This document shows positions 1 to 64,000 of a stretch of DNA of 64,000 bases, one piece after another. The translations under genes were made by a program, and so were the position numbers. Every line of letters starts with the position of its first letter. Positions within the stretch are counted from its first letter, which is position 1. Below the pieces are notes generated by a model, which was not told the origin of the DNA, did no database searches, and saw nothing but the letters and a program-made list of their open reading frames with translations. The DNA is from an uncultured Acidimicrobiia bacterium (lineage in GTDB: Bacteria; Actinomycetota; Acidimicrobiia; Spongiisociales; JAENVV01): positions 118,261 to 182,260 of the forward strand of contig CAWIFX010000043.1 in the NCBI GenBank assembly GCA_963835515.1, in the 5' to 3' direction.

Positions 1-765
1 GTTCTCGGTTCGGACATCGCCGGAACCGTTGAGCAAGTCGGAAGCGCTGTCGAGTTGTTCCAACCGGGCGATGAAGTCTTCGGCGATGTGATGTATCACG
101 GGGCTGGTGGGTTCGCCGAATACGTGTGCGTCTCGGGAACGGCACCGATCGTGCATAAGCCTTCGGCGTTGAGCTTTGCCGAAGCATCGACGCTTCCCCA
201 GGCGGCGCTCATCGCCCTTCAAGCGCTGTCCGACATCGAGTCAGGCGACCGGGTCCTCATCAATGGCGCTGGGGGAGGAACGGGCGGCTTCGCCGTGCAA
301 ATGGCGAAAACGAAAGGCGCCACGGTGACCGGGGTCGACAACGGCTTCAAACAGGAGTTTGTTCGGTCTTTGGGTGCCGACCACACGCTCGATTACACGC
401 AGACCGATTTTGCCGCGACCGACACGAACTACGACTTCATCTTGGACCTGGTCGCTTCACGGTCGATGTTCACCATCCGACGGGCGGTCGCACCGGGTGG
501 TCGCTACGCATTGGTTGGCGGATCAATGGGAAGGCTGCTGTCGGCAGCCACGCTGGGTCGGCTGTTGTCGACCGGTGGAAGGAGGCTCGGAGTATTCGTT
601 GAGCGTCCGAACAAAGAGGACCTGGTGCGGGTCGCCGATATGGTTGTCGCTGGTGAGCTCCGCACGTCCATCGACAGAGTCTTCCCGCTGGAGGGTGTAC
701 CCGACGCGCTCGAGCAACTCGGAAGTGGTCGCGCACTCGGGAAGCTCGTCATAGCGATGAGCTGA
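1..765 (+). CDS. Zn-dependent alcohol dehydrogenase / quinone oxidoreductase (MDR superfamily), 5'-truncated at window edge
   Basis: Frame is open from base 1 (VLGSDIAGTVEQVG...). NAD(P)-binding Rossmann motif GAGGGTGGFAVQ and C-terminal ...LGKLVI are typical of MDR enzymes. Stop at 763-765. Confidence 0.75.
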   Translation, partial: VLGSDIAGTVEQVGSAVELFQPGDEVFGDVMYHGAGGFAEYVCVSGTAPIVHKPSALSFAEASTLPQAALIALQALSDIESGDRVLINGAGGGTGGFAVQMAKTKGATVTGVDNGFKQEFVRSLGADHTLDYTQTDFAATDTNYDFILDLVASRSMFTIRRAVAPGGRYALVGGSMGRLLSAATLGRLLSTGGRRLGVFVERPNKEDLVRVADMVVAGELRTSIDRVFPLEGVPDALEQLGSGRALGKLVIAMS

Positions 766-783
766 GGCGAGTGTCGGGGCTTC

Positions 784-1597
784 TCAGATTCGATCGATCC
801 AGAGACGCGAGCGATTCTGGATGCTGAATCCCATGTCCTGATAGAAGACCAGGCCTGATCCGACCCATACGGTGCGGATGTACTCGGCCGCAACTCGTCG
901 GAGCGACTCTTGAACTACAGCTTTTCCGAGGCCCATCCGTCGGTAGTTCGGGTCGGTTGCGACGGGTTCGAGGTAGGCGACGTTGTTGTCCGGCACGGGC
1001 CACAATCCCGCATATGCTGCGTAGTCGCCATTTGGTGCCACGGCCACGATGGTGAGATCCTTGCGGAAGTGAGGTGCTTGTTGGGCACGCCGACGGCCCT
1101 CGAGTTCTTGGTCGGGCGGCGTTCCCACGTGGTCGAACCCTCGCCAGAGAACCCGGTTGATCTTCTCGAAGTCGTTGTCGTCGGCGAGACTCTGTCAAGC
1201 GGAATCCGTCTGGTAGTTGCGGCTCTTTGATCGGCTTTTCGATTTGGTAGCGGGCATGTTCTTCGACGATGTCCGGTTGGGGTTCGAAGCCTCGTTCGGC
1301 GACCCGCTGTTCGAGGTAGTTGTCCCAGTCGCTTACGTAGACGCCGAGCACGTCCTGCCCGAAGGCCACAGACTCGCCACCCAAATGCGACTGGGCCCAG
1401 TCGAGTAGTCCGTCGGTGGCTCGCTCGTGTCCTGGGCGGATCTGCAGATAGTTGAAAGCGGGGTCGTCTTCGAAGTGAATGAATCCGACGATCTGTCCGT
1501 CGATCTCGGCGATACCGCACTTCTCGAACGGCAGCCCGTTTGACATCGAGTGATAGTGCAGGTACTCCCAGCGAGGCTGCAGCCAGGCGGACAGCAC
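784..1597 (-). CDS. GNAT family N-acetyltransferase, apparently frameshifted (N-terminal part in frame of ORF 749..1597, C-terminal acetyl-CoA-binding part in frame of ORF 784..1128)
   Basis: N-terminal ~140 aa are coherent (…GIAEIDGQIVGFIHFEDD…) and then become low-complexity out-of-frame text. The second frame gives a typical GNAT C-terminus (…YRRMGLGKAVVQESLRRVAAE…). A single indel near 1130-1200 would join them. Confidence 0.5.
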
Positions 1598-1763
1598 TTC
1601 ACCTGGTCGATAGATCTCAATGAAGAACTGACTGATCCGGTCGTAGTCAGTGTCGTGATTGTACGCTCGAAGCGTGGTTCACCTCCATCGTGATACATCG
1701 AAAACTACCCGCTTGTCGATGCTTCGTGGGGCTCTCGGTTCAGCAACCGGTCGCCAGTACGTG

Positions 1764-2910
1764 TCACTGCAGCTGCGCTGCCCACGTGAGAATGGCACCC
1801 ATCGCGGCGAAGTCGCCCGAGTTGAGTTCGACCTGGCTCATCCAGACAACCAGACGTTGTTGCGATGGGAAAACGTAGGCGGCGGTGCCGGTACCGCCCA
1901 CCCATCCATATCGGCCCGAGATATTCCACGGTGCCGTCGGGGCCAGATCTACGCTTCCCCCGAAACCCCAACCGTGGCCATCGAGGAAGGGGTGGTCGGG
2001 CGCGGATGCAACATGGCCCGTCATCATTAGGCGAACCGCTTCAGACGAGAGAACTTGCTGTCCGCGAAATTGACCGTTGGCCAGCAGCATGCGACCGAAC
2101 CTGCACCAGTCGTCGGCCGTGGAGACCAATCCGCCGGCGCCAGACTGAAACGCCGGGTCGGAGGTCCACTGTCCATCCGGCGGATCGATCAGGGTGAATT
2201 CGCCGGTGGCCGGGTCGCGTCCGATAACTACTGGTCATGCGGTCCCTCGCACTGGCTGGCACCGCGAACCCGGTGTCGACCATCTCAAGTGGCCCCAGCA
2301 CGGTGTCCTTGAGCACATCGCCGAGCTGCGCGTCTTGCACCCGGGACAACAGAACCCCGAGCACGTCGCTCCCTGTGTTGTAGGTCCATCCCTCTCCCGG
2401 CTGATGCAGCAGCGGCATGGTCGCCAGGAGGGCCATCCAATCATCGGGTGGGGGAAACGTCGCGGGTTGGGGTGGCCCCTGGTGGAGGTCCGTCAGAAAG
2501 CGGGAGACTTCAGGGTTAGAGGAATCGGCAGGAAACCCGTGGCCGGCTGTCAGGGTGAGCAGATGGCGAACCGTGATCGGGCGCACAGCGGGTACTACGT
2601 CGTCGAGCGGGCTGTCAGGCTGGCGCAGGACGACGGGATCGGCGAGTTCTGGTAGCCAGTCTCTGACAGGATCGTCCAGACCGATCCGCCCTCGATCGAT
2701 CAGGGCCATCGCTGCTGCTGCCACGATCGGTTTGGTGAGCGAAGCAATGCGGAACAGGCTGTCGCGAGTCATTGGGGCTCCGCCCACGCTCGCCGAGCCA
2801 GCGGTGGCTACCGAGACATCCGACCCTTCAGCAAACAGCGCAACTGCGCCCGGAACGCGACCGGCGTCGACCAGCGCATCGACGATTTCCTGCAGGCTCT
2901 CCACACTCAC
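1764..2910 (-). CDS. Serine hydrolase, beta-lactamase/penicillin-binding-protein family (class C-like), apparently frameshifted near 2130-2230
   Basis: N-terminal frame has the S-x-x-K active-site motif (…FRIASLTKPIV…). The C-terminal frame (ORF 1764..2129) has the typical …GWGFGG…WVGGTGTAAYV… beta-lactamase fold end. The two frames are joinable by one indel. Confidence 0.55.
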
Positions 2911-2999
2911 TCCTGAATTGCTTGGCGTGTCGGGTCCAGGGTCACGGTAACTGGTGAACGACGCTCTAGGCGGCCATCCGGGGTGGGGGCGCCGCTTGG

Positions 3000-4190
3000 T
3001 TATCCGGTATCGAGGAATTCGATGCGGCCGAGTGGTTGGCCGTTGGCTCGATAGAACCTAGGTTCGTGGCCGGTACCCCGCAATGTGAACTTGCCTGCGT
3101 GGATGAGTGAGTGGTGGTGACGACAAAGCAGGATCATGTTGCTGGTCGAGGTTGGCCCGCCTTCCCACCAGGGGATGATGTGGTGAGCATCGCACCATTG
3201 TGGGGGACGATCACAGCCGGGGAAGGCGCACTGCCGGTCCCGGGCGATCATCGCGTCGCGCATTGGCTTCGTGACCAGGCGGAGTCTGCGACCGACGTCG
3301 ATGATTTCTGACTTCGGACCGAACACGATCCGCCGGAAGTCGGCGTCGCAGGCCAGTCGATCTACGGTGTACTTCTCGAGCACGTCCCGTCCGATCTCGG
3401 CCAGGCTTGGATAGTTGTCGCGCAGCGTTTCGGCGCTCACATGAATGAGCATCGTTGGGGTGGCGGGCCGTTCGCCGTCAGACACCACTAGATCGAACAG
3501 GGCAGTGGCTCGACGTTGTGATGGCGTGGATGGTTCGCCTTCGGTTGGAGCGGGAGTAGCAGCCTTGATCGCTTCGATGAGTTGAGCGCCCCGTTCGGAG
3601 TCGAGAAGGCCATCGAGTTTGACCATGTCCTCGAAGGTTCTTGAAACGTAGAGGTAGGAGGCGTTTCGCTGGTCGTCCAGTGTCGGATAGGACGGCAACG
3701 GAGCCGCAGCTTGCTGCCAGTAGGCAGTGGCTTTTCGGAGATCGGCCACCCATTCCAGCGTTTCCGCGATGTTGCACAGTTCCTTTTCGTCGGAGGCGAA
3801 TTGGTCGGGAGCGGATTGTTTGGCAGAGATGAGCGTCCGCACTTGATCGCTGCTCAGCCGACCCAGCTCGGCGAGCTGGCGGGTTCGTGGCATCTCTTGC
3901 AGGGCTCGCACCTCGGCAACTTGTCGCGTTGCCCGGCCACCCGTGGTTCGGAACCGGTGCTTCAGGTAAGCCGTCGTCGAGGTATATCCGTCGGTCTTGT
4001 ACGACTGTCGTTCGTCAACGACGGCGAGGCGACGCTGCGCCTGCGCATGAAAGAGGTCTCCAAGCATTCGGAGATGTTCGTAGCTCGACGTGAGCTCATT
4101 GTTGTTGAAGTCAACGACTACTTCATCCTCGGCCCAGGCCAGGGCCGTGACGGCGACGGCAAGCACGTCATCGTTTGTGTCCTGGATCAA
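3000..4190 (-). CDS. DUF222 + HNH endonuclease domain protein (mycobacterial '13E12 repeat' type)
   Basis: C-terminal HNH motif …CAFPGCDRPPQWCDAHHIIPWWEGGPTSTSNMILLCRHHHSLIH…. The N-terminal DUF222-like region is typical of actinobacterial HNH proteins. Confidence 0.8.
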   Translation of the reverse strand: MIQDTNDDVLAVAVTALAWAEDEVVVDFNNNELTSSYEHLRMLGDLFHAQAQRRLAVVDERQSYKTDGYTSTTAYLKHRFRTTGGRATRQVAEVRALQEMPRTRQLAELGRLSSDQVRTLISAKQSAPDQFASDEKELCNIAETLEWVADLRKATAYWQQAAAPLPSYPTLDDQRNASYLYVSRTFEDMVKLDGLLDSERGAQLIEAIKAATPAPTEGEPSTPSQRRATALFDLVVSDGERPATPTMLIHVSAETLRDNYPSLAEIGRDVLEKYTVDRLACDADFRRIVFGPKSEIIDVGRRLRLVTKPMRDAMIARDRQCAFPGCDRPPQWCDAHHIIPWWEGGPTSTSNMILLCRHHHSLIHAGKFTLRGTGHEPRFYRANGQPLGRIEFLDTG

Positions 4191-4343
4191 AGCCTTCTTC
4201 TGTATCGAACATATGTTCGATTATGGCGCAAGACGATTTTCCTGTCAAGGGGTCTGTTTCGAGGAGATTCCTGAGATAGATCGGCACCCGACAAGGGGCA
4301 TTTGATCACCGATTTCTCAGACGGGATCAGGTATCTTCAGCCG

Positions 4344-6011
4344 ATGAAATCAGGCCCTATCGTGGCAATCCCGTTCGCCCTTCTGTCCCTGTTGGGCGCC
4401 TGCACTTCCGGCAGCAGTTCTGCCTCGTCGACCGTTCAGGAGACGCCATCGTCGAGTACGTCGGTTGCTTCCGCCACCACCACCACTACCGCAGATCTCA
4501 CGAACAACCCAACTGTGCCACAGACCGACAGCAATGGTGCCTTCGTCGGCACGCTGCTCGACGGGACTGAATACACGGTCTTCATTGAACCGAAGCGCCC
4601 GAACGAGGCCATCGGGGGAGTGACCGCCGTGATCGCCGCAGAGCTCGGTGACGTGTCGGCGTTTCTTGAGGTGTCGGTTGAGCCGGAGGCGGTCGAAGAC
4701 TCATCATGGGAGGGCGACACCTATCTTCTGCCGGTCGGCGATTGGACGGTGCGAATCTCGGGCGTGGCACCTGACGAACGAGAGCTACGCCAGGCAGTTG
4801 AATCGATTGACGGGCAAGAGTCGGCGGGTCTGCCGGTCTTGAAGCTAAAACCGCCACTGCGGTGGGCGTCCGACATTGAGACCGAAACAGTAATGCAGGT
4901 TCAGTACTCGACGTTCTCGGTCCGCCGGGGCTGCCAAACCCTGGCAGCCACCTGCAGCGTCGGGCACGCAGTCCAACTTGCCAACGTCGAGGCTTCCGAC
5001 GATGACTTCTTGTTCCTCGAGTCTGGGGCTCCTCGGCCGACTACCGATGCCTGGTTCGTCGACCCGGGGCCGCTCGTCCCACGCGGAGGTCATCAGGTCA
5101 TGTGGACCGGCGAGGAGATGATCGTGTGGGGTGGATCGATCGGAGACACACCGCCGAATTTGGTGGATGGAGCCGCTTTCGATCCAGATACTTCAACCTG
5201 GCGGTCGCTGGCCGCCGCACCGGCCGAAGCCCCTCAGCAAACTGCGGCCGTCTGGGCCGGTGATCGCATGATTGTGGTTAGTGGCGACTCCACCCTCGCC
5301 TACGACGCAGATAGGGACACCTGGGAGACGATCGGCGACGGGATCGACCTCTCGAGTGAGGTTCATATCCGTTGGACCGGTTCGACCGTGGCCGTTTGGA
5401 CGGCGAACGGCATATCGACGTTCACTCCGACGACCGGGCTGTGGACCCAGCTGCCGGATCCAGGGTTCGGTGGGCCGGGCCGTTGGGAAGGTTATCTCCT
5501 CTCAGCAAGTGGCGGTCTCGTCGCCGTCGGTCTGGATGCGCCAGTTTGTTCGGGGCGTCTAGCCGCTAGGTGGAATGGTTTGGAATGGGACCCCGTGCCG
5601 GAGGTCGATCTCACGAACGGTGAGCTGGCGGACTGTGGCTTGGCTAACCAGTCGGGGGTCATCGATGGCCAGCTCATCTTCTGGGAGGATCGTGATCACC
5701 CGACCATGGCGTTCGACTTTCGGACGGATAGGTGGGAGAAGGTCGACACTATCCCGCTGTCAGGTACTGAAGGCGCCTCAGGTGCGATTGAGGTCGGCTC
5801 AGGCATTCTGGTGCCACAGGGGACTCAAGCCGCCTGGCTGCCGAGTGTGGACGCCAGTTGGATCATGCTCGACATGCCAGGACAGGGCTCAGATCTAGAC
5901 ATGATCTGGACTGGCGACCTAGTCGTGATGTGGGGTGCCACATGCTGTTATGGCGCCGGAGACGTTCCCTTCACCATCGACGCCTGGCGCTGGACCATGC
6001 TCGGGCCCTAA
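4344..6011 (+). CDS. Secreted lipoprotein with Kelch/beta-propeller-like W-x-G repeats
   Basis: Signal peptide with lipobox LLGAC|T. Ser/Thr-rich linker. Four or more repeats of the type MxWTGxxMIVWGG / VWAGDRMIVVSG / MIWTGDLVVMWG. The start is taken at the internal Met preceding the signal peptide. Confidence 0.65.
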   Translation: MKSGPIVAIPFALLSLLGACTSGSSSASSTVQETPSSSTSVASATTTTTADLTNNPTVPQTDSNGAFVGTLLDGTEYTVFIEPKRPNEAIGGVTAVIAAELGDVSAFLEVSVEPEAVEDSSWEGDTYLLPVGDWTVRISGVAPDERELRQAVESIDGQESAGLPVLKLKPPLRWASDIETETVMQVQYSTFSVRRGCQTLAATCSVGHAVQLANVEASDDDFLFLESGAPRPTTDAWFVDPGPLVPRGGHQVMWTGEEMIVWGGSIGDTPPNLVDGAAFDPDTSTWRSLAAAPAEAPQQTAAVWAGDRMIVVSGDSTLAYDADRDTWETIGDGIDLSSEVHIRWTGSTVAVWTANGISTFTPTTGLWTQLPDPGFGGPGRWEGYLLSASGGLVAVGLDAPVCSGRLAARWNGLEWDPVPEVDLTNGELADCGLANQSGVIDGQLIFWEDRDHPTMAFDFRTDRWEKVDTIPLSGTEGASGAIEVGSGILVPQGTQAAWLPSVDASWIMLDMPGQGSDLDMIWTGDLVVMWGATCCYGAGDVPFTIDAWRWTMLGP

Positions 6012-6034
6012 CGGGCGCCAGAAACGACAAATAG

Positions 6035-6065
6035 AAGTGGGCCGCTCGATGAGCGGCCCACTTCT
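6035..6065. terminator. Bidirectional intrinsic terminator hairpin between convergent lipoprotein gene and nrdJ
   Basis: Perfect 14-bp inverted repeat GAAGTGGGCCGCTC-GAT-GAGCGGCCCACTTC, 24 nt after one stop codon and 22 nt before the other. Confidence 0.6.
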
Positions 6066-6086
6066 TACACCGGAATTACTTGCTGG

Positions 6087-9000
6087 CTAGCTACACCCGG
6101 TTGTGTCACCACACGTCAGGCAGACGTAGCACGAGCCGTTTCTCACCGTCATGTGGCCGCAATTGGAGCAGACGGGGGCGTCGCCCATGTTCTCCGCCAG
6201 GGCGGCGTCAGCGATGTTGGCCTTGGTCATAGCCGGGGCATGGGCCTCGGCCATTGCTGCGTGGGCAGCGCCTCCACCGTTGCTACCGCTACCCACCGGG
6301 ACTGGCTGGGGAGCAGACATTCCTGCATCCGAGTCGGCGAAAGCGGCAGCTGATTGCACAGCGTCCACATCACGTTCGGCGGCGGCGTCGGTCAGGTCCA
6401 ACTGGACTCCCGCGTCGACAGCCATGCCGGATGGTGGCTCGGGCAGGTCGCCCAATTCACGATCTGGCGGGATCTGAGCCAGGTCGTCACGGTGCAGGTA
6501 CTCGACACCGAGAGCCCGGAACACGTAGTCGACGATCGAGTTCGACATTTTGATGTTCGGATGGCCTTCGACCATGCCCCGAGGCTCAAACGTCTGGAAC
6601 GTGAACGTGTTGACGAACTCCTCGAGTGGCACGCCGTACTGCAAGCCCTTGCTCACCGCAATGGCAAAGCACGACAAGATGCCCTTGAGCGTGGCGCCTT
6701 CCTTCGCAAGATCGATGAAGATCTCACCTAAGGTGCCGTCGTCGTACTCGCCGGTACGCATGAACACCTTGTGGCCACCAATCCGGGCTTCCTGGTTGAA
6801 GCCGGCCCGACGGGACGGCAACAAGAAGCGCGGCGGACGCATCCCGGCGGCGTAAGCAGCCGTTGGCGACATCCCCGCGGGGATCTTGCCCCACGCGATC
6901 TCGGCCTCCTTCTCGATAGCGTCGATGATGTCATCGGAGACGTCATCATCAGCGCCATCATCGGAACTCGACGAGAGCGGTTGTGATGCCTTTGAGCCGT
7001 CCCTGTACAAGGCCATGGCCTTGACCCCCAATTGGTAGGACATCCAATAGGCATCTTCAACCTCTTCGACTGAGATCTCGTTTGGCATGTTGATGGTCTT
7101 GGAGATGGCACCCGAGATGAACGGCTGCGCCGCAGCCATCATCTTGATGTGACCGGTGTGGTGAATGAATCGCTCGCCGTACTTGCCGTTGCGGTTGGCA
7201 CAGTCGAACACGGCCAGGTGCTCGGGGGCCAACCCGGGGGCGCCTTCGATCGTCTGGCGGCCACAAATGTGATCGCCAGCCTCGATGATCTCGGCCCGGG
7301 TGAACCCGAGAGCCTGAAGCATGTCGAAGTCCCATGCCGTGTACTGCTCCTCGGTGAACCCGAGACTGTGCATGGCATCTTCGCCAACCACGAACACGTT
7401 GAAGGCATGCTTCAGTTCGAACACGCCCGGCAGGGCAGATTCGATCCTGGCAATCTCTTCGGTCGTGAAACCCTTGGCAGCCAACGTCTGCTTGTTGATG
7501 GCCGGGGCGTCCTCGAGAGACATGGTGCCGACAACGTGGGTCACGATGCGGGCGATGTCTTCTTCGGAATAACCAAGGTTGCGTAGCGCCGGAGCGATCG
7601 ACTGATTGGCGATCTTGAAGTATCCGCCTCCAGCGAGCTTCTTGAACTTCACGAGTGCGAAATCAGGCTCGACGCCGGTGGTGTCACAGTCCATGAGCAG
7701 ACCGATCGTGCCGGTCGGTGCCAGGACAGTCGCCTGAGCGTTGCGATAGCCGTGCCGTTCGCCACGATCAACCGCCAGGTCCCACGCCGAACGGGCAGCT
7801 TCGAGCATGTCCGACGGTGCCAGTTCAGCATCAATCGGCATGACGTAGTGCGTCACCCCTTCGTAGTCGGTGCGGTTGTAAGCAGCCCGACGGTGGTTGC
7901 GCATAACCCGCAGCATGTTGTCGCGGTTCTCTTCGAACCGAGGGAACGGACCGATCGGCGTTGATGCCACCTCGGCCGATGTCGCATAGGACATACCGGT
8001 CATGATGGCCGTCAATGCGCCGGCGATGGCCCGACCCTTGTCGGAGTCGTAGGGGATGCCCATCCGCATGAGGAGGGAACCGAGGTTGGCGTAGCCAAGA
8101 CCCAGCGTGCGGTAGTCGTACGAACCCTGGGCGATTGAAGCCGACGGGAAGTGTGCCATCGCCACCGAGATCTCCAGGACGACGGTCCAGATGCGGATGG
8201 CGTGACGGTATCCATCGAGGTCGAAGTCGCCCGTGTCCTCGTCGTAGAACTTCACCAGGTTCATCGAGGCCAGGTTGCAGGCCGTGTCGTCGAGGAACAT
8301 GTATTCCGAGCAAGGGTTCGATCCACGGATCTCGCCGCCGGCCGGAGACGTGTGCCACTGGTTGACCGTTGTGTGATATTGCATGCCCGGATCGGCGCAT
8401 GCCCAGGCGGCATCGGCGATCTGGCGCCACAAGTCACGAGCCTTCAGTGTCTTACGAATGCCGCCGGTACGGTTGGTCAGGTTCCAGTCCTCGTCGTTTT
8501 CGACTGCATCGAGGAAGGCCTTGTTTACCCGGACCGAGTTGTTCGAGTTTTGGCCCGAGACGGTGAGGTAGGCCTCGCCGTTGAAGTCGGCAGCGAAGCC
8601 ACCGTGCTGGATGAGCACCCGGGCCTTGTCCTCTTCGATCTTCTTCCAGGCAATGAACTCTTCGATGTCGGGATGATCAACGTCGAGGATGACCATCTTG
8701 GCCGCCCGACGGGTCGTGCCACCGGACTTGATGGCCCCGGCGGCCCGGTCGCCAACCTTGAGGAACGACATGAGTCCCGAGCTCTTGCCGCCACCGGATA
8801 GCGGCTCGCCGCCAGCCCGGATGTTGGAGAAGTTCGAACCGGTACCCGAACCCATTTTGAACAGGCGAGCTTCACGAACCCAGAGGTCCATAATGCCGCC
8901 TTCATTAACAAGGTCATCGTCGACCGCCTGGATGAAGCAGGCATGCGGGGCCGGCCGAGAGTACGAGTCGGGGGAGGGGGTCAGTTCTTTCGTGTCAGGA

Positions 9001-9509
9001 TCGATGAACCAGAACCCTTGGGGAGTACCGGTGATTCCGTACTTGTGGGCAAGCCCCGTGTTGAACCACTGCGGCGAGTTGGGGGCAGCCATCTGGGCGG
9101 CGAGCATGAACTTCAGTTCATCCTCGAAAACATCCGCGTCGGTCGAAGAGGCGAAATAGCCTTCCTTCTCACCCCACATGCGCCATGTTTCGGCAAGACG
9201 ATCGAAGACCTGGCGAGAAGAGGTCTCGGGTCCGGTAACCACGTCGCCGTTCTCATCGCGAGTCAGTTCGCCGTTGTCGTCGGTTTGGGGAACTCCGGCC
9301 TTGCGGAAGTACTTGGAGACCATGATGTCGCCGGCCACCTGGGACCATCCGGCGGGGATCTCAGCCCCCTTCATTTCGAAGACGACGGAGCCGTCCGGAT
9401 TGGTGATCTTGGAGTCTCGTAAGCTCCACTCGATGGCGTCGTAGGCGCCTGACGTTCCGTCAGTGCGTGCCTCGGTGAATCGGCGGGTGAACCGCAATCC
9501 TTCTGTCAT
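6087..9509 (-). CDS. nrdJ: Adenosylcobalamin-dependent ribonucleoside-diphosphate reductase, class II (NrdJ), long form with C-terminal Cys-rich zinc-ribbon
   Basis: 1140-aa product. N-terminal ATP-cone-less class II RNR signature and strong overall similarity to actinobacterial NrdJ (…GIPYDSDKGRA…, C-terminal CSNCGHMTVRNGSCYVCLTCG). Confidence 0.9.
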   Translation of the reverse strand: MTEGLRFTRRFTEARTDGTSGAYDAIEWSLRDSKITNPDGSVVFEMKGAEIPAGWSQVAGDIMVSKYFRKAGVPQTDDNGELTRDENGDVVTGPETSSRQVFDRLAETWRMWGEKEGYFASSTDADVFEDELKFMLAAQMAAPNSPQWFNTGLAHKYGITGTPQGFWFIDPDTKELTPSPDSYSRPAPHACFIQAVDDDLVNEGGIMDLWVREARLFKMGSGTGSNFSNIRAGGEPLSGGGKSSGLMSFLKVGDRAAGAIKSGGTTRRAAKMVILDVDHPDIEEFIAWKKIEEDKARVLIQHGGFAADFNGEAYLTVSGQNSNNSVRVNKAFLDAVENDEDWNLTNRTGGIRKTLKARDLWRQIADAAWACADPGMQYHTTVNQWHTSPAGGEIRGSNPCSEYMFLDDTACNLASMNLVKFYDEDTGDFDLDGYRHAIRIWTVVLEISVAMAHFPSASIAQGSYDYRTLGLGYANLGSLLMRMGIPYDSDKGRAIAGALTAIMTGMSYATSAEVASTPIGPFPRFEENRDNMLRVMRNHRRAAYNRTDYEGVTHYVMPIDAELAPSDMLEAARSAWDLAVDRGERHGYRNAQATVLAPTGTIGLLMDCDTTGVEPDFALVKFKKLAGGGYFKIANQSIAPALRNLGYSEEDIARIVTHVVGTMSLEDAPAINKQTLAAKGFTTEEIARIESALPGVFELKHAFNVFVVGEDAMHSLGFTEEQYTAWDFDMLQALGFTRAEIIEAGDHICGRQTIEGAPGLAPEHLAVFDCANRNGKYGERFIHHTGHIKMMAAAQPFISGAISKTINMPNEISVEEVEDAYWMSYQLGVKAMALYRDGSKASQPLSSSSDDGADDDVSDDIIDAIEKEAEIAWGKIPAGMSPTAAYAAGMRPPRFLLPSRRAGFNQEARIGGHKVFMRTGEYDDGTLGEIFIDLAKEGATLKGILSCFAIAVSKGLQYGVPLEEFVNTFTFQTFEPRGMVEGHPNIKMSNSIVDYVFRALGVEYLHRDDLAQIPPDRELGDLPEPPSGMAVDAGVQLDLTDAAAERDVDAVQSAAAFADSDAGMSAPQPVPVGSGSNGGGAAHAAMAEAHAPAMTKANIADAALAENMGDAPVCSNCGHMTVRNGSCYVCLTCGDTTGCS

Positions 9510-9636
9510 GTCCTTGGTTACCTTCCCATAAATGTCTCTCGCCCAGACCTGGCTCCAGGTCCTCCCTGGAGTCCAAGCCGCCCCGCTGATGCCCTATCTT
9601 CTTATAAGGCCGCCAGCGAGGCGTGAATACCAACAA

Positions 9637-9765
9637 CCACTACATGTAGTGGTTCGAGGGGAAGTAAACCACTGTATATTGGGTGCGTTACGGCACTGTA
9701 ATTACAGAGTTGTTAGTTGTCAACGACCACAAGATGTGGTGGTTCTGAGGCCACAAAGTGTGGTG
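9637..9765 (-). promoter_or_regulatory. Cluster of NrdR-box-like palindromes in the nrdJ 5' region
   Basis: CCACTACATGTAGTGG (9637-9652), CACTGTATATTGGGTG (~9670-9685), CACTGTAATTACAGAG (~9693-9708), CCACAAGATGTGGTGG (~9727-9742), CCACAAAGTGTGGTG (~9751-9765). All resemble the NrdR operator consensus acaCwAtATaTwGtgt and lie 130-260 nt upstream of the nrdJ start. Confidence 0.5.
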
Positions 9766-10041
9766 CCGCGCCGATTCGTGACCCGTTTCCGGTCCACGAA
9801 CCAACGCGGCTGGCACCCGTAGGGAGGTCAACAAATGTTGACGCGGTGCCACTATTGGGGAAGTGTACGACCGGGTTTTTGTCCAGCCCCCCTGGACCCG
9901 ACCGTCGAACAGTTTCCAATGTACGCGGTGACCCTTGGGTCGCGAAAACTGAGGACCAGAAAACTTTTCGCGACCTGCAATTTGTGGACGAGCCTGCATC
10001 CACGACGTTATATCAGGCCTGGATGCACACTCGATGAAGGG

Positions 10042-10692
10042 TTAGGCGCTTGCGGGGCTTCTCCGCCGAGGCCGGGTGGCTCGAATCCACAGTTCGGCCA
10101 CGCCCAGGTTGATTGTGAAGGCCAACCAGAACGAGGCGCCGAAGCTCTCCTCGAGAGTCATACCGAAGAACGCTCCTGCCAAACCGCCCAGAGCCCGGAT
10201 GGTGGCTACGGCCAGGGCAAGCGAGAACATCCTGATCATCCACTCTCGATGATCTTGAACCTCCCGGCGCCGGATGTGGGTTACGGCTCGCCACAAGGCA
10301 TATAGGAACACCACCCCAAATAGGACCGTGGCGCCGATCGTCGGCCAGCCTCCAAACGCCGGCAGCGTGAAAGCTGCCACCAGTGCGTAGATGCCGCTGA
10401 CCGCCGCCAGGGGCACCAGCATCCAACCGTTCTTACGATGGAATCCGATCCGCTTGCGCCGGATACGTTTGATGAACTGCAGGGGAGCGAACACGATGAA
10501 CACGAGTCCCGGCAGGAAGTGGATGAAGGCCACAACCGGATGTTCGGCGTAGCGCACGGCGAAGGCGTCGCTCGGGGGAGGGGTAGCGAGGGTTTCGGCG
10601 ATCCTGATCCCACCGAACACGAGTAGGACCACGATCGACAACACGATCCATCCCCAACCGAGCACCTTGAGCGTTGCTTTCATGGTTTTCAA
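10042..10692 (-). CDS. DUF2306-like polytopic membrane protein
   Basis: 216-aa hydrophobic product with 5-6 predicted TM helices and a basic C-terminus. No catalytic motifs were recognised. Confidence 0.55.
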   Translation of the reverse strand: MKTMKATLKVLGWGWIVLSIVVLLVFGGIRIAETLATPPPSDAFAVRYAEHPVVAFIHFLPGLVFIVFAPLQFIKRIRRKRIGFHRKNGWMLVPLAAVSGIYALVAAFTLPAFGGWPTIGATVLFGVVFLYALWRAVTHIRRREVQDHREWMIRMFSLALAVATIRALGGLAGAFFGMTLEESFGASFWLAFTINLGVAELWIRATRPRRRSPASA

Positions 10693-10709
10693 CCATACGC
10701 GGAGCTAGC

Positions 10710-11614
10710 TCAGGATTCTCGCCCGAATCGGTCAACCCGGGTATCAAGGTCGACTCCCACCGATCGAGCAGCGGCTTCGATTTCGGCTGCGGGAAAGACC
10801 GATGGCTTCGGCCAGGTCGGGAGAGTGGCGACGCGTTCGGCGAGGTTGGCGACCGTCCACTGGTCCGGGTCGGTTGTGGCCAGCTCATCCCAGGTGATCG
10901 GGGTGCTGACCGAAGCTTTCGGTCGAGGCCGGATTGAGAACGGAGATACCACCGACGCTCCCGGGTGGTTGCGCATCCAGTCGACAAACACCCTACCTTT
11001 CCGGTTCTTTTTGAGGAACTCCGTTGTGGCCAGGTCAGGGTTGGCGGCAACGACGAGTCCGGCGACGGACTGGGCGGCAGTTGCTACATCCTGCCACGGC
11101 ACGTCAGGCACGATCGGCGCCCAGACGTGATAGCCCTTCGATCCGGTGGCCACCGGGATGCGATTCGACGCCGAACGACGTCAGCACCTCCCTGGACCGC
11201 CTCGGTTGCCGACCGGGCCTGGCCCACGTCGCCGGCTTCCGGGTCGAGGTCCATGACGAAGTAATCCGGATGATCGAGGTCGGGGGCCCGGCTCGTCCAG
11301 ATGTGGAAGGAGACTGTGCCCTGGTTGGCGAGGTAGGGGACATCGCCTGGTTCGGTAATCACCGGGAAGGTGGTTATTCCTCCGTCGGTCTTCGGCACTT
11401 CGTAGCGTTCGATGCTCGCAGGAAAGTGGTCGGCCGCGTTCTTCTGCATGAAGCCTTTGGCGCCAATGCCCCGCGGATAGCGCTCCAGGGTCAACGGTCG
11501 CGCGACGAGGAATGGAAAGATCAGGTCGGCCATGGTCTCGTAGTAGCCGACCATCTCGCCCTTGGTCAGGCCGATCTCAGGGAACATGATGCGGTCGGCG
11601 CTGCTGACTTCCAT
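10710..11614 (-). CDS. Stand-alone LigD polymerase/primase domain (NHEJ PolDom), apparently frameshifted near 11155-11225
   Basis: N-terminal frame reads …FPEIGLTKGEMVGYYETMADLIFPFLVARPLTLERYPRGIGAKGFMQKNAADHFP…FVMDLDP… (the LigD-Pol signature). The second frame reads …GSKGYHVWAPI…VFVDWMRNHPGASVVSPFSIRPRPKASVSTPITWDEL…, the PolDom C-terminus. Confidence 0.55.
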
Positions 11615-11735
11615 GTGGTGAGCCTATTAGGTGATTGAGTCCAATGGGTCTTCTGCCTCTGGTCGAAGGCTCCTTGGTCGGGGACCGTGGCACTCGGACC
11701 TAGGAGACCATGACACTGTCCCTCGAGGGAGATAG

Positions 11736-12377
11736 TTGATGACATCCAAAATCACGCTGACTGTGCTGATACTGCTGCTGGCTAGCTGCGGCGGGGAGTC
11801 GGCACCAGTCGTCGCCGCCGGGGAGGCTGCGACCCAGGTGCCTACGACCCAGGTGCCAACGACGCAGGCGACCCTACCCGAGGTCACCACGACGGTTCAG
11901 GTCGATGATTCGATCGCCGAACCCATGGACGAGGACATGGACACGGATGGTGACGAGCACGCGACCGATGAGTCTGACCATATGATGGAGATGGACCATT
12001 CAGCGACGACTGCCGATCTTGCCGACGAAGGGGCGCTAGTCGATCGGACCATCGAGGTTGTGATGACCGAATTCATGTTCGATCCGGGTCCGATTGATGT
12101 CGCAGCTGGTGAGACCGTTGAGTTCGTCGTGGTTAACGAAGGGGCGATTCGGCATGAGTTCCGCGTCACCACCCAGGAAGACATCGATCATCACATTGCC
12201 GAGGGTCACAGCGATCACTCCGAAGCTATCGAACCCGGGGTATTGGTCCTCGATCCCGGCGAGACCGGCTCCTTGCTCGTAACCTTCCACGAAGCCGGAG
12301 AGTTCGACATGATCGCCTGCCTCATCCCAACCCACTTCGAAGCAGGCATGGGTACCGAGCTGAACATCAAAGGCTGA
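11736..12377 (+). CDS. Cupredoxin-like (type-1 copper site) lipoprotein with acidic His-rich linker
   Basis: Lipobox LLASC|GG. Tandem QVPTT repeats. Acidic/His-rich segment (DEDMDTDGDEHATDESDHMMEMDHS). The C-terminal beta-sandwich has candidate T1Cu ligands H…C(LIPT)H(FEAG)M. Confidence 0.6.
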   Translation: MMTSKITLTVLILLLASCGGESAPVVAAGEAATQVPTTQVPTTQATLPEVTTTVQVDDSIAEPMDEDMDTDGDEHATDESDHMMEMDHSATTADLADEGALVDRTIEVVMTEFMFDPGPIDVAAGETVEFVVVNEGAIRHEFRVTTQEDIDHHIAEGHSDHSEAIEPGVLVLDPGETGSLLVTFHEAGEFDMIACLIPTHFEAGMGTELNIKG

Positions 12378-12383
12378 ATACGG

Positions 12384-12962
12384 TCAGGCAGCTGCGAATT
12401 CTCCGAGCAAACGGATCCAGCGTTCAAACGACTCGAGCAGCTCGACGAGCCGGCCGGCTGTCGTTGCGTCTGTTATGCGCCCTTCGGTGTCGAACAGGCT
12501 GTCGGCTCGAGGTATAAATAAGCTGGGGCTAGGCAGCACAAAAGCGCCCACCGAGACAAGCATCTGCTGAAGGGTCACTTGAGCCACCCGGGTTCCCCAC
12601 GGGCCGGTGGTGGCACCGGTGACCGCGACAGGTCGGCCATCGAGTCCCTGGGGGAGTTCCGATACCGAGAGCCAATCGATCATGTTCTTCACAACTCCCG
12701 GTACGGATCGGTTGTACTCCGGGGTAGCGATGAGAACGCCATCGGCTCGAGCGACTGACTCCCGCAATGCGGTCACGCCCTCGGGCGGTTGGTCGCTCAG
12801 GTCGTCGCTGAACACAGGCAACTCGTCTAGTCGGTCGAAGACTTCGAGATGGATCGACGGAGGGGCCAGGGACGTGGCCGCGTCCAATAGCCCCCGGTTG
12901 TAAGAGGCTTTGCGAAGACTCCCGGCGATACCGATTATTCGGACGGGCGTTTGATCGTGCAT
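12384..12962 (-). CDS. NAD(P)H-dependent FMN reductase (ChrR/YieF-like flavodoxin-fold reductase)
   Basis: …IIGIAGSLRKASYNRGLL… and …LIATPEYNRSVPGVVKNMIDWLS… are diagnostic of the NADPH-dependent FMN reductase family. Confidence 0.8.
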   Translation of the reverse strand: MHDQTPVRIIGIAGSLRKASYNRGLLDAATSLAPPSIHLEVFDRLDELPVFSDDLSDQPPEGVTALRESVARADGVLIATPEYNRSVPGVVKNMIDWLSVSELPQGLDGRPVAVTGATTGPWGTRVAQVTLQQMLVSVGAFVLPSPSLFIPRADSLFDTEGRITDATTAGRLVELLESFERWIRLLGEFAAA

Positions 12963-13606
12963 TAGACGGCTCCTTCGGGCTCAATTGCTGGTTGTGACCG
13001 GTTCGTGACGGAGAACCAGGCGATGAAGTACTGCGAGAGGGGTCCGATCGACAGTGCGTAAGCGACGGTTCCCACGCCAACCGAACCGCCGAGAGCCCAA
13101 CCGGCGATCAGGACGGCGATCTCGAGGACGGTGCGGACCGATCGGATGGATCGGCCGGTGCGGTGAGCCCATCCGGTCATCAGTCCGTCGCGCGGTCCCG
13201 GACCCAATCCAGCCCCGATGTACATACCAGTTGCGACCCCGTTCAATACGATGCCACTCGTGAGAACGATCGCTCGGAGGGCCAGCCCTCGGGGCGCCTC
13301 GATGATCCCGAGCGTGAGGTCAGCAACCAGGCCGACTACAAGGGCGTTCGCCAAGGTGCCGAACCCGGGCATTTGTCGGAGCGGAATCCACAGCAGCAGC
13401 ACCGCTCCGCTGATGACTATCACGACTGTCCCGAGCGACAGTCCGGTACGGATTGCTACTCCCTGATGGAAGACATCCCAGGCGTCCAAACCGAGTTCGG
13501 CCCTCACCATCAAGCCGATGCTTGCCCCATAGAGGAACAGTCCGGTAGCGAGCTGGGTAAGGCGCCTCAGTAGTTGGGGGGAACGATGGGAGTTGTGGCG
13601 CTCCAT
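12962..13606 (-). CDS. YczE-family membrane protein
   Basis: 5-6 TM helices. N-terminus RRLTQLATGLFLYGASIGLMVRAELGLDAWDVFHQG is typical of YczE. Divergent from a MarR regulator, which is the usual context. Confidence 0.6.
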   Translation of the reverse strand: MERHNSHRSPQLLRRLTQLATGLFLYGASIGLMVRAELGLDAWDVFHQGVAIRTGLSLGTVVIVISGAVLLLWIPLRQMPGFGTLANALVVGLVADLTLGIIEAPRGLALRAIVLTSGIVLNGVATGMYIGAGLGPGPRDGLMTGWAHRTGRSIRSVRTVLEIAVLIAGWALGGSVGVGTVAYALSIGPLSQYFIAWFSVTNRSQPAIEPEGAV

Positions 13607-13665
13607 AACAATCTTCCTATTTACATGACGCATCATATAACTAGAAACATGACACGTCAAGTAGT

Positions 13666-14145
13666 ATGCTGGCAGCCATGACATCGCGATGGTTGGAGCC
13701 TGACGAAGACCGAGCCTGGCGGAACTACCGGCGGATGTTCACCTTGCTGGAAGCCCGCCTGGCACAGGAGCTGATCGACGGCACAGGCCTGTCAATGGCC
13801 GACTATTCGGTCCTAACCAACCTGGTCGAAGCCGAGAACCGGCGATGGCGGGTTACCGAGCTTGCCGACCATATGCGATGGTCTCAGAGTCGCCTGTCGC
13901 ATCAGGTGCGGCGGATGGAAGAGCGCGGTCTGCTGAAGCGCGAGCCGGCGGCCGACGACGGGCGGGGGAGTTTCGTGGTGATCACCAAGCCAGGGGTCCG
14001 GGCGATCGCCGCAGCCGCTCCAAAACACTTTGAGGGCGTGCGGGTCCACCTGATCGACCTGTTGTCACCTGAGCAAGTCCGATCGTTGGCAGAGATCGCC
14101 GAAACCGTGACGAATCATCTCTCCAGTGACGCTCCGTCGGGTTAA
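13666..14145 (+). CDS. MarR-family transcriptional regulator
   Basis: Winged-HTH region …MADYSVLTNLVEAENRRWRVTELADHMRWSQSRLSHQVRRMEERGLLKRE…. Confidence 0.8.
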   Translation: MLAAMTSRWLEPDEDRAWRNYRRMFTLLEARLAQELIDGTGLSMADYSVLTNLVEAENRRWRVTELADHMRWSQSRLSHQVRRMEERGLLKREPAADDGRGSFVVITKPGVRAIAAAAPKHFEGVRVHLIDLLSPEQVRSLAEIAETVTNHLSSDAPSG

Positions 14146-15695
14146 CTGACCAGAATTGAATCGAGCATGATGTCGGGGTGGCGGTCGCGGGTGGCTTCCA
14201 TCCGGTACTTGCCTTTGAAGAGCGCCAGGAGGGTGCCGTCGCGGCGTTCGACAACTTCGCAGTCTCGTTCACCGGCCAGTGCCTCGGCGCCCGCGGCGTC
14301 GGTGCGGCGTGCCTCGGTAAACGGGGTGGCCGACAGTTCGAGCTTGGCACCGTATTCGCCCTCGAGTCTGGCTACGGCGACGTCGTATTGGAGTTGTCCG
14401 ACGGCCGCCAGGATCGGTTGCTGCTCGCCCCAGAGTGGGTGATGGAGCACCTGGATGGCGCCTTCTTCGTCGAGTTCGGCCATGCCCCGGCGGAACTGCT
14501 TGTACCGGGAGGTGTCCAGGTTCAGCGCCTTCATGAACAGTTCGGGAGCAAAGGTGGGAATTGGTGGGTATTGCAGTTTCCCCGACTCAGAAAGGGTGTC
14601 GCCGATCTGGAGGTTGCCGGAGCTGATCAAACCGATGATGTCGCCCGGGTAAGCCGTCGCCACGGTTTCGCGGTCCCTGCCGAATAGCTGATGGGCGAAG
14701 TTGGCGGCGAAGGACCGTTGGGTCCGGTGGTTGGTGAGTTGGATACCTCGCTCGAACTGACCGGAATTGACCCGGAGGTAGGCAATGCGGTCGCGGTGGC
14801 GTGGGTCAAGGTTCGCCTGGATCTTGAAAACGAATCCGGAGAACTCACCATCGATCGGCTGGCGGTCCTCGTTGATCGTTAGCCGTGGCGACGGCGCCGG
14901 AGCGAGGTCGGCGATGGCGTCGAGCAGCAAACGGATGCCGAAGTTCCAAACAGCTGAGCCAAAGAACACCGGGGTGGTTTCGCCGGCGAGAAACAGTTCG
15001 AGGTCGTGGTCGGCCCCGACTCCGTCGAGCAGATCGAGTTCCCCGGCGGCGGTAATACCGACATCGCCATGGGAGGCGAGATCGGCGCCTTCGAAACGTT
15101 CTTCGGCTGCCGCCTTGGCTCCGTGGTCGGTTCGTCCGAACTTCCAGAACGCATTGTCCCGACGATCGACGACGCCCACGAAGTCTGGACCCATTCCGAC
15201 CGGCCAGGTCAGCGGGGTGGCGACGATGCCGAGCTGGTCCTCGATGTCGTCGAGGAGTTCGAGTGGAGCCAGCCCAGGCCGGTCACACTTGTTGATCAGT
15301 GTGATGATCGGCGTCTTCTTGCGTTTGGCGACTTCGAAGAGTTTCTTGGTCTGAGCTTCGATGCCTTTGGCAGCGTCGAGGACGATGATGGCCGCATCAA
15401 CCGCTGAGAGAACCCGATATGTGTCCTCGGAGAAGTCGCGGTGACCGGGCGTATCGAGCAGGTTGAAGACATGCCCGTCGTAGTTGAACTGGAGTACGGT
15501 CGACGTAATAGAGATCCCGCGTTCGCGTTCCATCTCCATCCAGTCAGAAGTTACGTCGCGCTGTTTCCCGGCGCGTGCTTTCACAGCGCCCGCCTCGCTG
15601 ATCGCTCCCGAGTACATGAGGAGCTTTTCGGTCAGCGTTGTTTTACCGGCGTCCGGATGAGAAATGATGGCGAACGTGCGGCGCGGCGTGGTCAT
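14142..15695 (-). CDS. prfC: Peptide chain release factor 3 (translational GTPase)
   Basis: G1-G4 GTPase motifs (AIISHPDAGKTT, DTPGH, NKCD) and RF3-specific C-terminal domains. The start is taken at the internal Met (MTTPRRTFAIISHPDAGKTT). Confidence 0.9.
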   Translation of the reverse strand: MTTPRRTFAIISHPDAGKTTLTEKLLMYSGAISEAGAVKARAGKQRDVTSDWMEMERERGISITSTVLQFNYDGHVFNLLDTPGHRDFSEDTYRVLSAVDAAIIVLDAAKGIEAQTKKLFEVAKRKKTPIITLINKCDRPGLAPLELLDDIEDQLGIVATPLTWPVGMGPDFVGVVDRRDNAFWKFGRTDHGAKAAAEERFEGADLASHGDVGITAAGELDLLDGVGADHDLELFLAGETTPVFFGSAVWNFGIRLLLDAIADLAPAPSPRLTINEDRQPIDGEFSGFVFKIQANLDPRHRDRIAYLRVNSGQFERGIQLTNHRTQRSFAANFAHQLFGRDRETVATAYPGDIIGLISSGNLQIGDTLSESGKLQYPPIPTFAPELFMKALNLDTSRYKQFRRGMAELDEEGAIQVLHHPLWGEQQPILAAVGQLQYDVAVARLEGEYGAKLELSATPFTEARRTDAAGAEALAGERDCEVVERRDGTLLALFKGKYRMEATRDRHPDIMLDSILVS

Positions 15696-15856
15696 GCGAC
15701 GTGACCCCGGTGGGGCAGGCGTGGCGCAGGCGCGTTCGGCAATACGGACATGACAGAGGGTTCCTCTCGATAGCACACCACCGATCGCCAACGCGGTCGG
15801 GCGGGTGTGTAGACCAGTCTACGGGGTTTTTGGGGATGGGCTAGCGGCAGCGACCG

Positions 15857-16897
15857 TCAGCGGATGAAAGTGATGGCGCCCTTCGTGCCATATTCGGTGA
15901 CTTCACCGCCAATGGTTATGAGGAACGCGTCGCCGAAGGTCAGGGTGGCATCGGTATCGAACGTGATCTCGGCTACGGCGACGGTCACGTCGTCGAAATC
16001 GGTGATAGCCCAACCGGGGAAGTCGGCCGTGGCCGTCAAAGGGATCCCGAGGTCGATATCGGTGAAGACCCGATCGGTGGCCAGGTCATAGATGACCAGA
16101 TTCGACGAGCCTGACAGGTACGCAACGGTTTGACCGTCCGATGAAACCCATGGGCGTCGGGGGCAGGTCCCGGTGAAGCACGGGACGATGACTTCGTTCT
16201 CGGTGCCGTCGAAACCGACCGTCTTCAGGAAGGCCTCACCCTCGGCGCGAATTCCCAGCACAAATCCGGTGGGGCTGAGCGAAGCAGACACCAGGGTGGA
16301 CTCGAACCCGGCAACGACACCGTAATCGGTGATTTCTCCGGTGCCGATGTCGATGGTGACCAGGTGTTCATTGAGCGTTTCGACACCCTCGACGACCGCT
16401 GGCTCAAGGATCTTGGCAACCGCCAACGGAGCCTCGTCTTTGAAACCGAGCGACAACAACCGCAATTGATTGGTCGCGGCGCTGGTGAGCACGTCGGCGC
16501 CCGCCCCTCGATCGACAAAAATGGGGCTATCGGCGCCGGGGAGTTGGTAGACAAGCGAACGGTTGACCGCAAAGGCGACGGCGCCTTGAGAGCCCGTCAG
16601 CCGGGTTCCGTTGGAGGCGTAGATCCCCGAGGAACGTGATTGGATCGTGGTTGCCTCGTTACGGCTGGGGAGTGCGGACCGACCGGCCGGCTGATCGACA
16701 AATCCGGGCTCGGGCGGGTTGACCACCTGCGGGACATCGTCGATGGTGATGGTGGTCGAGGTAGTGGTCGTAGGCGCCCCGGGGTCGGCGGTCGGCGGCT
16801 CCGACCCGCTGAAAGCGCCAGAAACCGCCAGTGCGATCAGCGCACCGACGACAGCTCCGACCGGAAGGCCGAAGAGAAATCCCTTGCGTTGTTCCAA
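15857..16897 (-). CDS. Hypothetical membrane-anchored secreted protein (N-terminal TM helix, Thr/Pro linker, beta-rich ectodomain)
   Basis: Single N-terminal TM (LPVGAVVGALIALAVSGAF) followed by a Thr-rich linker and a ~280-aa beta-strand-rich domain. No recognisable family. Confidence 0.5.
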   Translation of the reverse strand: MEQRKGFLFGLPVGAVVGALIALAVSGAFSGSEPPTADPGAPTTTTSTTITIDDVPQVVNPPEPGFVDQPAGRSALPSRNEATTIQSRSSGIYASNGTRLTGSQGAVAFAVNRSLVYQLPGADSPIFVDRGAGADVLTSAATNQLRLLSLGFKDEAPLAVAKILEPAVVEGVETLNEHLVTIDIGTGEITDYGVVAGFESTLVSASLSPTGFVLGIRAEGEAFLKTVGFDGTENEVIVPCFTGTCPRRPWVSSDGQTVAYLSGSSNLVIYDLATDRVFTDIDLGIPLTATADFPGWAITDFDDVTVAVAEITFDTDATLTFGDAFLITIGGEVTEYGTKGAITFIR

Positions 16898-17038
16898 CGA
16901 ACTCCCCTTTATCCAGCAGCCAATCTAACGCGCCTCGGAAAGCACAGCTTCCGTTTCGCGAAAGCGGGGTCGGTCAAAGGGCATAACCGACCCCGCTTGC
17001 ATTGCGTTGGGCCGCACGGGCCCACCTGGCAGGGAGGA

Positions 17039-18418
17039 CTACTCCCGGTTGTTGGTGAACTTGAAGACTTTCCGTCCGCCCTCGCCTTCGATCACCACCT
17101 CGAAGGTCTTTCCGGCCGGCGCTTCAGGAAACTCCACCCGGATCTCCCAGTGGCCTTCGCCGGACACCGTGGTTGTGCCCCCGCCGTACGGCGATCCGAC
17201 CCACACCGTGCTGCCCGGCTTGCCAGTGCCCCAGAAGACGTCGTAGGGAACCTCTTCTGCACATGAGCCGTATTTCTGGTTCGCCGTGAAAGCGACGACA
17301 TCACGTTCCGGATTGGTGAACTCAAACACCTTGGAGTGACCATTGGCGTCGCTGACGGTAACCCGAAAGGATGTCCCGGCAGGAGCCTCAAACCGGACTT
17401 TCATCTCCCACCCGCCCTTGGCATTCACCTCGGCCGATGCGCCACCGTACTCAGAGCGAGCGGTCACCTTCGTGCCAGGCTCTGCCGTTCCCCAAAAGAC
17501 ATCCCAGTTTTCCGGGTTGGTCCCCAGCTTTTGGTGGGCGGTGAATTCGACGTTGACGTTACGCCGATAGGCGACCATCTCGAACACGGCCCTTCCGCCA
17601 TCGGAAGACTCGACGACAACCCGGAACGGCTCCGCATGAGGAGCTTCCGGAAACTTGACCGACACGGCCCATTCGCCCGATTCGGCCGCCCTGGTCGATC
17701 CTGAACCGTACTTCGACTCGACGAAGATCTTGGCGCCGGGAGTGGCGGTGCCGTAGTAGCGGTTGCCGGGGATCTCGGCGTCACTCGCTTCATACTTCTG
17801 GTGAGCGGTGAACTTGACCTCTCGGACCACGTAGACAACGGTGATCGAAGCCTCGGACTTGTTACCCGCCTGGTCGGTTGCCACGAACGCAGCGCGGTTG
17901 CGGCCCGGATTCAGGCGGAGCTTGATCGCCCAGTGGCCCTCGGCGTCGACGTCGGCCTCCCAGTCACCCGCATGCACCGTGGCGCCTGGTTCGGTGATAC
18001 CGCGGAACACAACGAACTCCTCGGTAAGTTCGGCCCCGTCCTCCGGTGAGGTAATCCTCAGGATCGGTGGCGTGGTGTCGACGTCACGAACCTTGTCGAC
18101 CACTTCGTCGGTCGGCTCATCCTTTTCAGTGTCGACCTCAGCGGTGTCGACTTCGGGCTTATCTTTCGGCTCTTCGGCCGGTTCGTCTTTGACCGGTTCG
18201 TCTTTGACCGGCTTATCAACGGGTGCCTCGGAATCGAACCATCCGCCGGTGGTGTCGGTCACGACCGTGTCGACCGTGTCTTTGGTTGGTTCAGGGCTAT
18301 CGAGTCGGAAGAATGAAAAGACGGAAGACCCGTCCGGATTGGCTACTTGAGCCGCGGCGACGCCTGCCGTAAGTACGACAAGAAACGTCGCCAGCAAGAT
18401 GATGAACTTCTTTTGCAT
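17039..18418 (-). CDS. Secreted repeat protein: signal peptide, acidic KDEP linker, Ig-like domain, then 3-4 tandem ~85-aa 'FxANQKYG…DVFWGT(A/G)xPG(S/T)KV…G(G/E)WE…FPEAPAG' domains
   Basis: N-terminal signal peptide (MQKKFIILLATFLVVLTAGVAAAQ). Internal repeats are clearly alignable to each other and to the C-terminal ectodomain of the anti-sigma factor at 19086..20039. Confidence 0.65.
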   Translation of the reverse strand: MQKKFIILLATFLVVLTAGVAAAQVANPDGSSVFSFFRLDSPEPTKDTVDTVVTDTTGGWFDSEAPVDKPVKDEPVKDEPAEEPKDKPEVDTAEVDTEKDEPTDEVVDKVRDVDTTPPILRITSPEDGAELTEEFVVFRGITEPGATVHAGDWEADVDAEGHWAIKLRLNPGRNRAAFVATDQAGNKSEASITVVYVVREVKFTAHQKYEASDAEIPGNRYYGTATPGAKIFVESKYGSGSTRAAESGEWAVSVKFPEAPHAEPFRVVVESSDGGRAVFEMVAYRRNVNVEFTAHQKLGTNPENWDVFWGTAEPGTKVTARSEYGGASAEVNAKGGWEMKVRFEAPAGTSFRVTVSDANGHSKVFEFTNPERDVVAFTANQKYGSCAEEVPYDVFWGTGKPGSTVWVGSPYGGGTTTVSGEGHWEIRVEFPEAPAGKTFEVVIEGEGGRKVFKFTNNRE

Positions 18419-18485
18419 GGGCTACCCCCCGGTAACTGGTCCGTTTGTGGTCACTTTGAGTGGTCACTCGCCTCAGCTCCGTGAA

Positions 18486-18528
18486 AGGTTTACTTCGGGG
18501 GAATCTTTTTTGGAAAGTAAACCTCAGA
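18486..18528. promoter_or_regulatory. 9-bp perfect inverted repeat (GGTTTACTT…AAGTAAACC) in the divergent promoter region between the secreted repeat protein gene and the ECF sigma gene
   Basis: Seen directly: GGTTTACTT-cgggggaatcttttttgga-AAGTAAACC, 50 nt upstream of the sigma start. It is preceded by the direct repeat TGGTCACT(N5)TGGTCACT at ~18448-18468. Confidence 0.35.
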
Positions 18529-18576
18529 GGGTGCCGATACGAGTAACAAGCGACACGAAACGGTTCCGGACCGCAG

Positions 18577-19089
18577 ATGAGACAGATGGAAGAGACCCAG
18601 GTCGTTTCCCGACCTGAACGCTTTGACGACTTCTACCGCCGCGAATTCAGGCTGGTAGTTGGTCTGGCATATGTGTTGTCGGGATCGCGCAACAGCGCAG
18701 AGGATCTGGCGCAGGAGGCGTTCATGGCCGCTCATCGCGAGTGGGAGAAACTCCAAGCCTATGACAACCCGGGTGCCTGGGTTCGTCGGGTGGTGGCCAA
18801 CAAAGCAGTTTCTGGCTTCCGTCGTTCGGCTACCGAGATGAAGGCCCTCGCCAAGCTCGCCGCCCGCCGGATCGAACCACTCAACGAGATGGAACCCGAA
18901 GACGCCGAGTTCTGGGGCCATGTCCGTGATCTCCCGAAGCGCCAGTCGCAGGCGATCGCCTTGTTTTATCTCGAGGATCGGCCCGTCGAAGAGATCGCCC
19001 GCATCCTCGGATGCGCAACATCTACCGCCAAGGTACATCTGCACAAGGGACGAGCCAACCTTGCGACGCGCCTGGGGGTGGAGGCATGA
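18577..19089 (+). CDS. ECF (group 4) RNA polymerase sigma-70 factor
   Basis: Region 2 (…EDLAQEAFMAAHREW…) and region 4 HTH (…EIARILGCATSTAKVHLHKGR…). The stop overlaps the start of the downstream gene (ATGA). Confidence 0.85.
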   Translation: MRQMEETQVVSRPERFDDFYRREFRLVVGLAYVLSGSRNSAEDLAQEAFMAAHREWEKLQAYDNPGAWVRRVVANKAVSGFRRSATEMKALAKLAARRIEPLNEMEPEDAEFWGHVRDLPKRQSQAIALFYLEDRPVEEIARILGCATSTAKVHLHKGRANLATRLGVEA

Positions 19090-20039
19090 ACCTCGACGAA
19101 CGCGCTCGCCAGGCCTCGGCCGGACTGCGGGCCACGGTCGCCGCCTCTCCGGTCTCGAGTCCGATCCCCGGTATGGCTCGCTGGGAATGGGTGCCCCGCG
19201 CCCTGGCAGCCGTCGGTACTGCTGCGGCGATAGTCGTCGTCGCCATCCTGACGATCCAGGTTGCTCCTCAGACCCCGGCCCCGATTACCCAGCCCCCGGA
19301 CGGCACGGTCATCCCGGAATTTATCCCACCGGTCGAAGACTCACTGCTCACAACGGATACCACCGAACCGACGACAACGACGTCGGCCAGAGAGGGCGAT
19401 CCGATAGCTCCATCCGGCACCGGGGAGACCGGCGAATCCGGCCAGGTACTCGTCGTTGACACTGAGGCTCCTGCGCTGGTGATCCTTTCGCCGGAGAACG
19501 GCCAGGTCTTTGAAACGGACGTCGTGAGGTTCTCGGGCACTACCGAACCTGGTGCCGCGGTCAGAGCAGGCCGCTACGAGGCAGATGTCTCATCGGACGG
19601 TAAATGGTCGATTGTGCTGGTCTTGAGTCCTGGCTCCAACCGGGCGTTGTTCACCGCTACGGACGAGGCCGGCAACGAAGCTACCGCGCAGGTGGTGGTT
19701 GATTTCAAACGGCCAGTCGCATCAACCACGACGACCAAGCCGAAGAAGGACACGACCACGACGACCAAGGCTGATTTTGTAGAGTTTTCAGCGAACCAGG
19801 TCTACGGGACGTGCCCATCGTCGCCGCCGTTCGATGTCTTCTGGGGCACTGCCCAACCGGGCTCCAAGGTGATTGTCACGTCCGATTACGGTAGCGGCTC
19901 GGTCCTTGCCAACGCCGACGGGGGTTGGGAGCTGCGCGTGGAGTTCCCGGAAGCTCCCGCCGACGTTTTCTTCCTCGTGACCGCCAAATCCGTGGCTACG
20001 GGTCGGGCCAAGTCGTTCGAGTTCGCCTACAAGCCCTAG
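19086..20039 (+). CDS. Anti-sigma factor: single TM, extracytoplasmic Ig-like plus one 'FxANQ…FPEAPA' repeat domain
   Basis: Translationally coupled to the ECF sigma (ATGA overlap). Short cytoplasmic N-terminus, TM helix (ALAAVGTAAAIVVVAILTI), and an ectodomain homologous to the 17039..18418 product. Confidence 0.7.
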   Translation: MNLDERARQASAGLRATVAASPVSSPIPGMARWEWVPRALAAVGTAAAIVVVAILTIQVAPQTPAPITQPPDGTVIPEFIPPVEDSLLTTDTTEPTTTTSAREGDPIAPSGTGETGESGQVLVVDTEAPALVILSPENGQVFETDVVRFSGTTEPGAAVRAGRYEADVSSDGKWSIVLVLSPGSNRALFTATDEAGNEATAQVVVDFKRPVASTTTTKPKKDTTTTTKADFVEFSANQVYGTCPSSPPFDVFWGTAQPGSKVIVTSDYGSGSVLANADGGWELRVEFPEAPADVFFLVTAKSVATGRAKSFEFAYKP

Positions 20040-20164
20040 GCATCCAGGTCGTGATCCAGGTTTCCTTTCGCTCCGTATAACCGTGCGGACCAAAAGAGGA
20101 AATCATTAACGATTCACAGGCGCTACCCGAACAAACCACAAAACGGCTGCGGACGTTCAACCTC

Positions 20165-20878
20165 GTGATGGGAGCGGCCCATCTCATTCAATCGATCGCG
20201 GTCCTGTTCCTCGCCAACGACTTCTCGCTTCCGGTGGTCGGCTCCTTCCTGTCCGGCCCGCCTGGATCGGGGGATTTCGAGGTTGTCAACCTGTTTGATG
20301 TGCGAGTGGCCTACGGGGTTGCTGGCTTCCTGTGGCTTTCGGCAGCTGCCCATTTCCTCGTGGCGTCGCCGGGTATCAACGATTGGTACAACCGGAATTT
20401 GGCACAACGTCGCAATTACGCTCGATGGATCGAATACTCGATCAGCTCATCGTTGATGGTCGTGCTGATCGCCATGCTCACTGGTATCGCCGAAGTGTCG
20501 GCACTTGTAGTCATCTTTGGCGTGAACGCGTCGATGATTCTCTTCGGATGGCTCATGGAAAAGTATGAGCAGCCCGGCTCGACCAACTGGCTCTCATATT
20601 GGTTCGGAGTTATTGCTGGCCTGTTTCCCTGGCTGGCTATCGGCATCTATCTCTGGACACCTGGGTCGGAGTCGTCACCTCCAGGGTTCGTCTATGCGAT
20701 CTTTGTCTCGCTCTTCGTGTTCTTCAACACGTTTGCGGTGAACATGGTGCTCCAGTACCGCCAGACCGGCAAGTGGCGTGACTACATCTACGGGGAGCGC
20801 GCCTACATCTGGTTGAGCCTGCTCGCTAAGTCAGCCCTCGCCTGGCAGGTATTCGGAGGAACCCTCGCCACCGGGTAG
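20165..20878 (+). CDS. Heliorhodopsin (7-TM retinal-binding protein with inverted topology)
   Basis: 237 aa with 7 TM helices. Matches hallmark heliorhodopsin blocks recalled from HeR 48C12: RW(I/V)EYS(I/L)SSS with the counterion Glu, FGVNASMILFGW, GERAYI(W/V)LSL(L/V)AKSALAWQ(V/I)F with the Schiff-base Lys in TM7, and (P)GFVY(A/G)I. Confidence 0.8.
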   Translation: MMGAAHLIQSIAVLFLANDFSLPVVGSFLSGPPGSGDFEVVNLFDVRVAYGVAGFLWLSAAAHFLVASPGINDWYNRNLAQRRNYARWIEYSISSSLMVVLIAMLTGIAEVSALVVIFGVNASMILFGWLMEKYEQPGSTNWLSYWFGVIAGLFPWLAIGIYLWTPGSESSPPGFVYAIFVSLFVFFNTFAVNMVLQYRQTGKWRDYIYGERAYIWLSLLAKSALAWQVFGGTLATG

Positions 20879-20917
20879 TGGCGTTTCAGTTCTGCTGGTG
20901 TTGGGTAAGCCCCGTCC

Positions 20918-21571
20918 ATGGGCGTATTCGAGCTGGATCGGGATGAACAGGGTCGGGGCGTAGCTCCTCAGGAGCTTCGTTGGGCGTTGGCTGGCGGAGC
21001 GCTGGTCGCCATTTTCGGATTCGGAATGATGGCTATCGCCGGTGGTATCTCCTCGTTCGAAGCCCGCAATCTGCTCGACGCAGCCCTTCCAACCATTCGA
21101 TTCCTCGCCTCGACGCTGGTCGCCGCCTCGACAACGATCCTTGCGCTGATGCTGGCGCTCATCGGCATCACGGCCAGCCACGACGCCAACTTCAAACCGG
21201 GATTCTTCAAACGCATACGACAGATCTCGACGCTGTGCATCCTGCTTCTCGCAGGTTCGGCACTGCTGTTGCTGTTCCTGACGGTCCCGATCGACGAGGC
21301 GGAAGGAATACAGCGTCGCTACGAAATCGTCTACTACCTCGTACTGGCCGGGGCAGCTGCCTCAACCGGGATGCTCGTGACGGTCATGCTGATGCTTCGA
21401 TATGCGGTCGAAGGAGTTATCGACGTGTTGACGCCCGGTGCCGACAGTCCGTTCGTGATGGATGAGGAAGACGCCGACGAAGGACACGAAGAAATCTCGG
21501 CGTTGGTCACTGACCCGACCACTCCCGTGGTGAGTGAGGCCGAGCTAGTTAGCGATCGAAACGCGAATTGA
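20918..21571 (+). CDS. Hypothetical polytopic membrane protein (acidic C-terminal tail)
   Basis: 4-5 TM helices. An internal ~75-nt stretch (21170-21245) recurs at 93% identity at 31741-31815. Confidence 0.5.
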   Translation: MGVFELDRDEQGRGVAPQELRWALAGGALVAIFGFGMMAIAGGISSFEARNLLDAALPTIRFLASTLVAASTTILALMLALIGITASHDANFKPGFFKRIRQISTLCILLLAGSALLLLFLTVPIDEAEGIQRRYEIVYYLVLAGAAASTGMLVTVMLMLRYAVEGVIDVLTPGADSPFVMDEEDADEGHEEISALVTDPTTPVVSEAELVSDRNAN

Positions 21572-21928
21572 CGACGACCGCTCGTTCGACTCGAAAGTGA
21601 TATCGGTAGCCACCGATCCCAGCACCATGCCCCCGATGGAATCACTCCAATCGACAGGGGGCCATGCGTCGGCCGATGTTTCTACTGACATGACGAACTC
21701 AACTGTGTGGGCGTTCCCTGCCAGAGCCGTACGGAGGGTGGTGTCGGTCGCCAGATCTAGGAGCGCCGTAGCGGATTCATCAATGGCCAGGCCAAGGTCC
21801 TCGACCCGGTCATAACCGAGGCCGGCCAGGTCGGCGGCTCGATTCGCCATGGACCGGACCACCCGTACCATCGCCGGATGGCCGGGCAGTTCCACAATCA
21901 TTGTCTCCGGGGTCGCAGGGTGTTCCAT
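21545..21928 (-). CDS. Anti-sigma regulatory factor, RsbW/UsfX-like with degenerate ATPase motifs
   Basis: ~128 aa with fold-level resemblance to GHKL anti-sigma kinases (…DLGLAIDESATALLD…), but the N-box Asn/His are absent. Divergent from the STAS gene. Confidence 0.45.
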   Translation of the reverse strand: MEHPATPETMIVELPGHPAMVRVVRSMANRAADLAGLGYDRVEDLGLAIDESATALLDLATDTTLRTALAGNAHTVEFVMSVETSADAWPPVDWSDSIGGMVLGSVATDITFESNERSSSIRVSIAN

Positions 21929-21966
21929 GGCTCGTATACTACGGCACCATCCAAGGGGAGGTCTCG

Positions 21967-22302
21967 TTGACACATCTAACGATTGAACAAAGTGAATCGA
22001 ACGGCAAGTGTGTCCTGACTACCGTCGGAGAGATTGACCTGGCCTCAGCGCCAGATCTGGAAAGTCGGCTCAGCCAGTGCTTGGGTGACGGACCGGTGGT
22101 AGTCGACCTGTCAGCGGTTTCCTTTATCGATTCGACCGGGCTGCGCGTACTCCTGGCTGCTCACTCGGGGGCCGGTGATGGCGGTAACGAGCTCGGACTC
22201 GTCGTGACCGACGGTCCCGTCACCAAACTCTTGTCGATAACGGGTGTTGATGGACACCTGAATATCTTCCGATCGGTGGATGCCGCCAGTTCTGATGCGT
22301 AA
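21967..22302 (+). CDS. STAS-domain anti-sigma-factor antagonist (RsbV/SpoIIAA-like)
   Basis: …VDLSAVSFIDSTGLRVLL… is the STAS signature with the phosphorylatable Ser in DST. TTG start preceded by AAGGGGAGG RBS. Confidence 0.75.
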   Translation: MTHLTIEQSESNGKCVLTTVGEIDLASAPDLESRLSQCLGDGPVVVDLSAVSFIDSTGLRVLLAAHSGAGDGGNELGLVVTDGPVTKLLSITGVDGHLNIFRSVDAASSDA

Positions 22303-22684
22303 TCAGCCTGACGGTCCCTTTAAGCTGATAATCCCAAGCAGCGCGGATCACGTCGCCACGGCTCGCTTGTTCATCGCCAGTCTGGGAAGGACGCTCGGAC
22401 TGCATGCCGAGGTGATCGATGATCTGCGGTTGGCTGTCTCGGAAGCCGTAACTGCCGCGATTCTTTCCGCCCGGTCATCCGAAGTCACCATCAGTGGGAC
22501 GATCGGCCCCGAAGGCGTCTCGGTGCGAGTTGGGCCGCTCTCTGACAATGGTGCCGCAGGCGAACCCGCCCCAACCGATCAGCCCTCCCTCGATCTCGGA
22601 TCGATCGTTCGGGCGCTTTTTCACAACGCTGCGTTTGAAGGAGATACGTTGGTTATTGCCGTCTCGTGGCGACCGCCCACATGA
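22295..22684 (+). CDS. Anti-sigma regulatory factor, RsbW-like (degenerate ATPase motifs)
   Basis: Overlaps the STAS stop (ATGCGTAA) and the sigma start (ATGA). …DDLRLAVSEAVTAAIL… is an N-box-like region lacking Asn/His. Confidence 0.5.
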   Translation: MRNQPDGPFKLIIPSSADHVATARLFIASLGRTLGLHAEVIDDLRLAVSEAVTAAILSARSSEVTISGTIGPEGVSVRVGPLSDNGAAGEPAPTDQPSLDLGSIVRALFHNAAFEGDTLVIAVSWRPPT

Positions 22685-23409
22685 CCGGTTCGGTCGAACA
22701 CGAGAACTGGTTCGACCGGCGCGACGATCCTGACGTCAGGCGTCAGATCGTTGAACGGTACGACGCGCTCGCCATTGGACTGGCCCAACGATTCCGGGGG
22801 AGGGGCGAGGCGACCGATGACCTGGTTCAGGTTGCTCGATACGGTCTCCTGAAGACTATCGATCGGTTCGACGTATCGGTCGGTGTGCAGTTCTCGACGT
22901 TTGCGACGAAGTCGATTCTCGGCGAGCTCAAACGCCACCTTCGAGACAAGGCTTGGTCGGTCCGGGTTCCGCGGTCGCTGCAAGAGACTTACTTGCGAAC
23001 CGGTCGAACCGTCGAAGAGTTGACCCAGAAACTAGGTCGCTCGCCGACGATTGCCGAGATTGCCGAGGAGCTGGAGATAACGGCTGAAGAAGTCCTCGAC
23101 GCCATGGATGCCGGCTCGGCCTTCACGGCAGCTTCGCTCGACCTGCCGGTCGGCGACGATGACGGTGGCTCAACGCTCGGCGACCTGTTGCCGTTCGAAG
23201 ACGAGATCCTTGGTCGATCAGACGAACGGGCCACGGTGTCGGAACACTTGAAGGCGCTTCCGGAGCGGGAACGGCAAATCATCTATCTCAGGTTCTTCGA
23301 AGCCAAGTCGCAGCGGGAGGTCGCCGACGAACTCGGCATATCTCAGATGCATGTTTCCCGACTCTTGAGGAAAGCTCTGTCGGACCTTCGGGTAGCCATC
23401 GACGCTTAA
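22681..23409 (+). CDS. Group 3 sigma-70 factor, SigB/SigF/SigG family
   Basis: Regions 2.x (…DLVQVARYGLLKTIDRFD…), 3 and 4 (…QREVADELGISQMHVSRLLRKAL…). Last gene of the STAS-RsbW-sigma operon. Confidence 0.85.
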   Translation: MTGSVEHENWFDRRDDPDVRRQIVERYDALAIGLAQRFRGRGEATDDLVQVARYGLLKTIDRFDVSVGVQFSTFATKSILGELKRHLRDKAWSVRVPRSLQETYLRTGRTVEELTQKLGRSPTIAEIAEELEITAEEVLDAMDAGSAFTAASLDLPVGDDDGGSTLGDLLPFEDEILGRSDERATVSEHLKALPERERQIIYLRFFEAKSQREVADELGISQMHVSRLLRKALSDLRVAIDA

Positions 23410-23414
23410 CGAAA

Positions 23415-23443
23415 ATGGGGACGGACCCGGTCCGTCCCCATTC
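23415..23443. terminator. Intrinsic terminator hairpin after the sigB-like operon
   Basis: AATGGGGACGGACC-C-GGTCCGTCCCCATT, a perfect 14-bp stem, followed by a CTTCTACTTTGTTGG T-rich tract. Confidence 0.6.
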
Positions 23444-23461
23444 TTCTACTTTGTTGGTTGG

Positions 23462-23722
23462 CTAGGCAGTCACGCCACGGGACCGGGCAGCCCGGTACAC
23501 GAGCAGGGTCACGATCGAACCTACGATCGAACCGATGATTCCCGAGGCGGAAAGCTCCAGGTTCCCTTCGAACACGAGGGCAGCAAGGGACCCACCAACG
23601 AAAGAACCAACGACGCCGAGCAGGATGGTGCCGAGCACGCCCATCGGGTCGTCACCTGGCACGATGAATCGGGCCAGAGCTCCGGCGATCAAGCCGACGA
23701 TAAGAAACGTAATGATGCCCAT
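23462..23722 (-). CDS. GlsB/YeaQ/YmgE-family small stress membrane protein (transglycosylase-associated protein)
   Basis: ~86 aa with Gly-zipper TM helices (GIITFLIVGLIAGALARFIVPG…) and a GGAGGA RBS. Start taken at the internal ATG. Confidence 0.7.
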   Translation of the reverse strand: MGIITFLIVGLIAGALARFIVPGDDPMGVLGTILLGVVGSFVGGSLAALVFEGNLELSASGIIGSIVGSIVTLLVYRAARSRGVTA

Positions 23723-23880
23723 GATTGATCCTCCTATTGGTTGGGCTTTCTTGTTGCCGGCCTGTACCCCGTGTCCTGGGAATCCAAACATGGTTCTTCT
23801 TCCTTTTCGGTGTTCTTTCTCTCCACGTTTGAAGCCTCGCTTGGAGGGGTAGGACAGGCCTACCTAGTGGAGGGCATTGG

Positions 23881-24909
23881 ATGTTGGATGAGCGTGACCG
23901 GGTTGACGTTCCTGAGCGGTTGAATGGCCCGGCAATTGCCGAGATGAAGAATGTGTCGAAGGTCTTCGCCTCGGGCGATGGCGTTCACGGCATCAATCTT
24001 TCGATTCCAAGCGGTTCCATCTTCGGTTTCATCGGTCCGAGCGGCTCGGGCAAGACGACCACCGTGAGACTGCTCACCTCGATCCTCGAGCCCACCGAAG
24101 GCGACGTGCGGGTCATGGACGAGGATCCGTCGAAATTCACTGAAGAGACCCGCAGTCGGATCGGCTACATGCCGCAGCGGTCGGTGCTCTACCCCAACTT
24201 GTCGGTTTGGGAGAACCTGCGATTCTTCGCGTCTCTGTACGGGATCGGTCGGGATCGGTCCCCACTCGACAAAGTGCTCGAGCTCGTCGAGCTTGATAGT
24301 CACGATCGCAAAAGGGTGTCGCAGATCTCGGGAGGGATGCGCCGACGGCTGAGTCTCGCCGCGGCCCTGGTTCATGATCCCCAGCTGATTTTCCTAGACG
24401 AACCCACTGCCGGAATCGACCCGGTGCTGCGGCGCAAGATGTGGGACCACTTCGAGTCGCTTCGTTCCGAAGGACGGACGCTGTTCGTGACGACTCAGTA
24501 CGTAGGCGAAGCGGCGTACTGCGACTATGTCGGCGTGCTGGCTGAGGGTCGTTTGCTACTCGTTGACACGCCTACCGGTCTTCGTCATGCCGCGTTCGGT
24601 GGCGATGTCCTACATGTTGACTTCCCGGCGCCGCCGACCCGTGACCTGGTCGCCCGGATCGCCACCGCTGTCGGCGCATCGGATCATGGATTTCTATCAG
24701 GACGCCGGGTGCGCTTTGTCGTGGAGGAGGCTTCCGAGGCCCTCCCGTTGTTGGGTGCATTCGTGAGCGACGAAGGTGTCGAGGTCGACGCCTTTGAAGA
24801 ATTCCTTCCTCCCTTCGACGACGTCTTTGTAGAGCTGATCGAGCAGCATCGGGCGAACGATTCGACGTTGGACGAAAGTGAAGAATCAGGCGAGCTGGTC
24901 CATGTTTAG
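23881..24909 (+). CDS. ABC transporter ATP-binding protein (ABC-2 exporter type) with C-terminal extension
   Basis: Walker A GPSGSGKTT, signature SGGMRRRLSLA, Walker B LIFLDEPTAGID. Confidence 0.85.
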   Translation: MLDERDRVDVPERLNGPAIAEMKNVSKVFASGDGVHGINLSIPSGSIFGFIGPSGSGKTTTVRLLTSILEPTEGDVRVMDEDPSKFTEETRSRIGYMPQRSVLYPNLSVWENLRFFASLYGIGRDRSPLDKVLELVELDSHDRKRVSQISGGMRRRLSLAAALVHDPQLIFLDEPTAGIDPVLRRKMWDHFESLRSEGRTLFVTTQYVGEAAYCDYVGVLAEGRLLLVDTPTGLRHAAFGGDVLHVDFPAPPTRDLVARIATAVGASDHGFLSGRRVRFVVEEASEALPLLGAFVSDEGVEVDAFEEFLPPFDDVFVELIEQHRANDSTLDESEESGELVHV

Positions 24910-26374
24910 CACCAACGGATTCATTCGCTCCTGGGCTTTCTTCCGCAAGGAAGTCGCTGAGCTGGTGCGCCAGCCCAAGCTGGTTGTCACGCTCGTGCTG
25001 GCTCCCTTCTTGATCCTGGCCCTTTTCGGCGCCGGCTACCGGCAAACGAATGGTCCGCTCCGAACGATCTTTGTGTCGGCGGATGAGGAGACCTTTCAGA
25101 CCGTGATAGAACCGCGCCTTGCCGAGCTTGGGAACGCGCTGGAGTCGGCCGGAGTCACCGGGTCGCGCGACTCTGCCATCGGAATGCTTCGGAGCGGGGA
25201 AGTCGACGTCGTGGTCGTCGTGCCCGACGACCCGGAGGCGACCATCCGCACCAACGAGCAAGCTGTCTTTGAAGTACTCCACGATCAGCTTGACCCATAC
25301 GAGCGAGCCACGATCGGCCTCATAACTCAGGCTGCCGTCGACGCAGTAAACCGGTCGATTCTTGAGGAGCTCGTTGCCGAAGGCCAGGTCCGGTCCGACG
25401 ACGCGGCCCTAACCGAAGCGCGTCAGACAAGTACGGCGTTGCGAGCAGCCATGGAGCAGGGTGATCAGCTTGCGGCTCGGAACGAGCGGAACCGACTCAT
25501 GGAGCAGCTGGACGCTTGGGCATCAGCCGACGCTGGGAACGGTTCGAGCGGACTCGAATCGGAGGAGGCCGGTTCGAACCCAACCGTGTTGCGCGACCGC
25601 GCCCAGCAGCTCGACGTTTCAAGTCAGGATTCATCCGAACTTGAAACCGTCAGGTCACTCGAAGCGGACCTGATAGAACTCGACGATGCGGCCGCAGAGT
25701 TTCGTTCCATCGAGCCGACGGTGATCGTAAGCCCGTTTGAAGTGGCCACCGACCTGGTTGGCTCGACCGAACTCAGCGTGACCGACTTTTATGCGCCCGG
25801 GGTAATTGCCCTGCTTCTCCAACATCTGGCGATCACCTTTGCCGGCTTGTCGCTCGTCCGCGAACGTGCGCTCGGTACGACGGAACTGTTCAAGGTTGCT
25901 CCGTTGCGCGCCACGCAGATGCTCGTGGGAAAGTACCTCGGCTATGCAGTTGTTGCTGCCGTCGTAGCGGTTGCTTTGAGCGGCCTCATGTTCTGGGGGT
26001 TCGGCGTTCCGTTCCTGGGGTCAGTCGCCGACTATGCCATTGTCCTGGCGCTGCTGGTGGTGGCGTCGCTCGGGGTTGGGTTCGTCGTTTCGTCCGTGGT
26101 CTCGTCCGATACCCAGGCGGTGAATGCCTCAATGATCATGCTGCTGATGAGCATCTTCTTCTCTGGCTTCTTCCTTTCCATCGAGCGGCTCGTGCCAGAA
26201 GTTCAGGCCGTGTCTTGGGCGCTGCCGATTACGCACGCCCTTGACAGCCTGCGCGATGTCCTGTTTCGGGGGTCCGGGATCGATCTGCGCACCACATTCG
26301 CTCTTGGGGGTGGTGCCCTTGCCCTGTTCGTCGCCGCCGCTGTCCTTACCCACCGCCGCTTAGCGGCAGACTGA
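24902..26374 (+). CDS. ABC-2 family permease with large extracytoplasmic loop between TM1 and TM2
   Basis: N-terminal TM, a ~230-aa periplasmic/coiled-coil loop, then 5 C-terminal TM helices. Overlaps the ATPase gene by 8 nt. Confidence 0.8.
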   Translation: MFSTNGFIRSWAFFRKEVAELVRQPKLVVTLVLAPFLILALFGAGYRQTNGPLRTIFVSADEETFQTVIEPRLAELGNALESAGVTGSRDSAIGMLRSGEVDVVVVVPDDPEATIRTNEQAVFEVLHDQLDPYERATIGLITQAAVDAVNRSILEELVAEGQVRSDDAALTEARQTSTALRAAMEQGDQLAARNERNRLMEQLDAWASADAGNGSSGLESEEAGSNPTVLRDRAQQLDVSSQDSSELETVRSLEADLIELDDAAAEFRSIEPTVIVSPFEVATDLVGSTELSVTDFYAPGVIALLLQHLAITFAGLSLVRERALGTTELFKVAPLRATQMLVGKYLGYAVVAAVVAVALSGLMFWGFGVPFLGSVADYAIVLALLVVASLGVGFVVSSVVSSDTQAVNASMIMLLMSIFFSGFFLSIERLVPEVQAVSWALPITHALDSLRDVLFRGSGIDLRTTFALGGGALALFVAAAVLTHRRLAAD

Positions 26375-26385
26375 AGAGGCCTCCC

Positions 26386-26886
26386 ATGTTTTCATTAAGC
26401 CCGGTTCCCCCCGGCGACCTAACCCAAGCCCGAATCGAGGGCCTTGCCGAAGATGCAGTACCCGGAGACGTGGCGGTCGAACTCGAGCATTGGGATGTCA
26501 AAGGCTGGTTCATCGATGTCACATTCGGCGTGCTGGCCGTTGTAGCCGGCGTGGCCGGTCTGGTCCTCCCGTTTCTGCCGGGATGGGCTCCGATCATCGG
26601 AGGAGTCGTGCTTTTGGCAGGCCGCATTCCGCCGCTCCGCCGCTTGCTGAGCCGCTTCATCATGCTCTCGCCGTGTCAGGGATTCCTCGATCGGTTGGCC
26701 CGGAATCCGAAACTGAGAAAGGTGATGGCCAAGGCACTCCTCCGCAAGAAAGTTCGCAGCGCCGTTGAGCCGAATGCCCGGCGTGAAATGGTAAATATCC
26801 TGGTCCGCAACGACGCCGAGAAGGCGGGGACCGGAGAAACGAATGCAAACACCGATCAAGCCTACGGCGGGGATAAGATGGTCTAA
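26386..26886 (+). CDS. PGPGW-type small membrane protein
   Basis: Two TM helices with the LPFLPGW motif and a basic C-terminus. Confidence 0.45.
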   Translation: MFSLSPVPPGDLTQARIEGLAEDAVPGDVAVELEHWDVKGWFIDVTFGVLAVVAGVAGLVLPFLPGWAPIIGGVVLLAGRIPPLRRLLSRFIMLSPCQGFLDRLARNPKLRKVMAKALLRKKVRSAVEPNARREMVNILVRNDAEKAGTGETNANTDQAYGGDKMV

Positions 26887-27836
26887 TGGATTGGTATCTG
26901 GACGACGGCGACAGCGAAGGCGCCACGGTCATCCGTCGCGAATTCGTCGATTATCTTCGCCGGCATGCCGACCCGTCCTCCGAGATTGATCTCGCCGCTC
27001 TGGCTTTCGCTGAGCTGGTCAACAACGGAGTGGAACACGCCGGAGGCCCGGTTTGGGTCTCGGTCGACTGGGCAGGTCGTCATCCGATCGTCTCAGTCAA
27101 TGATCTCGGGTCTTCCTTCCAGATGAGCGAGGTTGCAATGCCTGACCCAACCGCGGTCAGGGGACGAGGTCTAGCCATCGCCGCTGATCTGGCCGCCAGG
27201 CTCGAGGTGGCTCAAAAAGCCGGCGGCGGTGCCCGGGTTGAGGCCGAACTCAACGTTGATCGAGGTGACCAGCAGGATCTGGATCCGCCGCGCCGCACCC
27301 GCAACGTGCTCCCTGATTTAGCCGAAGCCGGTCCGGACGGTTTCGGCAGAGAGTCCTTCCTTCGGTCACTGGTGGTCCAAATGGCACAGGGGGTCGAACA
27401 CGCTCTCGGACCCATGGCGGCGGAGTCGGCGGTTGCCCAGGTGGGCGCCGATGTGGGTGGCCAGATGGAGACCGAGTTTCGATCGAGTCACCCCGGGCTT
27501 CGTGAGCTCATGACCCCCACCGAGACTGGCGACTGCTATGTGCGGCTCAAGCAAGCCATCGGTGGTGATTTCTACGTGCTGGAGGCCGACGAGGATCGAA
27601 TCGTTTTGGCCAATCGGGCGTGTCCGTTCGGTGAGGCAGTCCTGCGAGCTCCTGCGCTATGCCGGATGACTTCGAGTGTTTTCGGGGGAATCGCGGCTCG
27701 CAATTTTGGTGAGGCGACCGTGGTGCTTGAGGAGCGGATCGCGGTTGGCGACCCGGCGTGCCGCGTCGTTGTCTACCTCGGCGAGCAACCCGAGATTCCG
27801 CACGGGCATCGCTACCAGGCGCCAGTCCGTACCTAA
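26886..27836 (+). CDS. RsbW-type GHKL ATPase (anti-sigma regulatory factor-like) fused to a C-terminal V4R (4-vinyl-reductase-type small-molecule-binding) domain
   Basis: Intact N-box ELVNNGVEHAGG and a G-box-like region in the N-terminus. The C-terminus (…ANRACPFGEAVLRAPALCRMTSSVFGGIAARNFGEATVVLEERIAVGDPACRVVV…) fits the V4R Cys pattern. Confidence 0.6.
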   Translation: MDWYLDDGDSEGATVIRREFVDYLRRHADPSSEIDLAALAFAELVNNGVEHAGGPVWVSVDWAGRHPIVSVNDLGSSFQMSEVAMPDPTAVRGRGLAIAADLAARLEVAQKAGGGARVEAELNVDRGDQQDLDPPRRTRNVLPDLAEAGPDGFGRESFLRSLVVQMAQGVEHALGPMAAESAVAQVGADVGGQMETEFRSSHPGLRELMTPTETGDCYVRLKQAIGGDFYVLEADEDRIVLANRACPFGEAVLRAPALCRMTSSVFGGIAARNFGEATVVLEERIAVGDPACRVVVYLGEQPEIPHGHRYQAPVRT

Positions 27837-28798
27837 GCCAAGTAGTCTTCGGCGCCTTCCCTCACCGTCGCGTCGACGATCGCCGGACCATCTCCAACGA
27901 CGGCTAGAACAGCTCGCACCAATGATGATGCTGTCGGACTCCCGGCTGCCTCGGATCGGCGCTGTTGCCAGTCTGCCTGGTCGCGGAGAATGGCAGGCTC
28001 GTCGCACAGCAACGCGGCATTGAGGCATCGCAGCATCCAGACACCATCGAGAACCGCCTCGGTGGGCAGGTTCTTGATGGTGTCAGATAGCCGGGCTGCC
28101 AGCCTGTGGATCCGCAGGTCGAGCCATTCAAACCCTTCGGAGCGCTCGTGCGTGACGGGACCGACTGGAGCGGCCGGAACCTTCACAGATTCGATGGCTC
28201 GGCCGAGGTCCCGGATGTCGCGGCCGTATGCGTTGGCTCCCAGCAGTAGGGCGCGTTCGGCGGTCACGGCCGACCCGCCCATCACCACGGGCGTTCCCGA
28301 TTCGCGGGCAGTTGCCGCCATGCGACGAGCGCCAGGCAGGTTGCCGACCATCTGGCAGGACACGGTTATGCATCGGGGTGCCAGCTCGTGCAGAAAGGGG
28401 AGGAGCTGGCCGGGTGGGATCGGACCGTCCAGCGTGACAGTCTCAAAGCCTTGTGAACGGAGAGCTTGGGAAACCATTGAGAGACCCAACGTATGCCACT
28501 CGCCCTCGGCGCTCGTGACGAGAACCTCGCCAGGGGCGGTGGACTCCCGATCCACGTCGAGTAAACCGATCGTCTGCGACGTTATCGCCGTTGCACGATG
28601 CTCCTGGGCAACATTCCAGACGCCGCTTTCCCATTGAGACCCAACCCAATGTTGGGCCGGCGCAAGTAGCAGATCCATCAGCTCCGGTATCGCCATCCCG
28701 CCGGCGAGGGTCTGGTCGACCTGCGCCTTGAATGCCCGTGCGTCGAATCGGTTGAGCGCGTCGATGAGGTCGGTGCGGATGGCTTCGACAGCCGTCAT
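27833..28798 (-). CDS. Stand-alone cobalamin (B12)-binding domain protein, CarH/LitR C-terminal-module-like (no DNA-binding domain)
   Basis: N-terminal four-helix B12-binding-2 cap (…WVGSQWESGVWNVAQEHRATAI…) and a Rossmann B12-binding domain with an E-x-H-x-x-G variant of the DxHxxG motif (EGEWHTLGL). Overlaps the upstream PP2C gene stop by 4 nt. Confidence 0.65.
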   Translation of the reverse strand: MTAVEAIRTDLIDALNRFDARAFKAQVDQTLAGGMAIPELMDLLLAPAQHWVGSQWESGVWNVAQEHRATAITSQTIGLLDVDRESTAPGEVLVTSAEGEWHTLGLSMVSQALRSQGFETVTLDGPIPPGQLLPFLHELAPRCITVSCQMVGNLPGARRMAATARESGTPVVMGGSAVTAERALLLGANAYGRDIRDLGRAIESVKVPAAPVGPVTHERSEGFEWLDLRIHRLAARLSDTIKNLPTEAVLDGVWMLRCLNAALLCDEPAILRDQADWQQRRSEAAGSPTASSLVRAVLAVVGDGPAIVDATVREGAEDYLA

Positions 28799-30459
28799 AA
28801 AGCTGTGATCGCCAGAACGGTGATGTCGTCTTGGGACTTGCCGGCCGACCAGCCGTCAACTGCTGAAGCAATGGCATTCGAGATGGCCTTCGCTCCTGAG
28901 GCCGCCGCTGCGGAAGCGGTCTCGGCCAACCGATCCCGGCCGAACTCCTCTACGCCAAGACGGGCTTCGATGACCCCATCTGAGAACAGAAGCAGGGTAT
29001 CGCCGGGTGACAGTACGCCAGTGGTCGGGATCCACTCGGCGTCATCCATGAAGCCGAGTAGGACGCCGTGTGCATCGATGTCGCGTGTGGTGCCATTCGC
29101 GCAGATCACCATGGGGGCCGGGTGGCCGGCGGATGAGACCGAGTAGCGATGAGTGCCATCAGGGTCGGTGTCGATCTGGGCCAATACCAAGCTCGCGAAC
29201 GGGCGATTGTCCTGGGAACGGAGCATCTGGTTGATCGTACGGATAGTCGTGTCGGGGCAGCTACCGGCCAATGAGGCTGCTTTGACGGCCGAACGCATGA
29301 GTCCGGCCTGGGCAGCCGCGACAATGCCCTTCCCGGTCATATCGCCGATGGCCGCTATCGACCTGGTCGGGGACAGGGCGAAACAATCGTAGAAATCGCC
29401 TCCGAGAAGGGAAAGGTTCGTGGCGGCCTGGTAACGGGCAGAGGTCTCGAAAGATATGGGGGCCTCGAGAATGGTGGGTCGCACGGACGACACCAGTAAA
29501 TTCGTTACCGAAGCCTGTTCTTGAAAGAGCGCTGCATTGTCCAGGGCCACGGCCGCCCGGCGGGTGATGGCCGTGATCAGGGCGAGGGCCCGATCCGACC
29601 AAACTCCATCGTCACGTTCGACGAGGACGCTGCCGATTCTGACGCCTCGAGCCGCGATCGGGACGACCGTTCCGGATGCACTTGGGGATCTCGCCGGGTG
29701 GGGGGTCATCTCGGTGAGTTCGTCGTAGCCGACCTTACCCGATGCGTGGGCCAGTCGGTGCTCGGTAAGTTCCTTGAGCCTGCCCAGGGTCACGAGACGA
29801 CCCTGGTTGTTCGAGACGGCGGTCGCCACCTGTCCAGACAGAGCATCGGTTTGAAGATCGACCGTGCATCGATCCGCCAGGCTGGGTGCGATCAAGCCAG
29901 CCAAACGGTCAAGAATCCGGTCGACATTCAGTGCTCCCGAGAAGCTATCGCTGGCTTCGATGAGAAGAGCCAGATCCTGTTCGGTGGCGGTACGGGCGGC
30001 GTCGGCTGCCCGCTCGGCGATGCGCAGGCGGTCCCGTTCCAGTTCGACAGAGCTGCGTTCCGTGACGTCGTACACGACCCCGTAACCCGCCACGGGGACA
30101 CCATCCTCGACCTCGATGTGGCCTTGACCCTCGACCCACCTCACCACCCCCGACGGGTGGATGATGCGATGCTTGGTCGTGTAGTCCCCTCCGCGTTCGG
30201 CGAGACCCGCAACCAGTCCCGTGACGTCCTCGAGGTCATCGGGATGGATGAGCGCCGAGTATTCCTCGAATGTCCCGGCAAATCCGGTGTCCGTCACCCC
30301 GTAAATGCGCCGGGTGGTTTCGTCCCAGTTCACCTTGCCGGAGGCTGGGTTCCAACTCCACGTTCCGATGCCTGCAGCCGAGAGCAGGGCAGCCAGGTCG
30401 GGTGGTAGACGATTTGAAGGTGGCACGACAAGATCATAGGCGTTAGGCGGAGAGCCCAT
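28795..30459 (-). CDS. PAS-GAF-PP2C (SpoIIE/RsbU/RsbP-like) serine phosphatase
   Basis: N-terminal PAS (…WSWNPASGKVNWDETTRRIYG…), central GAF, and C-terminal PP2C metal-binding blocks (…GGDFYDCF…IGDMTGKG…FSDGVIEA…DDITVLAI…). Confidence 0.8.
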   Translation of the reverse strand: MGSPPNAYDLVVPPSNRLPPDLAALLSAAGIGTWSWNPASGKVNWDETTRRIYGVTDTGFAGTFEEYSALIHPDDLEDVTGLVAGLAERGGDYTTKHRIIHPSGVVRWVEGQGHIEVEDGVPVAGYGVVYDVTERSSVELERDRLRIAERAADAARTATEQDLALLIEASDSFSGALNVDRILDRLAGLIAPSLADRCTVDLQTDALSGQVATAVSNNQGRLVTLGRLKELTEHRLAHASGKVGYDELTEMTPHPARSPSASGTVVPIAARGVRIGSVLVERDDGVWSDRALALITAITRRAAVALDNAALFQEQASVTNLLVSSVRPTILEAPISFETSARYQAATNLSLLGGDFYDCFALSPTRSIAAIGDMTGKGIVAAAQAGLMRSAVKAASLAGSCPDTTIRTINQMLRSQDNRPFASLVLAQIDTDPDGTHRYSVSSAGHPAPMVICANGTTRDIDAHGVLLGFMDDAEWIPTTGVLSPGDTLLLFSDGVIEARLGVEEFGRDRLAETASAAAASGAKAISNAIASAVDGWSAGKSQDDITVLAITAL

Positions 30460-30502
30460 TGCCCGGAACTAGCTATTACGCGCGTTGGTAGTCTGATCTC
30501 TG

Positions 30503-31489
30503 ATGTCGGGCCTATGGGAGAAAATTCAGGAGCGGATCGCGCCGCTGTTGGCCGTCGTGGAACGGTATGGCAGCGATCATGGCGCCCGGTTGGCCGCGTC
30601 GTTGGCCTATCGAGCGGTTTTCGCCCTGGCTCCCTTGCTGCTCGTCGCCGTTTCTGTAGCTGGATTCGTGTATGGGACGGCAGATGCCCAGGCTCGCCTG
30701 GTTGCAGAGATCCAACCGTATGTCGGCGCAGAAGCCTCATCATTGGTTTTTGATTTGCTCGATCAGGCAGCGGCGAGTCGCAACTCGACGGGCATCATCG
30801 GGCTCCTGCTCATGACGTGGACGGCGAGCGCCTTGTTCCTGGAAGCACAGGGCTCGCTCAATCTCATTTTCGGGTCGGATCCGACCCCCAAAGGCGGGGT
30901 AGGGGCGTGGATTCTCAGACGAGCCCTGGCGGTCGCGGCCGCCCTATCGATGGGAGTTGTCCTGCTCGTGGTGATCGGCTCTGGGGCGGCCTGGGGCATG
31001 GTCGAATCGCAGGTTGACCTTGCCGAACCGGTCAAGCAGGTATTGGATTGGCTCACACCCGTCGTGGCATGGCTGGTTCTCGCGGGACTGTTCACGATTG
31101 TCTTCCGGTTCGTCCCGAGTCGCGACATTCCGTGGCGAGGTGCCAGGATTGGTGGAGCAATCACCGCGGTCGGGTTTGCGGTCGCCTCGCTGGTCATCGG
31201 CAGCTATTTCAACCCGGAGCGGTTTACTGGCACCGGCTTTGCCGGTGGTTTCGTACTGATTCTCTTCAGCGTTTACGTACTCGCCCAGGTTGTGTTGTTT
31301 GGCGCCGAAATCATTGATGTGCATCTGATCCATGACGCTCAGGCGCCGGTTGAGGAGGCGGCGGCCCCGTTTGCCCCAACAATGCCAACCACCGCTGCAA
31401 ACGATCCGGGAGCGACGCCGGTCGGATGGTTCGCAGCCGGGCTGGCAGTTGGGGCGTATCTGGTGGCGAGGATTCGGCCCGAGAAATAG
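30503..31489 (+). CDS. YihY/BrkB (ribonuclease BN-like) family membrane protein
   Basis: …SLAYRAVFALAPLLLVAVS… and six TM helices. Its 3' ~250 nt are part of repeat copy A. Confidence 0.8.
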   Translation: MSGLWEKIQERIAPLLAVVERYGSDHGARLAASLAYRAVFALAPLLLVAVSVAGFVYGTADAQARLVAEIQPYVGAEASSLVFDLLDQAAASRNSTGIIGLLLMTWTASALFLEAQGSLNLIFGSDPTPKGGVGAWILRRALAVAAALSMGVVLLVVIGSGAAWGMVESQVDLAEPVKQVLDWLTPVVAWLVLAGLFTIVFRFVPSRDIPWRGARIGGAITAVGFAVASLVIGSYFNPERFTGTGFAGGFVLILFSVYVLAQVVLFGAEIIDVHLIHDAQAPVEEAAAPFAPTMPTTAANDPGATPVGWFAAGLAVGAYLVARIRPEK

Positions 31490-31752
31490 GCTTCCGGCAA
31501 ACCCCGCACTCAAGATTCCCCGGCTGTCAGCCGCAGTTATCTAGATAGCAGACTTTGTCCCAGAACTGGCACCAACTGACGGAACTGTAGAGAAAAGCTG
31601 GGTCATCCGTTCAACCGAACAGAACTTTGTTCGGTTCATGCGCGATATCGGGCTCGGCCTCTCTCCGGTTTTCTTCGGCATTGCGCTAGTGACCGGTGAG
31701 CCTGCCTTCCTATTCCTGGCGGCGCTGGCGGCGCTGTCCGGTATCACGGCCA
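31240..31752. repeat. Direct repeat copy A (~513 bp, ~85% identical to 33869..34390): yihY 3' end plus intergenic region plus the first ~130 nt of the histidine-kinase ORF, fused at 31741-31815 to a ~75-nt fragment 93% identical to 21170-21245
   Basis: Seen by direct alignment of nucleotide strings. For example, …GGCTTTGCCGGTGGTTTCGT(A/T)CTGATTCTCTTCAGCGT… and …GTTCGGTTCATGCGCGAT(A/G)TCGGGCT… are shared. Chimeric ORF 31638..31919 results. Confidence 0.8.
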
Positions 31753-31943
31753 GCCACGACGCCAATTTCAAACCGGGATTCTTCAAGCGGATACGACAGA
31801 TATCGACGCTGTGGAGGCGCGGCGGCCATTTCGTCGACGAGTTCGCCGGTTTCCTGACCCAGATCCTCGACGCGTTCGGACCGGCCGGCTGGCTCTCCTC
31901 TCACCATTACTTTGGCTAGCTATTTTGGACGGCGGGCGAAGGC

Positions 31944-33302
31944 CTAGACGACGCCGTAGGCGAGCATGGCATCGGCGACCTTGACGAAGCCGGCGATGTT
32001 TGCGCCCTTGACATAGTCGATGTGATCGGTTCCTGGTGAACCCCCGTACTCGACACAACGCCCGTGGATCGCGGCCATGATGTCGACGAGGTGCTTCTGG
32101 AGCTCGTCTTCTTTCCATGAGATGCGTGCCGAGTTCTGGCTCATCTCGAGGCCCGACACCGCAACACCACCGGCATTGGCCGCCTTGCCAGGAGCAAACA
32201 GGGTCTGGGCATTCTTGAAGCAGTGCACGCCGTCGAGATCCGTCGGCATATTTGCACCCTCGGACACGGCCTTGACGCCGTTGGCGACAAGCGTTTCGGC
32301 GTCGGCGCCGACGAGCTCGTTCTGGGTTGCGCACGGCAACGCAACGTCGCACGGGACCCCCCACGGGCGCTTTCCCTCGTGGTACTCCGAGCCGCTGAAC
32401 TGCTCGGTGTATTCCTGGATACGGCCGCGCCGTTCGCCCTTGAGAGCCTTGACCCATGCGAGCTTCTCTGCGTCGATCCCGGCGGGGTCATGGATGAAGC
32501 CACCCGAGTCCGAGAGCGTGACGGCGGTGCCGCCGAGGTGGTTGATCTTTTCGACCGCGTGCAATGCGACATTGCCCGAGCCGGAGACGACGCACGTCTT
32601 TCCTTCGACGCTGTCGCCGATATGCGTGAGCATGTTCTCGAGGAAATACACCGCGCCGTGGCCGGTCGCCTCGGTGCGGATGAGGCTGCCGCCGAACTCG
32701 AGGCCCTTGCCGGTCAGCACGCCCGTGAAGTGGTTGGTAATGCGTTTGTACTGCCCGAACATGTAGCCGATCTCTCTTGCCCCGACGCCGATGTCACCGG
32801 CCGGCACATCGATGTCGGCGCCAACATGGCGGTAGAGCTCGGTCATGAACGACTGGCAGAAGCGCATTACCTCGTGGTCGCTCTTGCCGCGGGGATTGAA
32901 GTTCGATCCGCCCTTGCCTCCGCCCATCGGCAAACCCGTGAGGCTGTTCTTGAACGTCTGCTCGAACGCCAGGAACTTGAGCACGCTCTCGGTCACCGAA
33001 GGATGGAAGCGCAGACCGCCCTTGTACGGGCCAATCGCATTGTTGTTCTGCACGCGCCAGCCGCGCTGAACTCGAATGTTGTTGTTGTCGTCTTCCCAGC
33101 AAACCCGGAAACTCACGACCCTGTCCGGCTCGGCGATGCGGCGAAGGATCTGGTACTCGTGGTACTCGTCCTTGTCCAATGTGTAGTCGAACACATCTTC
33201 GGCAACTTCTTGCACGGACTGCACGAATTCGGGCTGGCCCGGATTCCGCTTGCGCACCCCTTCGATGAACTGCGCGAGATCCGCATGCTCAGTAGCGGTC
33301 AT
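31944..33302 (-). CDS. gdhA: NADP-specific glutamate dehydrogenase
   Basis: Glu/Leu/Phe/Val dehydrogenase signature (…LPMGGGKGGSNFNPRGKSD…) and NAD(P)-binding GxGNVA (SGSGNVALHA). Start at internal ATG with AAGGGGGAA RBS; a GTG 60 nt upstream is an alternative. Confidence 0.9.
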   Translation of the reverse strand: MTATEHADLAQFIEGVRKRNPGQPEFVQSVQEVAEDVFDYTLDKDEYHEYQILRRIAEPDRVVSFRVCWEDDNNNIRVQRGWRVQNNNAIGPYKGGLRFHPSVTESVLKFLAFEQTFKNSLTGLPMGGGKGGSNFNPRGKSDHEVMRFCQSFMTELYRHVGADIDVPAGDIGVGAREIGYMFGQYKRITNHFTGVLTGKGLEFGGSLIRTEATGHGAVYFLENMLTHIGDSVEGKTCVVSGSGNVALHAVEKINHLGGTAVTLSDSGGFIHDPAGIDAEKLAWVKALKGERRGRIQEYTEQFSGSEYHEGKRPWGVPCDVALPCATQNELVGADAETLVANGVKAVSEGANMPTDLDGVHCFKNAQTLFAPGKAANAGGVAVSGLEMSQNSARISWKEDELQKHLVDIMAAIHGRCVEYGGSPGTDHIDYVKGANIAGFVKVADAMLAYGVV

Positions 33303-33448
33303 TAGTTCCCCCTTCGAGACCACGGACGTACCCGCAATGGCTGCCGACAGTACCAGTCGCACCTCACCACCGCATCGGGCCGACTCTCCAGAGGGTCAGT
33401 TCGAGGATCGTAGATGGCTCCGAGTATCGGTATTCCACACAGAGTACG

Positions 33449-33868
33449 TTGCATGTAATGGCCGCGCCGATCCCCGAGGATGAGGCAGATCGGCTAGTCG
33501 CGCTCTATCGGCTCGACCTTCTGGATCAACCCGGGAATGAGAACTTCGATCGGCTGACACGCATCCTTGCCCATGTCCTCGATGTTCCGATTGCGTTGTT
33601 GTCGCTCGTCGACGATGACCGTCTGTGGGGTGGTGGTTCGAGATATGGCCCCACCGCCACCGGGACACCGCGACGCGACGCCTTCTGCGCCCATGCGATC
33701 CTCGATTCCCAAGTGTTGGTCGTCGGCGATGCACAGCTCGATGTTCGTTTCCGGGACAACCCCCCTGGTGACCGGTGCGCCGGCGATTCGGTTTTATGCC
33801 GGCGCACCAATCAGCGCACCAAGTGGTCACCGGCTCGGGAGCGGCTTGGGGAATGGTGGAATCACGTC
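33449..33868 (+). pseudogene. GAF-domain gene remnant, frameshifted and truncated at the repeat boundary
   Basis: …RLVALYRLDLLDQPGNENFDRLTRILAHVLDVPIALLSLVDDDRLW…FCAHAIL…VVGDA…DVRFRDNP… then a frame slip (PLVTGAPAIRFYAGAPI continues in the +1 frame), ending inside repeat copy B. Confidence 0.45.
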
Positions 33869-34390
33869 TTGAAGCACAGGCTTTGCCGGTGGTTTCGTTC
33901 TGATTCTCTTCAGCGTGTACGTTCTCGCCCACGTCGTGTTGTTCGGTGCCGAGATTATCGACGTGCATCTGGTCCCTGACCCCCGAGCATCGGCCGACGA
34001 TGCTGCGGCATCGTTCGTCCCGACGGACGTGCCGGAAAGTCCGAGCGAGCCGGCCGCCACAACGGTCGGATGGTTCGCAGCCGGGCTGGCGGTTGGAGCC
34101 TATCTGGTCGCAAGGATTCGGCCCCGGGGATAATCTGATCGGGCAAAGGTGGCGCTCAAGATTGCCCCGACGTCAGCCGAAGTTATATAAATGGCAGACT
34201 TTGTCCGGGATTCGGCGTTAACTGACAGAGCTGGAGCGAAAAGCTCGGTGATCCGTTTGACCGAAGAGAGATTTGTTCGGTTCATGCGCGATGTCGGGCT
34301 TGGCCTGTCTCCGGTCTTTCTTGGCATCGCACTGGCGACTGGCGAGCCTGCCTTTCTATTCCTGGCGGCTTTGGCCGCGTTGTCAGGTGC
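33869..34390. repeat. Direct repeat copy B (~522 bp), containing an orphan yihY 3' fragment (ORF 33915..34133) and running into the 5' end of the hybrid histidine kinase gene
   Basis: Aligns with 31240..31752 and encodes …VLFGAEIIDVHL…GWFAAGLAVGAYLVARIRP…, nearly identical to the YihY C-terminus. Confidence 0.8.
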
Positions 34391-37300
34391 CATGGCCTTT
34401 CTTCAGATTCGTATTGGACGGGTTCGAGCCGCGGTCCTGATGATCGTGGTCGTGACGCTGGCAGCTGCACAGACGTTTACGCTCGACCCGGCGGTACTTG
34501 AAGCGTTATGGGTGGCGATCGCGGCCCTGGGTGCCATCGGCAGTTCCTTTGTCTCTTCCCGGAGGCGATGGAGCTATCACACGTATGTCGGGCTCATCTG
34601 GATTGCCCAACCGCTGTTTCATCGCCATGACGAAAAAGCCTTCTTTATGGCCGTCCAGCTTTGCGTGTATTTACTCATCGCACTTGGTCTCCGGCAAACA
34701 CTCCGGTCGTTGGAGTCCACCGAGCACCGCTATGAGAATCTGTTTCTCAAGACGCCGATCGCCACGTTCCAGGAGGACTTCTCCCAGGCGGCTCGGTGGC
34801 TTGAAAGTCTCCGAGCCGACGGTGTCGAGGATCTGAAGGCTCATCTCGATGACAATCCTGAGCTGGTCAGGTACGCGTTCGGGCTCATTGGCGTTGCTGC
34901 CGTCAACGACGCGACCGTCGAGCTTCTCGGGGCCACGAGTGCCGACCAGTTGACCGGCACCCTTAACCCCGATCACTACCGATCCGAGACGCACGACAGC
35001 GTCGTCGCCCAGTTGCTCGGCATATGGAATCGGCAGGAATCTGTCGCCACTGAGATGGCCGGGCAAACCTTGCAGGGCGAAGATATCGACTGCGTTCTGT
35101 ATTGGACCGCGCCGCGCACCCGAGCCGGGTTTGACTATTCGAAAGTGGTCGTCTCGCTCGTAGACGTCTCGCCGCTCAAGGCGTCTGAGCGCGAGGCCAA
35201 GATGCAACTACGCCTGGCCAAACAAGAGCGTCGGCTGCAGATTATCGCTTCCAACGCGACCGACCTTCTGTTCATTCTGGGCAGTGATGGGAAGGTCTCC
35301 TGGATATCGGCGTCTGTTACCCGTCTGCTGGGCTATGAGATTCCCGAGATGATCGGTAAAGCGTTCCACGAGTTTGTTCACGCCGAGGATGCGGCAGCCA
35401 TCGTGGGTGCCGGGGTTGCGCTTGCCTCCGGTGACACCAGCGATCCCGTGGTACACCGGGTGCGTCACAACGATGGCTCATGGCACTGTTTTGAAGCGAC
35501 GGCTCGGAACATGGTCGATGATCAGTTTGTTGAAGGCTATGTCATTTCGTCGCGTGACATCACGGATCGGGTGGGCGCCGAGGAAGCTTTGCGTGACAGC
35601 GAGGCGCGTTTCCGGTTGATGGCCGAAAACTCCACCGACATGATCTCGAGCCACGATCCATCCGGGGTATACCGGTACGTATCGCCGGCTTCGATGCGTC
35701 TGCTGGGGCGGTCCCCCGAGGAGATCGTGGGGCTAACTCCTTATGATCTCGCCCACCCCGATGATGTAGCAGGCATGACTGCCGCTCATCAGAGCGCTTT
35801 TGAAGCCGGCAAGGACATCGTCACTGTCGACTATCGCATGGCGCATGCAGACGGATCATGGCAATGGTTTGCCTCCAACTTCAAGATGATCTTTGAGGAG
35901 GGGAATCAGGAATTGGTGCGGCTGCACGCTTCGACGAGAAACATTTCCGAGCGCAAACAAGCCGAGGAAGCCCTCGTTGAAGCCAAGGTGGCCGCCGAGC
36001 GCGCCACCGAAACAAAATCTCAGTTTCTCGCCAACGTCAGCCACGAGATCCGCACCCCGATGAATGCGATCCTCGGTATGACCGAGTTGGCTCTCGGCAC
36101 CGAAGTAACGGCCGAACAGCGCGAATACCTGGTTACGACGCGGAGTTCGGCCGACGCTCTGATCACCCTCGTCAACGACCTGCTGGACATCGCAAAAATC
36201 GAGGCCGGGAAGCTCGAGTTCGAGGCGATACCGTTTGAGCTTCGTGACACGCTCAGCGACACATTGAGAACCCTCGGTGTGAAAGCTTCTGAGAAGGGTA
36301 TCGCTCTTACCCAGGATGTTGCTCCATCTGTGCCGGCTGTCCTGGTCGGCGATCCGGGACGGGTGCGGCAGATCCTCTTCAACCTCGTCGGAAATGCCCT
36401 CAAGTTCACCCACGAGGGGAGCGTCCGTGTCGGGGTCGAGGTAGTCGAAGAGTCGGATCAGGCAGTTGACCTGCATATCTGGGTGGAAGACACCGGGATT
36501 GGCATCCCACCGGACGGGCTCGAATCCATTTTCGAGGCGTTCTCGCAAGCGGAAGGTTCGACCGCCCGGCGGTTTGGTGGGACCGGTCTTGGCCTATCGA
36601 TTTCGACCCAACTCGTGAAGATGATGCAAGGCAAGTTATGGGTTGAGAGCGAAGTCGGCGTTGGCAGTACTTTCCACTTCACGGCCAAGCTTGCGCTAGC
36701 TCCGCTCGAAAGCGAATCTGAATCGGATGCCGTGGGCAGCGCGACCACCGTGCTGGTCATTGCAGACAGCGAAGAAGCCCGCCGCGGCACCACCGAGATG
36801 CTTCGGCTGGGAGGCTTGCGCTCGATTGTTGCAAACGACCTGGCTGGCGCTCTCGACCTAATCTTCGAGGCCGGTCATGCCCACCCGAGACCGGGCGCAG
36901 TTGTTATCGATGTGCGGGCCGGGACCGCCGAGCTCGCCAGCCGGCTCGTCAAAGAACCCACCTTCAAGGACTTGCCCATTGTGGTGCTTACGCCAACCGG
37001 CGAACGCGGCGACGCAGCCGTCTATCGGGCGGCGGGTGCTGCGGGCTACCTGTCAAAGCCGTTGGGGGCGGGTGAACTCAGCGACACGATTGCGGCCGTT
37101 TCGGGCGGCACCCGACCGGACGGCGAATTAGTCACCCGTCATTGGTTGCGGGCCCGACGACCCCGGATGAACTTGTTGGTGGTCGATGACAGTGCGACCA
37201 ATCGGACCATGGTGACCCGGCTCCTCGAGAAACGGGGTCATACGGTGACCGTTGCCGAGAATGGCCGGGACGCCGTTGAGTTGGTGCTGGCCATCAAGTT

Positions 37301-37916
37301 CGATGCAGTGCTGATGGACGTCGAAATGCCCGAGATGGACGGACTCGAAGCAACCTCCACGATCCGCGGTCAGGAGACGGGTCACATCCCGATCATCGGA
37401 TTGACCGGACGTGCGTCTGAGGAAGACCGGCGGACCTGTCTCGATAGCGGCATGGACAACGTGGTGTCGAAACCGTTCCGACCCGAGGCGCTGTTCACGG
37501 CGGTGGAGCAGGTCTTCAATGGACTCATTGACATTGATTCGATTCCGAAACGCCAGGGACGCCCGGCTGATCTGCTTGACCGATTTGAAGCGCTCGAACG
37601 ACTCGGCGGAATGCCCGATCTGGCCGTCGAGTTGATGCAGGAGTTCCAGAAGGAGTACCCGGTCGATCTCGAGTTGATTCGCGAGGCCTTTGCCGCCCGG
37701 GACTTTCAGCGCGTGTCGCGAGTCGCCCATCGAATGAAGGGCAGTCTTGGGCTGCTTTCGGCAGGCCCTGCCGCCCAGGCAGCCGCACTGCTGGAACGGC
37801 ACGCGGCAGATGGCACTGGGCACGCCGAAACGGCGTGGAAGCTCCTGCAAGAAGAGATGGAAAGCCTCGAGCCGGTAATTGTCAGACTGGCCGAATCGGC
37901 CGGAGCTTGGGCTTAG
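34191..37916 (+). CDS. Hybrid sensor histidine kinase: N-terminal membrane domain, three PAS domains, HisKA/HATPase_c, two receiver domains, C-terminal HPt
   Basis: H-box SHEIRTPMNAILGM, N/G-boxes (NLVGNALKFT, GGTGLGLSIS), REC Asp blocks (LVVDDSATNR…VLMDVEMPEMDG) and HPt (…RVAHRMKGSLGLL…). The true start may be the internal Met at ~34284 because the upstream part lies in repeated sequence. Confidence 0.85.
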   Translation: MADFVRDSALTDRAGAKSSVIRLTEERFVRFMRDVGLGLSPVFLGIALATGEPAFLFLAALAALSGAMAFLQIRIGRVRAAVLMIVVVTLAAAQTFTLDPAVLEALWVAIAALGAIGSSFVSSRRRWSYHTYVGLIWIAQPLFHRHDEKAFFMAVQLCVYLLIALGLRQTLRSLESTEHRYENLFLKTPIATFQEDFSQAARWLESLRADGVEDLKAHLDDNPELVRYAFGLIGVAAVNDATVELLGATSADQLTGTLNPDHYRSETHDSVVAQLLGIWNRQESVATEMAGQTLQGEDIDCVLYWTAPRTRAGFDYSKVVVSLVDVSPLKASEREAKMQLRLAKQERRLQIIASNATDLLFILGSDGKVSWISASVTRLLGYEIPEMIGKAFHEFVHAEDAAAIVGAGVALASGDTSDPVVHRVRHNDGSWHCFEATARNMVDDQFVEGYVISSRDITDRVGAEEALRDSEARFRLMAENSTDMISSHDPSGVYRYVSPASMRLLGRSPEEIVGLTPYDLAHPDDVAGMTAAHQSAFEAGKDIVTVDYRMAHADGSWQWFASNFKMIFEEGNQELVRLHASTRNISERKQAEEALVEAKVAAERATETKSQFLANVSHEIRTPMNAILGMTELALGTEVTAEQREYLVTTRSSADALITLVNDLLDIAKIEAGKLEFEAIPFELRDTLSDTLRTLGVKASEKGIALTQDVAPSVPAVLVGDPGRVRQILFNLVGNALKFTHEGSVRVGVEVVEESDQAVDLHIWVEDTGIGIPPDGLESIFEAFSQAEGSTARRFGGTGLGLSISTQLVKMMQGKLWVESEVGVGSTFHFTAKLALAPLESESESDAVGSATTVLVIADSEEARRGTTEMLRLGGLRSIVANDLAGALDLIFEAGHAHPRPGAVVIDVRAGTAELASRLVKEPTFKDLPIVVLTPTGERGDAAVYRAAGAAGYLSKPLGAGELSDTIAAVSGGTRPDGELVTRHWLRARRPRMNLLVVDDSATNRTMVTRLLEKRGHTVTVAENGRDAVELVLAIKFDAVLMDVEMPEMDGLEATSTIRGQETGHIPIIGLTGRASEEDRRTCLDSGMDNVVSKPFRPEALFTAVEQVFNGLIDIDSIPKRQGRPADLLDRFEALERLGGMPDLAVELMQEFQKEYPVDLELIREAFAARDFQRVSRVAHRMKGSLGLLSAGPAAQAAALLERHAADGTGHAETAWKLLQEEMESLEPVIVRLAESAGAWA

Positions 37917-38383
37917 TCGAGGGAATCTTCAGCCACGGTTTTGAGTCGGGACAAGCCCTTCTCGAAGTCGGGTCCGATCATTTTGTCCATGCTCGTGAAG
38001 AGGCCCATGAGCTTCATGGCGAAAGTCTTCGCTCCGGTCATCGTCCAGGTCACCCGGGTCGAATCACCGTCTGGTTGGAGTGAAAACGTCGTGACGCTGC
38101 TCGACTTGAACGGTTTCAGGAAGTCGAGGGCGACCTGAACCTTGGTTGCCTCGGCCACCTCGGTAATCTCCATCCGTCCTTCGCCAGCCTTGCGGTTACC
38201 CGACCAGTTGTACACGGCGCCTTCACCTGACCCGGCGCCCGAGTAGGTGCGCTTTAGGTTCGGGTCCAGGTCCTCCCACGGAGACCAGCCGGTCCAGTTG
38301 TGGAAGTCGACGATCTCGTTGTAAATGCTCTGAGCGGGTGCTTGCACGGTGGTCGAACGCTCGACCTTAAAGGTGTCTGCCAT
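37913..38383 (-). CDS. SRPBCC (START/Bet v1-like, polyketide cyclase SnoaL-unrelated) family protein
   Basis: 156 aa. …VQAPAQSIYNEIVDFHNWTGWSPWE… is typical of the actinobacterial SRPBCC family. Confidence 0.75.
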   Translation of the reverse strand: MADTFKVERSTTVQAPAQSIYNEIVDFHNWTGWSPWEDLDPNLKRTYSGAGSGEGAVYNWSGNRKAGEGRMEITEVAEATKVQVALDFLKPFKSSSVTTFSLQPDGDSTRVTWTMTGAKTFAMKLMGLFTSMDKMIGPDFEKGLSRLKTVAEDSLD

Positions 38384-38421
38384 CTGGCCAGAATAGCGCC
38401 AGGTCTCGGCTCAGGTATGGG

Positions 38422-39801
38422 CTATGAGACGTCCTCGGGGTCTGCTTGCCTAGCGCTCCCTGTGTCTGCAGGAGCTCCGGGCGGAGGGGGAGGGACGCTG
38501 GTCGGGTCGCTGCCCGCGGCGTGGGCACCACTGTCACGTCGTTTTTGTCGCCGCCAGAAAAGGAATCCAGCGATCAGCACCAGAATCGGAGCAAGGCCGA
38601 TGATGAACCCCACCAGGACGTTGCCAGCCGACCAGGTGATCTGGAGTAGCTCCCAGCCGCTGTCGAGTCCGTCACTGAAGCCGGGCAGTCCGCCCGGGTC
38701 TACAACGTCGATGATGAGCGACGACGTATTCGAAATCGTCCGTCCCGCCACCGGATTGCCGTCCTGATCCACCGCAGTAGCCGTGATGCGGGTCTGGGTG
38801 CGGGTGCGCCGTTCCGGCGTGACTTCTGCGGCAAGGATGATTGACTGACCCGGTTCAAGCGCGTCTTCCAAACTGCCGAACACCACGATCATGTCACTTA
38901 CCGCTACGTCTATCACCGGGTCCTGGAGGGTGAACTGGGTGAGTGGGGTGTCGCCGACATTGAGGATCTCGTAGCAAACGGTGGTGGCCTCGTTGCCTTG
39001 GTCGACGGCCAGTTCCTGGCTCCCCGGGCAAGATGCCCCGCCGTCCTCGTGGCCCGGGTAGGCCGTGACGGTAACGTTGAAGGCGGGCTGGCTCAGCGCT
39101 TCGGTAATCGTGAGGGTGATAGTGGCGAGATCGACCGCGTCGCTCAGAGTCCGTAGTGAACCTCGCAGGGTTTCGAGTTGGGTCTCTCGCTCAAGGAGTT
39201 CGTTCTCCAGTTCGACGACCTGCTCAATATCTGTGGCGGCTTCGAGCAGGGCTTGGAGACGGGCAACAGAGGCGGCGGCCGTGGAGATGCGGCTTTCCAG
39301 ATCGACCACTCGTTCGGTGACATCGTCGGCGTTGACGGATTGCGAGCGGATCTCGCCAACGCTGCCAAGTTCGGCCAGAGCGGCCTGGAACTGGTTCGGC
39401 GGAACCTTGAACACCAGGACTGTGCGGGGGGTCGGCAGTCCGACTGTGTCTTGACCGAACAGGAATCCCCCGAGGCCTTCGATCACGCCTGTCGCCTGAG
39501 ATGAGGCGTCGCCCACATTGTTGACCGCCACGGTCATGGTGGCGGTGAAGATGATGTCGCGTCCCAGGTTCACCGGGACTTGTGCTCCGACGATGCCGCC
39601 GTCGCCGAGGTCGTCGAGTGCGGTGGGCGATTCTGCCGCGGTGCGCTCACCCTCGATCGGTAAGCCATTCGCGTCCACGGCTCCGAAGTCTTCGATCAAG
39701 CCCTGTTCCCCTGAATCGGAGGTATCCCCGCTACAGGCCGCTGCCACCATTCCGAGGACCAACAGTCCGGCCAGTAGTCGGGTGATCAGGTTCGGTTTCA
39801 T
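38422..39801 (-). CDS. DUF4349-like lipoprotein with central coiled coil and C-terminal TM anchor
   Basis: Lipobox LGMVAAAC|S, a coiled-coil segment (…RISTAAASVARLQALLEAATDIEQVVELENELLERETQLETLRG…) and a C-terminal TM followed by a basic stop-transfer (WRRQKRR). Confidence 0.55.
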   Translation of the reverse strand: MKPNLITRLLAGLLVLGMVAAACSGDTSDSGEQGLIEDFGAVDANGLPIEGERTAAESPTALDDLGDGGIVGAQVPVNLGRDIIFTATMTVAVNNVGDASSQATGVIEGLGGFLFGQDTVGLPTPRTVLVFKVPPNQFQAALAELGSVGEIRSQSVNADDVTERVVDLESRISTAAASVARLQALLEAATDIEQVVELENELLERETQLETLRGSLRTLSDAVDLATITLTITEALSQPAFNVTVTAYPGHEDGGASCPGSQELAVDQGNEATTVCYEILNVGDTPLTQFTLQDPVIDVAVSDMIVVFGSLEDALEPGQSIILAAEVTPERRTRTQTRITATAVDQDGNPVAGRTISNTSSLIIDVVDPGGLPGFSDGLDSGWELLQITWSAGNVLVGFIIGLAPILVLIAGFLFWRRQKRRDSGAHAAGSDPTSVPPPPPGAPADTGSARQADPEDVS

Positions 39802-39889
39802 AGGCATCCTCCGCAACATGTACAGCTGGCGGCCTCGTCAGCCGTTGGTTCTCTGACGCAGCCAAGCAGGCGGATGGTTCCGCCGCTGG

Positions 39890-40760
39890 CTAGTAACGCC
39901 TCTTTTTGAACTGCCCGATGATGTCGACCACGGCTTGGCCGACCGTGTCCTGGTTGGTGAGTTCCGGGTGGGCGATACCTGTCAGTGCCCGACCGAGGCC
40001 CCGTCGGATCTGCCCGATCCAGCTCCGGGCCGCGATGACTCCTGCACCCACCTGGACGATGAGCGCACCGAGGCCTGCCGCCAAACCGACCAGCATTCCG
40101 ACGCCGATACCAAGACCGATGAACAGTCCCAATCCGACGACCGCCCCGGACGCGGCTAGACCGAGCCCGGTCCAATAGGCCGGGGCGGTGCTGGCTCGCA
40201 GCGTGATCACGTGCTGGTTGTCGGTGATGGTTTCGACCCGGTGGGCGACTTTGACGCTGCGGAGTGCTCCGGTGCCCTGAGCAATCTTGAGACCCTGGCG
40301 CAATGAGTTCACCGGGCTGGCGCGCTTGGTCCAGACCGTCGTCTGCGGAGTGGTCCTGGTCACTTGAAGCCCTTCGTGACGGGTCATCCAGTCGGCGATG
40401 TTCGTTTCGGCTTCCGGGCGAGTGGCGGTCACGAGGATTTGATCGGAGATCTGTTTGGGTCCGAATACCCGTTCAGCCAAGCCGTCTGGCGGGACATGGT
40501 CGGGCCGGGAAAGTTCTTCTGCGAGAGCTTTCGCCACGATGTCGCGATGCACGCCGAGTTCGTCTGCGACCCGATTGAGCGTCTCGACATCGACCCGGGC
40601 ATCGTCGTAGTCGGAGTCTGTCTGTAGTTCGATCGCGCGCCGCAAAATCCGATCAGCGCGCGCTGGCGACAGTTTCTGCAGGCGGTCAGATACGTCGTCG
40701 CTGGGGTTGGTTCGGCGTTGAGATGGCCGCGGCGGTTGCTGTTGAGAGGACTCCACGATT
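39890..40760 (-). CDS. Hypothetical membrane protein (Gly-zipper TM pair, C-terminal); start uncertain
   Basis: ORF is open 39890..40939 but the upstream part overlaps the next gene. The coding region plausibly begins near 40760. Confidence 0.4.
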
Positions 40761-40796
40761 TCAAGTATCGCGCAGATCGCAGTTTGTGATCGGCGG

Positions 40797-42011
40797 TTAG
40801 AAGAACATTCCCGGATGGGGGCTTGGCAACAGGAAGGCCTCGTCGAGTTGAGCAAGCAGTCCAGCTGGTCCTCGTAGCTGGTCGGTGAGGGCCAGACTCG
40901 AAGCAGGATGCACGCCAAACCACATCCGACTGAACGCATTGATGGAGGCCGTCAGGGTCGGGATGGATCCATCTACGCCAGGCTCGATGAACGAGTCCTT
41001 ACCAACGTTGATCCGGTATTGACCGGATAGTCCGATTCGGTTGCCGTGTTCGTTCAAAGGATCTGACAGGTCGAGGTTGAACGTGATCTCGTCGCCTGGC
41101 CAGGAACGCTGCGCCACCACATGGCCCAGATCGAGGATGCGAAGTTGCCACCACGCCAGGGCTTGATGCCGGGCCTCATGTGGTGACTTGGCTGTCTGGA
41201 TTCGTTGTCGGATCGGATGCCGGAGCAGATCGTGGAGTTGTATCTCGGGTGGTTCGACCATCTTGACGCTGCGGATCTGGTCACCGAATTCGCGAACCAA
41301 CGCCAGGAGTTCAAGGATCTGTTCCGGAGCCTCATACGACATGAGGATTATGGCGAGCGGCCCCGAATATTCCCGCTTGACCGCCCAGATGAAATGGGTG
41401 AGCCGATCTCCCTCGTAGTAGCCCCATCCCGCCCCGTCGGTGTCCGTGGACAACTCGGCTTTGGTGTAGCCAGGTGTATTGATGGTCACGCCTCCGTGCG
41501 ACCGTTTCCTGCGGAGATGGGCGGCGTGGATCTCCTCCCAATCGTCGGCGCCCAAACGGCTCGGAGTTCGATAGGGAGCGTCGACAGTCAAGGAACTCGG
41601 ATCAAAGACCATCTGGTTCATGTACGCCGAGGTGCCGAATCCGAGCCGGTCATAGAAGCCTTGCTCGAACATCCCGAGCGCCGCGACATGGACACCGCGT
41701 TCGAGCGCATTCGCCACGACCGAGGCCGTGGTCCCGGTTGCCAGGCCTTGTTTGCGTCCGACCAGACTTGTGGTGACGGCGGTGACGCAGGCAAGATCCA
41801 GATCGTTGTCGAGGTAGCGGATGGTCCCGTCGTGTACCGCCGCCAGGGCTTCGGCCTCACCGTTGATCAAGCCGACGGCGACGTCGGCTTCCTCGACGTA
41901 CCATTCCATGGCCGCCTGCTCTTCGGGGCTGGTCGCCCAACCGATTTCCTTCCACATCCGCTGGATGTGAGGCAGGTCTGATCCTTGATACGCTCGAATG
42001 GTCACGGGCAA
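40797..42011 (-). CDS. Eis-like GNAT N-acetyltransferase with C-terminal SCP2-like domain
   Basis: ~400-aa tripartite architecture: GNAT (…GLATGTTASVV…), a second GNAT-like lobe, and an SCP2-fold C-terminus ending in aromatic residues. Matches the Eis (enhanced intracellular survival) family. Confidence 0.6.
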   Translation of the reverse strand: MPVTIRAYQGSDLPHIQRMWKEIGWATSPEEQAAMEWYVEEADVAVGLINGEAEALAAVHDGTIRYLDNDLDLACVTAVTTSLVGRKQGLATGTTASVVANALERGVHVAALGMFEQGFYDRLGFGTSAYMNQMVFDPSSLTVDAPYRTPSRLGADDWEEIHAAHLRRKRSHGGVTINTPGYTKAELSTDTDGAGWGYYEGDRLTHFIWAVKREYSGPLAIILMSYEAPEQILELLALVREFGDQIRSVKMVEPPEIQLHDLLRHPIRQRIQTAKSPHEARHQALAWWQLRILDLGHVVAQRSWPGDEITFNLDLSDPLNEHGNRIGLSGQYRINVGKDSFIEPGVDGSIPTLTASINAFSRMWFGVHPASSLALTDQLRGPAGLLAQLDEAFLLPSPHPGMFF

Positions 42012-42024
42012 AACCTAACCAGAT

Positions 42025-43452
42025 CTACTGAGATCTGAGGTGGCTTTTTTGGACCTTGCCCATCGCGTTGCGGGGGATAGCGTCCAGGAACTCGTAGTGG
42101 CGCGGCTGTTTGTAGCGGGCGAGATGGCTGTCAGCATGGCTCCGGAGCTCAGCTTCATCGCAATCACCCACCACGAACGCCACGGGGATCTCACCGAGAT
42201 CGTCGTCAGGCACGCCCACCACAGCAGATTCCACGACGCCAGGGACCTCATTGAGGACTCGCTCGACTTCTTTCGGGTATACGTTGAATCCGCCGGTGAC
42301 GATCAAGTCATGGGATCGCCCGAGCAGGCTGATCCGGCCGTCATGATCGGATCTGGCGAGGTCACCGGTTCGGAAATATCCGTCCGGGGTGAACGACTCA
42401 GCAGTTTGTTCTGGTCGCTGCCAGTACCCACCGAACAGGCTCGGTCCATGAATCTGGAGCGTTCCTACCTCGCCCGCCGACAGGGCCTGATCGTCGCCAT
42501 CAGCGACGCGGACCATGTACCGGGGGAGCGGAAAGCCGACGGTTCCAGCCAGTCGCTCACCGTCGTAGGGGTTGGAGCAGATCATGCCAGCTTCGGTCAT
42601 GCCGTACCGCTCCAGGATGTTGTGGCCGGTGCGAGATTTGAACGCGGCGAATGCTGCTTCGGAAAGCGGTGCGGAACCGGAGATGAACAGGCGCATGTTG
42701 ACGCAGTCCGCGGAACGGAACGCCGGGTCGGCGAGCAACCGGGCGTAGTAGGTCGGCACGCCCATCATCACGGTCGCCGAGGGGAGTTGGCGGCGTACCG
42801 TTTCGGGGTCGAACCGATCCAGGAAGATAACGCGCGACCCTCCGAGGAGCGCGCAGTGCAGCGCTACGAAGAGTCCATGCACGTGGAAGATAGGCAGCGC
42901 GTGGAGCAACACGTCGTCGGGCTGCCATCTCCAGATCTCGAAAAGCGTCCTTGCATTCTCCAACAAGCAGCCGTGGGTGAGCATCGCCCCCTTTGATCGG
43001 CCGGTGGTACCCGAGGTGTACAACAGCGCAGCGATGTCGGTGGCGGCCCGCTCGACGACGGTGTCGAAGCGCTCGTCCTCCTGGAGGAGAGTGCCACTGC
43101 CGTCGGGGCCCAGGGTGAGCGTCGGCGTACCGGAAAGCAGCTGGGTGGCGACGATGACGACCGGGCTGGCGTCGTCTACGAAATAGGAAATCTCTGGCGG
43201 TGTGTAGGACGGATTCAGCGGTACATAAATCGCCCCGATTCTCAGGCAGGCGAGGTACAGGGCGACTGCGTACGCCGACTTCTCCAACACGACCACCACT
43301 CGGTCACCAGCTTCCACCCCCGCCGACCGGAGCGCCCCACCCATGACGCTGGTGAGTTCGAGGATGTCGCCGAAGGTCCAGAGCCGGTCGGAGGTGTCGA
43401 GGAACGGGTCATCGTGAGCGAGATGATCGGTTAGGGCCGAGAACAGGTTCAC
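42025..43452 (-). CDS. AMP-dependent acyl-CoA synthetase/ligase (malonyl-CoA synthetase MatB-like)
   Basis: AMP-binding motifs YTSGTTGRSKGAML, …YGMTEAG… and …GDLARSDHDGRISLLGRSHDLIV…GGFNVYPKEVE…. Confidence 0.8.
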   Translation of the reverse strand: MNLFSALTDHLAHDDPFLDTSDRLWTFGDILELTSVMGGALRSAGVEAGDRVVVVLEKSAYAVALYLACLRIGAIYVPLNPSYTPPEISYFVDDASPVVIVATQLLSGTPTLTLGPDGSGTLLQEDERFDTVVERAATDIAALLYTSGTTGRSKGAMLTHGCLLENARTLFEIWRWQPDDVLLHALPIFHVHGLFVALHCALLGGSRVIFLDRFDPETVRRQLPSATVMMGVPTYYARLLADPAFRSADCVNMRLFISGSAPLSEAAFAAFKSRTGHNILERYGMTEAGMICSNPYDGERLAGTVGFPLPRYMVRVADGDDQALSAGEVGTLQIHGPSLFGGYWQRPEQTAESFTPDGYFRTGDLARSDHDGRISLLGRSHDLIVTGGFNVYPKEVERVLNEVPGVVESAVVGVPDDDLGEIPVAFVVGDCDEAELRSHADSHLARYKQPRHYEFLDAIPRNAMGKVQKSHLRSQ

Positions 43453-43510
43453 AGCAGTGCTTGCTGCCGGTCTGAGCTACTACGGCGCCGACCGAGGATC
43501 AGACAGCGGA

Positions 43511-44239
43511 TCATTCGATCCGGGATTTCGATCCGCCCCAGACGAAGGTCTGGTGTGCGTCACGTGGTGGCCAGTAGTCGTCGTTTTTGTAGGCCCAGTA
43601 TTCGAACGGGTTGTTGAAGTAGGCGAACGTCTCAACGACCGGCCAAATGGGCTCCCGGCGAACCAGGGCTGCGACGATGCCAACCGCTCCGGCTCCGAGA
43701 AGCCAGCCGACGTAGCCGATCTGATACAGCGGTCCGAACCAGCGGTTCTGCCATACGTGCAGGGCTTCGTGACGCTTGATGAACTGTCGACGGCCTGCAG
43801 ATTTCTCGAGGTCGTCGAAGTCGATCGAGCCGGCGGCTCCTGAGATCACATTGCCGACGGTGAAGGCATACCCGCGCTTGAGAGCGATGCCCGCCGCATA
43901 CACCTGATGGTTTTGTCGGTAGGTCAGATCAAATCGATACCCGGCGGCGGGGCGCGGCATGTTGGCGAGGTTCAAAAGTAATCCGGCCGTGGTGCCCAGC
44001 AGGCCCCACGTGCTGTCGAGTGTCAGCGCCAGCGCACCGCGACCTTTCCAGTCATACATCCATCGCCAGCCGGAGATGGCGCCATTGGCTGCCCCGGCGA
44101 TCGCGGCGGGAACGGGTAATCCGATGAGGCTGCCGACGCCCCAGGCCAAACCGCCGCCGACTGCCGCGGTAGCGATCGACTCGGCTAGTCGCCGGGGCCA
44201 GACGGTTTTCGCTTCTGGTTTTGGCAGGTTTAGGGCCAC
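43511..44239 (-). CDS. Hypothetical membrane protein with an HExxH motif (RHEALHVWQ)
   Basis: GTG start 4 nt after an AAGGAG RBS, immediately after the upstream CPBP gene stop. Three or four TM helices. HEALH is a possible zinc site. Confidence 0.5.
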   Translation of the reverse strand: MALNLPKPEAKTVWPRRLAESIATAAVGGGLAWGVGSLIGLPVPAAIAGAANGAISGWRWMYDWKGRGALALTLDSTWGLLGTTAGLLLNLANMPRPAAGYRFDLTYRQNHQVYAAGIALKRGYAFTVGNVISGAAGSIDFDDLEKSAGRRQFIKRHEALHVWQNRWFGPLYQIGYVGWLLGAGAVGIVAALVRREPIWPVVETFAYFNNPFEYWAYKNDDYWPPRDAHQTFVWGGSKSRIE

Positions 44240-45039
44240 AGCACTCCTTGGTGCGTTAGGGCGGCGATATCCATCGTCGCCGCTACCGCGATGTGGAGGG
44301 CGGCACCCCACCACACCGAATTGGTTCGTAGAGATAGCGTACCCAGTGTTACCCCGCCCAGGATGGCGCCAAACGCCTCGGCCAAGGGTTTTGCAAAATG
44401 AATCATGTTGTAGGGGATCACCATGACGAAAATGGCGGCGTAGCCCATGCGCCATTTGAGCCCATGGACCATGAAGCCGCGAAAGAAGAACTCGAGCGCA
44501 ACGAACTGGGCGGCATACATGACCCACCAAATAACCATGTTGGGCCACAAGCCCTCACCGGGGAGTAGGTCGTAGAACGGGTACTTGGCGAGAAATGCCG
44601 GTGAGAATGACGCCCAGATCACTACCGGCAACGAGATGAGAAACAGCAGGACATAAGGCTTCCAGTGGGTGGCGATCCCCCGAAGAGCCACGCCGAATTC
44701 TGCGACCGGTTTTCGGATCAAAAACTTGATGGCGATCACGGGAAGCGCCACGTAGGCGAACAGCTGCACGAGTGTCCAGACGGTCAGCCGGGCGAGCTGG
44801 GCGCTGTCGGGCGACGAAAGCCAGCGGTCCACGGAGGTCGGATTGAGTCCCACTCCTCGGATGAACCCGCTCACCCAGGCCGGATCCTTGGCGAAGAAGT
44901 TGATCACTGTGAGCGCCACGGCCGAGGTGAGCGCCACGATCACCATCATCCGGTTGGCCTCACCGGGTGTCCTGCGGCGGTAGTCGTCAGACGCCGCATC
45001 GGCGGCGACGGCAGTCTGGCGAACGTAGGTGTCGAACAT
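44230..45039 (-). CDS. CPBP-family (CAAX/Abi) intramembrane metalloprotease
   Basis: Motif 1 ALEFFFRGF (E-E-x3-R variant), motif 2 FxxxH, and motif 3 HIAVAATMD in a 7-TM protein. Confidence 0.7.
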   Translation of the reverse strand: MFDTYVRQTAVAADAASDDYRRRTPGEANRMMVIVALTSAVALTVINFFAKDPAWVSGFIRGVGLNPTSVDRWLSSPDSAQLARLTVWTLVQLFAYVALPVIAIKFLIRKPVAEFGVALRGIATHWKPYVLLFLISLPVVIWASFSPAFLAKYPFYDLLPGEGLWPNMVIWWVMYAAQFVALEFFFRGFMVHGLKWRMGYAAIFVMVIPYNMIHFAKPLAEAFGAILGGVTLGTLSLRTNSVWWGAALHIAVAATMDIAALTHQGVLWP

Positions 45040-45100
45040 GACTGAGCACCCTACCGGCGGTCGTCAAACGGAAACCGACAAGGAAACGAATGTTGAAAGT

Positions 45101-46351
45101 TCAGGGCTGAGCATCATTCTTTCGGAGGACCGTAACGATGTCATGGCTCCCGTGCCCCCGTAGGTCGATGCGGGTGGGCTCTGATAGGAGGTAGTCGCTG
45201 TTCAGTTCGGTTGCGGTTTCGATGGATATCCGCACTTCCCCGGCTGCGCCGGTTGACTCGATCCTGCTCGCGACGTTGACGGTGTCCCCCCACAAGTCGT
45301 ACGAGAACTTCCTTTTGCCAATCACACCTGCCACGACCTCGCCCGAATGTATGCCGATGCGGATCGTCCAGGGGAGGTCGTTGACCTGGGCGAATCGGGT
45401 GGTCGCCGCCTGCATCTCAAATGCCAGACCCACGATCACGGCCGCGTGGTCGCTGCGACGCGTGGGGACACCTGCCGCGACCATATAGCCATCTCCGATG
45501 GTCTTGATTTTCTCGACCCCTGCTTGATCGACGAGATCGTCGAACTCGGAGAAGAGTCCGTTGAGCAGATCGACAACCGTGCTGGCATCTGATGCTGCGG
45601 TGAATGCCGTGAAGCCAACGAGGTCGGCGAACAGGACGGTGACGTCTGTGAAACGCTCTGCCACCGCTTCGCCAGAGTTTTTGAGGCGTTCAGCGATCTC
45701 ATCCGGCAAGACGTTGCGCAGGAGTGCATCGGAGCGGTGTTGCTCGGCCTGTAGTGCCGCCTCGGCGAGAAAGACGCTGCGGTACGCCTTGTCAACCAAG
45801 ATCCAGCAGCCGATCGCGAACGCCGCAGCGATTAACAACCACCAGAGCATGTTGTTGACGACTGCTGCGTCAACTCCGGCCGCCTTCATCGCGCCCCAAG
45901 GAATCGATGCGCCGAGGACAACATCGATGACGGCCTGGCGGAGCCGAACCGCCACCACCGGGATCCACACAAACAGTAATAACAACGAGGGGGCGGCGAG
46001 TTCGAAAACTTCCAGGCGATAATAGGTAACCGGCAGTCCGACCGCGATCGAAGCAAATCCCAACACTTCGAGCACTGTGAAGTATTTCACTGCCTTGGTG
46101 TACGTAAGCGCCCAAGCGAGGAGAAAGCCGACGACTATGGCCAGCCTGATTGGCGTTGCCAACGCGGCTTTTTCGGGAGCGACCTGGTAGTCCCAGATGA
46201 TGAAGAGGGGGATGGAAGGTATGGCGATAAGGGCGGCGGCCCGCGCCGTCCGGATGCCGCGTTCCAGGGCACGTTCTTGATAGGCAGCCTCGATTTCACT
46301 GCTGAATGCAAGCGTCGGGAACTTGATCCGACCCTCCAAATTGTGGGTCAT
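45101..46351 (-). CDS. Membrane-anchored class III adenylate/guanylate cyclase
   Basis: Six N-terminal TM helices, then the CHD domain (…VTVLFADLVGFTAF…KTIGDGYMVAAG…IGIHSGEVVAGVIGKRKFSYDLWGDTVNVASR…). Confidence 0.8.
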   Translation of the reverse strand: MTHNLEGRIKFPTLAFSSEIEAAYQERALERGIRTARAAALIAIPSIPLFIIWDYQVAPEKAALATPIRLAIVVGFLLAWALTYTKAVKYFTVLEVLGFASIAVGLPVTYYRLEVFELAAPSLLLLFVWIPVVAVRLRQAVIDVVLGASIPWGAMKAAGVDAAVVNNMLWWLLIAAAFAIGCWILVDKAYRSVFLAEAALQAEQHRSDALLRNVLPDEIAERLKNSGEAVAERFTDVTVLFADLVGFTAFTAASDASTVVDLLNGLFSEFDDLVDQAGVEKIKTIGDGYMVAAGVPTRRSDHAAVIVGLAFEMQAATTRFAQVNDLPWTIRIGIHSGEVVAGVIGKRKFSYDLWGDTVNVASRIESTGAAGEVRISIETATELNSDYLLSEPTRIDLRGHGSHDIVTVLRKNDAQP

Positions 46352-46423
46352 GGAATAGTACCGATGGGCGAACGGTGTCAGGGGGTCGACGGCTCACCTA
46401 GGCTGACCTTCGAGGAGGTAGCG

Positions 46424-47104
46424 ATGGGTGAGATGGTGCAATTCCCCTCAGATGGGTCGACGGCCAGCGGTTATCTAGCCGTGCCGAGAAGTGGTTCTGG
46501 TCCAGGGGTCATCGTGATTCAGGAATGGTGGGGCCTGGTCCCGCACATCAAAGATGTCGCCGACCGATTTGCCTCGGCCGGGTTCGTGGCGCTAGCACCC
46601 GACCTCTATGACGGTCATGCCACCACCGAGCCGGACGAAGCCGGGAAAGCGATGATGAACCTGGAACTCCAACGAGCTGCCAATCACATGACCGGAGCGG
46701 TTGACTTCCTGATCGGCCACAACGCGACGACGAGCGATCGAATCGGAGCCGTCGGGTTCTGCATGGGGGGAGGGTTGGTGTTGTGGTTGTCGACGATCAA
46801 ACCGGAGATCACCGCCTGTGTGCCTTTCTACGGGGCGATTCCGTGGGACTCGATGCAACCGGACTACACCGAAGCCCAGGCCGCGTATATGGGGCATTAC
46901 GCCGAGAACGACGGATGGGCCACCCAGGATGGGGCTCGCAAACTTGAAGAACACTTGATCGATCTTGGCAAGGACGCAGTCTTCTACTTCTACGAGAACA
47001 CGGATCACGCCTTCTTCAATGATGATCGCGCCGAGGTGTACGACGAAGCGGCTTCCCAGTTGGCCTGGGATCGCACCATCGACTTCTTTCGCGATCGCTT
47101 GTAA
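46424..47104 (+). CDS. Dienelactone hydrolase family protein
   Basis: …GVIVIQEWWGL…, nucleophile elbow GFCMGG, and a catalytic His near the C-terminus. GAGGAGG RBS. Confidence 0.8.
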   Translation: MGEMVQFPSDGSTASGYLAVPRSGSGPGVIVIQEWWGLVPHIKDVADRFASAGFVALAPDLYDGHATTEPDEAGKAMMNLELQRAANHMTGAVDFLIGHNATTSDRIGAVGFCMGGGLVLWLSTIKPEITACVPFYGAIPWDSMQPDYTEAQAAYMGHYAENDGWATQDGARKLEEHLIDLGKDAVFYFYENTDHAFFNDDRAEVYDEAASQLAWDRTIDFFRDRL

Positions 47105-47743
47105 GTGACCGATAGACCACTCTTCTTCCGCCCCATCCAGCATCGTATCGTTGCCCGGGCCTTGCGCCCTGCGCTTGTGTGGGCGTATGTGGCCGTGTTC
47201 GTAGCGGCCTTGCTGGTGATTTTGGTTTGGCTACTGGCAATCGGGGTGGGCGCCGGTGTCTGGGTGTTCAACCGCGACCACGTGATTATGGAATCCGCTG
47301 CCCAGGTCGTGCGATACGCATTATGGGTTTCCGGACCGGTGACCGTTGGCGTGGCCGTGGCGGGCGCTGCCTACGGGTCGACCGAGTCGCGCTCGTTTCC
47401 GAGAACGATGACGGGCACGATCATTGGAGTCGGTTTTGGGGCCGCCCTCCTGGGAGTTGGCGCCTCCGGGTTTGCGGCGGCTGGCCTGGCAGCCGGGTGG
47501 GGGAGTGCGATCCCGGCCGATCGCACGAGTCGGATCGCCGCCAGGGGATTACCGATGTTGATCGCGGCTATCGCCGCGACGGTCTGGCCGATTGGTCGGA
47601 TTGCCGATCTGGGGCGCGGACCGCTCGTGGCCGTGTTCGCCCTGTCTCCACTGCTTGCTGCGCTTGTAGTGTGGGCGGGGGATGCTGCTTGGGCGGCGAT
47701 CTCTGGCGGAAAAGAGGAACCGAAATCGGCCCCGGTCGGTTGA
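47105..47743 (+). CDS. Hypothetical polytopic membrane protein (Gly/Ala-rich)
   Basis: ORF contiguous with the upstream stop. Five TM helices. No family recognised. Confidence 0.4.
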   Translation: MTDRPLFFRPIQHRIVARALRPALVWAYVAVFVAALLVILVWLLAIGVGAGVWVFNRDHVIMESAAQVVRYALWVSGPVTVGVAVAGAAYGSTESRSFPRTMTGTIIGVGFGAALLGVGASGFAAAGLAAGWGSAIPADRTSRIAARGLPMLIAAIAATVWPIGRIADLGRGPLVAVFALSPLLAALVVWAGDAAWAAISGGKEEPKSAPVG

Positions 47744-47762
47744 TACCCAAAGGAGCGCAACC

Positions 47763-48416
47763 GTGTTAGGTGTCTACATCTTCTGTGCGATCGTCGGTAT
47801 TCCGCTCGTTCTCATGATGGCGTTCCTCGGTGGTGATACCGACCTCGACTTCGACGCTGACCTCGATCTGGACCTCGACCTGGACATGGACGTCGACCTG
47901 GACATGGATATGGACGTCGACGTCGACGTCGATCCGGACCTTGAGACTGGTCTTGACATCGCTAGTGCGGGTGGGGTTGCCGGGGATGCGTTCACAAGCA
48001 TGCTGTCGATTCGAGCAGCGATTTTCGCCCTGGCGGGATTCGGCACCGGCGGCCTGGTTGGTTATTGGTCCGGTTTACCCCTTGTGGTTCATGTTGTTAT
48101 GGCCATCGTGGCGGGACTCGGCTTTGCTTTCGCCTCGTCGTTTGCCCTGGCATGGGTCAAGCAGAACGAGACCAACTCGGAAGTTCGCAAGATCGATCTT
48201 CAGGGCAAAGCTGCCCGGGTCACGGTTCCCGTCGCGCACCATCAGCGAGGCAAAGTCACCTTGTTGGTACAGGGCAAACCGACGCAAATGACCGCCAAAT
48301 TGTTTAGCGAAAAAGGCGATCAGCAGCTGTCGGTCGGTGACCAGGTCGTGGTCGTCGAAGTTGACGAGTCGGGTACGGCGCTCATCGCCCGGCTCGACTC
48401 ACTCGCCAACGAATAG
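47763..48416 (+). CDS. NfeD-like (YuaF-type) membrane protein with an inserted acidic (D-L/D-M/D-V)n low-complexity tract
   Basis: GTG start after an AAGGAG RBS. N-terminal TMs, then a C-terminal OB-fold beta-barrel (…GKAARVTVPVAHHQRGKVTLLVQGKPTQMTA…). Lies upstream of the flotillin gene, which is the canonical pairing. Confidence 0.7.
   Translation: MLGVYIFCAIVGIPLVLMMAFLGGDTDLDFDADLDLDLDLDMDVDLDMDMDVDVDVDPDLETGLDIASAGGVAGDAFTSMLSIRAAIFALAGFGTGGLVGYWSGLPLVVHVVMAIVAGLGFAFASSFALAWVKQNETNSEVRKIDLQGKAARVTVPVAHHQRGKVTLLVQGKPTQMTAKLFSEKGDQQLSVGDQVVVVEVDESGTALIARLDSLANE
47836..47940 (+). repeat. Hexanucleotide-based tandem repeat (GACCTC/GACATG/GACGTC units) encoding DLDFDADLDLDLDLDMDVDLDMDMDVDVDVDPDLE
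   Basis: Seen directly in the sequence, within the NfeD ORF. Confidence 0.8.
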
Positions 48417-48438
48417 TTCACATACAGAAAGGGTAAAC

Positions 48439-49743
48439 ATGTTGCCGTGGATCATTAGCGGAGTGTTAGTAGTGGTTGCGGTGTTGATCATCGCCGCCGT
48501 CATCTCCAGTCTCGTAGTAGTAGTGCCACCCAACCGGGTGGCCGTGTTTTCGGGTTCAGGTGGTGGAGCCCGTCAGGGCTACAAAGTCGTCGTGGGTGGG
48601 AGAAAAGTTCGGCGGCCCATCATTGAGAAGGTGGATTGGATGGATCTATCCACGATCGCCATCGACGTCTCCGTCAGCAATGCCTACTGCAAGGGCACGA
48701 TCCCACTGAACGTTCAGGGCGTTGCCAACGTCAAGATTTCCTCGAAGGAGGGCATTCTCGACAACGCCATCGAACGGTTCCTGGGTCGACCCATTGACGC
48801 GGTTGCGAAGATCGCCAAGGAAACGTTGGAAGCCAACCTCCGTGGGGTTCTTGCCACCCTGACGCCCGAAGAGGTGAACGAGGATCGGCTGAAGTTCGCG
48901 ACGACCTTGATTGACGAGGCCGATGACGATATGCGCACGCTGGGTCTGGAACTCGACGTGCTGAAGATCCAGAACGTCACCGATGAGGTCGGTTATCTCG
49001 AATCGGTTGGTCGGCGACAGACCGCCCAGGTCCTCAAGGAAGCCCGGGTGTCGGAAGCGTCCCAGCGGGCAGAGGCAGAGGAGCAAGAGGCAGAGTCCCG
49101 GCGGCGGGCGGAGATGGCCGGATTGCAGGCCGATGAGGCGATCATCGTGCAACGCAACGAACTGCGCATGCGAACCGCCGATCTTGAAGCTGAAGCCGTT
49201 GTCAAAGAGCAGCAGGCACTGGTAGCAGGCGAGAAGGCCCGGGCCGTTGCCGAGCAAGACCTCGAGCAAGCCCGCATCGAACTCCAGAAGCGGCGACTCG
49301 AAGCCGATGTCATCACGCCGGCCAGGGCCAAGAAGGAAGCCTCGGAGCTCGAAGCCAAAGGTAACGCGGCCTCGATCATCGAAGACGGTACGGCCCAGAT
49401 TGAGGTCTTCAATCGGCTGGTCACCCAATACAAGGCAGCTGGTGCAGACGCAGAGCGCATCTTCGTGCTCAACATGTTGCCGGACCTGGTTGCCAAAATC
49501 GTCGACACGGTCAATAACGTTTCGATCGACAAGGTGTCGGTCATCGATGGGGGCGGCAATGGCTCCGGCCAGGGTATCCCGGGCTTGTTGTCGCAGCTGC
49601 CGGCTTCGGTGATCAAGATCACCGAACAGATAGAGAACGCCACCGGTGTCAACATTCTGTCCGGATTGAATCATCCCGCCAAGGTTGATGATCTGCCGGT
49701 CGTCGAAACGGTCCCGCCAGTTCCCGAGTCAGCTGACGCATAA
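48439..49743 (+). CDS. Flotillin-like SPFH/band-7 protein (FloT/YuaG-like)
   Basis: N-terminal TM, SPFH domain, a long Ala/Glu-rich coiled coil (…EAEEQEAESRRRAEMAGLQADEAIIVQRNELRMRTADLEAEA…), and the flotillin C-terminal domain. Confidence 0.85.
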   Translation: MLPWIISGVLVVVAVLIIAAVISSLVVVVPPNRVAVFSGSGGGARQGYKVVVGGRKVRRPIIEKVDWMDLSTIAIDVSVSNAYCKGTIPLNVQGVANVKISSKEGILDNAIERFLGRPIDAVAKIAKETLEANLRGVLATLTPEEVNEDRLKFATTLIDEADDDMRTLGLELDVLKIQNVTDEVGYLESVGRRQTAQVLKEARVSEASQRAEAEEQEAESRRRAEMAGLQADEAIIVQRNELRMRTADLEAEAVVKEQQALVAGEKARAVAEQDLEQARIELQKRRLEADVITPARAKKEASELEAKGNAASIIEDGTAQIEVFNRLVTQYKAAGADAERIFVLNMLPDLVAKIVDTVNNVSIDKVSVIDGGGNGSGQGIPGLLSQLPASVIKITEQIENATGVNILSGLNHPAKVDDLPVVETVPPVPESADA

Positions 49744-49773
49744 GGAAGACGAACACAGAAGATGAACAGATCG

Positions 49774-49803
49774 GAGAGACCCCCGGCGGCGCCGGGGGTC
49801 TCT
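49774..49803. terminator. Intrinsic terminator hairpin after the flotillin gene
   Basis: GAGACCCCCGGCG-GC-GCCGGGGGTCTC followed by TTGGTTACC. Confidence 0.55.
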
Positions 49804-49847
49804 TGGTTACCTAGACATTCGGTCAGGCACCCGCCGTGCATTAGCCT

Positions 49848-50855
49848 GTGCAGGTGGCCCGTCTTCGCTTGTTTGCCAATCTGAGAGAACTAGCCGGCAC
49901 CGGCAGCGTCGACATCGACGCTGCCACGGTCGGCGACCTGCTGACCCAGGCCGGTTCTTCCTACGGACCGTCTTTTGTGGCGGCGCTGGACACGGCCAAA
50001 GTCTGGGTGAACGGTGAACCGGCCACTCCGGAACTGGCTGTGTCTCCCGGCGACGAAGTGGCCGTAATCCCTCCGGTATCCGGGGGAGCAGCCACCTTGA
50101 TGGACAATCCCAACATCTCCATCTTCGGAGTCCTTGGCTCGGCGGTTCTGTTGTCAGTGACGAACGCCTATTTGTCAGCCGAGTGGTTCGCCGCCTCTCT
50201 GGTGCTCGTTCTGAGTCTCTGGGCGGTGGACATTGTCCGTGAAACGAATACCGGCGGAATGGCCATGCAGCTGCCTCCGGTCCTCATTGGCATCATGGCC
50301 GGGGTCGCGTTTGTTGCGGCTTCGCCGGGTGACAATCGAGGTTTCGCAGCGTTCGGACTGGTCCTGGTGGTCTCGCTCATTGTGTCCCTGGTGTGGTCAG
50401 TGGCGGTCGAAGAGGCCCGTCACCTGTCGGCGGTAGCAAGCACCACCGTCATCACAACCATGGCAAGTTTGGCGGCGGCCTCACTGATGGCCGCTCGCTT
50501 GGTCGGGGGAGCAACGGTCACCGGCGTGTTCCTCATCCAGGTCATCGTGGCCGGCATTGCCACGGTGATCGCCTTCCGGGTGGCGATCCTCGATCCGAGC
50601 ATTGTCGGGTCGCTAGGAGCGATCATTGCCGGCGTTGTTGCGGCGATGTTGTGGGACTTGCCCGTCGTCGAGTTCGTGTTGGTAGGGGTGGCTGTGGCGC
50701 TCGCCCTGCTGGCAGGGAAAGGCTTCGGCGGTCTTTGTCGGACTGGGGAGCCATACGTTCTTGACCGACCGCCGGGCGTGCTCGGAGACCTCGATGGGGC
50801 CGTATTGGCGGCCGGTCTGCTCTTGCCAGTTTTCTATCTCGTCACCGCAGCCTGA
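49848..50855 (+). CDS. MoaD/ThiS-like beta-grasp domain ending in Gly-Gly, fused to a ~250-aa polytopic membrane domain
   Basis: The first ~80 aa (MQVARLRLFANLRELAGTGSVDID…VWVNGEPATPELAVSPGDEVAVIPPVSGG) match sulfur-carrier proteins including the terminal GG. The rest has 7-8 TM helices. Confidence 0.5.
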   Translation: MQVARLRLFANLRELAGTGSVDIDAATVGDLLTQAGSSYGPSFVAALDTAKVWVNGEPATPELAVSPGDEVAVIPPVSGGAATLMDNPNISIFGVLGSAVLLSVTNAYLSAEWFAASLVLVLSLWAVDIVRETNTGGMAMQLPPVLIGIMAGVAFVAASPGDNRGFAAFGLVLVVSLIVSLVWSVAVEEARHLSAVASTTVITTMASLAAASLMAARLVGGATVTGVFLIQVIVAGIATVIAFRVAILDPSIVGSLGAIIAGVVAAMLWDLPVVEFVLVGVAVALALLAGKGFGGLCRTGEPYVLDRPPGVLGDLDGAVLAAGLLLPVFYLVTAA

Positions 50856-50864
50856 GACTTCTGG

Positions 50865-51272
50865 CTAGGCGGCCCACACCAGGCGGCCAAGCGCCAAACC
50901 TGCGGCGGCTGCCAACACGCCGACGGCCAACGATCCTAAAAGGTTGGCGAAGCCGAGACCGATGTCGCCCCGACTGAATAGCTCAACCGACTCGACGGTC
51001 CAGGTACTGAACGTCGTGAAGCCTCCCAGGACCCCTACGGTCAGGCCCGTGCGAAGTGCCACATCCCAGTCCGGTTGAGTGGCCGCAACGGAGGCGACGA
51101 TGCCAAGGGTGAAGGCTCCAACGATGTTGACAGCGAAGGTCCCCCAGTGAATACCCGGGAGATCTTTCATCCACGTGCCGATTGCATAGCGCCCCGCCGA
51201 TCCGACGGCTCCGCCCAGTGCTACGTACATCAGCGTTCTCACGACGGGCAGCCTACTGGTCGCGAAAACCAT
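50865..51272 (-). CDS. crcB: Fluoride ion channel CrcB/FluC
   Basis: ~125-135 aa with four TM helices and the GGFTTFSTW motif. Start is either of two Mets (51272 or 51230). Confidence 0.75.
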   Translation of the reverse strand: MVFATSRLPVVRTLMYVALGGAVGSAGRYAIGTWMKDLPGIHWGTFAVNIVGAFTLGIVASVAATQPDWDVALRTGLTVGVLGGFTTFSTWTVESVELFSRGDIGLGFANLLGSLAVGVLAAAAGLALGRLVWAA

Positions 51273-51276
51273 CTTT

Positions 51277-52398
51277 GTGGCGCCAGGCGGGTTTACGCTA
51301 TCGGGTGTGCGAACCCCCACCTCAGTTTTCCTTGTGGTCGCGCTGGTGCTCGGGCTGATTGCCTGGGACCCTTCGCCGGCCATATCAGTTGACCGTCAGG
51401 CGGTCGATCAAGCTTGTGCTGCGTCCAAGCAGGCACTGTCGGTCGTCGAAGATGGAGCGGCTCGCCTTGACGAAGCCGTGCGACGCTACGTGGAAATCAA
51501 TATCCAGTTGGAGGAGCAGTCACTCGAGACCTTTGGGCTCCGGGCCGAGGCGGATGAGAAGGCCGAGGTGGTTTCCGGTCTTCGGTCTGTGGTGAACGAG
51601 CAGGCGGTCGGTTTGTACATGTCGGGCTCGGCGACCCAAGGGTCATCTTTGCTCGCGTCAAAATCTCTTACGGACTTCCTTACCGGTCGCCAGATGCTGT
51701 CGGGCCTTAGCGAGCGCACCTTCGATGCGGCTGTCGAACTTGAGAGTCAGATTCAGGACCTGTTGGCGCTGAACGAAGAACTCCAGGCGCACAATGAGGA
51801 ACTCGATGATCTGCGCGACGAGTTGGAGCAGTTGGCGCTAGAGACCAACCAGGCGCTCCAGGCTGCCCAGATGGCCTACTTCGATTTGGACACCGAATGT
51901 GCCCGCCTCTACAACGAGTACCAGGCTGAACTTCGGCGCATCGAGGCCGAACGAGTGGCCAACGCCACCGGGGGCTTGCCGCTCGAAGCGACGCCTGGAT
52001 TTGCCTGCCCGGTCAATCAGCCCTTTTCGTTCATCAACGATTGGGGATTCTCGAGGGATGGGGGAAGGCGGTCGCACAAAGGTACTGACGTCTTCACGCC
52101 GTATGGTCAGGAACAATACGCCGTGGCCAACGGAACTATCGAACTGTTGTCCGGCGGTTTGGGCGGCACGGCCATCTGGTTGGTCTCCGATTATGGCGTT
52201 CGGTTCTATTACGCTCACATGAGTGGTTATGCGCCGGGACTAACGAACGGTCAAGTCGTAGCCATCGGCGATCTTGTGGGATACACCGGGAACTCCGGGA
52301 ACGCCCGCACGACACCGCCACATCTTCATTTTGGAATACGAGCGTCGACGGGACAGTGGGTTAACCCCTATCCTACGTTGGCACGAACTTGCGGATAA
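51277..52398 (+). CDS. M23-family peptidoglycan metalloendopeptidase with N-terminal coiled coil (EnvC-like architecture)
   Basis: Signal/TM, a long coiled coil, and a C-terminal M23 domain with HKGTD…HLHFG zinc ligands. The 5' end overlaps crcB on the opposite strand, so the real start is probably downstream of 51383. Confidence 0.7.
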   Translation: MAPGGFTLSGVRTPTSVFLVVALVLGLIAWDPSPAISVDRQAVDQACAASKQALSVVEDGAARLDEAVRRYVEINIQLEEQSLETFGLRAEADEKAEVVSGLRSVVNEQAVGLYMSGSATQGSSLLASKSLTDFLTGRQMLSGLSERTFDAAVELESQIQDLLALNEELQAHNEELDDLRDELEQLALETNQALQAAQMAYFDLDTECARLYNEYQAELRRIEAERVANATGGLPLEATPGFACPVNQPFSFINDWGFSRDGGRRSHKGTDVFTPYGQEQYAVANGTIELLSGGLGGTAIWLVSDYGVRFYYAHMSGYAPGLTNGQVVAIGDLVGYTGNSGNARTTPPHLHFGIRASTGQWVNPYPTLARTCG

Positions 52399-52407
52399 GG
52401 AGCATTT

Positions 52408-52932
52408 GTGAGCGAGAAACGACGTCGAATCGATCAGATTCTTGACCCGGCCTATACGGAAAACCTGCCCGGTCTCGATCTGGGCGAGCTGCGCGCTCGG
52501 CGTCAGGTTGCGGCCGATGTCGAAAGCGAGCTTTCCTATTACCGTCGGATGCTGCATGGGCGGATGGACTTGCTCAACTTCGAGTTGGCCCGCCGCCGCG
52601 GCGACGAAAAACGATCCTTGATCGAGGCATTACCGGAAATCCTCGCCGCCGGGGAGCGAGCGGGAGGTCAGACCGGCCGGGTCCGCGGCGAGTTTGATCT
52701 GGCGCTTGCGGGCGATGGCAACCGTCCGATAGATGCCGTACTCCAGGATGACTTTCTCACCCACGTGTATGACCTTGAGGTCTCAGAACTCGAAGATATC
52801 CTCACGGCGCTCACGGAGTCAGAACGGGAAGTGTCCGAGACCCGTCGAGCGATTCAAGCTGTCTTTGACGAGGTGCAACAAGTCATCTCCAACCGGTATC
52901 GGGAGACAGTTGTTGGCGAACTCTCCGATTGA
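52408..52932 (+). CDS. RsiG-like putative c-di-GMP-binding anti-sigma factor
   Basis: Two helical repeats carry ESELSYYRRMLHGRMD (E-x3-S-x2-R-x3-H-x3-D) and EREVSETRRAIQAVFD (E-x3-S-x2-R-x3-Q-x3-D). The latter is an exact match to the RsiG c-di-GMP motif. Confidence 0.5.
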   Translation: MSEKRRRIDQILDPAYTENLPGLDLGELRARRQVAADVESELSYYRRMLHGRMDLLNFELARRRGDEKRSLIEALPEILAAGERAGGQTGRVRGEFDLALAGDGNRPIDAVLQDDFLTHVYDLEVSELEDILTALTESEREVSETRRAIQAVFDEVQQVISNRYRETVVGELSD

Positions 52933-53870
52933 GCCTTCTCGGCAACGTTATCCGCAACGGCGTTGTTGAGGCGGAGCATCACGGCGCCATAGCGGTCGTT
53001 GACCCGGACGGAAATCTGGTCGCTTCGATGGGTGATATTGATCGCTTGTTTTATGGTCGCTCGTCGCTGAAACCTTTTCAGGCCCGAGCGTCTCTCGACC
53101 TTGGGGCCTCAGTCAGTGGACCTGCGCTCGCTGTTGCTTGCGCCAGCCACGGCGGGTTGCCGATCCATGTTGCGTATGTGCGCCAGATCCTCGAGAAGGT
53201 TGGCCTCAGTGAAGCTGCCCTTCAGACTCCACCTGCCTGGCCCATGGCCGAGGACGAGGCCAGGCGACGAGTCGCCGCCGGGATGGACGAGCCGCGGCCG
53301 ATCTGGCACGGTTGCTCGGGTAAGCATGCCGCCATGCTGCAGGCCTGCGTCGCGTCCGGTTTTCCGGTCGAGACGTATGTGCAACCTGACCACCCGCTGC
53401 AGGCGCACATGCGGACGCGGATGGCTGAGGCATTGGGTCATCCCATGTCAGGACCGGCTGTCGATGGGTGCGGTGCCCCGGTTTACGAGGTGTCGGTACG
53501 CTCGATGGCAACCGGGTTCGCGCAACTGGGCACGCATCACGAATACGACGAGATTTGGACGGCGATGCATCGATATCCAGGCCTCGTCGGCGAGAATCCT
53601 CGGATTGATCAACTGGCGGCCACGATGACCGAGGCGGCCGCCAAAGTGGGCGCCGAGGGGGTCATCGGGATAGCGGTCCGATCCCGGTTCGGCATAGCCG
53701 TCAAATCGTGGGATGGTTCTACAAGAGGCATCGAAGCAGGCGTAGTCGGGACCATGGAACAACTTGGCTTGTTGAATGGTTTATCACGTCGTCTGTTGCG
53801 AGACCGCCTCGCAGTCTTTGGAGGCGGTTCGGTGCAAGGTCATATTGAGCCAACCGTGGAACTTGTGTGA
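52929..53870 (+). CDS. Asparaginase II-family (Rhizobium-type L-asparaginase) protein
   Basis: …GNVIRNGVVEAEHHGAIAVVD… and …IWHGCSGKHAAMLQAC… are characteristic of this family. Confidence 0.7.
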   Translation: MSLLGNVIRNGVVEAEHHGAIAVVDPDGNLVASMGDIDRLFYGRSSLKPFQARASLDLGASVSGPALAVACASHGGLPIHVAYVRQILEKVGLSEAALQTPPAWPMAEDEARRRVAAGMDEPRPIWHGCSGKHAAMLQACVASGFPVETYVQPDHPLQAHMRTRMAEALGHPMSGPAVDGCGAPVYEVSVRSMATGFAQLGTHHEYDEIWTAMHRYPGLVGENPRIDQLAATMTEAAAKVGAEGVIGIAVRSRFGIAVKSWDGSTRGIEAGVVGTMEQLGLLNGLSRRLLRDRLAVFGGGSVQGHIEPTVELV

Positions 53871-54771
53871 ACGAATTCGACAATCCCCACTTTGCTTTGC
53901 CGCCCGTGGCTGCCGGCCTCGGGCCGTTTCCTCATGGAGCCTATCTCGACACGCTTTGGAAGCACACCGCGACCGAACAGGACGAACTGTGGATCGTTGG
54001 CGACGACCGGGGCGTAGTTCCCTTCATGGTTCATGGACAGGTGATCCGGTTTATCGGCGACGCAGATCTTGTGGACTATCGAAGTCCCCTCGGGGAAGGA
54101 ACTGCCGATCTCATTACGAGCGCGGTGTCTGGCTGTCCATCAGGAATGCGCATCGTGGCCGATTCGCTCCCACGAGCCGCAGCTGACGTCGTAGCCAAGG
54201 GTCTTGAGTCGGCCGGTTTACGCATGTCGGTTGGTGACCACACCGTGGCCGCCGTTCTGCAACTCCCGAACGACTTTGAAGAGTACCTTTCGGCGATCGG
54301 CAAGAAGGAACGGCACGAAACCAGACGGAAGCGTCGACGCTACGAGGCGGCTCTCGGCGAGGTTCGGTTTGTTCATGCGCCCACCGATGGACACCTCTTC
54401 GATCAATTCGTGGCCCTGCACCGGTTGTCGCCCGGAGACAAAGGTTCCTTTATGTCGGACGATATGGAGTCCTACTTCCGGGCGCTGTTGTCGCTTGACG
54501 GATGGGGCATCGACGCTTTGGTCGATGAAGACAACCGAATGGTTGCCGGGGGATTCGCGTTCCAGAATGATAGAGGCTATTTCCTGTACAACAGCGCCTA
54601 CGACCCTGTGCACTCGGAGGTATCGCCCGGCGTAGTGTTGATCGCGGGCCTCATCGAACTCGCGATAGAGAGGGGGCGCGTGTCTTCGACTTCCTCAAGG
54701 GCGATGAGAGCTACAAGTTCCGTTTGGGGGCCGAGCCCCGCCAGCTCTACGTCGTGACGGCCAAGACATGA
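53867..54771 (+). CDS. GNAT acetyltransferase (FemAB/CelD-like, Acetyltransf_6 type), frameshifted at a G5 homopolymer (~54671-54675)
   Basis: In-frame up to …LIELAIERG. The +1 frame then gives the expected C-terminus …GARVFDFLKGDESYKFRLGAEPRQLYVVTAKT*, ending at 54771. Confidence 0.55.
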
Positions 54772-55988
54772 TCAAGCAACTCGCCTATTTGAGCCTGCAT
54801 ACCTCCCCACTCATTCAGCCTGGTGGCGGCGATGCCGGCGGCATGAACGTTTACATCGACGAGTTGGCGCGGACGATGGCTGATCGGGGGATCAACGTCG
54901 ACGTCTTCACTCGCAAGACCCAACCCGACCAACCTCAAGTCGTCATCGTCAACGAGCACTACCGCGTCATTCACATCACGGCAGGACCGGTATACGACCT
55001 ACCGATCGCTCAGCTGACCGAGCATGTTTTCGACTTCGCGGAGTCGGTCTGCGAGTGGGCGCAATCGACTGATACCCGGTACGACATCGTTCACTCGCAC
55101 TACTGGCTGTCCGGCTGGGCAGGGCTGATGGTCAAACGGATCCTCGGGATTCCACTGGCGAACTCGTTCCACACGCTTGCCCGAGTCAAGGACGCCACCC
55201 GTCGCCCGGATGAGCCGCCGAGCGCGCTGGTGCGGATTGCCGCCGAACACGACGTCATCGCTGGTTCCGATTGTGTCATCTCATCTACCCAGGCTGAATA
55301 CGACGATCTGTTGTTGCACTACGGCGCCGACCCGACTCGTTTGTGTACCTCGCCGCCCGGAGTTGATCACGACCTGTTTCGGCCGGCCGATCAGCTAGCC
55401 GCCCGGCAGGCTCTGGGAATCGCTCCCGGGATCCCGCTTCTCTTATTTGTGGGCCGCATTCAGGCGTTGAAAGGTGTAGACGTCGCCCTCGACGCCTTTG
55501 AGAAGGTGCAGGCCGGCCTTCCGGAGGCCCAGATGCTCATTGTGGGCGGGCCGAGCGGGCCCGGCGGGACTGATGAGGTCGCCGCGCTCCGCATGAGTGT
55601 CGAAGCACGCGGATTGTCCGATGCCGTCCGGTTCTATGACCCGGTACCTCACGGCGAGCTGGCAGTTTTCTATCAGGCGGCCGATGTTTTAGTCGTCCCA
55701 TCACGTTCCGAGTCGTTTGGTTTGGTCGCAGCCGAAGCCCAGGCCTGCGGCACCCCGGTGGTTGCCGCACGGGTGGGCGGACTCCAGTACGTAATCTCGC
55801 ACCGGCAGTCCGGCCTTCTGATTGACGGTTGGGAGTCAGCTGATTACGCCGACGCACTGACCCGTATTCTGGGCGACGCGGCATACCGGAACCGTCTGTC
55901 GCGCGGTGCGATCACCTTCTCCGAGCAGTTCTCTTGGGCGACGACTGCCAATCGGCTCCTTGAGTTGTATGCCGGCATCACAGGCTGA
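54768..55988 (+). CDS. mshA: D-inositol-3-phosphate glycosyltransferase (mycothiol biosynthesis, GT4)
   Basis: MshA-specific N-terminus SLHTSPLIQPGGGDAGGMNVYI and a GT4 C-terminal E-x7-E region (…VVPSRSESFGLVAAEAQACGTPVVAARVGGL…). Confidence 0.8.
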   Translation: MIKQLAYLSLHTSPLIQPGGGDAGGMNVYIDELARTMADRGINVDVFTRKTQPDQPQVVIVNEHYRVIHITAGPVYDLPIAQLTEHVFDFAESVCEWAQSTDTRYDIVHSHYWLSGWAGLMVKRILGIPLANSFHTLARVKDATRRPDEPPSALVRIAAEHDVIAGSDCVISSTQAEYDDLLLHYGADPTRLCTSPPGVDHDLFRPADQLAARQALGIAPGIPLLLFVGRIQALKGVDVALDAFEKVQAGLPEAQMLIVGGPSGPGGTDEVAALRMSVEARGLSDAVRFYDPVPHGELAVFYQAADVLVVPSRSESFGLVAAEAQACGTPVVAARVGGLQYVISHRQSGLLIDGWESADYADALTRILGDAAYRNRLSRGAITFSEQFSWATTANRLLELYAGITG

Positions 55989-56415
55989 CACGGCCCATCT
56001 CCTCGAAGAGGTAGTCGCGGGTTGGGTGGCAGACCCGGAAAACGACGTGGTGTATTCCGAGCACGTCGACGGGTACCTGGTGATTCGTCTGCGGCAGGTA
56101 GTGCGTGACTTCACGTCGGTCTGGTTCCTCGTGGGGGACCGGTCGGTCGACGTTGAGGCCTATGTGCTTCCCGCCCCTGACCAAGAAGACTCTCCGGCAT
56201 TCCGACAGTGCCTGGTGCGGAACCAGCGAGCCTGGCGGGTTCACTTCATGGTCGGAAAAGATGGTGGTCTCGTCCTGCACGGTCGGCTCGCCAATGGCAG
56301 TGTCACCAGCGCCGAATTGAGCTATCTCCTGGCTGAGATTTATGAGACTGTCGAAGTGAGTTTTAGGGCGCTGATACGGGCCGGATGGACTGATCAACCT
56401 GGTCGCGAAAAATAG
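55969..56415 (+). CDS. YbjN-domain protein
   Basis: ~150 aa. mshA followed by a YbjN-like gene is the conserved arrangement in mycothiol producers. Start uncertain. Confidence 0.5.
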   Translation: MPASQADTAHLLEEVVAGWVADPENDVVYSEHVDGYLVIRLRQVVRDFTSVWFLVGDRSVDVEAYVLPAPDQEDSPAFRQCLVRNQRAWRVHFMVGKDGGLVLHGRLANGSVTSAELSYLLAEIYETVEVSFRALIRAGWTDQPGREK

Positions 56416-56734
56416 GTTTGAGAAACTTCTGCACACAGGTTGTGCACAAGACCCTGTGGAAACCTGTGGATACTGTGGATTATTCACTTCTTTCCATCAT
56501 TTTGTGCATAAATTGACCAGCAAAATCACGGTTATAAGTGGTTTAGGGTTTTTAGTATTGTCTAACAGACTGGTTGACGCATAGAAATATGTTTCGTAGA
56601 TTCGTCATAAGCAAGGCCCAAGGTGCTGCGACAATTCATCAACCGTTCGGGGAAGTGCGGGAGAAGTTTGTCGGGGTTCCTTGGGCTTTTGCGCGTCGGT
56701 GATGTCCTCGGCTGGACCCGGGTTCAGGGTCGGT
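56416..56734. other. Low-GC (~40-45%) 320-bp island between convergent genes with DnaA-box-like repeats and a sigma-70-like promoter
   Basis: TTGTGCACA, three tandem CTGTGGA(A/T)(A/T)(C/A) units spaced 10 nt apart (reverse complements ≈ TTATCCACA), and TTTTGTGCATAAA. TTGACG-17-TAGATT at ~56574-56602 on the + strand. Confidence 0.5.
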
Positions 56735-57310
56735 TCAGGGCTCGAGGCCGACCCCCAACGTGGCGGCCACTCCGGCGTCGATCATGAGATCAAACGAGGC
56801 AGCGGCCGGCACGTACCCGCCCAGCGTCTCCATGAATAGCACGGTCACGTAGATGCGCCCGTTGCTGTCGACTTCCGAAGCGATTCCTACCCGGTCATAG
56901 TCGCCCATGATGTTGGCCCGATGGGTCGGCGAGGCCATGAAAGCCTTGTGGAGCTTTTCGATGTTTGGCCCGTAGCCGACGTTTTCGCCGATCGTCTGCC
57001 AGCCAGTCGTGAACTTTGTCAGGTCCGACGAGTGATAGATATCTCCACGGGCCAGCATTTCGGACGTGTGGATTGCTGCGTCGTCGACGAGGTCGTCGTA
57101 GGGGACCAGTTCGTTGAGACCCGCCGCGACACGCTCTGCGTTGAGCAGGGCCACGAACTCAAGATCCATGGACGGGTTCGCCGAGGACTGTGCCGCCATC
57201 GCCGGGGTGAAGGGAGCGATGGTATTGGCGCCCGATGGTGCCGCCGCAACCGAAGAGACGATGCTGCCCGCGATCGCAACCGTGAGGGCAAAGATGAAGG
57301 CCAGGCGCAT
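56735..57310 (-). CDS. Secreted CAP/SCP/PR-1 (YkwD-like) domain protein
   Basis: Signal peptide. CAP motifs …LNAERVAAGLNELV… and HRANIMGDYDRVGI. Confidence 0.75.
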   Translation of the reverse strand: MRLAFIFALTVAIAGSIVSSVAAAPSGANTIAPFTPAMAAQSSANPSMDLEFVALLNAERVAAGLNELVPYDDLVDDAAIHTSEMLARGDIYHSSDLTKFTTGWQTIGENVGYGPNIEKLHKAFMASPTHRANIMGDYDRVGIASEVDSNGRIYVTVLFMETLGGYVPAAASFDLMIDAGVAATLGVGLEP

Positions 57311-57368
57311 ACCTTGTCTATCGGCAAAACGGCCTCAAATGTTGAGGTGGCCGGGAAGATTTGTCGCG

Positions 57369-58253
57369 TTACAGCGCCAACCCGAACATCAGTTCACGCA
57401 GGTTGACCGGTTTGGTCTCGAAGGAGTTGAGGTCGACTCGCATGGAGCCGAGTCGCAAACCTTGCATGCCTTCGCCGTGGTTCGTCAAAACCCTCAGCAC
57501 CCCGTCGGTGTAGTCCAGTACGCCGAGACCCAGACAGGCGCCCACCCCGTCCTGGACCCCCACGACCATGCCTGCCAGGCGGTCCAGGTCAAGCCCGGTG
57601 GGAAGGGTCGGCGCAAAAACGGTCGGCCTGATTCTCCAGGCCTCCAGCGGATCGGCCAACGCTTGTTTCAGCTGGCGCACCCGGCCCTCCGAGCGGACAT
57701 CGGGTGATAGGGGAATCAGCTCGGGATGAACGTCGGCTGTTATGACGTCCACCGAAAAGAACCTTTGGAGCATTCCGATGATTGGCTCGAGTTCGGCGCC
57801 GCGTTGCAGGCCAACTACCAGCTCGGGACGGCACGTCTCGACCTTGTGATATTTCAGCGTCTGACCGACCACGCCGGATACCGCGCCAGTCGTATCGATG
57901 AGCACCAGGTCGGCTTCGGCGCGTGCCTGCTCGACAAGCGCGGCTGTAGCTAGAACCATCTGCAGGACCAGGCGTGACGGATTCGTGCTCCCGACGAAGC
58001 GCAACGCATCGGCTTCGGAAATGTTGGTCAGGTCGTCGCTGGTTCTGATCCACTTGAGTCCGACACACCCCGGCGGTCCGACGGTCGATTGGGCGACATC
58101 GGCATCCACCAATGCCGCGGCTTTCCCTTTGGCGATGCTTTGACGGAGAATCTCGCGCGCCAGGGTGGACTTTCCGGTGTCGGGCGCCCCAATAAGCATC
58201 ACGACTCCGCCCTGGTTGGCGATGGTCGCCGCAAGTTGTGTGTGATCGGTCAC
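57369..58253 (-). CDS. Clp1/Grc3-family P-loop polynucleotide-kinase-like protein
   Basis: Walker A VMLIGAPDTGKST, a 'lid' DADVAQSTVGPPG (D-x-D-x-x-Q), and a Walker B-like LVLIDTTG. This is the arrangement of the Clp1_P domain. Confidence 0.5.
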   Translation of the reverse strand: MTDHTQLAATIANQGGVVMLIGAPDTGKSTLAREILRQSIAKGKAAALVDADVAQSTVGPPGCVGLKWIRTSDDLTNISEADALRFVGSTNPSRLVLQMVLATAALVEQARAEADLVLIDTTGAVSGVVGQTLKYHKVETCRPELVVGLQRGAELEPIIGMLQRFFSVDVITADVHPELIPLSPDVRSEGRVRQLKQALADPLEAWRIRPTVFAPTLPTGLDLDRLAGMVVGVQDGVGACLGLGVLDYTDGVLRVLTNHGEGMQGLRLGSMRVDLNSFETKPVNLRELMFGLAL

Positions 58254-58406
58254 GGGCGGAATGGTAACGGCCGGCCGGGGTAGCGGGATCGCTCGTTAAC
58301 ATGGTTACCCATGAGACCTGCCACAACTTTCGTCATCATCGCCCTGCTGGCTGTTCTCGCCATTGCCGGAACCATTCAGATCATCCAGCTGAACTCGCCA
58401 TAGAGC

Positions 58407-59213
58407 TCAGATTCTTGAGAACGTAACCGGTCGCTCAAGCCCGACGGATAACTGGTCAGAGGCTCGACCTTGGCGCACGGCCAACGCGACCAGGCCCTGC
58501 GAGTCGATGACGGCCATCAGGTCACCCTCCGCGACGCGACCGAACGTGTCTACGAGTTGCACTTCCTGCTCGTTCACACCGATCTTCACCTTGATGGCGT
58601 CCCCAACGGAGATGCCGATCTCGGCTAGTTCGTCCGGTCCGATGTTGGTCTGGACGTTGCCGAATCGGTCGATCCACCAGGTGTGGCCTGACACGTGGTT
58701 GTCGCCAACTTCGGGGAGAGGCAGGATCATGGGAGTCAGCGACGCCGGGTTGACTTCATCGCCAAGGTCCGCAATGCGCGCTTCGCCGGAAGCAAGCACG
58801 GCGGCCGCCGGTCCAAAACGATCTCGCCCATCGAACGTCGCTCCCGCCGAGGGGATGATGAACTCCGGGTTCGTCAGCGTGTGAGCGATTCGCGCTCCGC
58901 CAACCATGGCGACTGCCGGAGACAGCAAACCGTTGTCCGGACCAACGAAGTAGCCCCAATCCGTTTGTACGGCGATGGGGAGGCGTTCGGTGCCAACCCC
59001 CGGGTCGACGACCGCTAGAGCGACGCCCTCGGGTAGGTACTGGATCGCCCGCATCAAGGACAACGCTCCCGACCGAACCGACCCGGGGTGGATCGAGTGG
59101 TTCACATCGATGACTCGCGTGTCGGGACTCAGTTTGGCAATGACCCCGTGCACGACTCCCACGAACTCGTCGTCGTGGCCGAAATCGGAAAGAAATGACA
59201 CAAAAGAGGGCAT
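58407..59213 (-). CDS. S-adenosyl-L-methionine hydroxide adenosyltransferase (DUF62; fluorinase/chlorinase-fold SAM hydrolase)
   Basis: …FLSDFGHDDEFVGVVHGVI…, …AVVDPGVGT…, …DRFGNVQTN… are conserved DUF62 blocks. Confidence 0.75.
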   Translation of the reverse strand: MPSFVSFLSDFGHDDEFVGVVHGVIAKLSPDTRVIDVNHSIHPGSVRSGALSLMRAIQYLPEGVALAVVDPGVGTERLPIAVQTDWGYFVGPDNGLLSPAVAMVGGARIAHTLTNPEFIIPSAGATFDGRDRFGPAAAVLASGEARIADLGDEVNPASLTPMILPLPEVGDNHVSGHTWWIDRFGNVQTNIGPDELAEIGISVGDAIKVKIGVNEQEVQLVDTFGRVAEGDLMAVIDSQGLVALAVRQGRASDQLSVGLERPVTFSRI

Positions 59214-59461
59214 TTAAGAAAAAAACTCCACAAAGTTCTCAAGGTGTACTGATCGGTGACCGATACTAGGGGGGTACGGGAGCGCTTCGGCGGTTCCGTA
59301 GGAGACAACTGAAGCACTACGGAAACCCTTGGGCACGTTCAAAAAACCCAAGGTGTATCGGAAGCCTCCCAGCCCGCCCCAGTGGTGTGGAAGTTGATTC
59401 CAAGAAAATGCCGGACCCCTCGGGGTCCGGCATTTTGTTTGGCAGGGTTCTTAGAAGGGTG

Positions 59462-60496
59462 TCAGGGAGTGGTCGTTGGAGTCGTGTCGGTCGGGATCGT
59501 GGAGTCGGTTGTCGTGCCGTCGCCCGGAGCGGTCGAGTCAGTCGTGGTGCCATCGGCTGGGGGAGTATCCAACCCGCAGTCGGTAATCGCCGCCTCGAGG
59601 CTTTCCCCACCAAACGCGACCCGTTCGTAGAGCACTACCGATCGGACTTCTTCATCGGACAATGACTCTCCCCAGGCCTGCATGCCTCCGGCGACGGGTG
59701 TGTTGTTGTCGCCGTAGGTGTTCCCGAACTCGGCTTGCCATCCCGCCGATCCGAGAGCGACCCACGTCACGTGATCTGAGCAAGAAGAGAACGTTGCGAG
59801 CACGGCCCCACCGGATAAGGCCGGGCCCGACACACCTTGACCGTTGGCGCCGTGACAGGCCGTACAGCTCGAATAGACCCCGCTACCGATGGCAATGAAA
59901 TCAGCTTGGCCGGCTCCGCCGCCGCCCACTCCGGAGTAGGCGGAGAGGTCGCAGTTGACGAGTTCATTGTTGAAGTCAACGGCTAATTGTCCCGCTTCTC
60001 CACAGTCGGGTCCTGCCGAGTTGATCGTCATATACCCAACGGCGAAGATCGGAAGGATCGTGAAGACCGCCACCATCCACGACGGAATAACCGACTTGGT
60101 TCGCTCCTTGATGCCGGAAGCTCGGACCGTGGTGACCTGGTCCCACTCGTACGACTCTTCGATAGTGACGGTGTCGGGAACCGGTGTGGCGGCGACGGCC
60201 CGGACCGGGGAAGGCTCAGACGCAGTGGGAGTCGGTGCAGGCACCGCGGGTGTCGGCGCCGAAGTCTCGTCCGGGTCTGGTGCAGAGGCTGGTGCGTCAG
60301 CTGGGCTGGCGGCCGGTGCCTCGGCTTCTACGGCGGGTGCGGGTGCGGCGGCGGCAGGTGCGGATCCGCCGCCCGCCCAGGCAGCGAGCACTTCCTCGAC
60401 AGTCGATCCCGTGGCCTGAGCTCGCGCCTTGGCGGAACGCATGACGAGATCCTCAGGTCCCCCGATATTGGCGGCAGCTGCCGATAGGTCACTCAT
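59462..60496 (-). CDS. Membrane-anchored mono-haem c-type cytochrome with conserved cytoplasmic N-terminal module and Thr/Pro-rich C-terminal tail
   Basis: CxxCH (CTACHG). Single TM. The N-terminal ~45 aa are homologous to the N-terminus of the next gene. Confidence 0.7.
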   Translation of the reverse strand: MSDLSAAAANIGGPEDLVMRSAKARAQATGSTVEEVLAAWAGGGSAPAAAAPAPAVEAEAPAASPADAPASAPDPDETSAPTPAVPAPTPTASEPSPVRAVAATPVPDTVTIEESYEWDQVTTVRASGIKERTKSVIPSWMVAVFTILPIFAVGYMTINSAGPDCGEAGQLAVDFNNELVNCDLSAYSGVGGGGAGQADFIAIGSGVYSSCTACHGANGQGVSGPALSGGAVLATFSSCSDHVTWVALGSAGWQAEFGNTYGDNNTPVAGGMQAWGESLSDEEVRSVVLYERVAFGGESLEAAITDCGLDTPPADGTTTDSTAPGDGTTTDSTIPTDTTPTTTP

Positions 60497-61290
60497 TTGG
60501 AGTCCTCCAGGAATTGAACCAACGCGGCGAGATCTGCATCCGAAAGGTAGGCGTAACTCGGCATCATCGAGTCGGGGTTGAGGCTCTTCGGGTCAACGAG
60601 AACAGTTCGGAGGATGGCGAGGTCTTCGTACCGGCTGCCGATATGGGTGAGGTCGGGTCCGATGCGAACAAATCCCAGGGTGGGTGGGCCGACGGCGGGA
60701 CTGGTTCCGGGTTCTGTGACCGGGCCCAGGCCGATATCGGTCACGACGGTTCTTACCTGCTGGGTGTGGCAGTACATGCAGCCCTGCTCCAGGTATACGT
60801 CCCGGCCGGCCAGGCCATCGGCGGACAGGATCGGCGTGGTGCCAGGGACTTGGTCGGCTGCGACATTTCGGGCATCGAGGCCGGGCAGGGCAACGGCAAA
60901 GAAGGCGCTCATCACGAACAAGACCACCAACGCAGCCGAAACCATGATCGGACTGTCGACCCGACCGACCAACAACGGTGCGGCGTCTCGATCGACTTTG
61001 GCCGCAACCATGACGGGAGCGGCGACGGCGGGTGCCTTCGGTGCCGGAAGGGCAGGAGCTTCGGACGGGGCTGGCCCGGCATTGTCCGGGGCGGTTGGCT
61101 CAACCGGTGCTTCAGCGACGGGCTCTGGCGACGGTGCCGGTGCTGCGGTGGCGACGGATCCGCCGCCTGTCCAGGCTCCGAGCACCGCATCGACGCTCGT
61201 ACCGCTGGCAGTCGCCCGAGCTTTGGCAGCTCGCACGATTAGTTCCTCAGGAACCCCCGTAGCGGCGGCGGCAGCAGCAGCGTCGCTCAT
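60493..61290 (-). CDS. CcoO-like mono-haem cytochrome c (cbb3 oxidase subunit II homologue) with ~100-aa N-terminal extension
   Basis: …GRDVYLEQGCMYCHTQQVR…GPDLTHIGSRY…MMPSYAYL… aligns with CcoO. The N-terminal module MSDAAAAAAATGVPEELIVRAAKARATASGTSVDAVLGAWTGGGS is shared with 59462..60496. Confidence 0.7.
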   Translation of the reverse strand: MSDAAAAAAATGVPEELIVRAAKARATASGTSVDAVLGAWTGGGSVATAAPAPSPEPVAEAPVEPTAPDNAGPAPSEAPALPAPKAPAVAAPVMVAAKVDRDAAPLLVGRVDSPIMVSAALVVLFVMSAFFAVALPGLDARNVAADQVPGTTPILSADGLAGRDVYLEQGCMYCHTQQVRTVVTDIGLGPVTEPGTSPAVGPPTLGFVRIGPDLTHIGSRYEDLAILRTVLVDPKSLNPDSMMPSYAYLSDADLAALVQFLEDSK

Positions 61291-62728
61291 GGGTTCACCG
61301 ACGCTTCGGCAAAGACGATCGTTTCGCGACTCGCCGTCTCACCGGAGGTGTACGTCCGCCACAGGTTGTAGAGATACACGAGGGCGGCTGCTTCGATGAT
61401 GAGCACGCCCAGCAACCCGAGTGAGTAGAGACCACCGACCGCCTCTGCTGTGGCGGAGAACCCTTCCCCGGCAATGGCCGACGTGCCGGCGTAGGCAGCC
61501 GACAACCAGGTGTAGCCAGATTGCAGTCCGGCAGCCCACAATGCCCCGGCGCCGAAAACTGCGCCGATCAGGGCGAGGCGTAGGTGGGTGCGACCGAGCG
61601 ACACGGAAAAGATTTGGCGGCCGAACGTGCGAGGAACGGCGTGGTACCCGAAAGCGCAGGCAAACAGCGTGCCGACCGCCCAGACGATCGCCAGATGGGT
61701 TCCGGTCGAGAACGTACGTCAACCCGATCACCGCAGAGACACTGCGAAAGCCCTGGATGCCGGCGATAAGCGCTACTGACGTGGCGGCGACGCTGCCGAC
61801 GATGGCGAACCGTATGGCCGGGTCGGTGCGGAACTGGTCCCACTTGCCCTGCATCGTCCCCGTGAGGTTCGCCAACACGGCTATGGCGGGGATGATCGTC
61901 CCGAACGCAAATACCGCACCGATGCTCTCTGCCCAGTCGCCCATCGGGCCAAACACCTGGCTGGCGAGACCCGCCCACAGACTCGTCACGACGAGCGACC
62001 AAAACCCGACCATGGCTAGCGACCGGCTGTAGAGGGGATTACCCGTGGCTTTCGGAATGATGTAATAGGCCGCCCCGATGCCAACGCCAACTGCCCACTG
62101 CGAGACGACCGTCGAGGTGTAGAACTGGTTTTGGGCGAGACCGCCAACTACCGCTTGGCCTGGGAAGTTACCGACGAGAGTGCCTCCGATGAGCCAGATC
62201 AGTCCGGCCAGGACGTAATACAGGCTGACGTAGGTCGACGTCTCGGTGCGATTGCCGATGGTGCGTACGGTTACGGCCAGCGGCACCAGATAGGTGAGCA
62301 GCAAGATCGCGTCGGCGATGACGTGGAAGTCGGCCAGCGGGCGACCATCGGTGTAACCCAGTCCAATCGCAACGACGGCCACGAGCGTGACGACGGCAGT
62401 GGCGATGGTGGCCGAGGACGGCCAGGGACTCGTTCCACAGCCGGGCACCGGTTAGACGGGGCAGGAGAAAGTAGATGATGGCAAGGTTCGAGAAGGTCAG
62501 CCATCCGTACAACGCCGACATGTTGGCCATCGGCTGGAGGCGACCGTACGAGAAGATGGCCGCCCCGGAGAGAAATGACGGGTAGGCAAGCTTAAGGCTG
62601 GCGAGGACCTGCAGGCCGATCGCCAGCAAGAGGAAGAGGCCCGCCAGCAAAAGCGCCACCCGATTAGCGGAGTCAGCTCCCCGGACAATGCCGGTTCGTG
62701 ATCGCTTATCTTCTGCGGTTATGGCCAA
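61287..62728 (-). CDS. cbb3-type haem-copper oxidase subunit I (CcoN) homologue lacking the canonical His metal ligands; two apparent frameshifts (~62400 and ~61650)
   Basis: Three minus-strand frames concatenate to a ~480-aa 12-TM protein. Strong block similarity to CcoN (…GRLQPMANMSALYGW…, …AYYIIPKATGNPLYSRSLAMVGFWSLVVTSLWAG…, …KWDQFRTDP…), but His at the haem-b, CuB and haem-b3 positions is replaced (PLHTN→PMANM, YGHNA→YTSTV, WAGPHH→WAGLAS). Confidence 0.45.
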
Positions 62729-62998
62729 ACCGGCGCTCCTTCAGCTATCTGCGACTGGGTGGGCGGTCGCAGCTTACTCGACTGTCGGCCCGCGTTCGAT
62801 TTCCTTGGATGGCATTCTGCCTGCCGGATACGGTCAGAGTCAAAGTGGCTGCAAACGTTATCGCATCGCCCCTGCATGCCTTAGGGTGAATTCAGAAACG
62901 GGTGTTGGATCTGCTAGAAATGCCATTGCAGCGATGCAGCTCGTGGCCGTTCGCCGTCTCGAGCAATCGGGACCCGAAGAGGAACAGAATCAGAGCCT

Positions 62999-63601
62999 AT
63001 GAATTGGGTATACGACCAAACGAAACGGAACCGGATCGGCACTGCTGCCATGGTGTTCGGGCTGTTCACGGTGGTCGTGGGTCTCGTGATAGCGGTTGCG
63101 TTCGGCAACGAGAAGATCGTAACGCCTGACTTCCTAAGAGATAGCTTCCTCAATATGCCCCGCTGGCTACCGGTCACATTCGGCCAGATCACTGCTGTGG
63201 CAGGATCCCAGTTCGTCATCCTGGGTGCCTTCCTCGTGTGGGTCACTGGACGACCGATGACCTGGACCCGGGCAGGCTACGCCACGTTTCTAACCTGGTA
63301 TCAGTTGATTCTGTACTACGGGATCATTCCCTCGGAGTGGTTGAACCTGACCCAGGGCCCACTCGGATGGACCTCACAAAAGATCTTCTTCACCGTCCCG
63401 CCGTGGCTGGTGCTCAACAATGAGGTCGAGATCTCATTCGCCGTCGTGAAAGACGCCATTTCCGGCGGATACCACGCGGTCGTTTTGGGCTTGGGCATCC
63501 TGCTGGCCTACAAGATTCAAGGGTTTGGGCTCGGTGCGCCCCAGCCGAAGCCGGAGATTGCCTCGCCGTATGGTCGCCCCCTCTCGAAGGCGACCGATTA
63601 G
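62999..63601 (+). CDS. Hypothetical membrane protein
   Basis: Four TM helices. No family recognised. Confidence 0.45.
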   Translation: MNWVYDQTKRNRIGTAAMVFGLFTVVVGLVIAVAFGNEKIVTPDFLRDSFLNMPRWLPVTFGQITAVAGSQFVILGAFLVWVTGRPMTWTRAGYATFLTWYQLILYYGIIPSEWLNLTQGPLGWTSQKIFFTVPPWLVLNNEVEISFAVVKDAISGGYHAVVLGLGILLAYKIQGFGLGAPQPKPEIASPYGRPLSKATD

Positions 63602-64000
63602 ATGGCTACTGCTCGTGACGTGTGGGTCGAAGTACCCCCAATCCGCGATGACTACCAGCTCGCCGTGGTTGACGGCGATTACTTGCTTGGCCAGGTAAAG
63701 CCCAAGCAGTTCCTGCACATCGACCAGTCAGAGTGCATCCTTTGTGAAGGCTGTGTCGATATCTGTCCGTGGAAGTGCATCCACTATCTCTCGCTCGACG
63801 CGATCGACGAAGGCAGCAACGTGGCCCATCCGCGAGAGAGCGAAGGCGCCAAGGGTTTCTTTCTCGTTGACGAGAACGAGTGCACCCGCTGTGCGCTGTG
63901 CGTTGATCGGTGCCCGACCGGGGTTATTACGCTTGGCAAGTTCGAAGGGTCACTGTCAGCAGAGGTGGCGACCGCCGGTCTCGCACCGTGGGACATTGAT
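63601..64000 (+). CDS. 2x[4Fe-4S] ferredoxin-domain protein, 3'-truncated at window edge
   Basis: ATG at 63601 overlaps the upstream stop. Two CxxCxxCxxxCP motifs (CILCEGCVDICP, CTRCALCVDRCP). The frame is open to the window end. Confidence 0.6.

Follow-up and report, generated by a model that had tools for sequence, protein, structure and literature searches.

DnaA-Box Clusters Outside oriC and Small Structured RNAs

In B. subtilis, clusters of DnaA boxes located outside oriC (yqeG-sda, ywlC-ywlB and yydA-yycS) titrate DnaA and regulate neighbouring promoters (PMC3245932). From such clusters DnaA activates sda and represses ywlC and yydA, and the positions of the clusters vary between Bacillus species (PMC3245932). 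The locus described here, conserved in Acidimicrobiia, resembles them in that near-consensus boxes, known here from sequence, occupy an intergenic, non-origin position upstream of a promoter. It differs from them in that the putative target is a small non-coding RNA and not a protein gene, in the placement of the array 100–135 bp from the -35 element across a spacer that changes in helical-turn steps, and in the position of the cluster, which is constant across a class. With E. coli datA, DARS1 and DARS2 it shares the character of a non-coding chromosomal cluster of DnaA boxes in defined orientations; unlike these sites, it contains no recognisable IHF or Fis sites, and the array is physically coupled to a promoter and an RNA gene. 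No description of a small RNA as the regulated output of a DnaA-box cluster was found in the open-access literature.

The RNA predicted at this locus is comparable with several well-known small RNAs. Like 6C RNA (RF01066), it would be a short GC-rich hairpin with its own promoter, wide conservation in high-GC lineages and an invariant loop that is likely functional. Unlike 6C RNA, it shows no covariance-model similarity on either strand and is predicted to form a single long rod instead of two hairpins; 6C RNA loops are C-rich, whereas the loop here is G-rich (GGGGAAG). Ends that pair to form a long closing helix, a rod of irregular shape with a conserved internal motif and an apical region, a strong housekeeping-type promoter and a single copy per locus are reminiscent of 4.5S/SRP RNA and 6S RNA. 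Neither Rfam model matches, however: inspection showed neither of the domain IV motifs of SRP RNA (a C-G-closed GGAA tetraloop and an AGCA loop), and the molecule is too short for a 6S RNA.

A Three-Part Locus in a Convergent Gap

The window is the whole 64-kb stretch of DNA that was analysed. The gap at 56416–56734 lies between a YbjN gene on the plus strand (Pfam E 8e-6, stop codon at 56415) and a CAP domain gene on the minus strand (Pfam E 4e-9, stop codon at 56735), so the Pfam matches and stop codons bear out the convergent flanks named in the initial annotation; an exact-sequence lookup of the CAP protein returned no record. The gap is indeed poorer in GC than its surroundings, as had been noticed (0.40–0.45 versus ~0.61 in the flanks; per 200-nt window, 0.395 at 56400–56599 and 0.455 at 56500–56699, with 0.58–0.64 on both sides). 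Comparison with ~190 related loci, drawn from Acidimicrobiia MAGs and metagenomes, divided the gap into three parts, namely a box array, a spacer and a promoter with an RNA. Instead of mere terminator space, as a convergent gap might be taken for, it holds a compact module on the plus strand, with the following features:

56404–56482: box array, built from CGCGAAAA, a single forward box, the palindrome TTGTGCACAA and a head-to-tail run of three TGTGGAnnn boxes; conserved across the class
56404–56411, plus strand: CGCGAAAA motif, left edge of the conserved block, overlapping the final YbjN codons in the window
56427–56435, plus strand: box a, a forward DnaA-box-like sequence, TTCTGCACA in the window, weak, with 2 mismatches
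56440–56449, no strand assigned: box b, perfect 10-nt palindrome TTGTGCACAA, alias TTGTGCACA(A), matching 8/9 of the DnaA box on both strands
56455–56463, minus strand: box c, GTTTCCACA, conserved in position, offset -18 from box e
56465–56473, minus strand: box d, GTATCCACA, a perfect TTATCCACA in L014–L016, L019 and L034
56474–56482, minus strand: box e, TAATCCACA, the promoter-nearest box, beginning 100 nt upstream of the -35 element
56483–56573, no strand assigned: spacer, unconserved in sequence, GC 0.35 in the window
56503–56511, minus strand: extra box TTATGCACA inside the spacer, lineage-specific, retained in L001 and L002 only
56574–56602, plus strand: predicted sigma-70/SigA-type promoter from a promoter scan, -35 TTGACG at 56574–56579, 17-nt spacer, -10 TAGATT at 56597–56602
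~56609–56695, plus strand: structured small RNA of ~85 nt with predicted ends, starting ~7 nt past the -10 element; 91.2 bits with covariance model R1
56649–56660, plus strand: invariant core GGGGAAGUGCGG, comprising most of the apical 10-nt loop UCGGGGAAGU and the 3′ arm of P3

The AT-richness is, on sequence comparison, a trait of the window's lineage alone. Across loci the spacer has a median GC of 0.57 and falls below 0.45 in 7 of 67, and the low-GC island that headed the initial annotation is therefore a lineage-specific by-product of an unconstrained spacer.

The Small RNA Gene and Its Promoter

The gap holds, with high confidence on sequence grounds, an undescribed and strongly conserved small RNA gene with its own promoter. 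Two conserved blocks at a fixed spacing recur in dozens of loci despite an MshA identity of just 55–64%. In the predicted structure, P1 (13 bp; 56611–56623 paired with ~56680–56692) closes the 5′ and 3′ ends; above it follow a conserved U·U/G·U internal motif, the variable helix P2, which begins at 56629–56634, P3 (56643–56646 paired with 56657–56660, CCGU/GCGG) and an invariant G-rich loop of 10 nt. The core GGGGAAGUGCGG, which also served as the search seed with which further homologues were recovered, is unchanged in 70/70 sequences of alignment A1 and was found in 70 of 80 sequences.

Base pairing in the helices is maintained by compensatory changes. RNAalifold recovered P1, P2 and P3 with such changes, pair 27-100 being GC in 38 sequences and AU in 32, and pair 22-105 occurring as four pair types. 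Alignment A3 has 90.8% paired cells versus 36–49% in slid controls, with 200 double-change cells and a covariation score of 0.339 versus at most 0.13 in the slid controls. The independent alignment A4, made of 100 metagenome sequences, gave 92.7% of paired cells; for A3 and A4 together the slid controls reach 34–49%, double-change cells number 200–264 and all four of the four P2 pairs covary. The search pattern for the metagenome set left P2 unconstrained, and P2 was nonetheless reproduced. The covariance model finds one sense copy per locus at 46–95 bits, compared with 13–33 bits on the antisense strand, and the sense strand folds at an MFE of -44.1 kcal/mol (z -4.7) versus -30.1 kcal/mol for the antisense. 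These data bear out the candidate unannotated small RNA of the initial annotation and place it in the GC-rich right third of the gap. From promoter conservation, G·U asymmetry and covariation we infer the transcript, its ends and its strand.

Searches of known families returned no relative. Scanning Rfam 15 (6C, SRP, 6S and riboswitches included), a check that had been suggested for this gap, yielded 0 matches at the gathering threshold for the window and 9 related loci; at E up to 10 the best sub-threshold hits in the gap reached ~16 bits and belonged to unrelated families. ARAGORN detected no tRNA or tmRNA. A scan of the gap revealed no intrinsic-terminator-like site, and P1 has UUUU after it only in the window and in sequences closely related to it. 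Within the window, the complement of the invariant loop has no site longer than 9 nt; a loop-like 13-mer at 45230–45242 has the same sense as the loop and falls within an adenylate cyclase gene, in a coding motif that is conserved, and it is therefore judged a chance occurrence. Searching the open-access full texts for the core sequence, or for reports that link DnaA boxes to small RNAs in Actinobacteria, gave nothing relevant.

The promoter-like element TTGACG-17-TAGATT, already noted in the initial annotation, was recovered by the promoter scan and can be assigned to the RNA. Of 69 genome loci, 68 carry the pattern TTGA(C/A)N-17-TAnnnT at a set distance before the RNA, and it recurs in the group A metagenome loci; the 17-nt promoter spacer is constant, and 12–16 nt separate the end of the -10 element from P1 across loci.

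About 170 examples of the RNA were collected from two deep actinobacterial lineages. In Acidimicrobiia the family adjoins mshA(-ybjN), and in L028, L053, L151, L152 and L183 the whole unit is inverted relative to mshA with its internal order intact. In the second lineage the RNA is present (GC 70–75%) and DnaA-box-like sites are absent, and the boxes are therefore dispensable for the RNA as such.

The Box Array

The array consists of five DnaA-box-like 9-mers, one forward and four reverse, packed at 9–14 bp. When 9-mers with at most 1 mismatch from TT[A/G/T]TCCACA were counted over the window, 6 of the 16 were found to fall in 56440–56511, two of these being the two strands of the palindrome, and elsewhere in the window no pair of such 9-mers lies less than 150 nt apart. 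With a cluster taken as at least 3 such 9-mers in ~100 bp, the array is the sole one in 64 kb. It is likewise the sole such cluster in every related locus, with 2–6 boxes per locus, and is found in all group A loci with sufficient upstream sequence. Among related loci the box density is 24.9 per kb in the upstream regions versus 0.24 per kb elsewhere, which corresponds to a ~100-fold enrichment.

The DnaA box of high-GC actinobacteria is TT(G/C)TCCACA (PMC4285127). Approximately 44 perfect TTGTCCACA, TTATCCACA or TTTTCCACA boxes occur among the loci in ~12 kb of upstream regions. Between clades the arrangement of the boxes shifts while the motif stays, and at the corresponding positions distant clades have a perfect TTGTCCACA or TTATCCACA. 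The position of box a is TTGTCGACA in most loci and a perfect TTGTCCACA in L039, L047 and L072. The palindrome of box b is invariant across the main clade (90 unique sequences) and is swapped for TGTGGACAA, the reverse complement of a perfect TTGTCCACA, in L061–L068 and others. Box e is a perfect TTATCCACA in L002, L003, L032 and L050, and TTGTCCACA in L021, L042, L049 and L056. Almost every Acidimicrobiia locus, even where a YbjN gene is missing, keeps the CGCGAAAA motif 37 nt upstream of box b, and ~9 loci possess a second copy 26–27 nt upstream of the -35 element.

Not all the repeats initially pointed out are part of this conserved pattern. The box TTTTGTGCATAAA is retained in the closest relatives only, and TTATGCACA (56503–56511, minus strand) is one of two exact TTWTNCACA matches across the window. 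The CTGTGGA repeats are present in three copies, at 56454, 56464 and 56473, as described, but with a spacing of 10 and then 9 nt instead of a strict 10; the 64-kb window contains 11 copies in total.

As far as can be judged from sequence, the conservation of the cluster in relatives exceeds neutral expectation, and the array is probably bound by DnaA in Acidimicrobiia. The class-wide cluster, its 100-fold enrichment and the perfect actinobacterial or E. coli-type boxes in distant clades thus lend sequence-level support to the DnaA titration or regulatory site put forward in the initial annotation. The array was rejected as part of an RNA, with a hairpin at box a and CGCGAAAA as a minus-strand U-tract, as the mean best stem was 3.98 for matched and 3.96 for between-locus swapped arms (p 0.47). 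Boxes a and b were also rejected as the arms of a hairpin, since on inspection the changes particular to clades, CC to CG in box a and GG to GC in box b, destroy their complementarity instead of keeping it. A promoter-like motif on the minus strand was seen in only 3 of 70 spacers.

Spacer Length and Helical Phasing

The array lies ~100–135 bp upstream of the -35 element, ~-130 to -205 from the start, which is unusually far. The length of the spacer varies stepwise, by ~10.3 bp per step: among 105 unique spacers, the distance from box e to the -35 element forms rungs at 70.8, 79.5, 89.9, 100.9, 110.0 and 122 bp. At a 10.3-bp period R is 0.90 (p ~0.046, each rung counted once), and 85% of the spacers fall within 2 bp of the ladder versus 48% expected. 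With relatedness allowed for, the phasing signal is borderline, and phasing from box b, calculated for genome loci only and collapsed to length classes, is not significant (p 0.66). Changes by roughly whole helical turns suggest that a protein bound to the array works from one face of the DNA. The possibility that a DnaA filament extends over weak boxes in the spacer was rejected, as no periodic box-like signal was detected 3′ of box e.

Proposed Mechanism and Alternative Explanations

The best explanation overall, to which we would give somewhat better than an even chance, is an RNA gene accompanied by a DnaA-bound array that controls its promoter. The near-consensus housekeeping promoter (TTGACG-17-TAGATT) would start transcription at ~56609, and the transcript would fold into a rod-like hairpin of ~85 nt with paired ends. 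DnaA would occupy the array of five boxes upstream of the -35 element and act on the promoter from one helical face, and RNA synthesis would follow the amount or nucleotide state of DnaA, as with sda, ywlC and yydA in B. subtilis. The array would unavoidably sequester some DnaA too. The RNA would act most likely in trans, via its invariant loop, on a protein or on a C/U-rich RNA partner. The statement that the boxes regulate the RNA promoter, taken by itself and from sequence data, has a chance slightly below even.

It is also conceivable, if rather unlikely, that the RNA gene is real and that the upstream repeats are operators for a different DNA-binding factor, perhaps a response regulator or an uncharacterised dimeric protein; the resemblance to DnaA boxes would in that case be fortuitous. 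Throughout the main clade TTGTGCACAA stays perfectly palindromic and invariant, box a frequently reads TTGTCGACAA, itself a palindrome, and such symmetry is typical of dimeric regulators; direct repeats of ~10 bp are typical of OmpR-type regulators. Furthermore, the array is situated upstream of the promoter and in register with it, like a transcription-factor site. The 10-bp palindrome, in the main clade the most conserved element of the array, departs from the DnaA consensus at its centre and could serve a different, dimeric binder. On the other hand, the whole 9-mer is matched, TT/AA end included, and perfect boxes amount to the ~44 counted above, while distant clades have, in place of the palindrome, perfect DnaA boxes that are not palindromic. 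A 10-bp palindrome moreover leaves no gap between its half-sites, which would suit a monomeric reader of 9 bp better than a helix-turn-helix dimer.

Another view, which we consider unlikely to a slightly greater degree, holds that the array is mainly a DnaA-handling site acting on initiation, either by titration like datA and the B. subtilis clusters or by DARS-like nucleotide exchange, and that its proximity to the RNA promoter is incidental or secondary. The class-wide conservation of 5–6 high-similarity boxes outside oriC is in accord with this view. The core of DARS contains opposed, head-to-head DnaA boxes, and the head-to-head pair of box a (forward) and box b (reverse) beside head-to-tail boxes recalls it. 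The quantised distance between the array and the -35 element would be needless for a pure titration site, however, and the array always accompanies the RNA promoter, also in the inverted units. The B. subtilis clusters combine titration with the regulation of neighbours, and DnaA handling is compatible with the control of the RNA promoter by DnaA that we favour.

A more far-reaching proposal, to be regarded as doubtful, is that of a class-wide replication-coupled riboregulator, or of RNA transcription that gates a DARS/datA-like DnaA-recycling site. As a riboregulator, the RNA would have its level set by DnaA on the phased array and would feed back on the cell cycle or replication through its G-rich loop. 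Alternative outputs of the RNA might be thiol and proline metabolism, given the ancient linkage to mshA-ybjN and proC.

A cis-acting role of the RNA, as a riboswitch-like leader of the next gene or a bidirectional terminator where two genes converge, instead of an independent small RNA, is very improbable. In 38 of 64 Acidimicrobiia loci the next gene is encoded on the other strand, and several families are represented: the gene 3′ of the RNA encodes a CAP protein (minus strand) in 24 loci, a VOC-like protein in either orientation in 13, a CLP1_P-like protein (minus strand) in 7, and others in the rest. As the downstream genes vary, the RNA appears to be free-standing; it does not keep there the constant 5′ UTR position before one gene family that is expected of a riboswitch or leader. 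The second lineage could be thought to favour a leader, since 31 of 47 loci have proC 3′ of the RNA in the same orientation, but proC has its own TACCCT -10 element 6–7 nt before the start codon; it thus looks leaderless, and the RNA was ruled out as its leader. A terminator would agree with the position of the hairpin in the window, 40 nt from the CAP stop codon, and with the folding of its complement (-30.1 kcal/mol), but it would need neither an invariant 12-nt core in the loop nor a dedicated promoter.

An origin-like element had been considered initially, and the site does share with oriC tightly packed boxes in both orientations and, in the window, AT-rich neighbouring DNA; that it is a replication origin, the remnant of one or an element of terminus type is nevertheless extremely improbable, as the GC skew of the window rises monotonically over 64 kb (+0.038 left, +0.032 right), its sign does not change across the site in 42 of 53 loci (origin-like switch in 6, terminus-like switch in 5), the genes converge on the site instead of diverging from it, the AT-rich stretch beside the boxes is not conserved and there is no conserved unwinding element. 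Linkage of oriC to dnaA/dnaN is usual in Actinobacteria; neither gene was seen nearby here, and tblastn with an approximate E. coli DnaA sequence as the query gave no DnaA hit across the window and 200 loci. Equally improbable is a small protein of 38–42 residues (MFRRFVISKAQ...) encoded in the right part of the gap: the 38-codon reading frame that had been proposed does exist in the window (56574–56702 from TTG, or from ATG at 56589), but in the same frame an ORF of at least 30 codons over the core is lacking in 28 of 70 homologous loci, ORF lengths are erratic (0–12 up to several hundred codons), substitutions compensate base pairs, indel lengths in the variable helices are not divisible by three, and the small ORF has no Pfam match.

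Conclusions

An apparently dead AT-rich convergent gap in one genome thus turns out, on comparison with its relatives, to be a putative composite regulatory locus. Its RNA represents a new and well-supported structured family, which is absent from Rfam and which full-text searches did not turn up in the literature; its carriers, abundant bacteria of soil, sea and sponges, are seldom cultured. The second lineage, in which the same RNA occurs and the boxes are absent, offers a natural contrast for the contribution of the array. If the link to DnaA holds, the level of the RNA would report replication-initiation potential. If the riboregulator or the gated-recycling reading is true, the locus would contain the first small RNA under DnaA control to be conserved throughout a class, and it would open a way to study how replication is controlled in Acidimicrobiia, most of which are uncultured.

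Conservation of the Intergenic Region

The gap lies downstream of mshA in the following neighbourhood (window coordinates).

54768–55988, +, mshA
about 55969–56415, +, YbjN-family gene
56404–56411, conserved motif CGCGAAAA, left border of the array
56416–56734, gap of 319 nt between the YbjN-family gene and the CAP-domain gene
56735–57310, strand opposite to mshA and the YbjN-family gene, CAP-domain gene
57369–58253, −, bacterial CLP1_P-type P-loop NTPase gene (Pfam E 1e-26)
58407–59213, −, SAM hydroxide adenosyltransferase (SAM_HAT) gene

The YbjN-family gene probably starts with an ATG inside mshA, giving a 20-nt overlap of the two genes (55969–55988) that suggests translational coupling; the mshA-ybjN pair is adjacent both in Acidimicrobiia and in a second lineage. 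The CLP1_P-type NTPase and SAM_HAT genes are conserved neighbours of the locus in Acidimicrobiia, and SAM_HAT also occurs near it in the second lineage (L200).

A scan with the MshA protein, limited to one genome per species, provided 79 loci, nearly all from Acidimicrobiia MAGs, with MshA identities from 97% down to about 45%. Intergenic DNA is expected to be unalignable at such distances; nonetheless, blastn with the gap matched two blocks in dozens of loci (56403–56480 and 56593–56696) at a nearly constant distance of about 205 nt. In the multiple alignment, a left block with CGCGAAAA and the box array is followed by an unconserved spacer and then by a conserved promoter and a GC-rich block, the ends of which are obviously complementary. 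Some clades lack the YbjN gene, and the module then directly follows mshA. The low GC content highlighted in the initial annotation was confirmed (0.395–0.455 in the gap versus about 0.58–0.64 around it, in 200-nt windows) and is incidental.

A Structured RNA with Its Own Promoter

Of 80 sequences, 70 carry the core GGGGAAGTGCGG on the strand of mshA; the ten others were truncated contigs, outgroups, L028 and L057, and the RNA of L028 was recovered later by a covariance model. RNAalifold folded the 70 sequences into a rod of three helices (P1, P2 and P3) with a 10-nt loop, with compensatory changes at pairs 27–100 (GC in 38, AU in 32) and 22–105 (CG, AU, GU or GC). The covariance model built from this alignment found exactly one copy per locus at 46–95 bits, and 13–33 bits on the opposite strand. 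In the model-based alignment, standard pairs filled 90.8% of cells versus 36%–49% with partners slid by 1–3 columns, double-change cells numbered 200 versus 21–95, and the covariation score was 0.339 versus 0.13 or less. The numerous G.U pairs, e.g., in P3 and columns 30–92, fix the RNA strand, because read from the opposite strand they would turn into C.A mismatches. For the sense RNA of the window the same structure was predicted at −44.1 kcal/mol (z −4.7), and the antisense reached −30.1.

The promoter-like element TTGACG-17-TAGATT was recovered by a scan of the window at 56574–56602, and the promoter/terminator scan of the gap revealed no terminator-like site. Of 69 genome loci, 68 have TTGA(C/A)N-17-TAnnnT ahead of the RNA, with a −10 element ending 12–16 nt before the CCC of P1, so that transcription should start a few nucleotides from the closing helix, at a predicted position of about 56609 in the window. 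Covariation and promoter conservation thus bear out the unannotated small RNA that had been one of the initial candidates. The Rfam scan suggested at that stage returned no matching family, nothing on the core sequence or such an RNA was found in open-access full text, and the predicted RNA is a new family.

The gene 3′ of the RNA varies: 24 loci have a CAP gene there and 7 a CLP1_P-type NTPase gene, both oriented against the RNA, 13 have a VOC-like gene in one orientation or the other, and the remaining loci have other genes. The small ORF of the initial annotation was rejected, since the frame is not maintained; in the frame of the window's 42-codon ORF, 28 of 70 loci have no 30-codon ORF across the core, and lengths are erratic. 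As judged from these comparisons, the RNA has its own promoter and is neither a leader nor a peptide gene.

The paired ends, the conserved U.U/G.U internal motif and the invariant G-rich loop would make a stable RNA with a protein or a C/U-rich RNA as the target of its loop; the window yielded no such partner. A 13-nt same-sense copy of the invariant core (CGGGGAAGTGCGG) at 45230–45242 (− strand) lies inside an adenylate cyclase gene (45101–46351), where it encodes G-E-V-R in the conserved cyclase motif ...ESTGAAGEVRIS.... Chance alone would give about 0.004–0.008 such matches in 64 kb, the covariance model has no match there, and the copy was judged a coincidence of coding sequence. Short tandem repeats directly follow the RNA in several loci: CAGCTAT in about 10 copies (L050, about 6560–6640; L032, about 4420–4470) and GTACTCA or GGTACTT (L007, about 6950–7000; L018, about 6600–6640).

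The DnaA-Box-Like Array

Three CTGTGGA units had been described as phased by 10 nt. The three copies are present (56454, 56464 and 56473; 11 copies in 64 kb), and the strict phase is not, the spacing being 10 and then 9 nt. TTGTGCACAA at 56440–56449 is a perfect palindrome, and TTATGCACA (− strand, 56503–56511) matches TTWTNCACA exactly, as does one other site in the window. The window has 16 9-mers that differ from TT[A/G/T]TCCACA by at most one mismatch, six of them within 56440–56511; no second pair within 150 nt occurs elsewhere in the 64-kb window. The consensus of 90 unique sequences anchored on the palindrome, cgcgAAAA ... aaaacTtgtc.aca ... TTGTGCACAA ccc CCTGTGGAt..c TGTGGAtat gtgGa.aa.c, shows box a in forward orientation and, facing it, the four boxes b–e in reverse orientation. 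Near-consensus DnaA 9-mers reach 24.9 per kb in the array region versus 0.24 per kb elsewhere, a 100-fold difference, and about 800 kb of the compared loci held no other cluster.

Between clades the motif is kept, but not its exact sequence and arrangement: L061–L068 carry a perfect TTGTCCACA plus TTTTCCACA or TTATCCACA, L039, L047 and L072 a perfect TTGTCCACA where box a lies, and L029, L036 and L038 opposed TTTCCACAG/CTGTGGA pairs. The high-affinity DnaA box is TT(G/C)TCCACA in high-GC actinobacteria and TTATCCACA in most bacteria (PMC4285127). The motif CGCGAAAA is repeated 26–27 nt upstream of the −35 element in L018, L022, L026, L027, L037, L040, L045 and L053; a second factor may bind it, or it may act as an A-tract or UP-like element.

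An origin-like element, also proposed initially, was rejected. GC skew is +0.038 to the left and +0.032 to the right of the site and positive in nearly every 2-kb bin of 1–64000 regardless of gene strand, which places the whole window on one replichore with the + strand leading; in 42 of 53 loci the two flanks agree in sign. Moreover, the AT-rich stretch is not conserved across loci, genes converge on the site, and tblastn with E. coli DnaA as query found no match in the window or the 200 loci. An RNA hairpin around box a was supported no better than arm-swapped controls (p 0.47), and a − strand promoter is not conserved among the spacers (3 of 70 loci). The left block probably acts as a DnaA-box-like array at the DNA level, not as RNA. 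Of the titration or regulatory site suggested initially, a DnaA-related regulatory site is plausible, given the conserved, 100-fold enriched putative boxes.

The RNA in a Second Lineage

A metagenome scan seeded with the RNA pattern alone returned at least 120 stretches, with about 110 true homologues among the matches listed. The listed homologues have 92.7% of their cells paired and show covariation at all four pairs of P2, a helix left free by the search pattern. The matches listed split cleanly into group A and group B, the latter being the second lineage.

Table. Traits of the two groups of RNA-carrying metagenome loci.
MshA identity to the window: group A, 50%–64%; group B, 41%–48%
Contig GC: group A, about 0.57–0.73 at the RNA region; group B, 0.70–0.75
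Promoter: group A, TTGAC-type; group B, different types
DnaA-like boxes: group A, 1–6 wherever upstream DNA suffices, at least two in all except L091; group B, none
Other traits: group A, CLP1_P neighbour; group B, extra 5′ hairpin, RNA starting about 100 nt after ybjN

The short hairpin preceding the RNA in group B (L082–L199, e.g., L103:6560–6660, L110:5030–5100 on the − strand, and L124) has a conserved CGACGG motif in its loop. Promoters include TTGCnnGCAAnGGAnnnGGCGGGTTAnGGT and CTTGTAGTGC-N-GTGCTACGGT; a AAAATGTCT element lies upstream of the second. Possibly, these elements are lineage-specific control sites in place of the array.

Among the matches listed, 31 of 47 group B loci have proC as the next gene, in the orientation of the RNA. 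A role of the RNA as its leader was rejected, as proC carries its own TACCCT −10 element 6–7 nt before the start codon and so looks leaderless and independent of the RNA. GGTTACCCT/TACCCT is conserved before the proC start, e.g., in L199, L195, L119, L124, L141 and L089. A 1.69-Mb MAG contig (L200) has the order rsiG, HTH, mshA, ybjN, gap, proC, phosphatase, HTH_17 and SAM_HAT, and in L097 the stretch of about 190 nt that separates the RNA from proC contains a tandem duplication of a ~63-nt unit (ggacggagcgagcggaggcgagcgacggtggagtcagcgatccgggctctgcccggtcgcgaga).

The presence of the RNA in both groups, and of the boxes in group A alone, indicates that the RNA and the mshA-ybjN linkage are old. 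On this comparison, the putative box array is an Acidimicrobiia addition to them.

Coupling of the Array and the Promoter

In L028, L053, L151, L152 and L183 the unit has an inverted or shifted position with respect to mshA, and in all five the array is still upstream of the RNA, on its strand; array and promoter appear to belong together. The sequence of the spacer between them is not conserved, contains no periodic weak boxes and has a median GC of 0.57; low values are confined to close relatives of the window and a few other loci. Across 105 unique spacers, the distances from box e to the −35 element cluster at 70.8, 79.5, 89.9, 100.9, 110.0 and 122 bp, the 100.9-bp rung comprising 57 cases, including the window (100 bp). 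Within 2 bp of a ~10.4-bp ladder lie 85% of the spacers versus 48% expected, and with each rung counted once R is 0.90 at a period of 10.3 bp (p about 0.046). As phasing from box b in the genome loci alone was not significant (p 0.66), helical phasing of array and promoter is considered suggestive.

The comparison across loci shows the promoter, the predicted structured RNA and the DnaA-box-like array to be physically coupled. We infer that DnaA would occupy the array and, from a constant face of the helix some 100 bp upstream of the −35 element, modulate the promoter of the RNA. The proposed action resembles that in B. subtilis, where box clusters let DnaA regulate sda, ywlC or yydA and also titrate DnaA (PMC3245932). 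Among known DnaA-box clusters, one coupled to a small-RNA promoter, as the putative array would be, is new.

What the first reader, a model, noticed from the sequence alone, without database searches (positions are those of the whole stretch)
59462..62728. ccoN-like haem-copper oxidase gene lacking all canonical His ligands, with two cytochrome c genes sharing a novel cytoplasmic N-terminal module
Block-wise the 12-TM product is clearly a C-family (cbb3) subunit I homologue, but residues corresponding to the haem-b, CuB and haem-b3 histidines are replaced (PLHTN→PMANM, YGHNA→YTSTV, WAGPHH→WAGLAS). The reading frame also needs two frameshifts. Either this is a decaying oxidase operon or a neofunctionalised non-catalytic membrane scaffold. 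The downstream CcoO-like cytochrome and a second mono-haem cytochrome both start with a conserved ~45-aa module (MSD…PE(E/D)L(I/V)(V/M)R(A/S)AKARA…G(T/S)(S/T)V(D/E)…VL(G/A)AW(T/A)GGGS) followed by an Ala/Pro-rich linker and a TM helix. I cannot place this N-terminal extension in any family I know.
Basis: partly seen in the sequence, partly recalled or inferred. Interest (0 to 1): 0.55.

Follow-up and report, generated by a model that had tools for sequence, protein, structure and literature searches.

The report
Haem-less cbb3-like respiratory scaffold operon
This three-gene operon encodes a look-alike of the cbb3 oxygen-reducing enzyme whose main subunit has lost every haem- and copper-binding residue yet is kept under strong selection next to a complex-III-type enzyme across a whole bacterial class, so it is a repurposed module that databases mislabel as an oxidase, and its two frameshifts here are probably assembly errors.

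Summary
On the minus strand, 62728-61287 encodes a CcoN (cbb3 subunit I) homologue. All six His ligands, the cross-linked Tyr and the Ca2+ Glu are replaced. Two single-base insertions (~62414, 61718) break the frame.

Removing them restores a 479-aa ORF without restoring any ligand. Relatives at 43-92% identity carry intact genes with the same substitutions. dN/dS is 0.06, with no excess change on the window's branch. The family is therefore functional. The frameshifts are most likely long-read assembly errors, or at most a very recent lesion.

In about 35 Acidimicrobiia genomes ccoN*-ccoO*-cyt c lies next to, usually divergent from, a b6f-type Rieske/cytochrome b operon. Both cytochromes keep CxxCH. 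Verrucomicrobia have a similarly His-poor CcoN-like trio directly after the alternative complex III genes.

The N-terminal module is a real, uncatalogued three-helix domain. It also occurs in 1-7 copies on the b6f subunit IV and on a membrane protein beside a caa3 oxidase operon.

Best reading: a catalytically dead cbb3 derivative that anchors two c-cytochromes as a relay or docking module for complex III. This function is inferred, not shown. I found no published description.

The parts
61287..62728 (-). ccoN* : cbb3 subunit-I homologue lacking all haem b, haem b3 and CuB ligands. TTG start at 62728, stop at 61287. Reads as 479 aa once two inserted bases are removed.
   Evidence: An AlphaFold model of the 89%-identical orthologue P0001 (pLDDT 84.8) matches 3mk7_A with TM 0.87/0.90.
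62414..62417 (-). First 1-nt insertion (an extra C within GTCCTCGG). It shifts the frame after about codon 105.
   Evidence: Alignments to L001 and L002, which lack the base.
61718..61718 (-). Second 1-nt insertion (an extra C in TTGACGTAC). It shifts the frame about 6 codons before the H345/H347-equivalent positions.
60493..61290 (-). ccoO* : mono-haem CcoO/FixO-like cytochrome c (265 aa). Layout: cytoplasmic module, Ala/Pro linker, one TM helix, haem domain. CMYCH at 60780-60766; MPSY at 60564-60553. Its start overlaps the ccoN* stop by 4 nt.
   Evidence: Pfam FixO E 4.9e-18; CxxCH conserved in orthologues.
61156..61290 (-). N-terminal cytoplasmic three-helix module of CcoO* (aa 1-45).
   Evidence: Module profile hits. 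AlphaFold pLDDT 89.9 with helices 3-11, 15-29 and 33-40. No Pfam hit and no PDB fold match.
59462..60496 (-). CcoP-like mono-haem cytochrome c (344 aa). Layout: module, Ala/Pro linker, TM helix, haem domain (CTACH at 59866-59852; GGMQAW at 59689-59672), Thr/Pro-rich tail. Its start overlaps the ccoO* stop by 4 nt.
   Evidence: Pfam Cytochrom_C E 4.4e-6; weak FixP_N hit at E 0.003.
60362..60496 (-). N-terminal cytoplasmic three-helix module of the CcoP-like cytochrome (aa 1-45).
62814..62843 (-). Sigma-70-like promoter match (TTGACT-18-CAGAAT) in the 270-bp divergent intergenic region upstream of ccoN*.
   Evidence: This is a consensus match only and is weak evidence.
62999..63601 (+). First gene of the divergent b6f-type operon: a 200-aa membrane protein with no Pfam family, conserved at this position in all related loci.
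63602..64000 (+). Second gene of the divergent operon: a 2x[4Fe-4S] ferredoxin-like protein, cut off by the window end. In relatives it is followed by cytochrome b6 (with the haem-ci Cys), subunit IV (carrying 1-3 modules), Rieske protein, cytochrome c and a small membrane protein.

Best explanation
The three genes encode a cbb3-oxidase-derived membrane complex that no longer reduces oxygen.

Shown: the 12-helix CcoN* keeps the CcoN fold but has lost all six His ligands, the cross-linked Tyr and the Ca2+ Glu. No compensating His, Met or Cys is conserved. Its two single-pass partners, CcoO* and a CcoP-like protein, keep covalent haem-c motifs. The trio is conserved under strong purifying selection across Acidimicrobiia. 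It always lies beside a b6f-type Rieske/cytochrome b operon. A similarly His-poor trio sits directly after the alternative complex III genes in Verrucomicrobia.

Inferred: CcoN* acts as an inert membrane scaffold holding two membrane-anchored c-type cytochromes. These would serve as the docking or relay module of the quinol:cytochrome c oxidoreductase. They would pass electrons from its high-potential chain to a genuine terminal oxidase (caa3 in relatives), probably inside a supercomplex.

The shared cytoplasmic three-helix modules sit on Ala/Pro tethers. They occur on subunit IV, CcoO*, the CcoP-like cytochrome and a membrane protein next to the caa3 operon. I infer that they mediate co-assembly or bind a common cytoplasmic partner.

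The two frameshifts in this window are most likely indel errors of a long-read metagenome assembly (about 65%). Otherwise they are a very recent, strain-specific inactivation.
For: Homology and fold.

Ligand loss: seen in the window, in all 35 database relatives, and in every Acidimicrobiia locus whose sequence covers the positions. Canonical controls P0037, L037 and L038 keep all ligands. No alignment column has 90% or more His, Met or Cys.

Selection: orthologues are intact. dN/dS is 0.06 (window vs L002) and 0.075 (window vs L001). Neighbouring genes give 0.075-0.11.

Haem c: CxxCH is kept in both cytochromes in every locus with an intact copy.

Complex formation: ccoN*-ccoO* are fused into one ORF in several lineages (P0034; L027, L029, L030, L031, L033, L036, L044). 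This indicates they form one complex.

Gene context: the pairing with the b6f-type operon is conserved in about 30 loci. The ActBCDEF linkage is seen in the Verrucomicrobia loci with enough upstream sequence (L039, L040, L042, L043, L045); L046 and L047 begin within ActF.

Module: it occurs on subunit IV in 1-7 copies, on the cytochromes, and on a polytopic membrane protein adjacent to a caa3 operon.

Precedent: canonical cbb3 forms supercomplexes with bc1 in solved structures, which are among the top fold matches (8smr, 6xkw).

Frameshifts as artefact: all other coding indels over 13.5 kb against L002 are multiples of three. The window's branch shows no excess substitutions. Another gene in the window, LigD Prim-Pol, is also split between frames. 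Related MAG loci with Flye-style contig names show many fragmented genes.
Against: No direct evidence exists for expression, haem content, interaction with the b6f-type complex, or electron transfer. The relay function rests on gene context and on what the proteins retain.

The b6f-type operon already encodes its own cytochrome c. The need for two more is therefore unexplained.

The ligand positions are replaced by small residues (Ala, Ser, Thr). An unconventional cofactor or an internal cavity cannot be excluded from sequence alone.

Two indels fall in one 1.4-kb gene and none in about 12 kb of neighbouring coding sequence. That is somewhat unexpected for random errors. A genuine recent inactivation in this strain therefore stays possible.
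Confidence: 0.55

Rival explanations
1. Genuine pseudogene in this strain. The two insertions are real, so ccoN* was recently inactivated here while ccoO* and the cytochrome c gene remain intact.
For: Two non-compensating +1 insertions lie in one gene. Neither sits in a long homopolymer. No other frameshift appears in the 13.5 kb that aligns to L002. The 369-aa broken ORF is what the public record of this contig carries (P0008).
Against: The corrected frame has no stop codons and no other lesions. dN/dS is 0.06, and the window's branch has fewer unique amino-acid changes (8) than its sister (12). At least one other frameshifted gene is present in the window. Fragmented genes are frequent in sister long-read MAGs.
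Confidence: 0.25
2. The whole family is a decaying relic of a cbb3 oxidase operon with no function.
For: All catalytic ligands are lost.
Against: The ORFs are intact with conserved length in more than 35 species-level lineages, down to about 30% identity. Purifying selection is strong. Synteny and 4-nt gene overlaps are conserved. Gene fusions with ccoO* exist. About 75 alignment columns are at least 90% conserved.
Confidence: 0.02
3. CcoN* is still redox- or ion-active in an unconventional way. It might bind haem, a metal or a quinone through non-His residues. Alternatively it might work as a proton/ion channel or an assembly factor coupled to the complex-III-type enzyme, rather than as an inert scaffold.
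For: The ligand positions are replaced by small residues that could leave pockets. Invariant charged residues (D19, R91, E100, D139, R160/E162, R328, R370, E468) suggest conserved functional surfaces. Retention of all 12 helices at TM 0.87-0.90 to CcoN is more than a simple anchor would seem to need.
Against: No His, Met or Cys column is conserved. Many of the invariant charged residues lie in predicted loops between helices. This fits protein-protein contacts better than a buried cofactor site. No data bear on transport.
Confidence: 0.15

Closest known systems
cbb3-type (C-family) cytochrome c oxidase CcoNOP, e.g. Pseudomonas stutzeri (PDB 3MK7/5DJQ)
   Same: The gene order N-O-P-like is the same. 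The 12-TM subunit I fold matches (Foldseek TM 0.87/0.90; HMMER E 1e-31). The CcoO-like subunit has a TM anchor, CxxCH and an MPxY Met.
   Different: All six His ligands, Tyr251 and Glu122 are replaced. The protein scores 154 bits against the 583-bit cut-off of the ccoN equivalog model. CcoO* is truncated, matching only profile positions 19-145 of 219. The third subunit has one haem, not two. Both cytochromes carry an extra cytoplasmic module.
bc1-cbb3 respiratory supercomplexes (P. aeruginosa 8SMR; Rhodobacter capsulatus CIII2CIV 6XKW)
   Same: A cbb3-type module is associated with a Rieske/cytochrome b complex, and membrane-anchored c-cytochromes bridge the two. These entries are among the best fold matches. 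Here the association is genomic, as a conserved divergent operon pair.
   Different: In those supercomplexes CcoN is the catalytic oxygen reductase. Here it cannot be. Physical association has not been shown for this system.
Actinobacterial bcc-aa3 supercomplex, in which the QcrC di-haem cytochrome c replaces soluble cytochrome c (PDB 6ADQ, 7QHO; listed; the mechanism is from established knowledge)
   Same: A Gram-positive-type lineage in which membrane-bound c-cytochromes relay electrons from complex III to an A-family oxidase. This is the working analogy for the proposed function.
   Different: The proteins differ: QcrC is fused into the bc complex, and no HCO-derived scaffold is involved. 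The complex III here is b6f-type, with split cytochrome b and a haem-ci Cys.
Alternative complex III (ActABCDEF) gene clusters followed by oxidase genes
   Same: In Verrucomicrobia/Opitutae loci, ActBCDEF is followed directly by a CcoN-like, a CcoO-like and a cytochrome c gene.
   Different: The CcoN-like proteins there keep at most one of the six His. They are therefore not functional cbb3 oxidases either. They share only about 25% identity with the Acidimicrobiia family and lack the N-terminal module.
cNOR (NorB/NorC), the other HCO branch with a c-type cytochrome partner
   Same: A 12-TM HCO fold with a mono-haem c subunit. Fold matches 4xyd_A and 3o0r_B have TM about 0.8.
   Different: NorB keeps all His ligands, with FeB in place of CuB. 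The similarity is much weaker than to CcoN.

Membership tests
cbb3-type cytochrome c oxidase subunit I (CcoN) | Sequence and fold homology to the 12-TM HCO subunit I of the C family | tested here: met
   Pfam COX1 E 1.8e-35. PDB CcoN chains match at E 4e-35 to 3e-26. A model of orthologue P0001 gives Foldseek TM 0.87/0.90 to 3mk7_A, and all top hits are cbb3.
cbb3-type cytochrome c oxidase subunit I (CcoN) | Six invariant His ligands: haem b (H60, H347), haem b3 (H345), CuB (H207, H257, H258); P. stutzeri numbering | tested here: not met
   They are replaced by A, L, T, S, A and S in the window. The same positions are non-His in all 35 relatives and in all Acidimicrobiia loci, apart from an occasional His at the 258 position. 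Controls keep them.
cbb3-type cytochrome c oxidase subunit I (CcoN) | Cross-linked active-site Tyr251 and Ca2+ ligand Glu122 | tested here: not met
   Y251 is replaced by Ser (or by N, Q, G, A or V in relatives). E122 aligns to Pro.
cbb3-type cytochrome c oxidase subunit I (CcoN) | Score above the curated equivalog threshold (TIGR00780) | tested here: not met
   154 bits against a cut-off of 583.
cbb3-type cytochrome c oxidase subunit I (CcoN) | Oxygen-reductase activity; presence of ccoQ and the ccoGHIS maturation genes | not tested
   Activity cannot be tested with these tools. I did not search the window for ccoGHIS.
CcoO / FixO mono-haem subunit | N-terminal TM anchor, a CxxCH haem-c site and a distal Met in the FixO fold | tested here: met
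   Pfam FixO scores 65.9 bits against a cut-off of 29.6. CMYCH and MPSY are present. However, the NCBIfam ccoO equivalog scores 66 bits against a cut-off of 200, and only the first about 60% of the profile is matched.
CcoP / FixP di-haem subunit | The FixP_N TM region plus two cytochrome c domains | tested here: not met
   There is a single CxxCH. FixP_N matches only weakly (E 0.003, 17.6 bits against a cut-off of 24.9). TIGR00782 scores 21.8 bits against a cut-off of 180.
Pseudogene (decaying gene) | Disrupted reading frame | tested here: met
   Two 1-nt insertions in this assembly. Whether they exist in the organism is not testable here, because no reads are available.
Pseudogene (decaying gene) | Relaxed selection or accumulated lesions relative to intact orthologues | tested here: not met
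   dN/dS is 0.06. There are 8 unique amino-acid changes against 12 in the sister lineage. The corrected frame has no stop codon.
Known protein domain families (for the N-terminal module) | A significant match to any Pfam model or to a solved fold | tested here: not met
   No Pfam hit at E<=10 for the single modules. The best Foldseek PDB E-value is 1.0, to designed helical repeats. A profile search finds 444 cluster representatives. All those classified are Acidimicrobiia-type respiratory membrane proteins or fragments of them.

The most novel reading that the evidence does not exclude
A cofactor-free haem-copper-oxidase subunit I, with its two c-cytochromes, is an obligatory subunit of a previously unrecognised type of complex III supercomplex. 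It would have arisen at least twice, with a b6f-type complex in Acidimicrobiia and with ACIII in Verrucomicrobia. In Acidimicrobiia, a lineage-specific cytoplasmic three-helix module on flexible Ala/Pro tethers would tie the b6f-type complex, the dead cbb3 and the caa3 oxidase into one respirasome, or link them to a common cytoplasmic partner such as the operon-encoded ferredoxin.
Probability: 0.3. Interest if true: 0.8.

Novelty: new variant of a known kind. Interest (0 to 1): 0.62.

Why it matters
(1) Annotation. These genes are named 'cbb3-type cytochrome c oxidase subunit I' by annotation pipelines (names). Metagenomic studies read such calls as evidence of high-affinity, microaerobic respiration; PMC8357290 lists cbb3 oxidases for many MAGs, though I did not check that those are this family. 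For Acidimicrobiia, and for the ACIII-linked genes of Verrucomicrobia, that inference would be wrong.

(2) Bioenergetics. This is a clear case of a respiratory 'pseudo-enzyme'. An entire catalytic core has been emptied, while the shell and its cytochrome partners are retained under selection. It is linked to two unrelated kinds of quinol:cytochrome c oxidoreductase. This offers a testable handle on how complex III hands electrons to oxidases in bacteria that lack soluble cytochrome c.

(3) New domain. The three-helix module is an uncatalogued domain family. It marks several respiratory membrane proteins of one class and gives a starting point for finding their common partner.

Tried and rejected
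- Mis-assigned His positions. Rejected. HMMER-to-PDB alignments and two independent MAFFT alignments with canonical controls agree.
- Indel correction restores the ligands. Rejected. The lone His in 'GTHL' aligns between the two ligand positions and is Gln in the closest relatives.
- Programmed frameshifting. Rejected, because the closest relatives have no shift at either site.
- Module as a known fold or domain (HeH/SAP-like, E3-binding-like). These were considered from memory. Pfam and Foldseek gave no support.
- A 35-aa alignment was too short for the search for homologous proteins. The 51-column version returned mostly short fragments, so architectures had to come from the representative-library search.
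- A 16-sequence family alignment was too diverse for the search for related loci. An 8-sequence subset worked.
- Exact look-ups of the window's own proteins found no contig. The source record and its sequencing technology therefore remain unidentified.
- Seven literature searches found no description of His-less CcoN homologues. Kao & Hunte 2014 (PMC4122944) only note a split cytochrome b in Ilumatobacter.
- The GC3 frame plot was only weakly informative for finding other frameshifts. An ORF-overlap screen plus Pfam found one, in LigD.
Full report
**What is in the window.**
On the minus strand, three tightly coupled genes occupy 62728-59462. The first reads in three successive frames. The joined product is a full-length homologue of cbb3 oxidase subunit I. 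It hits Pfam COX1 at E 1.8e-35. It hits NCBIfam ccoN at 154 bits, far below the 583-bit equivalog cut-off. Solved CcoN chains 9g6b_A and 3mk7_A match at E 4e-35 and 1e-31 across residues 30-473.

The second gene (61290-60493, 265 aa) is CcoO/FixO-like, with CMYCH and MPSY. The third (60496-59462, 344 aa) is a mono-haem cytochrome c, with CTACH, GGMQAW and a weak FixP_N match. Each start overlaps the preceding stop by 4 nt, so the three genes form an operon.

**Ligand loss is real.**
The residue-by-residue HMMER alignment to P. stutzeri CcoN agrees with the MAFFT alignments that include a canonical CcoN-CcoO fusion, P0037, as a control. The replacements are H60->A, H207->S, Y251->S, H257->A, H258->S, H345->T and H347->L. 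The Ca2+ ligand E122 aligns to Pro.

**The frameshifts.**
I aligned the window to L001 (85% nt identity) and L002 (92% nt identity). The window carries exactly two extra bases: a C at 62414-62417 and a C at 61718. Removing them gives an uninterrupted 479-aa ORF. This does not bring back any His.

Over the 13.5 kb that aligns to L002, every other coding indel is a multiple of three, and the remaining 1-nt indels are intergenic. The broken 369-aa ORF is what the public record of this contig holds (P0008).

Three results argue against real decay:
- dN/dS is 0.06 against L002 and 0.075 against L001. Neighbouring genes give 0.075-0.11.
- The window's branch has 8 unique amino-acid changes against 12 in L002.
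- The corrected frame contains no stop codon.

Three results point to assembly error:
- Another gene in the window, LigD Prim-Pol (11623-10713), is also split between two frames.
- L002 itself has a frame break in its subunit IV gene.
- Several sister MAG contigs with Flye-style names show genes in two to four pieces.

I therefore rate assembly error at about 65% and a very recent, real inactivation at about 25-35%. Only the reads can settle this.

**A conserved family, not a relic.**
The protein search returned 38 relatives. About 35 of them, at 29-89% identity, are intact proteins of 455-500 aa. Those with names are annotated as 'cbb3-type cytochrome c oxidase subunit I [Acidimicrobiia bacterium]'. 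All lack the seven catalytic residues.

A scan of GTDB species representatives found 43 loci. Every Acidimicrobiia or Actinomycetota locus whose sequence covers these positions shows the same pattern. Two gammaproteobacterial loci (L037, L038) keep all the His. One contig labelled Gammaproteobacteria (L031) has the Acidimicrobiia gene set.

Across 35 His-less members, about 75 alignment columns are at least 90% conserved. None of those columns is His, Met or Cys. An AlphaFold model of P0001, which is 89% identical to the corrected window protein, has pLDDT 84.8. It superposes on 3mk7_A with TM 0.87/0.90, and all the best hits are cbb3 oxidases. The shell is kept and the cofactor sites are gone.

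**The partners keep their haems.**
CxxCH is present in the CcoO-like and CcoP-like genes wherever an intact copy was recovered. In several lineages ccoN* and ccoO* are fused into one ORF (P0034; L027, L029, L030, L031, L033, L036, L044). This is genetic evidence that they form one complex.

**Context.**
The gene upstream of ccoN* and divergent from it (62999-63601) encodes a 200-aa membrane protein. It is followed by a 2x[4Fe-4S] ferredoxin-like gene that the window end cuts off (63602-64000).

In relatives this operon continues with five more genes:
- cytochrome b6, with the CLGG Cys that binds haem ci in b6f complexes and the b6-type C-terminus;
- subunit IV;
- a Rieske protein;
- a cytochrome c;
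- a small membrane protein.

This pairing is present in essentially every Acidimicrobiia locus with enough flanking sequence. It is usually head-to-head and sometimes 4-5 kb apart.

The more distant His-poor CcoN-like proteins of Verrucomicrobia/Opitutae keep at most one of the six His. They sit directly after ActBCDEF, the alternative complex III genes, and are followed by a CcoO-like gene and a cytochrome c gene. This holds in every locus with enough upstream sequence. So in two phyla, emptied CcoN proteins are tied to two unrelated kinds of quinol:cytochrome c oxidoreductase.

**The N-terminal module.**
The roughly 45-aa segment (consensus GvPExLvxRSAEARAxAxGxSVeeVLAAWaGG) is shared by both cytochromes in every locus. 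A variant (IPExLLRRSAEAKAKAxGxxVEqVLAEMxG) occurs in 1-3 copies at the N-terminus of subunit IV in the fetched loci, and in up to 7 copies in database representatives. The copies are separated by Ala/Pro-rich linkers.

The module has no Pfam match. AlphaFold predicts a confident three-helix mini-domain with pLDDT 89.9. Foldseek finds nothing meaningful in the PDB; the best E-value is 1.0. A profile search of 1.84 billion cluster representatives finds 444 proteins.

Of the 61 representatives among the best 142 that matched one of my local profiles, the architectures are subunit IV, the CcoP-like cytochrome (1-5 copies) and CcoO-like; one is a run-on ORF joining the end of ccoN* to the start of ccoO*. 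Among the other 81, which are mostly short fragments or module-only pieces, I found a fourth type: a polytopic membrane protein with no known domains. One example of it has a C-terminal region with a weak sulfocyanin-like (SoxE) match, below Pfam's cut-off.

That fourth protein lies immediately beside a caa3 oxidase operon (COX2-cytochrome c, COX1, COX3, COX4, CtaG) in L049. It lies a few kb from a partial caa3 cluster (COX3, COX4, CtaG) on a JGI contig.

By topology, the module precedes a signal-anchor helix of an extracytoplasmic cytochrome, or sits at the n-side N-terminus of subunit IV. It is therefore cytoplasmic.

**Mechanism.**
Shown:
- CcoN* cannot bind its haems or copper in the canonical way, and has no conserved substitute ligands.
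- Its cytochrome partners are maintained.
- The set is under purifying selection.
- It is genomically coupled to complex-III-type enzymes.
- A genuine A-family oxidase exists in a module-bearing relative.

Inferred: CcoN* is an inert scaffold that positions two membrane-anchored c-cytochromes. These would act as a docking or relay unit between the b6f-type complex (or ACIII) and the real terminal oxidase. The cytoplasmic modules would act as assembly tethers or as binding sites for a shared partner.

Canonical cbb3 already docks onto bc1 in solved supercomplexes (8smr, 6xkw). This provides a plausible evolutionary route: the interaction was kept and the chemistry was lost.

Weak points:
- The b6f-type operon has its own cytochrome c.
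- Small replacement residues could leave pockets for something unconventional.
- No expression or biochemical data exist.

**Comparison and novelty.**
This works like a membrane-bound cytochrome c relay, as QcrC does in the actinobacterial bcc-aa3 supercomplex. By descent it is a C-family HCO. It fails the defining tests for a cbb3 oxidase: the ligands, the Tyr, the Ca2+ site and the curated score.

Seven full-text searches found no description of such proteins. I classify it as a new variant of a known kind, accompanied by an uncatalogued small domain. The interest is moderate to high. It matters to specialists in bioenergetics, and for correcting 'cbb3' calls in metagenome-based metabolic inference.

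Noticed in passing
window 10713-11623 (- strand): A LigD primase-polymerase domain is split between two overlapping ORFs in different frames. Pfam profile positions 1-125 fall in 11623-11087 and positions 137-249 in 11180-10713. This is a third frameshift in the window, consistent with assembly indel errors.
   Followed up: partly
window 62999-64000 (+); L002 322-5006, L003 3809-9854, L004 4121-9587: The divergent operon encodes an unusual b6f-type complex. It has split cytochrome b with the haem-ci Cys (CLGG). It is preceded by a conserved 200-aa membrane protein with no Pfam family and a 149-aa 2x[4Fe-4S] ferredoxin-like protein. A cytoplasmic Fe-S subunit encoded with a haem-ci-containing complex could mean electron input at the n-side.
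   Followed up: partly
L039, L040, L042, L043, L045, L046, L047 (Verrucomicrobia/Opitutae); P0038: The alternative complex III genes ActBCDEF are followed directly by a CcoN-like gene that keeps at most one of the six His ligands, then a CcoO-like gene and a cytochrome c gene. This is a second, distant lineage of emptied CcoN linked to a quinol:cytochrome c oxidoreductase.
   Followed up: partly
L049 8001-9206 (protein P0212); also P0218, P0227, P0252: A polytopic membrane protein of about 400 aa with no Pfam domain carries the same N-terminal module. It lies next to a caa3 oxidase operon. One relative, P0227, ends in a region with a weak sulfocyanin-like (SoxE) match that is below Pfam's cut-off.
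   Followed up: partly
window 59462-59560 (- strand; C-terminus of the 344-aa cytochrome c): A Thr/Pro/Asp-rich repetitive tail (PPADGTTTDSTAPGDGTTTDSTIPTDTTPTTTP). Its length varies between the window and L002 by 3n indels. It could be a cell-wall-spanning or glycosylated linker.
   Followed up: no
L002 2375-3298 versus the called gene 1924-2826: The subunit IV gene of the closest long-contig relative is itself broken by a frame change within the GC-rich Ala/Pro linker region. Many short database 'proteins' containing the module (for example P0062, P0207, P0213) run into out-of-frame Arg/Pro-rich sequence. Frameshift errors in these linkers appear common in public MAGs.
   Followed up: partly
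L031 (contig labelled 'uncultured Gammaproteobacteria bacterium'): This contig carries the complete Acidimicrobiia-type cluster: the b6f-type operon with modules plus a fused ccoN*-ccoO*. It is probably mis-binned.
   Followed up: no
L048 (Firmicutes bacterium ZCTH02-B6): Another CcoN-like ORF without any of the His ligands. No CcoO-like neighbour was detected with my profiles.
   Followed up: no
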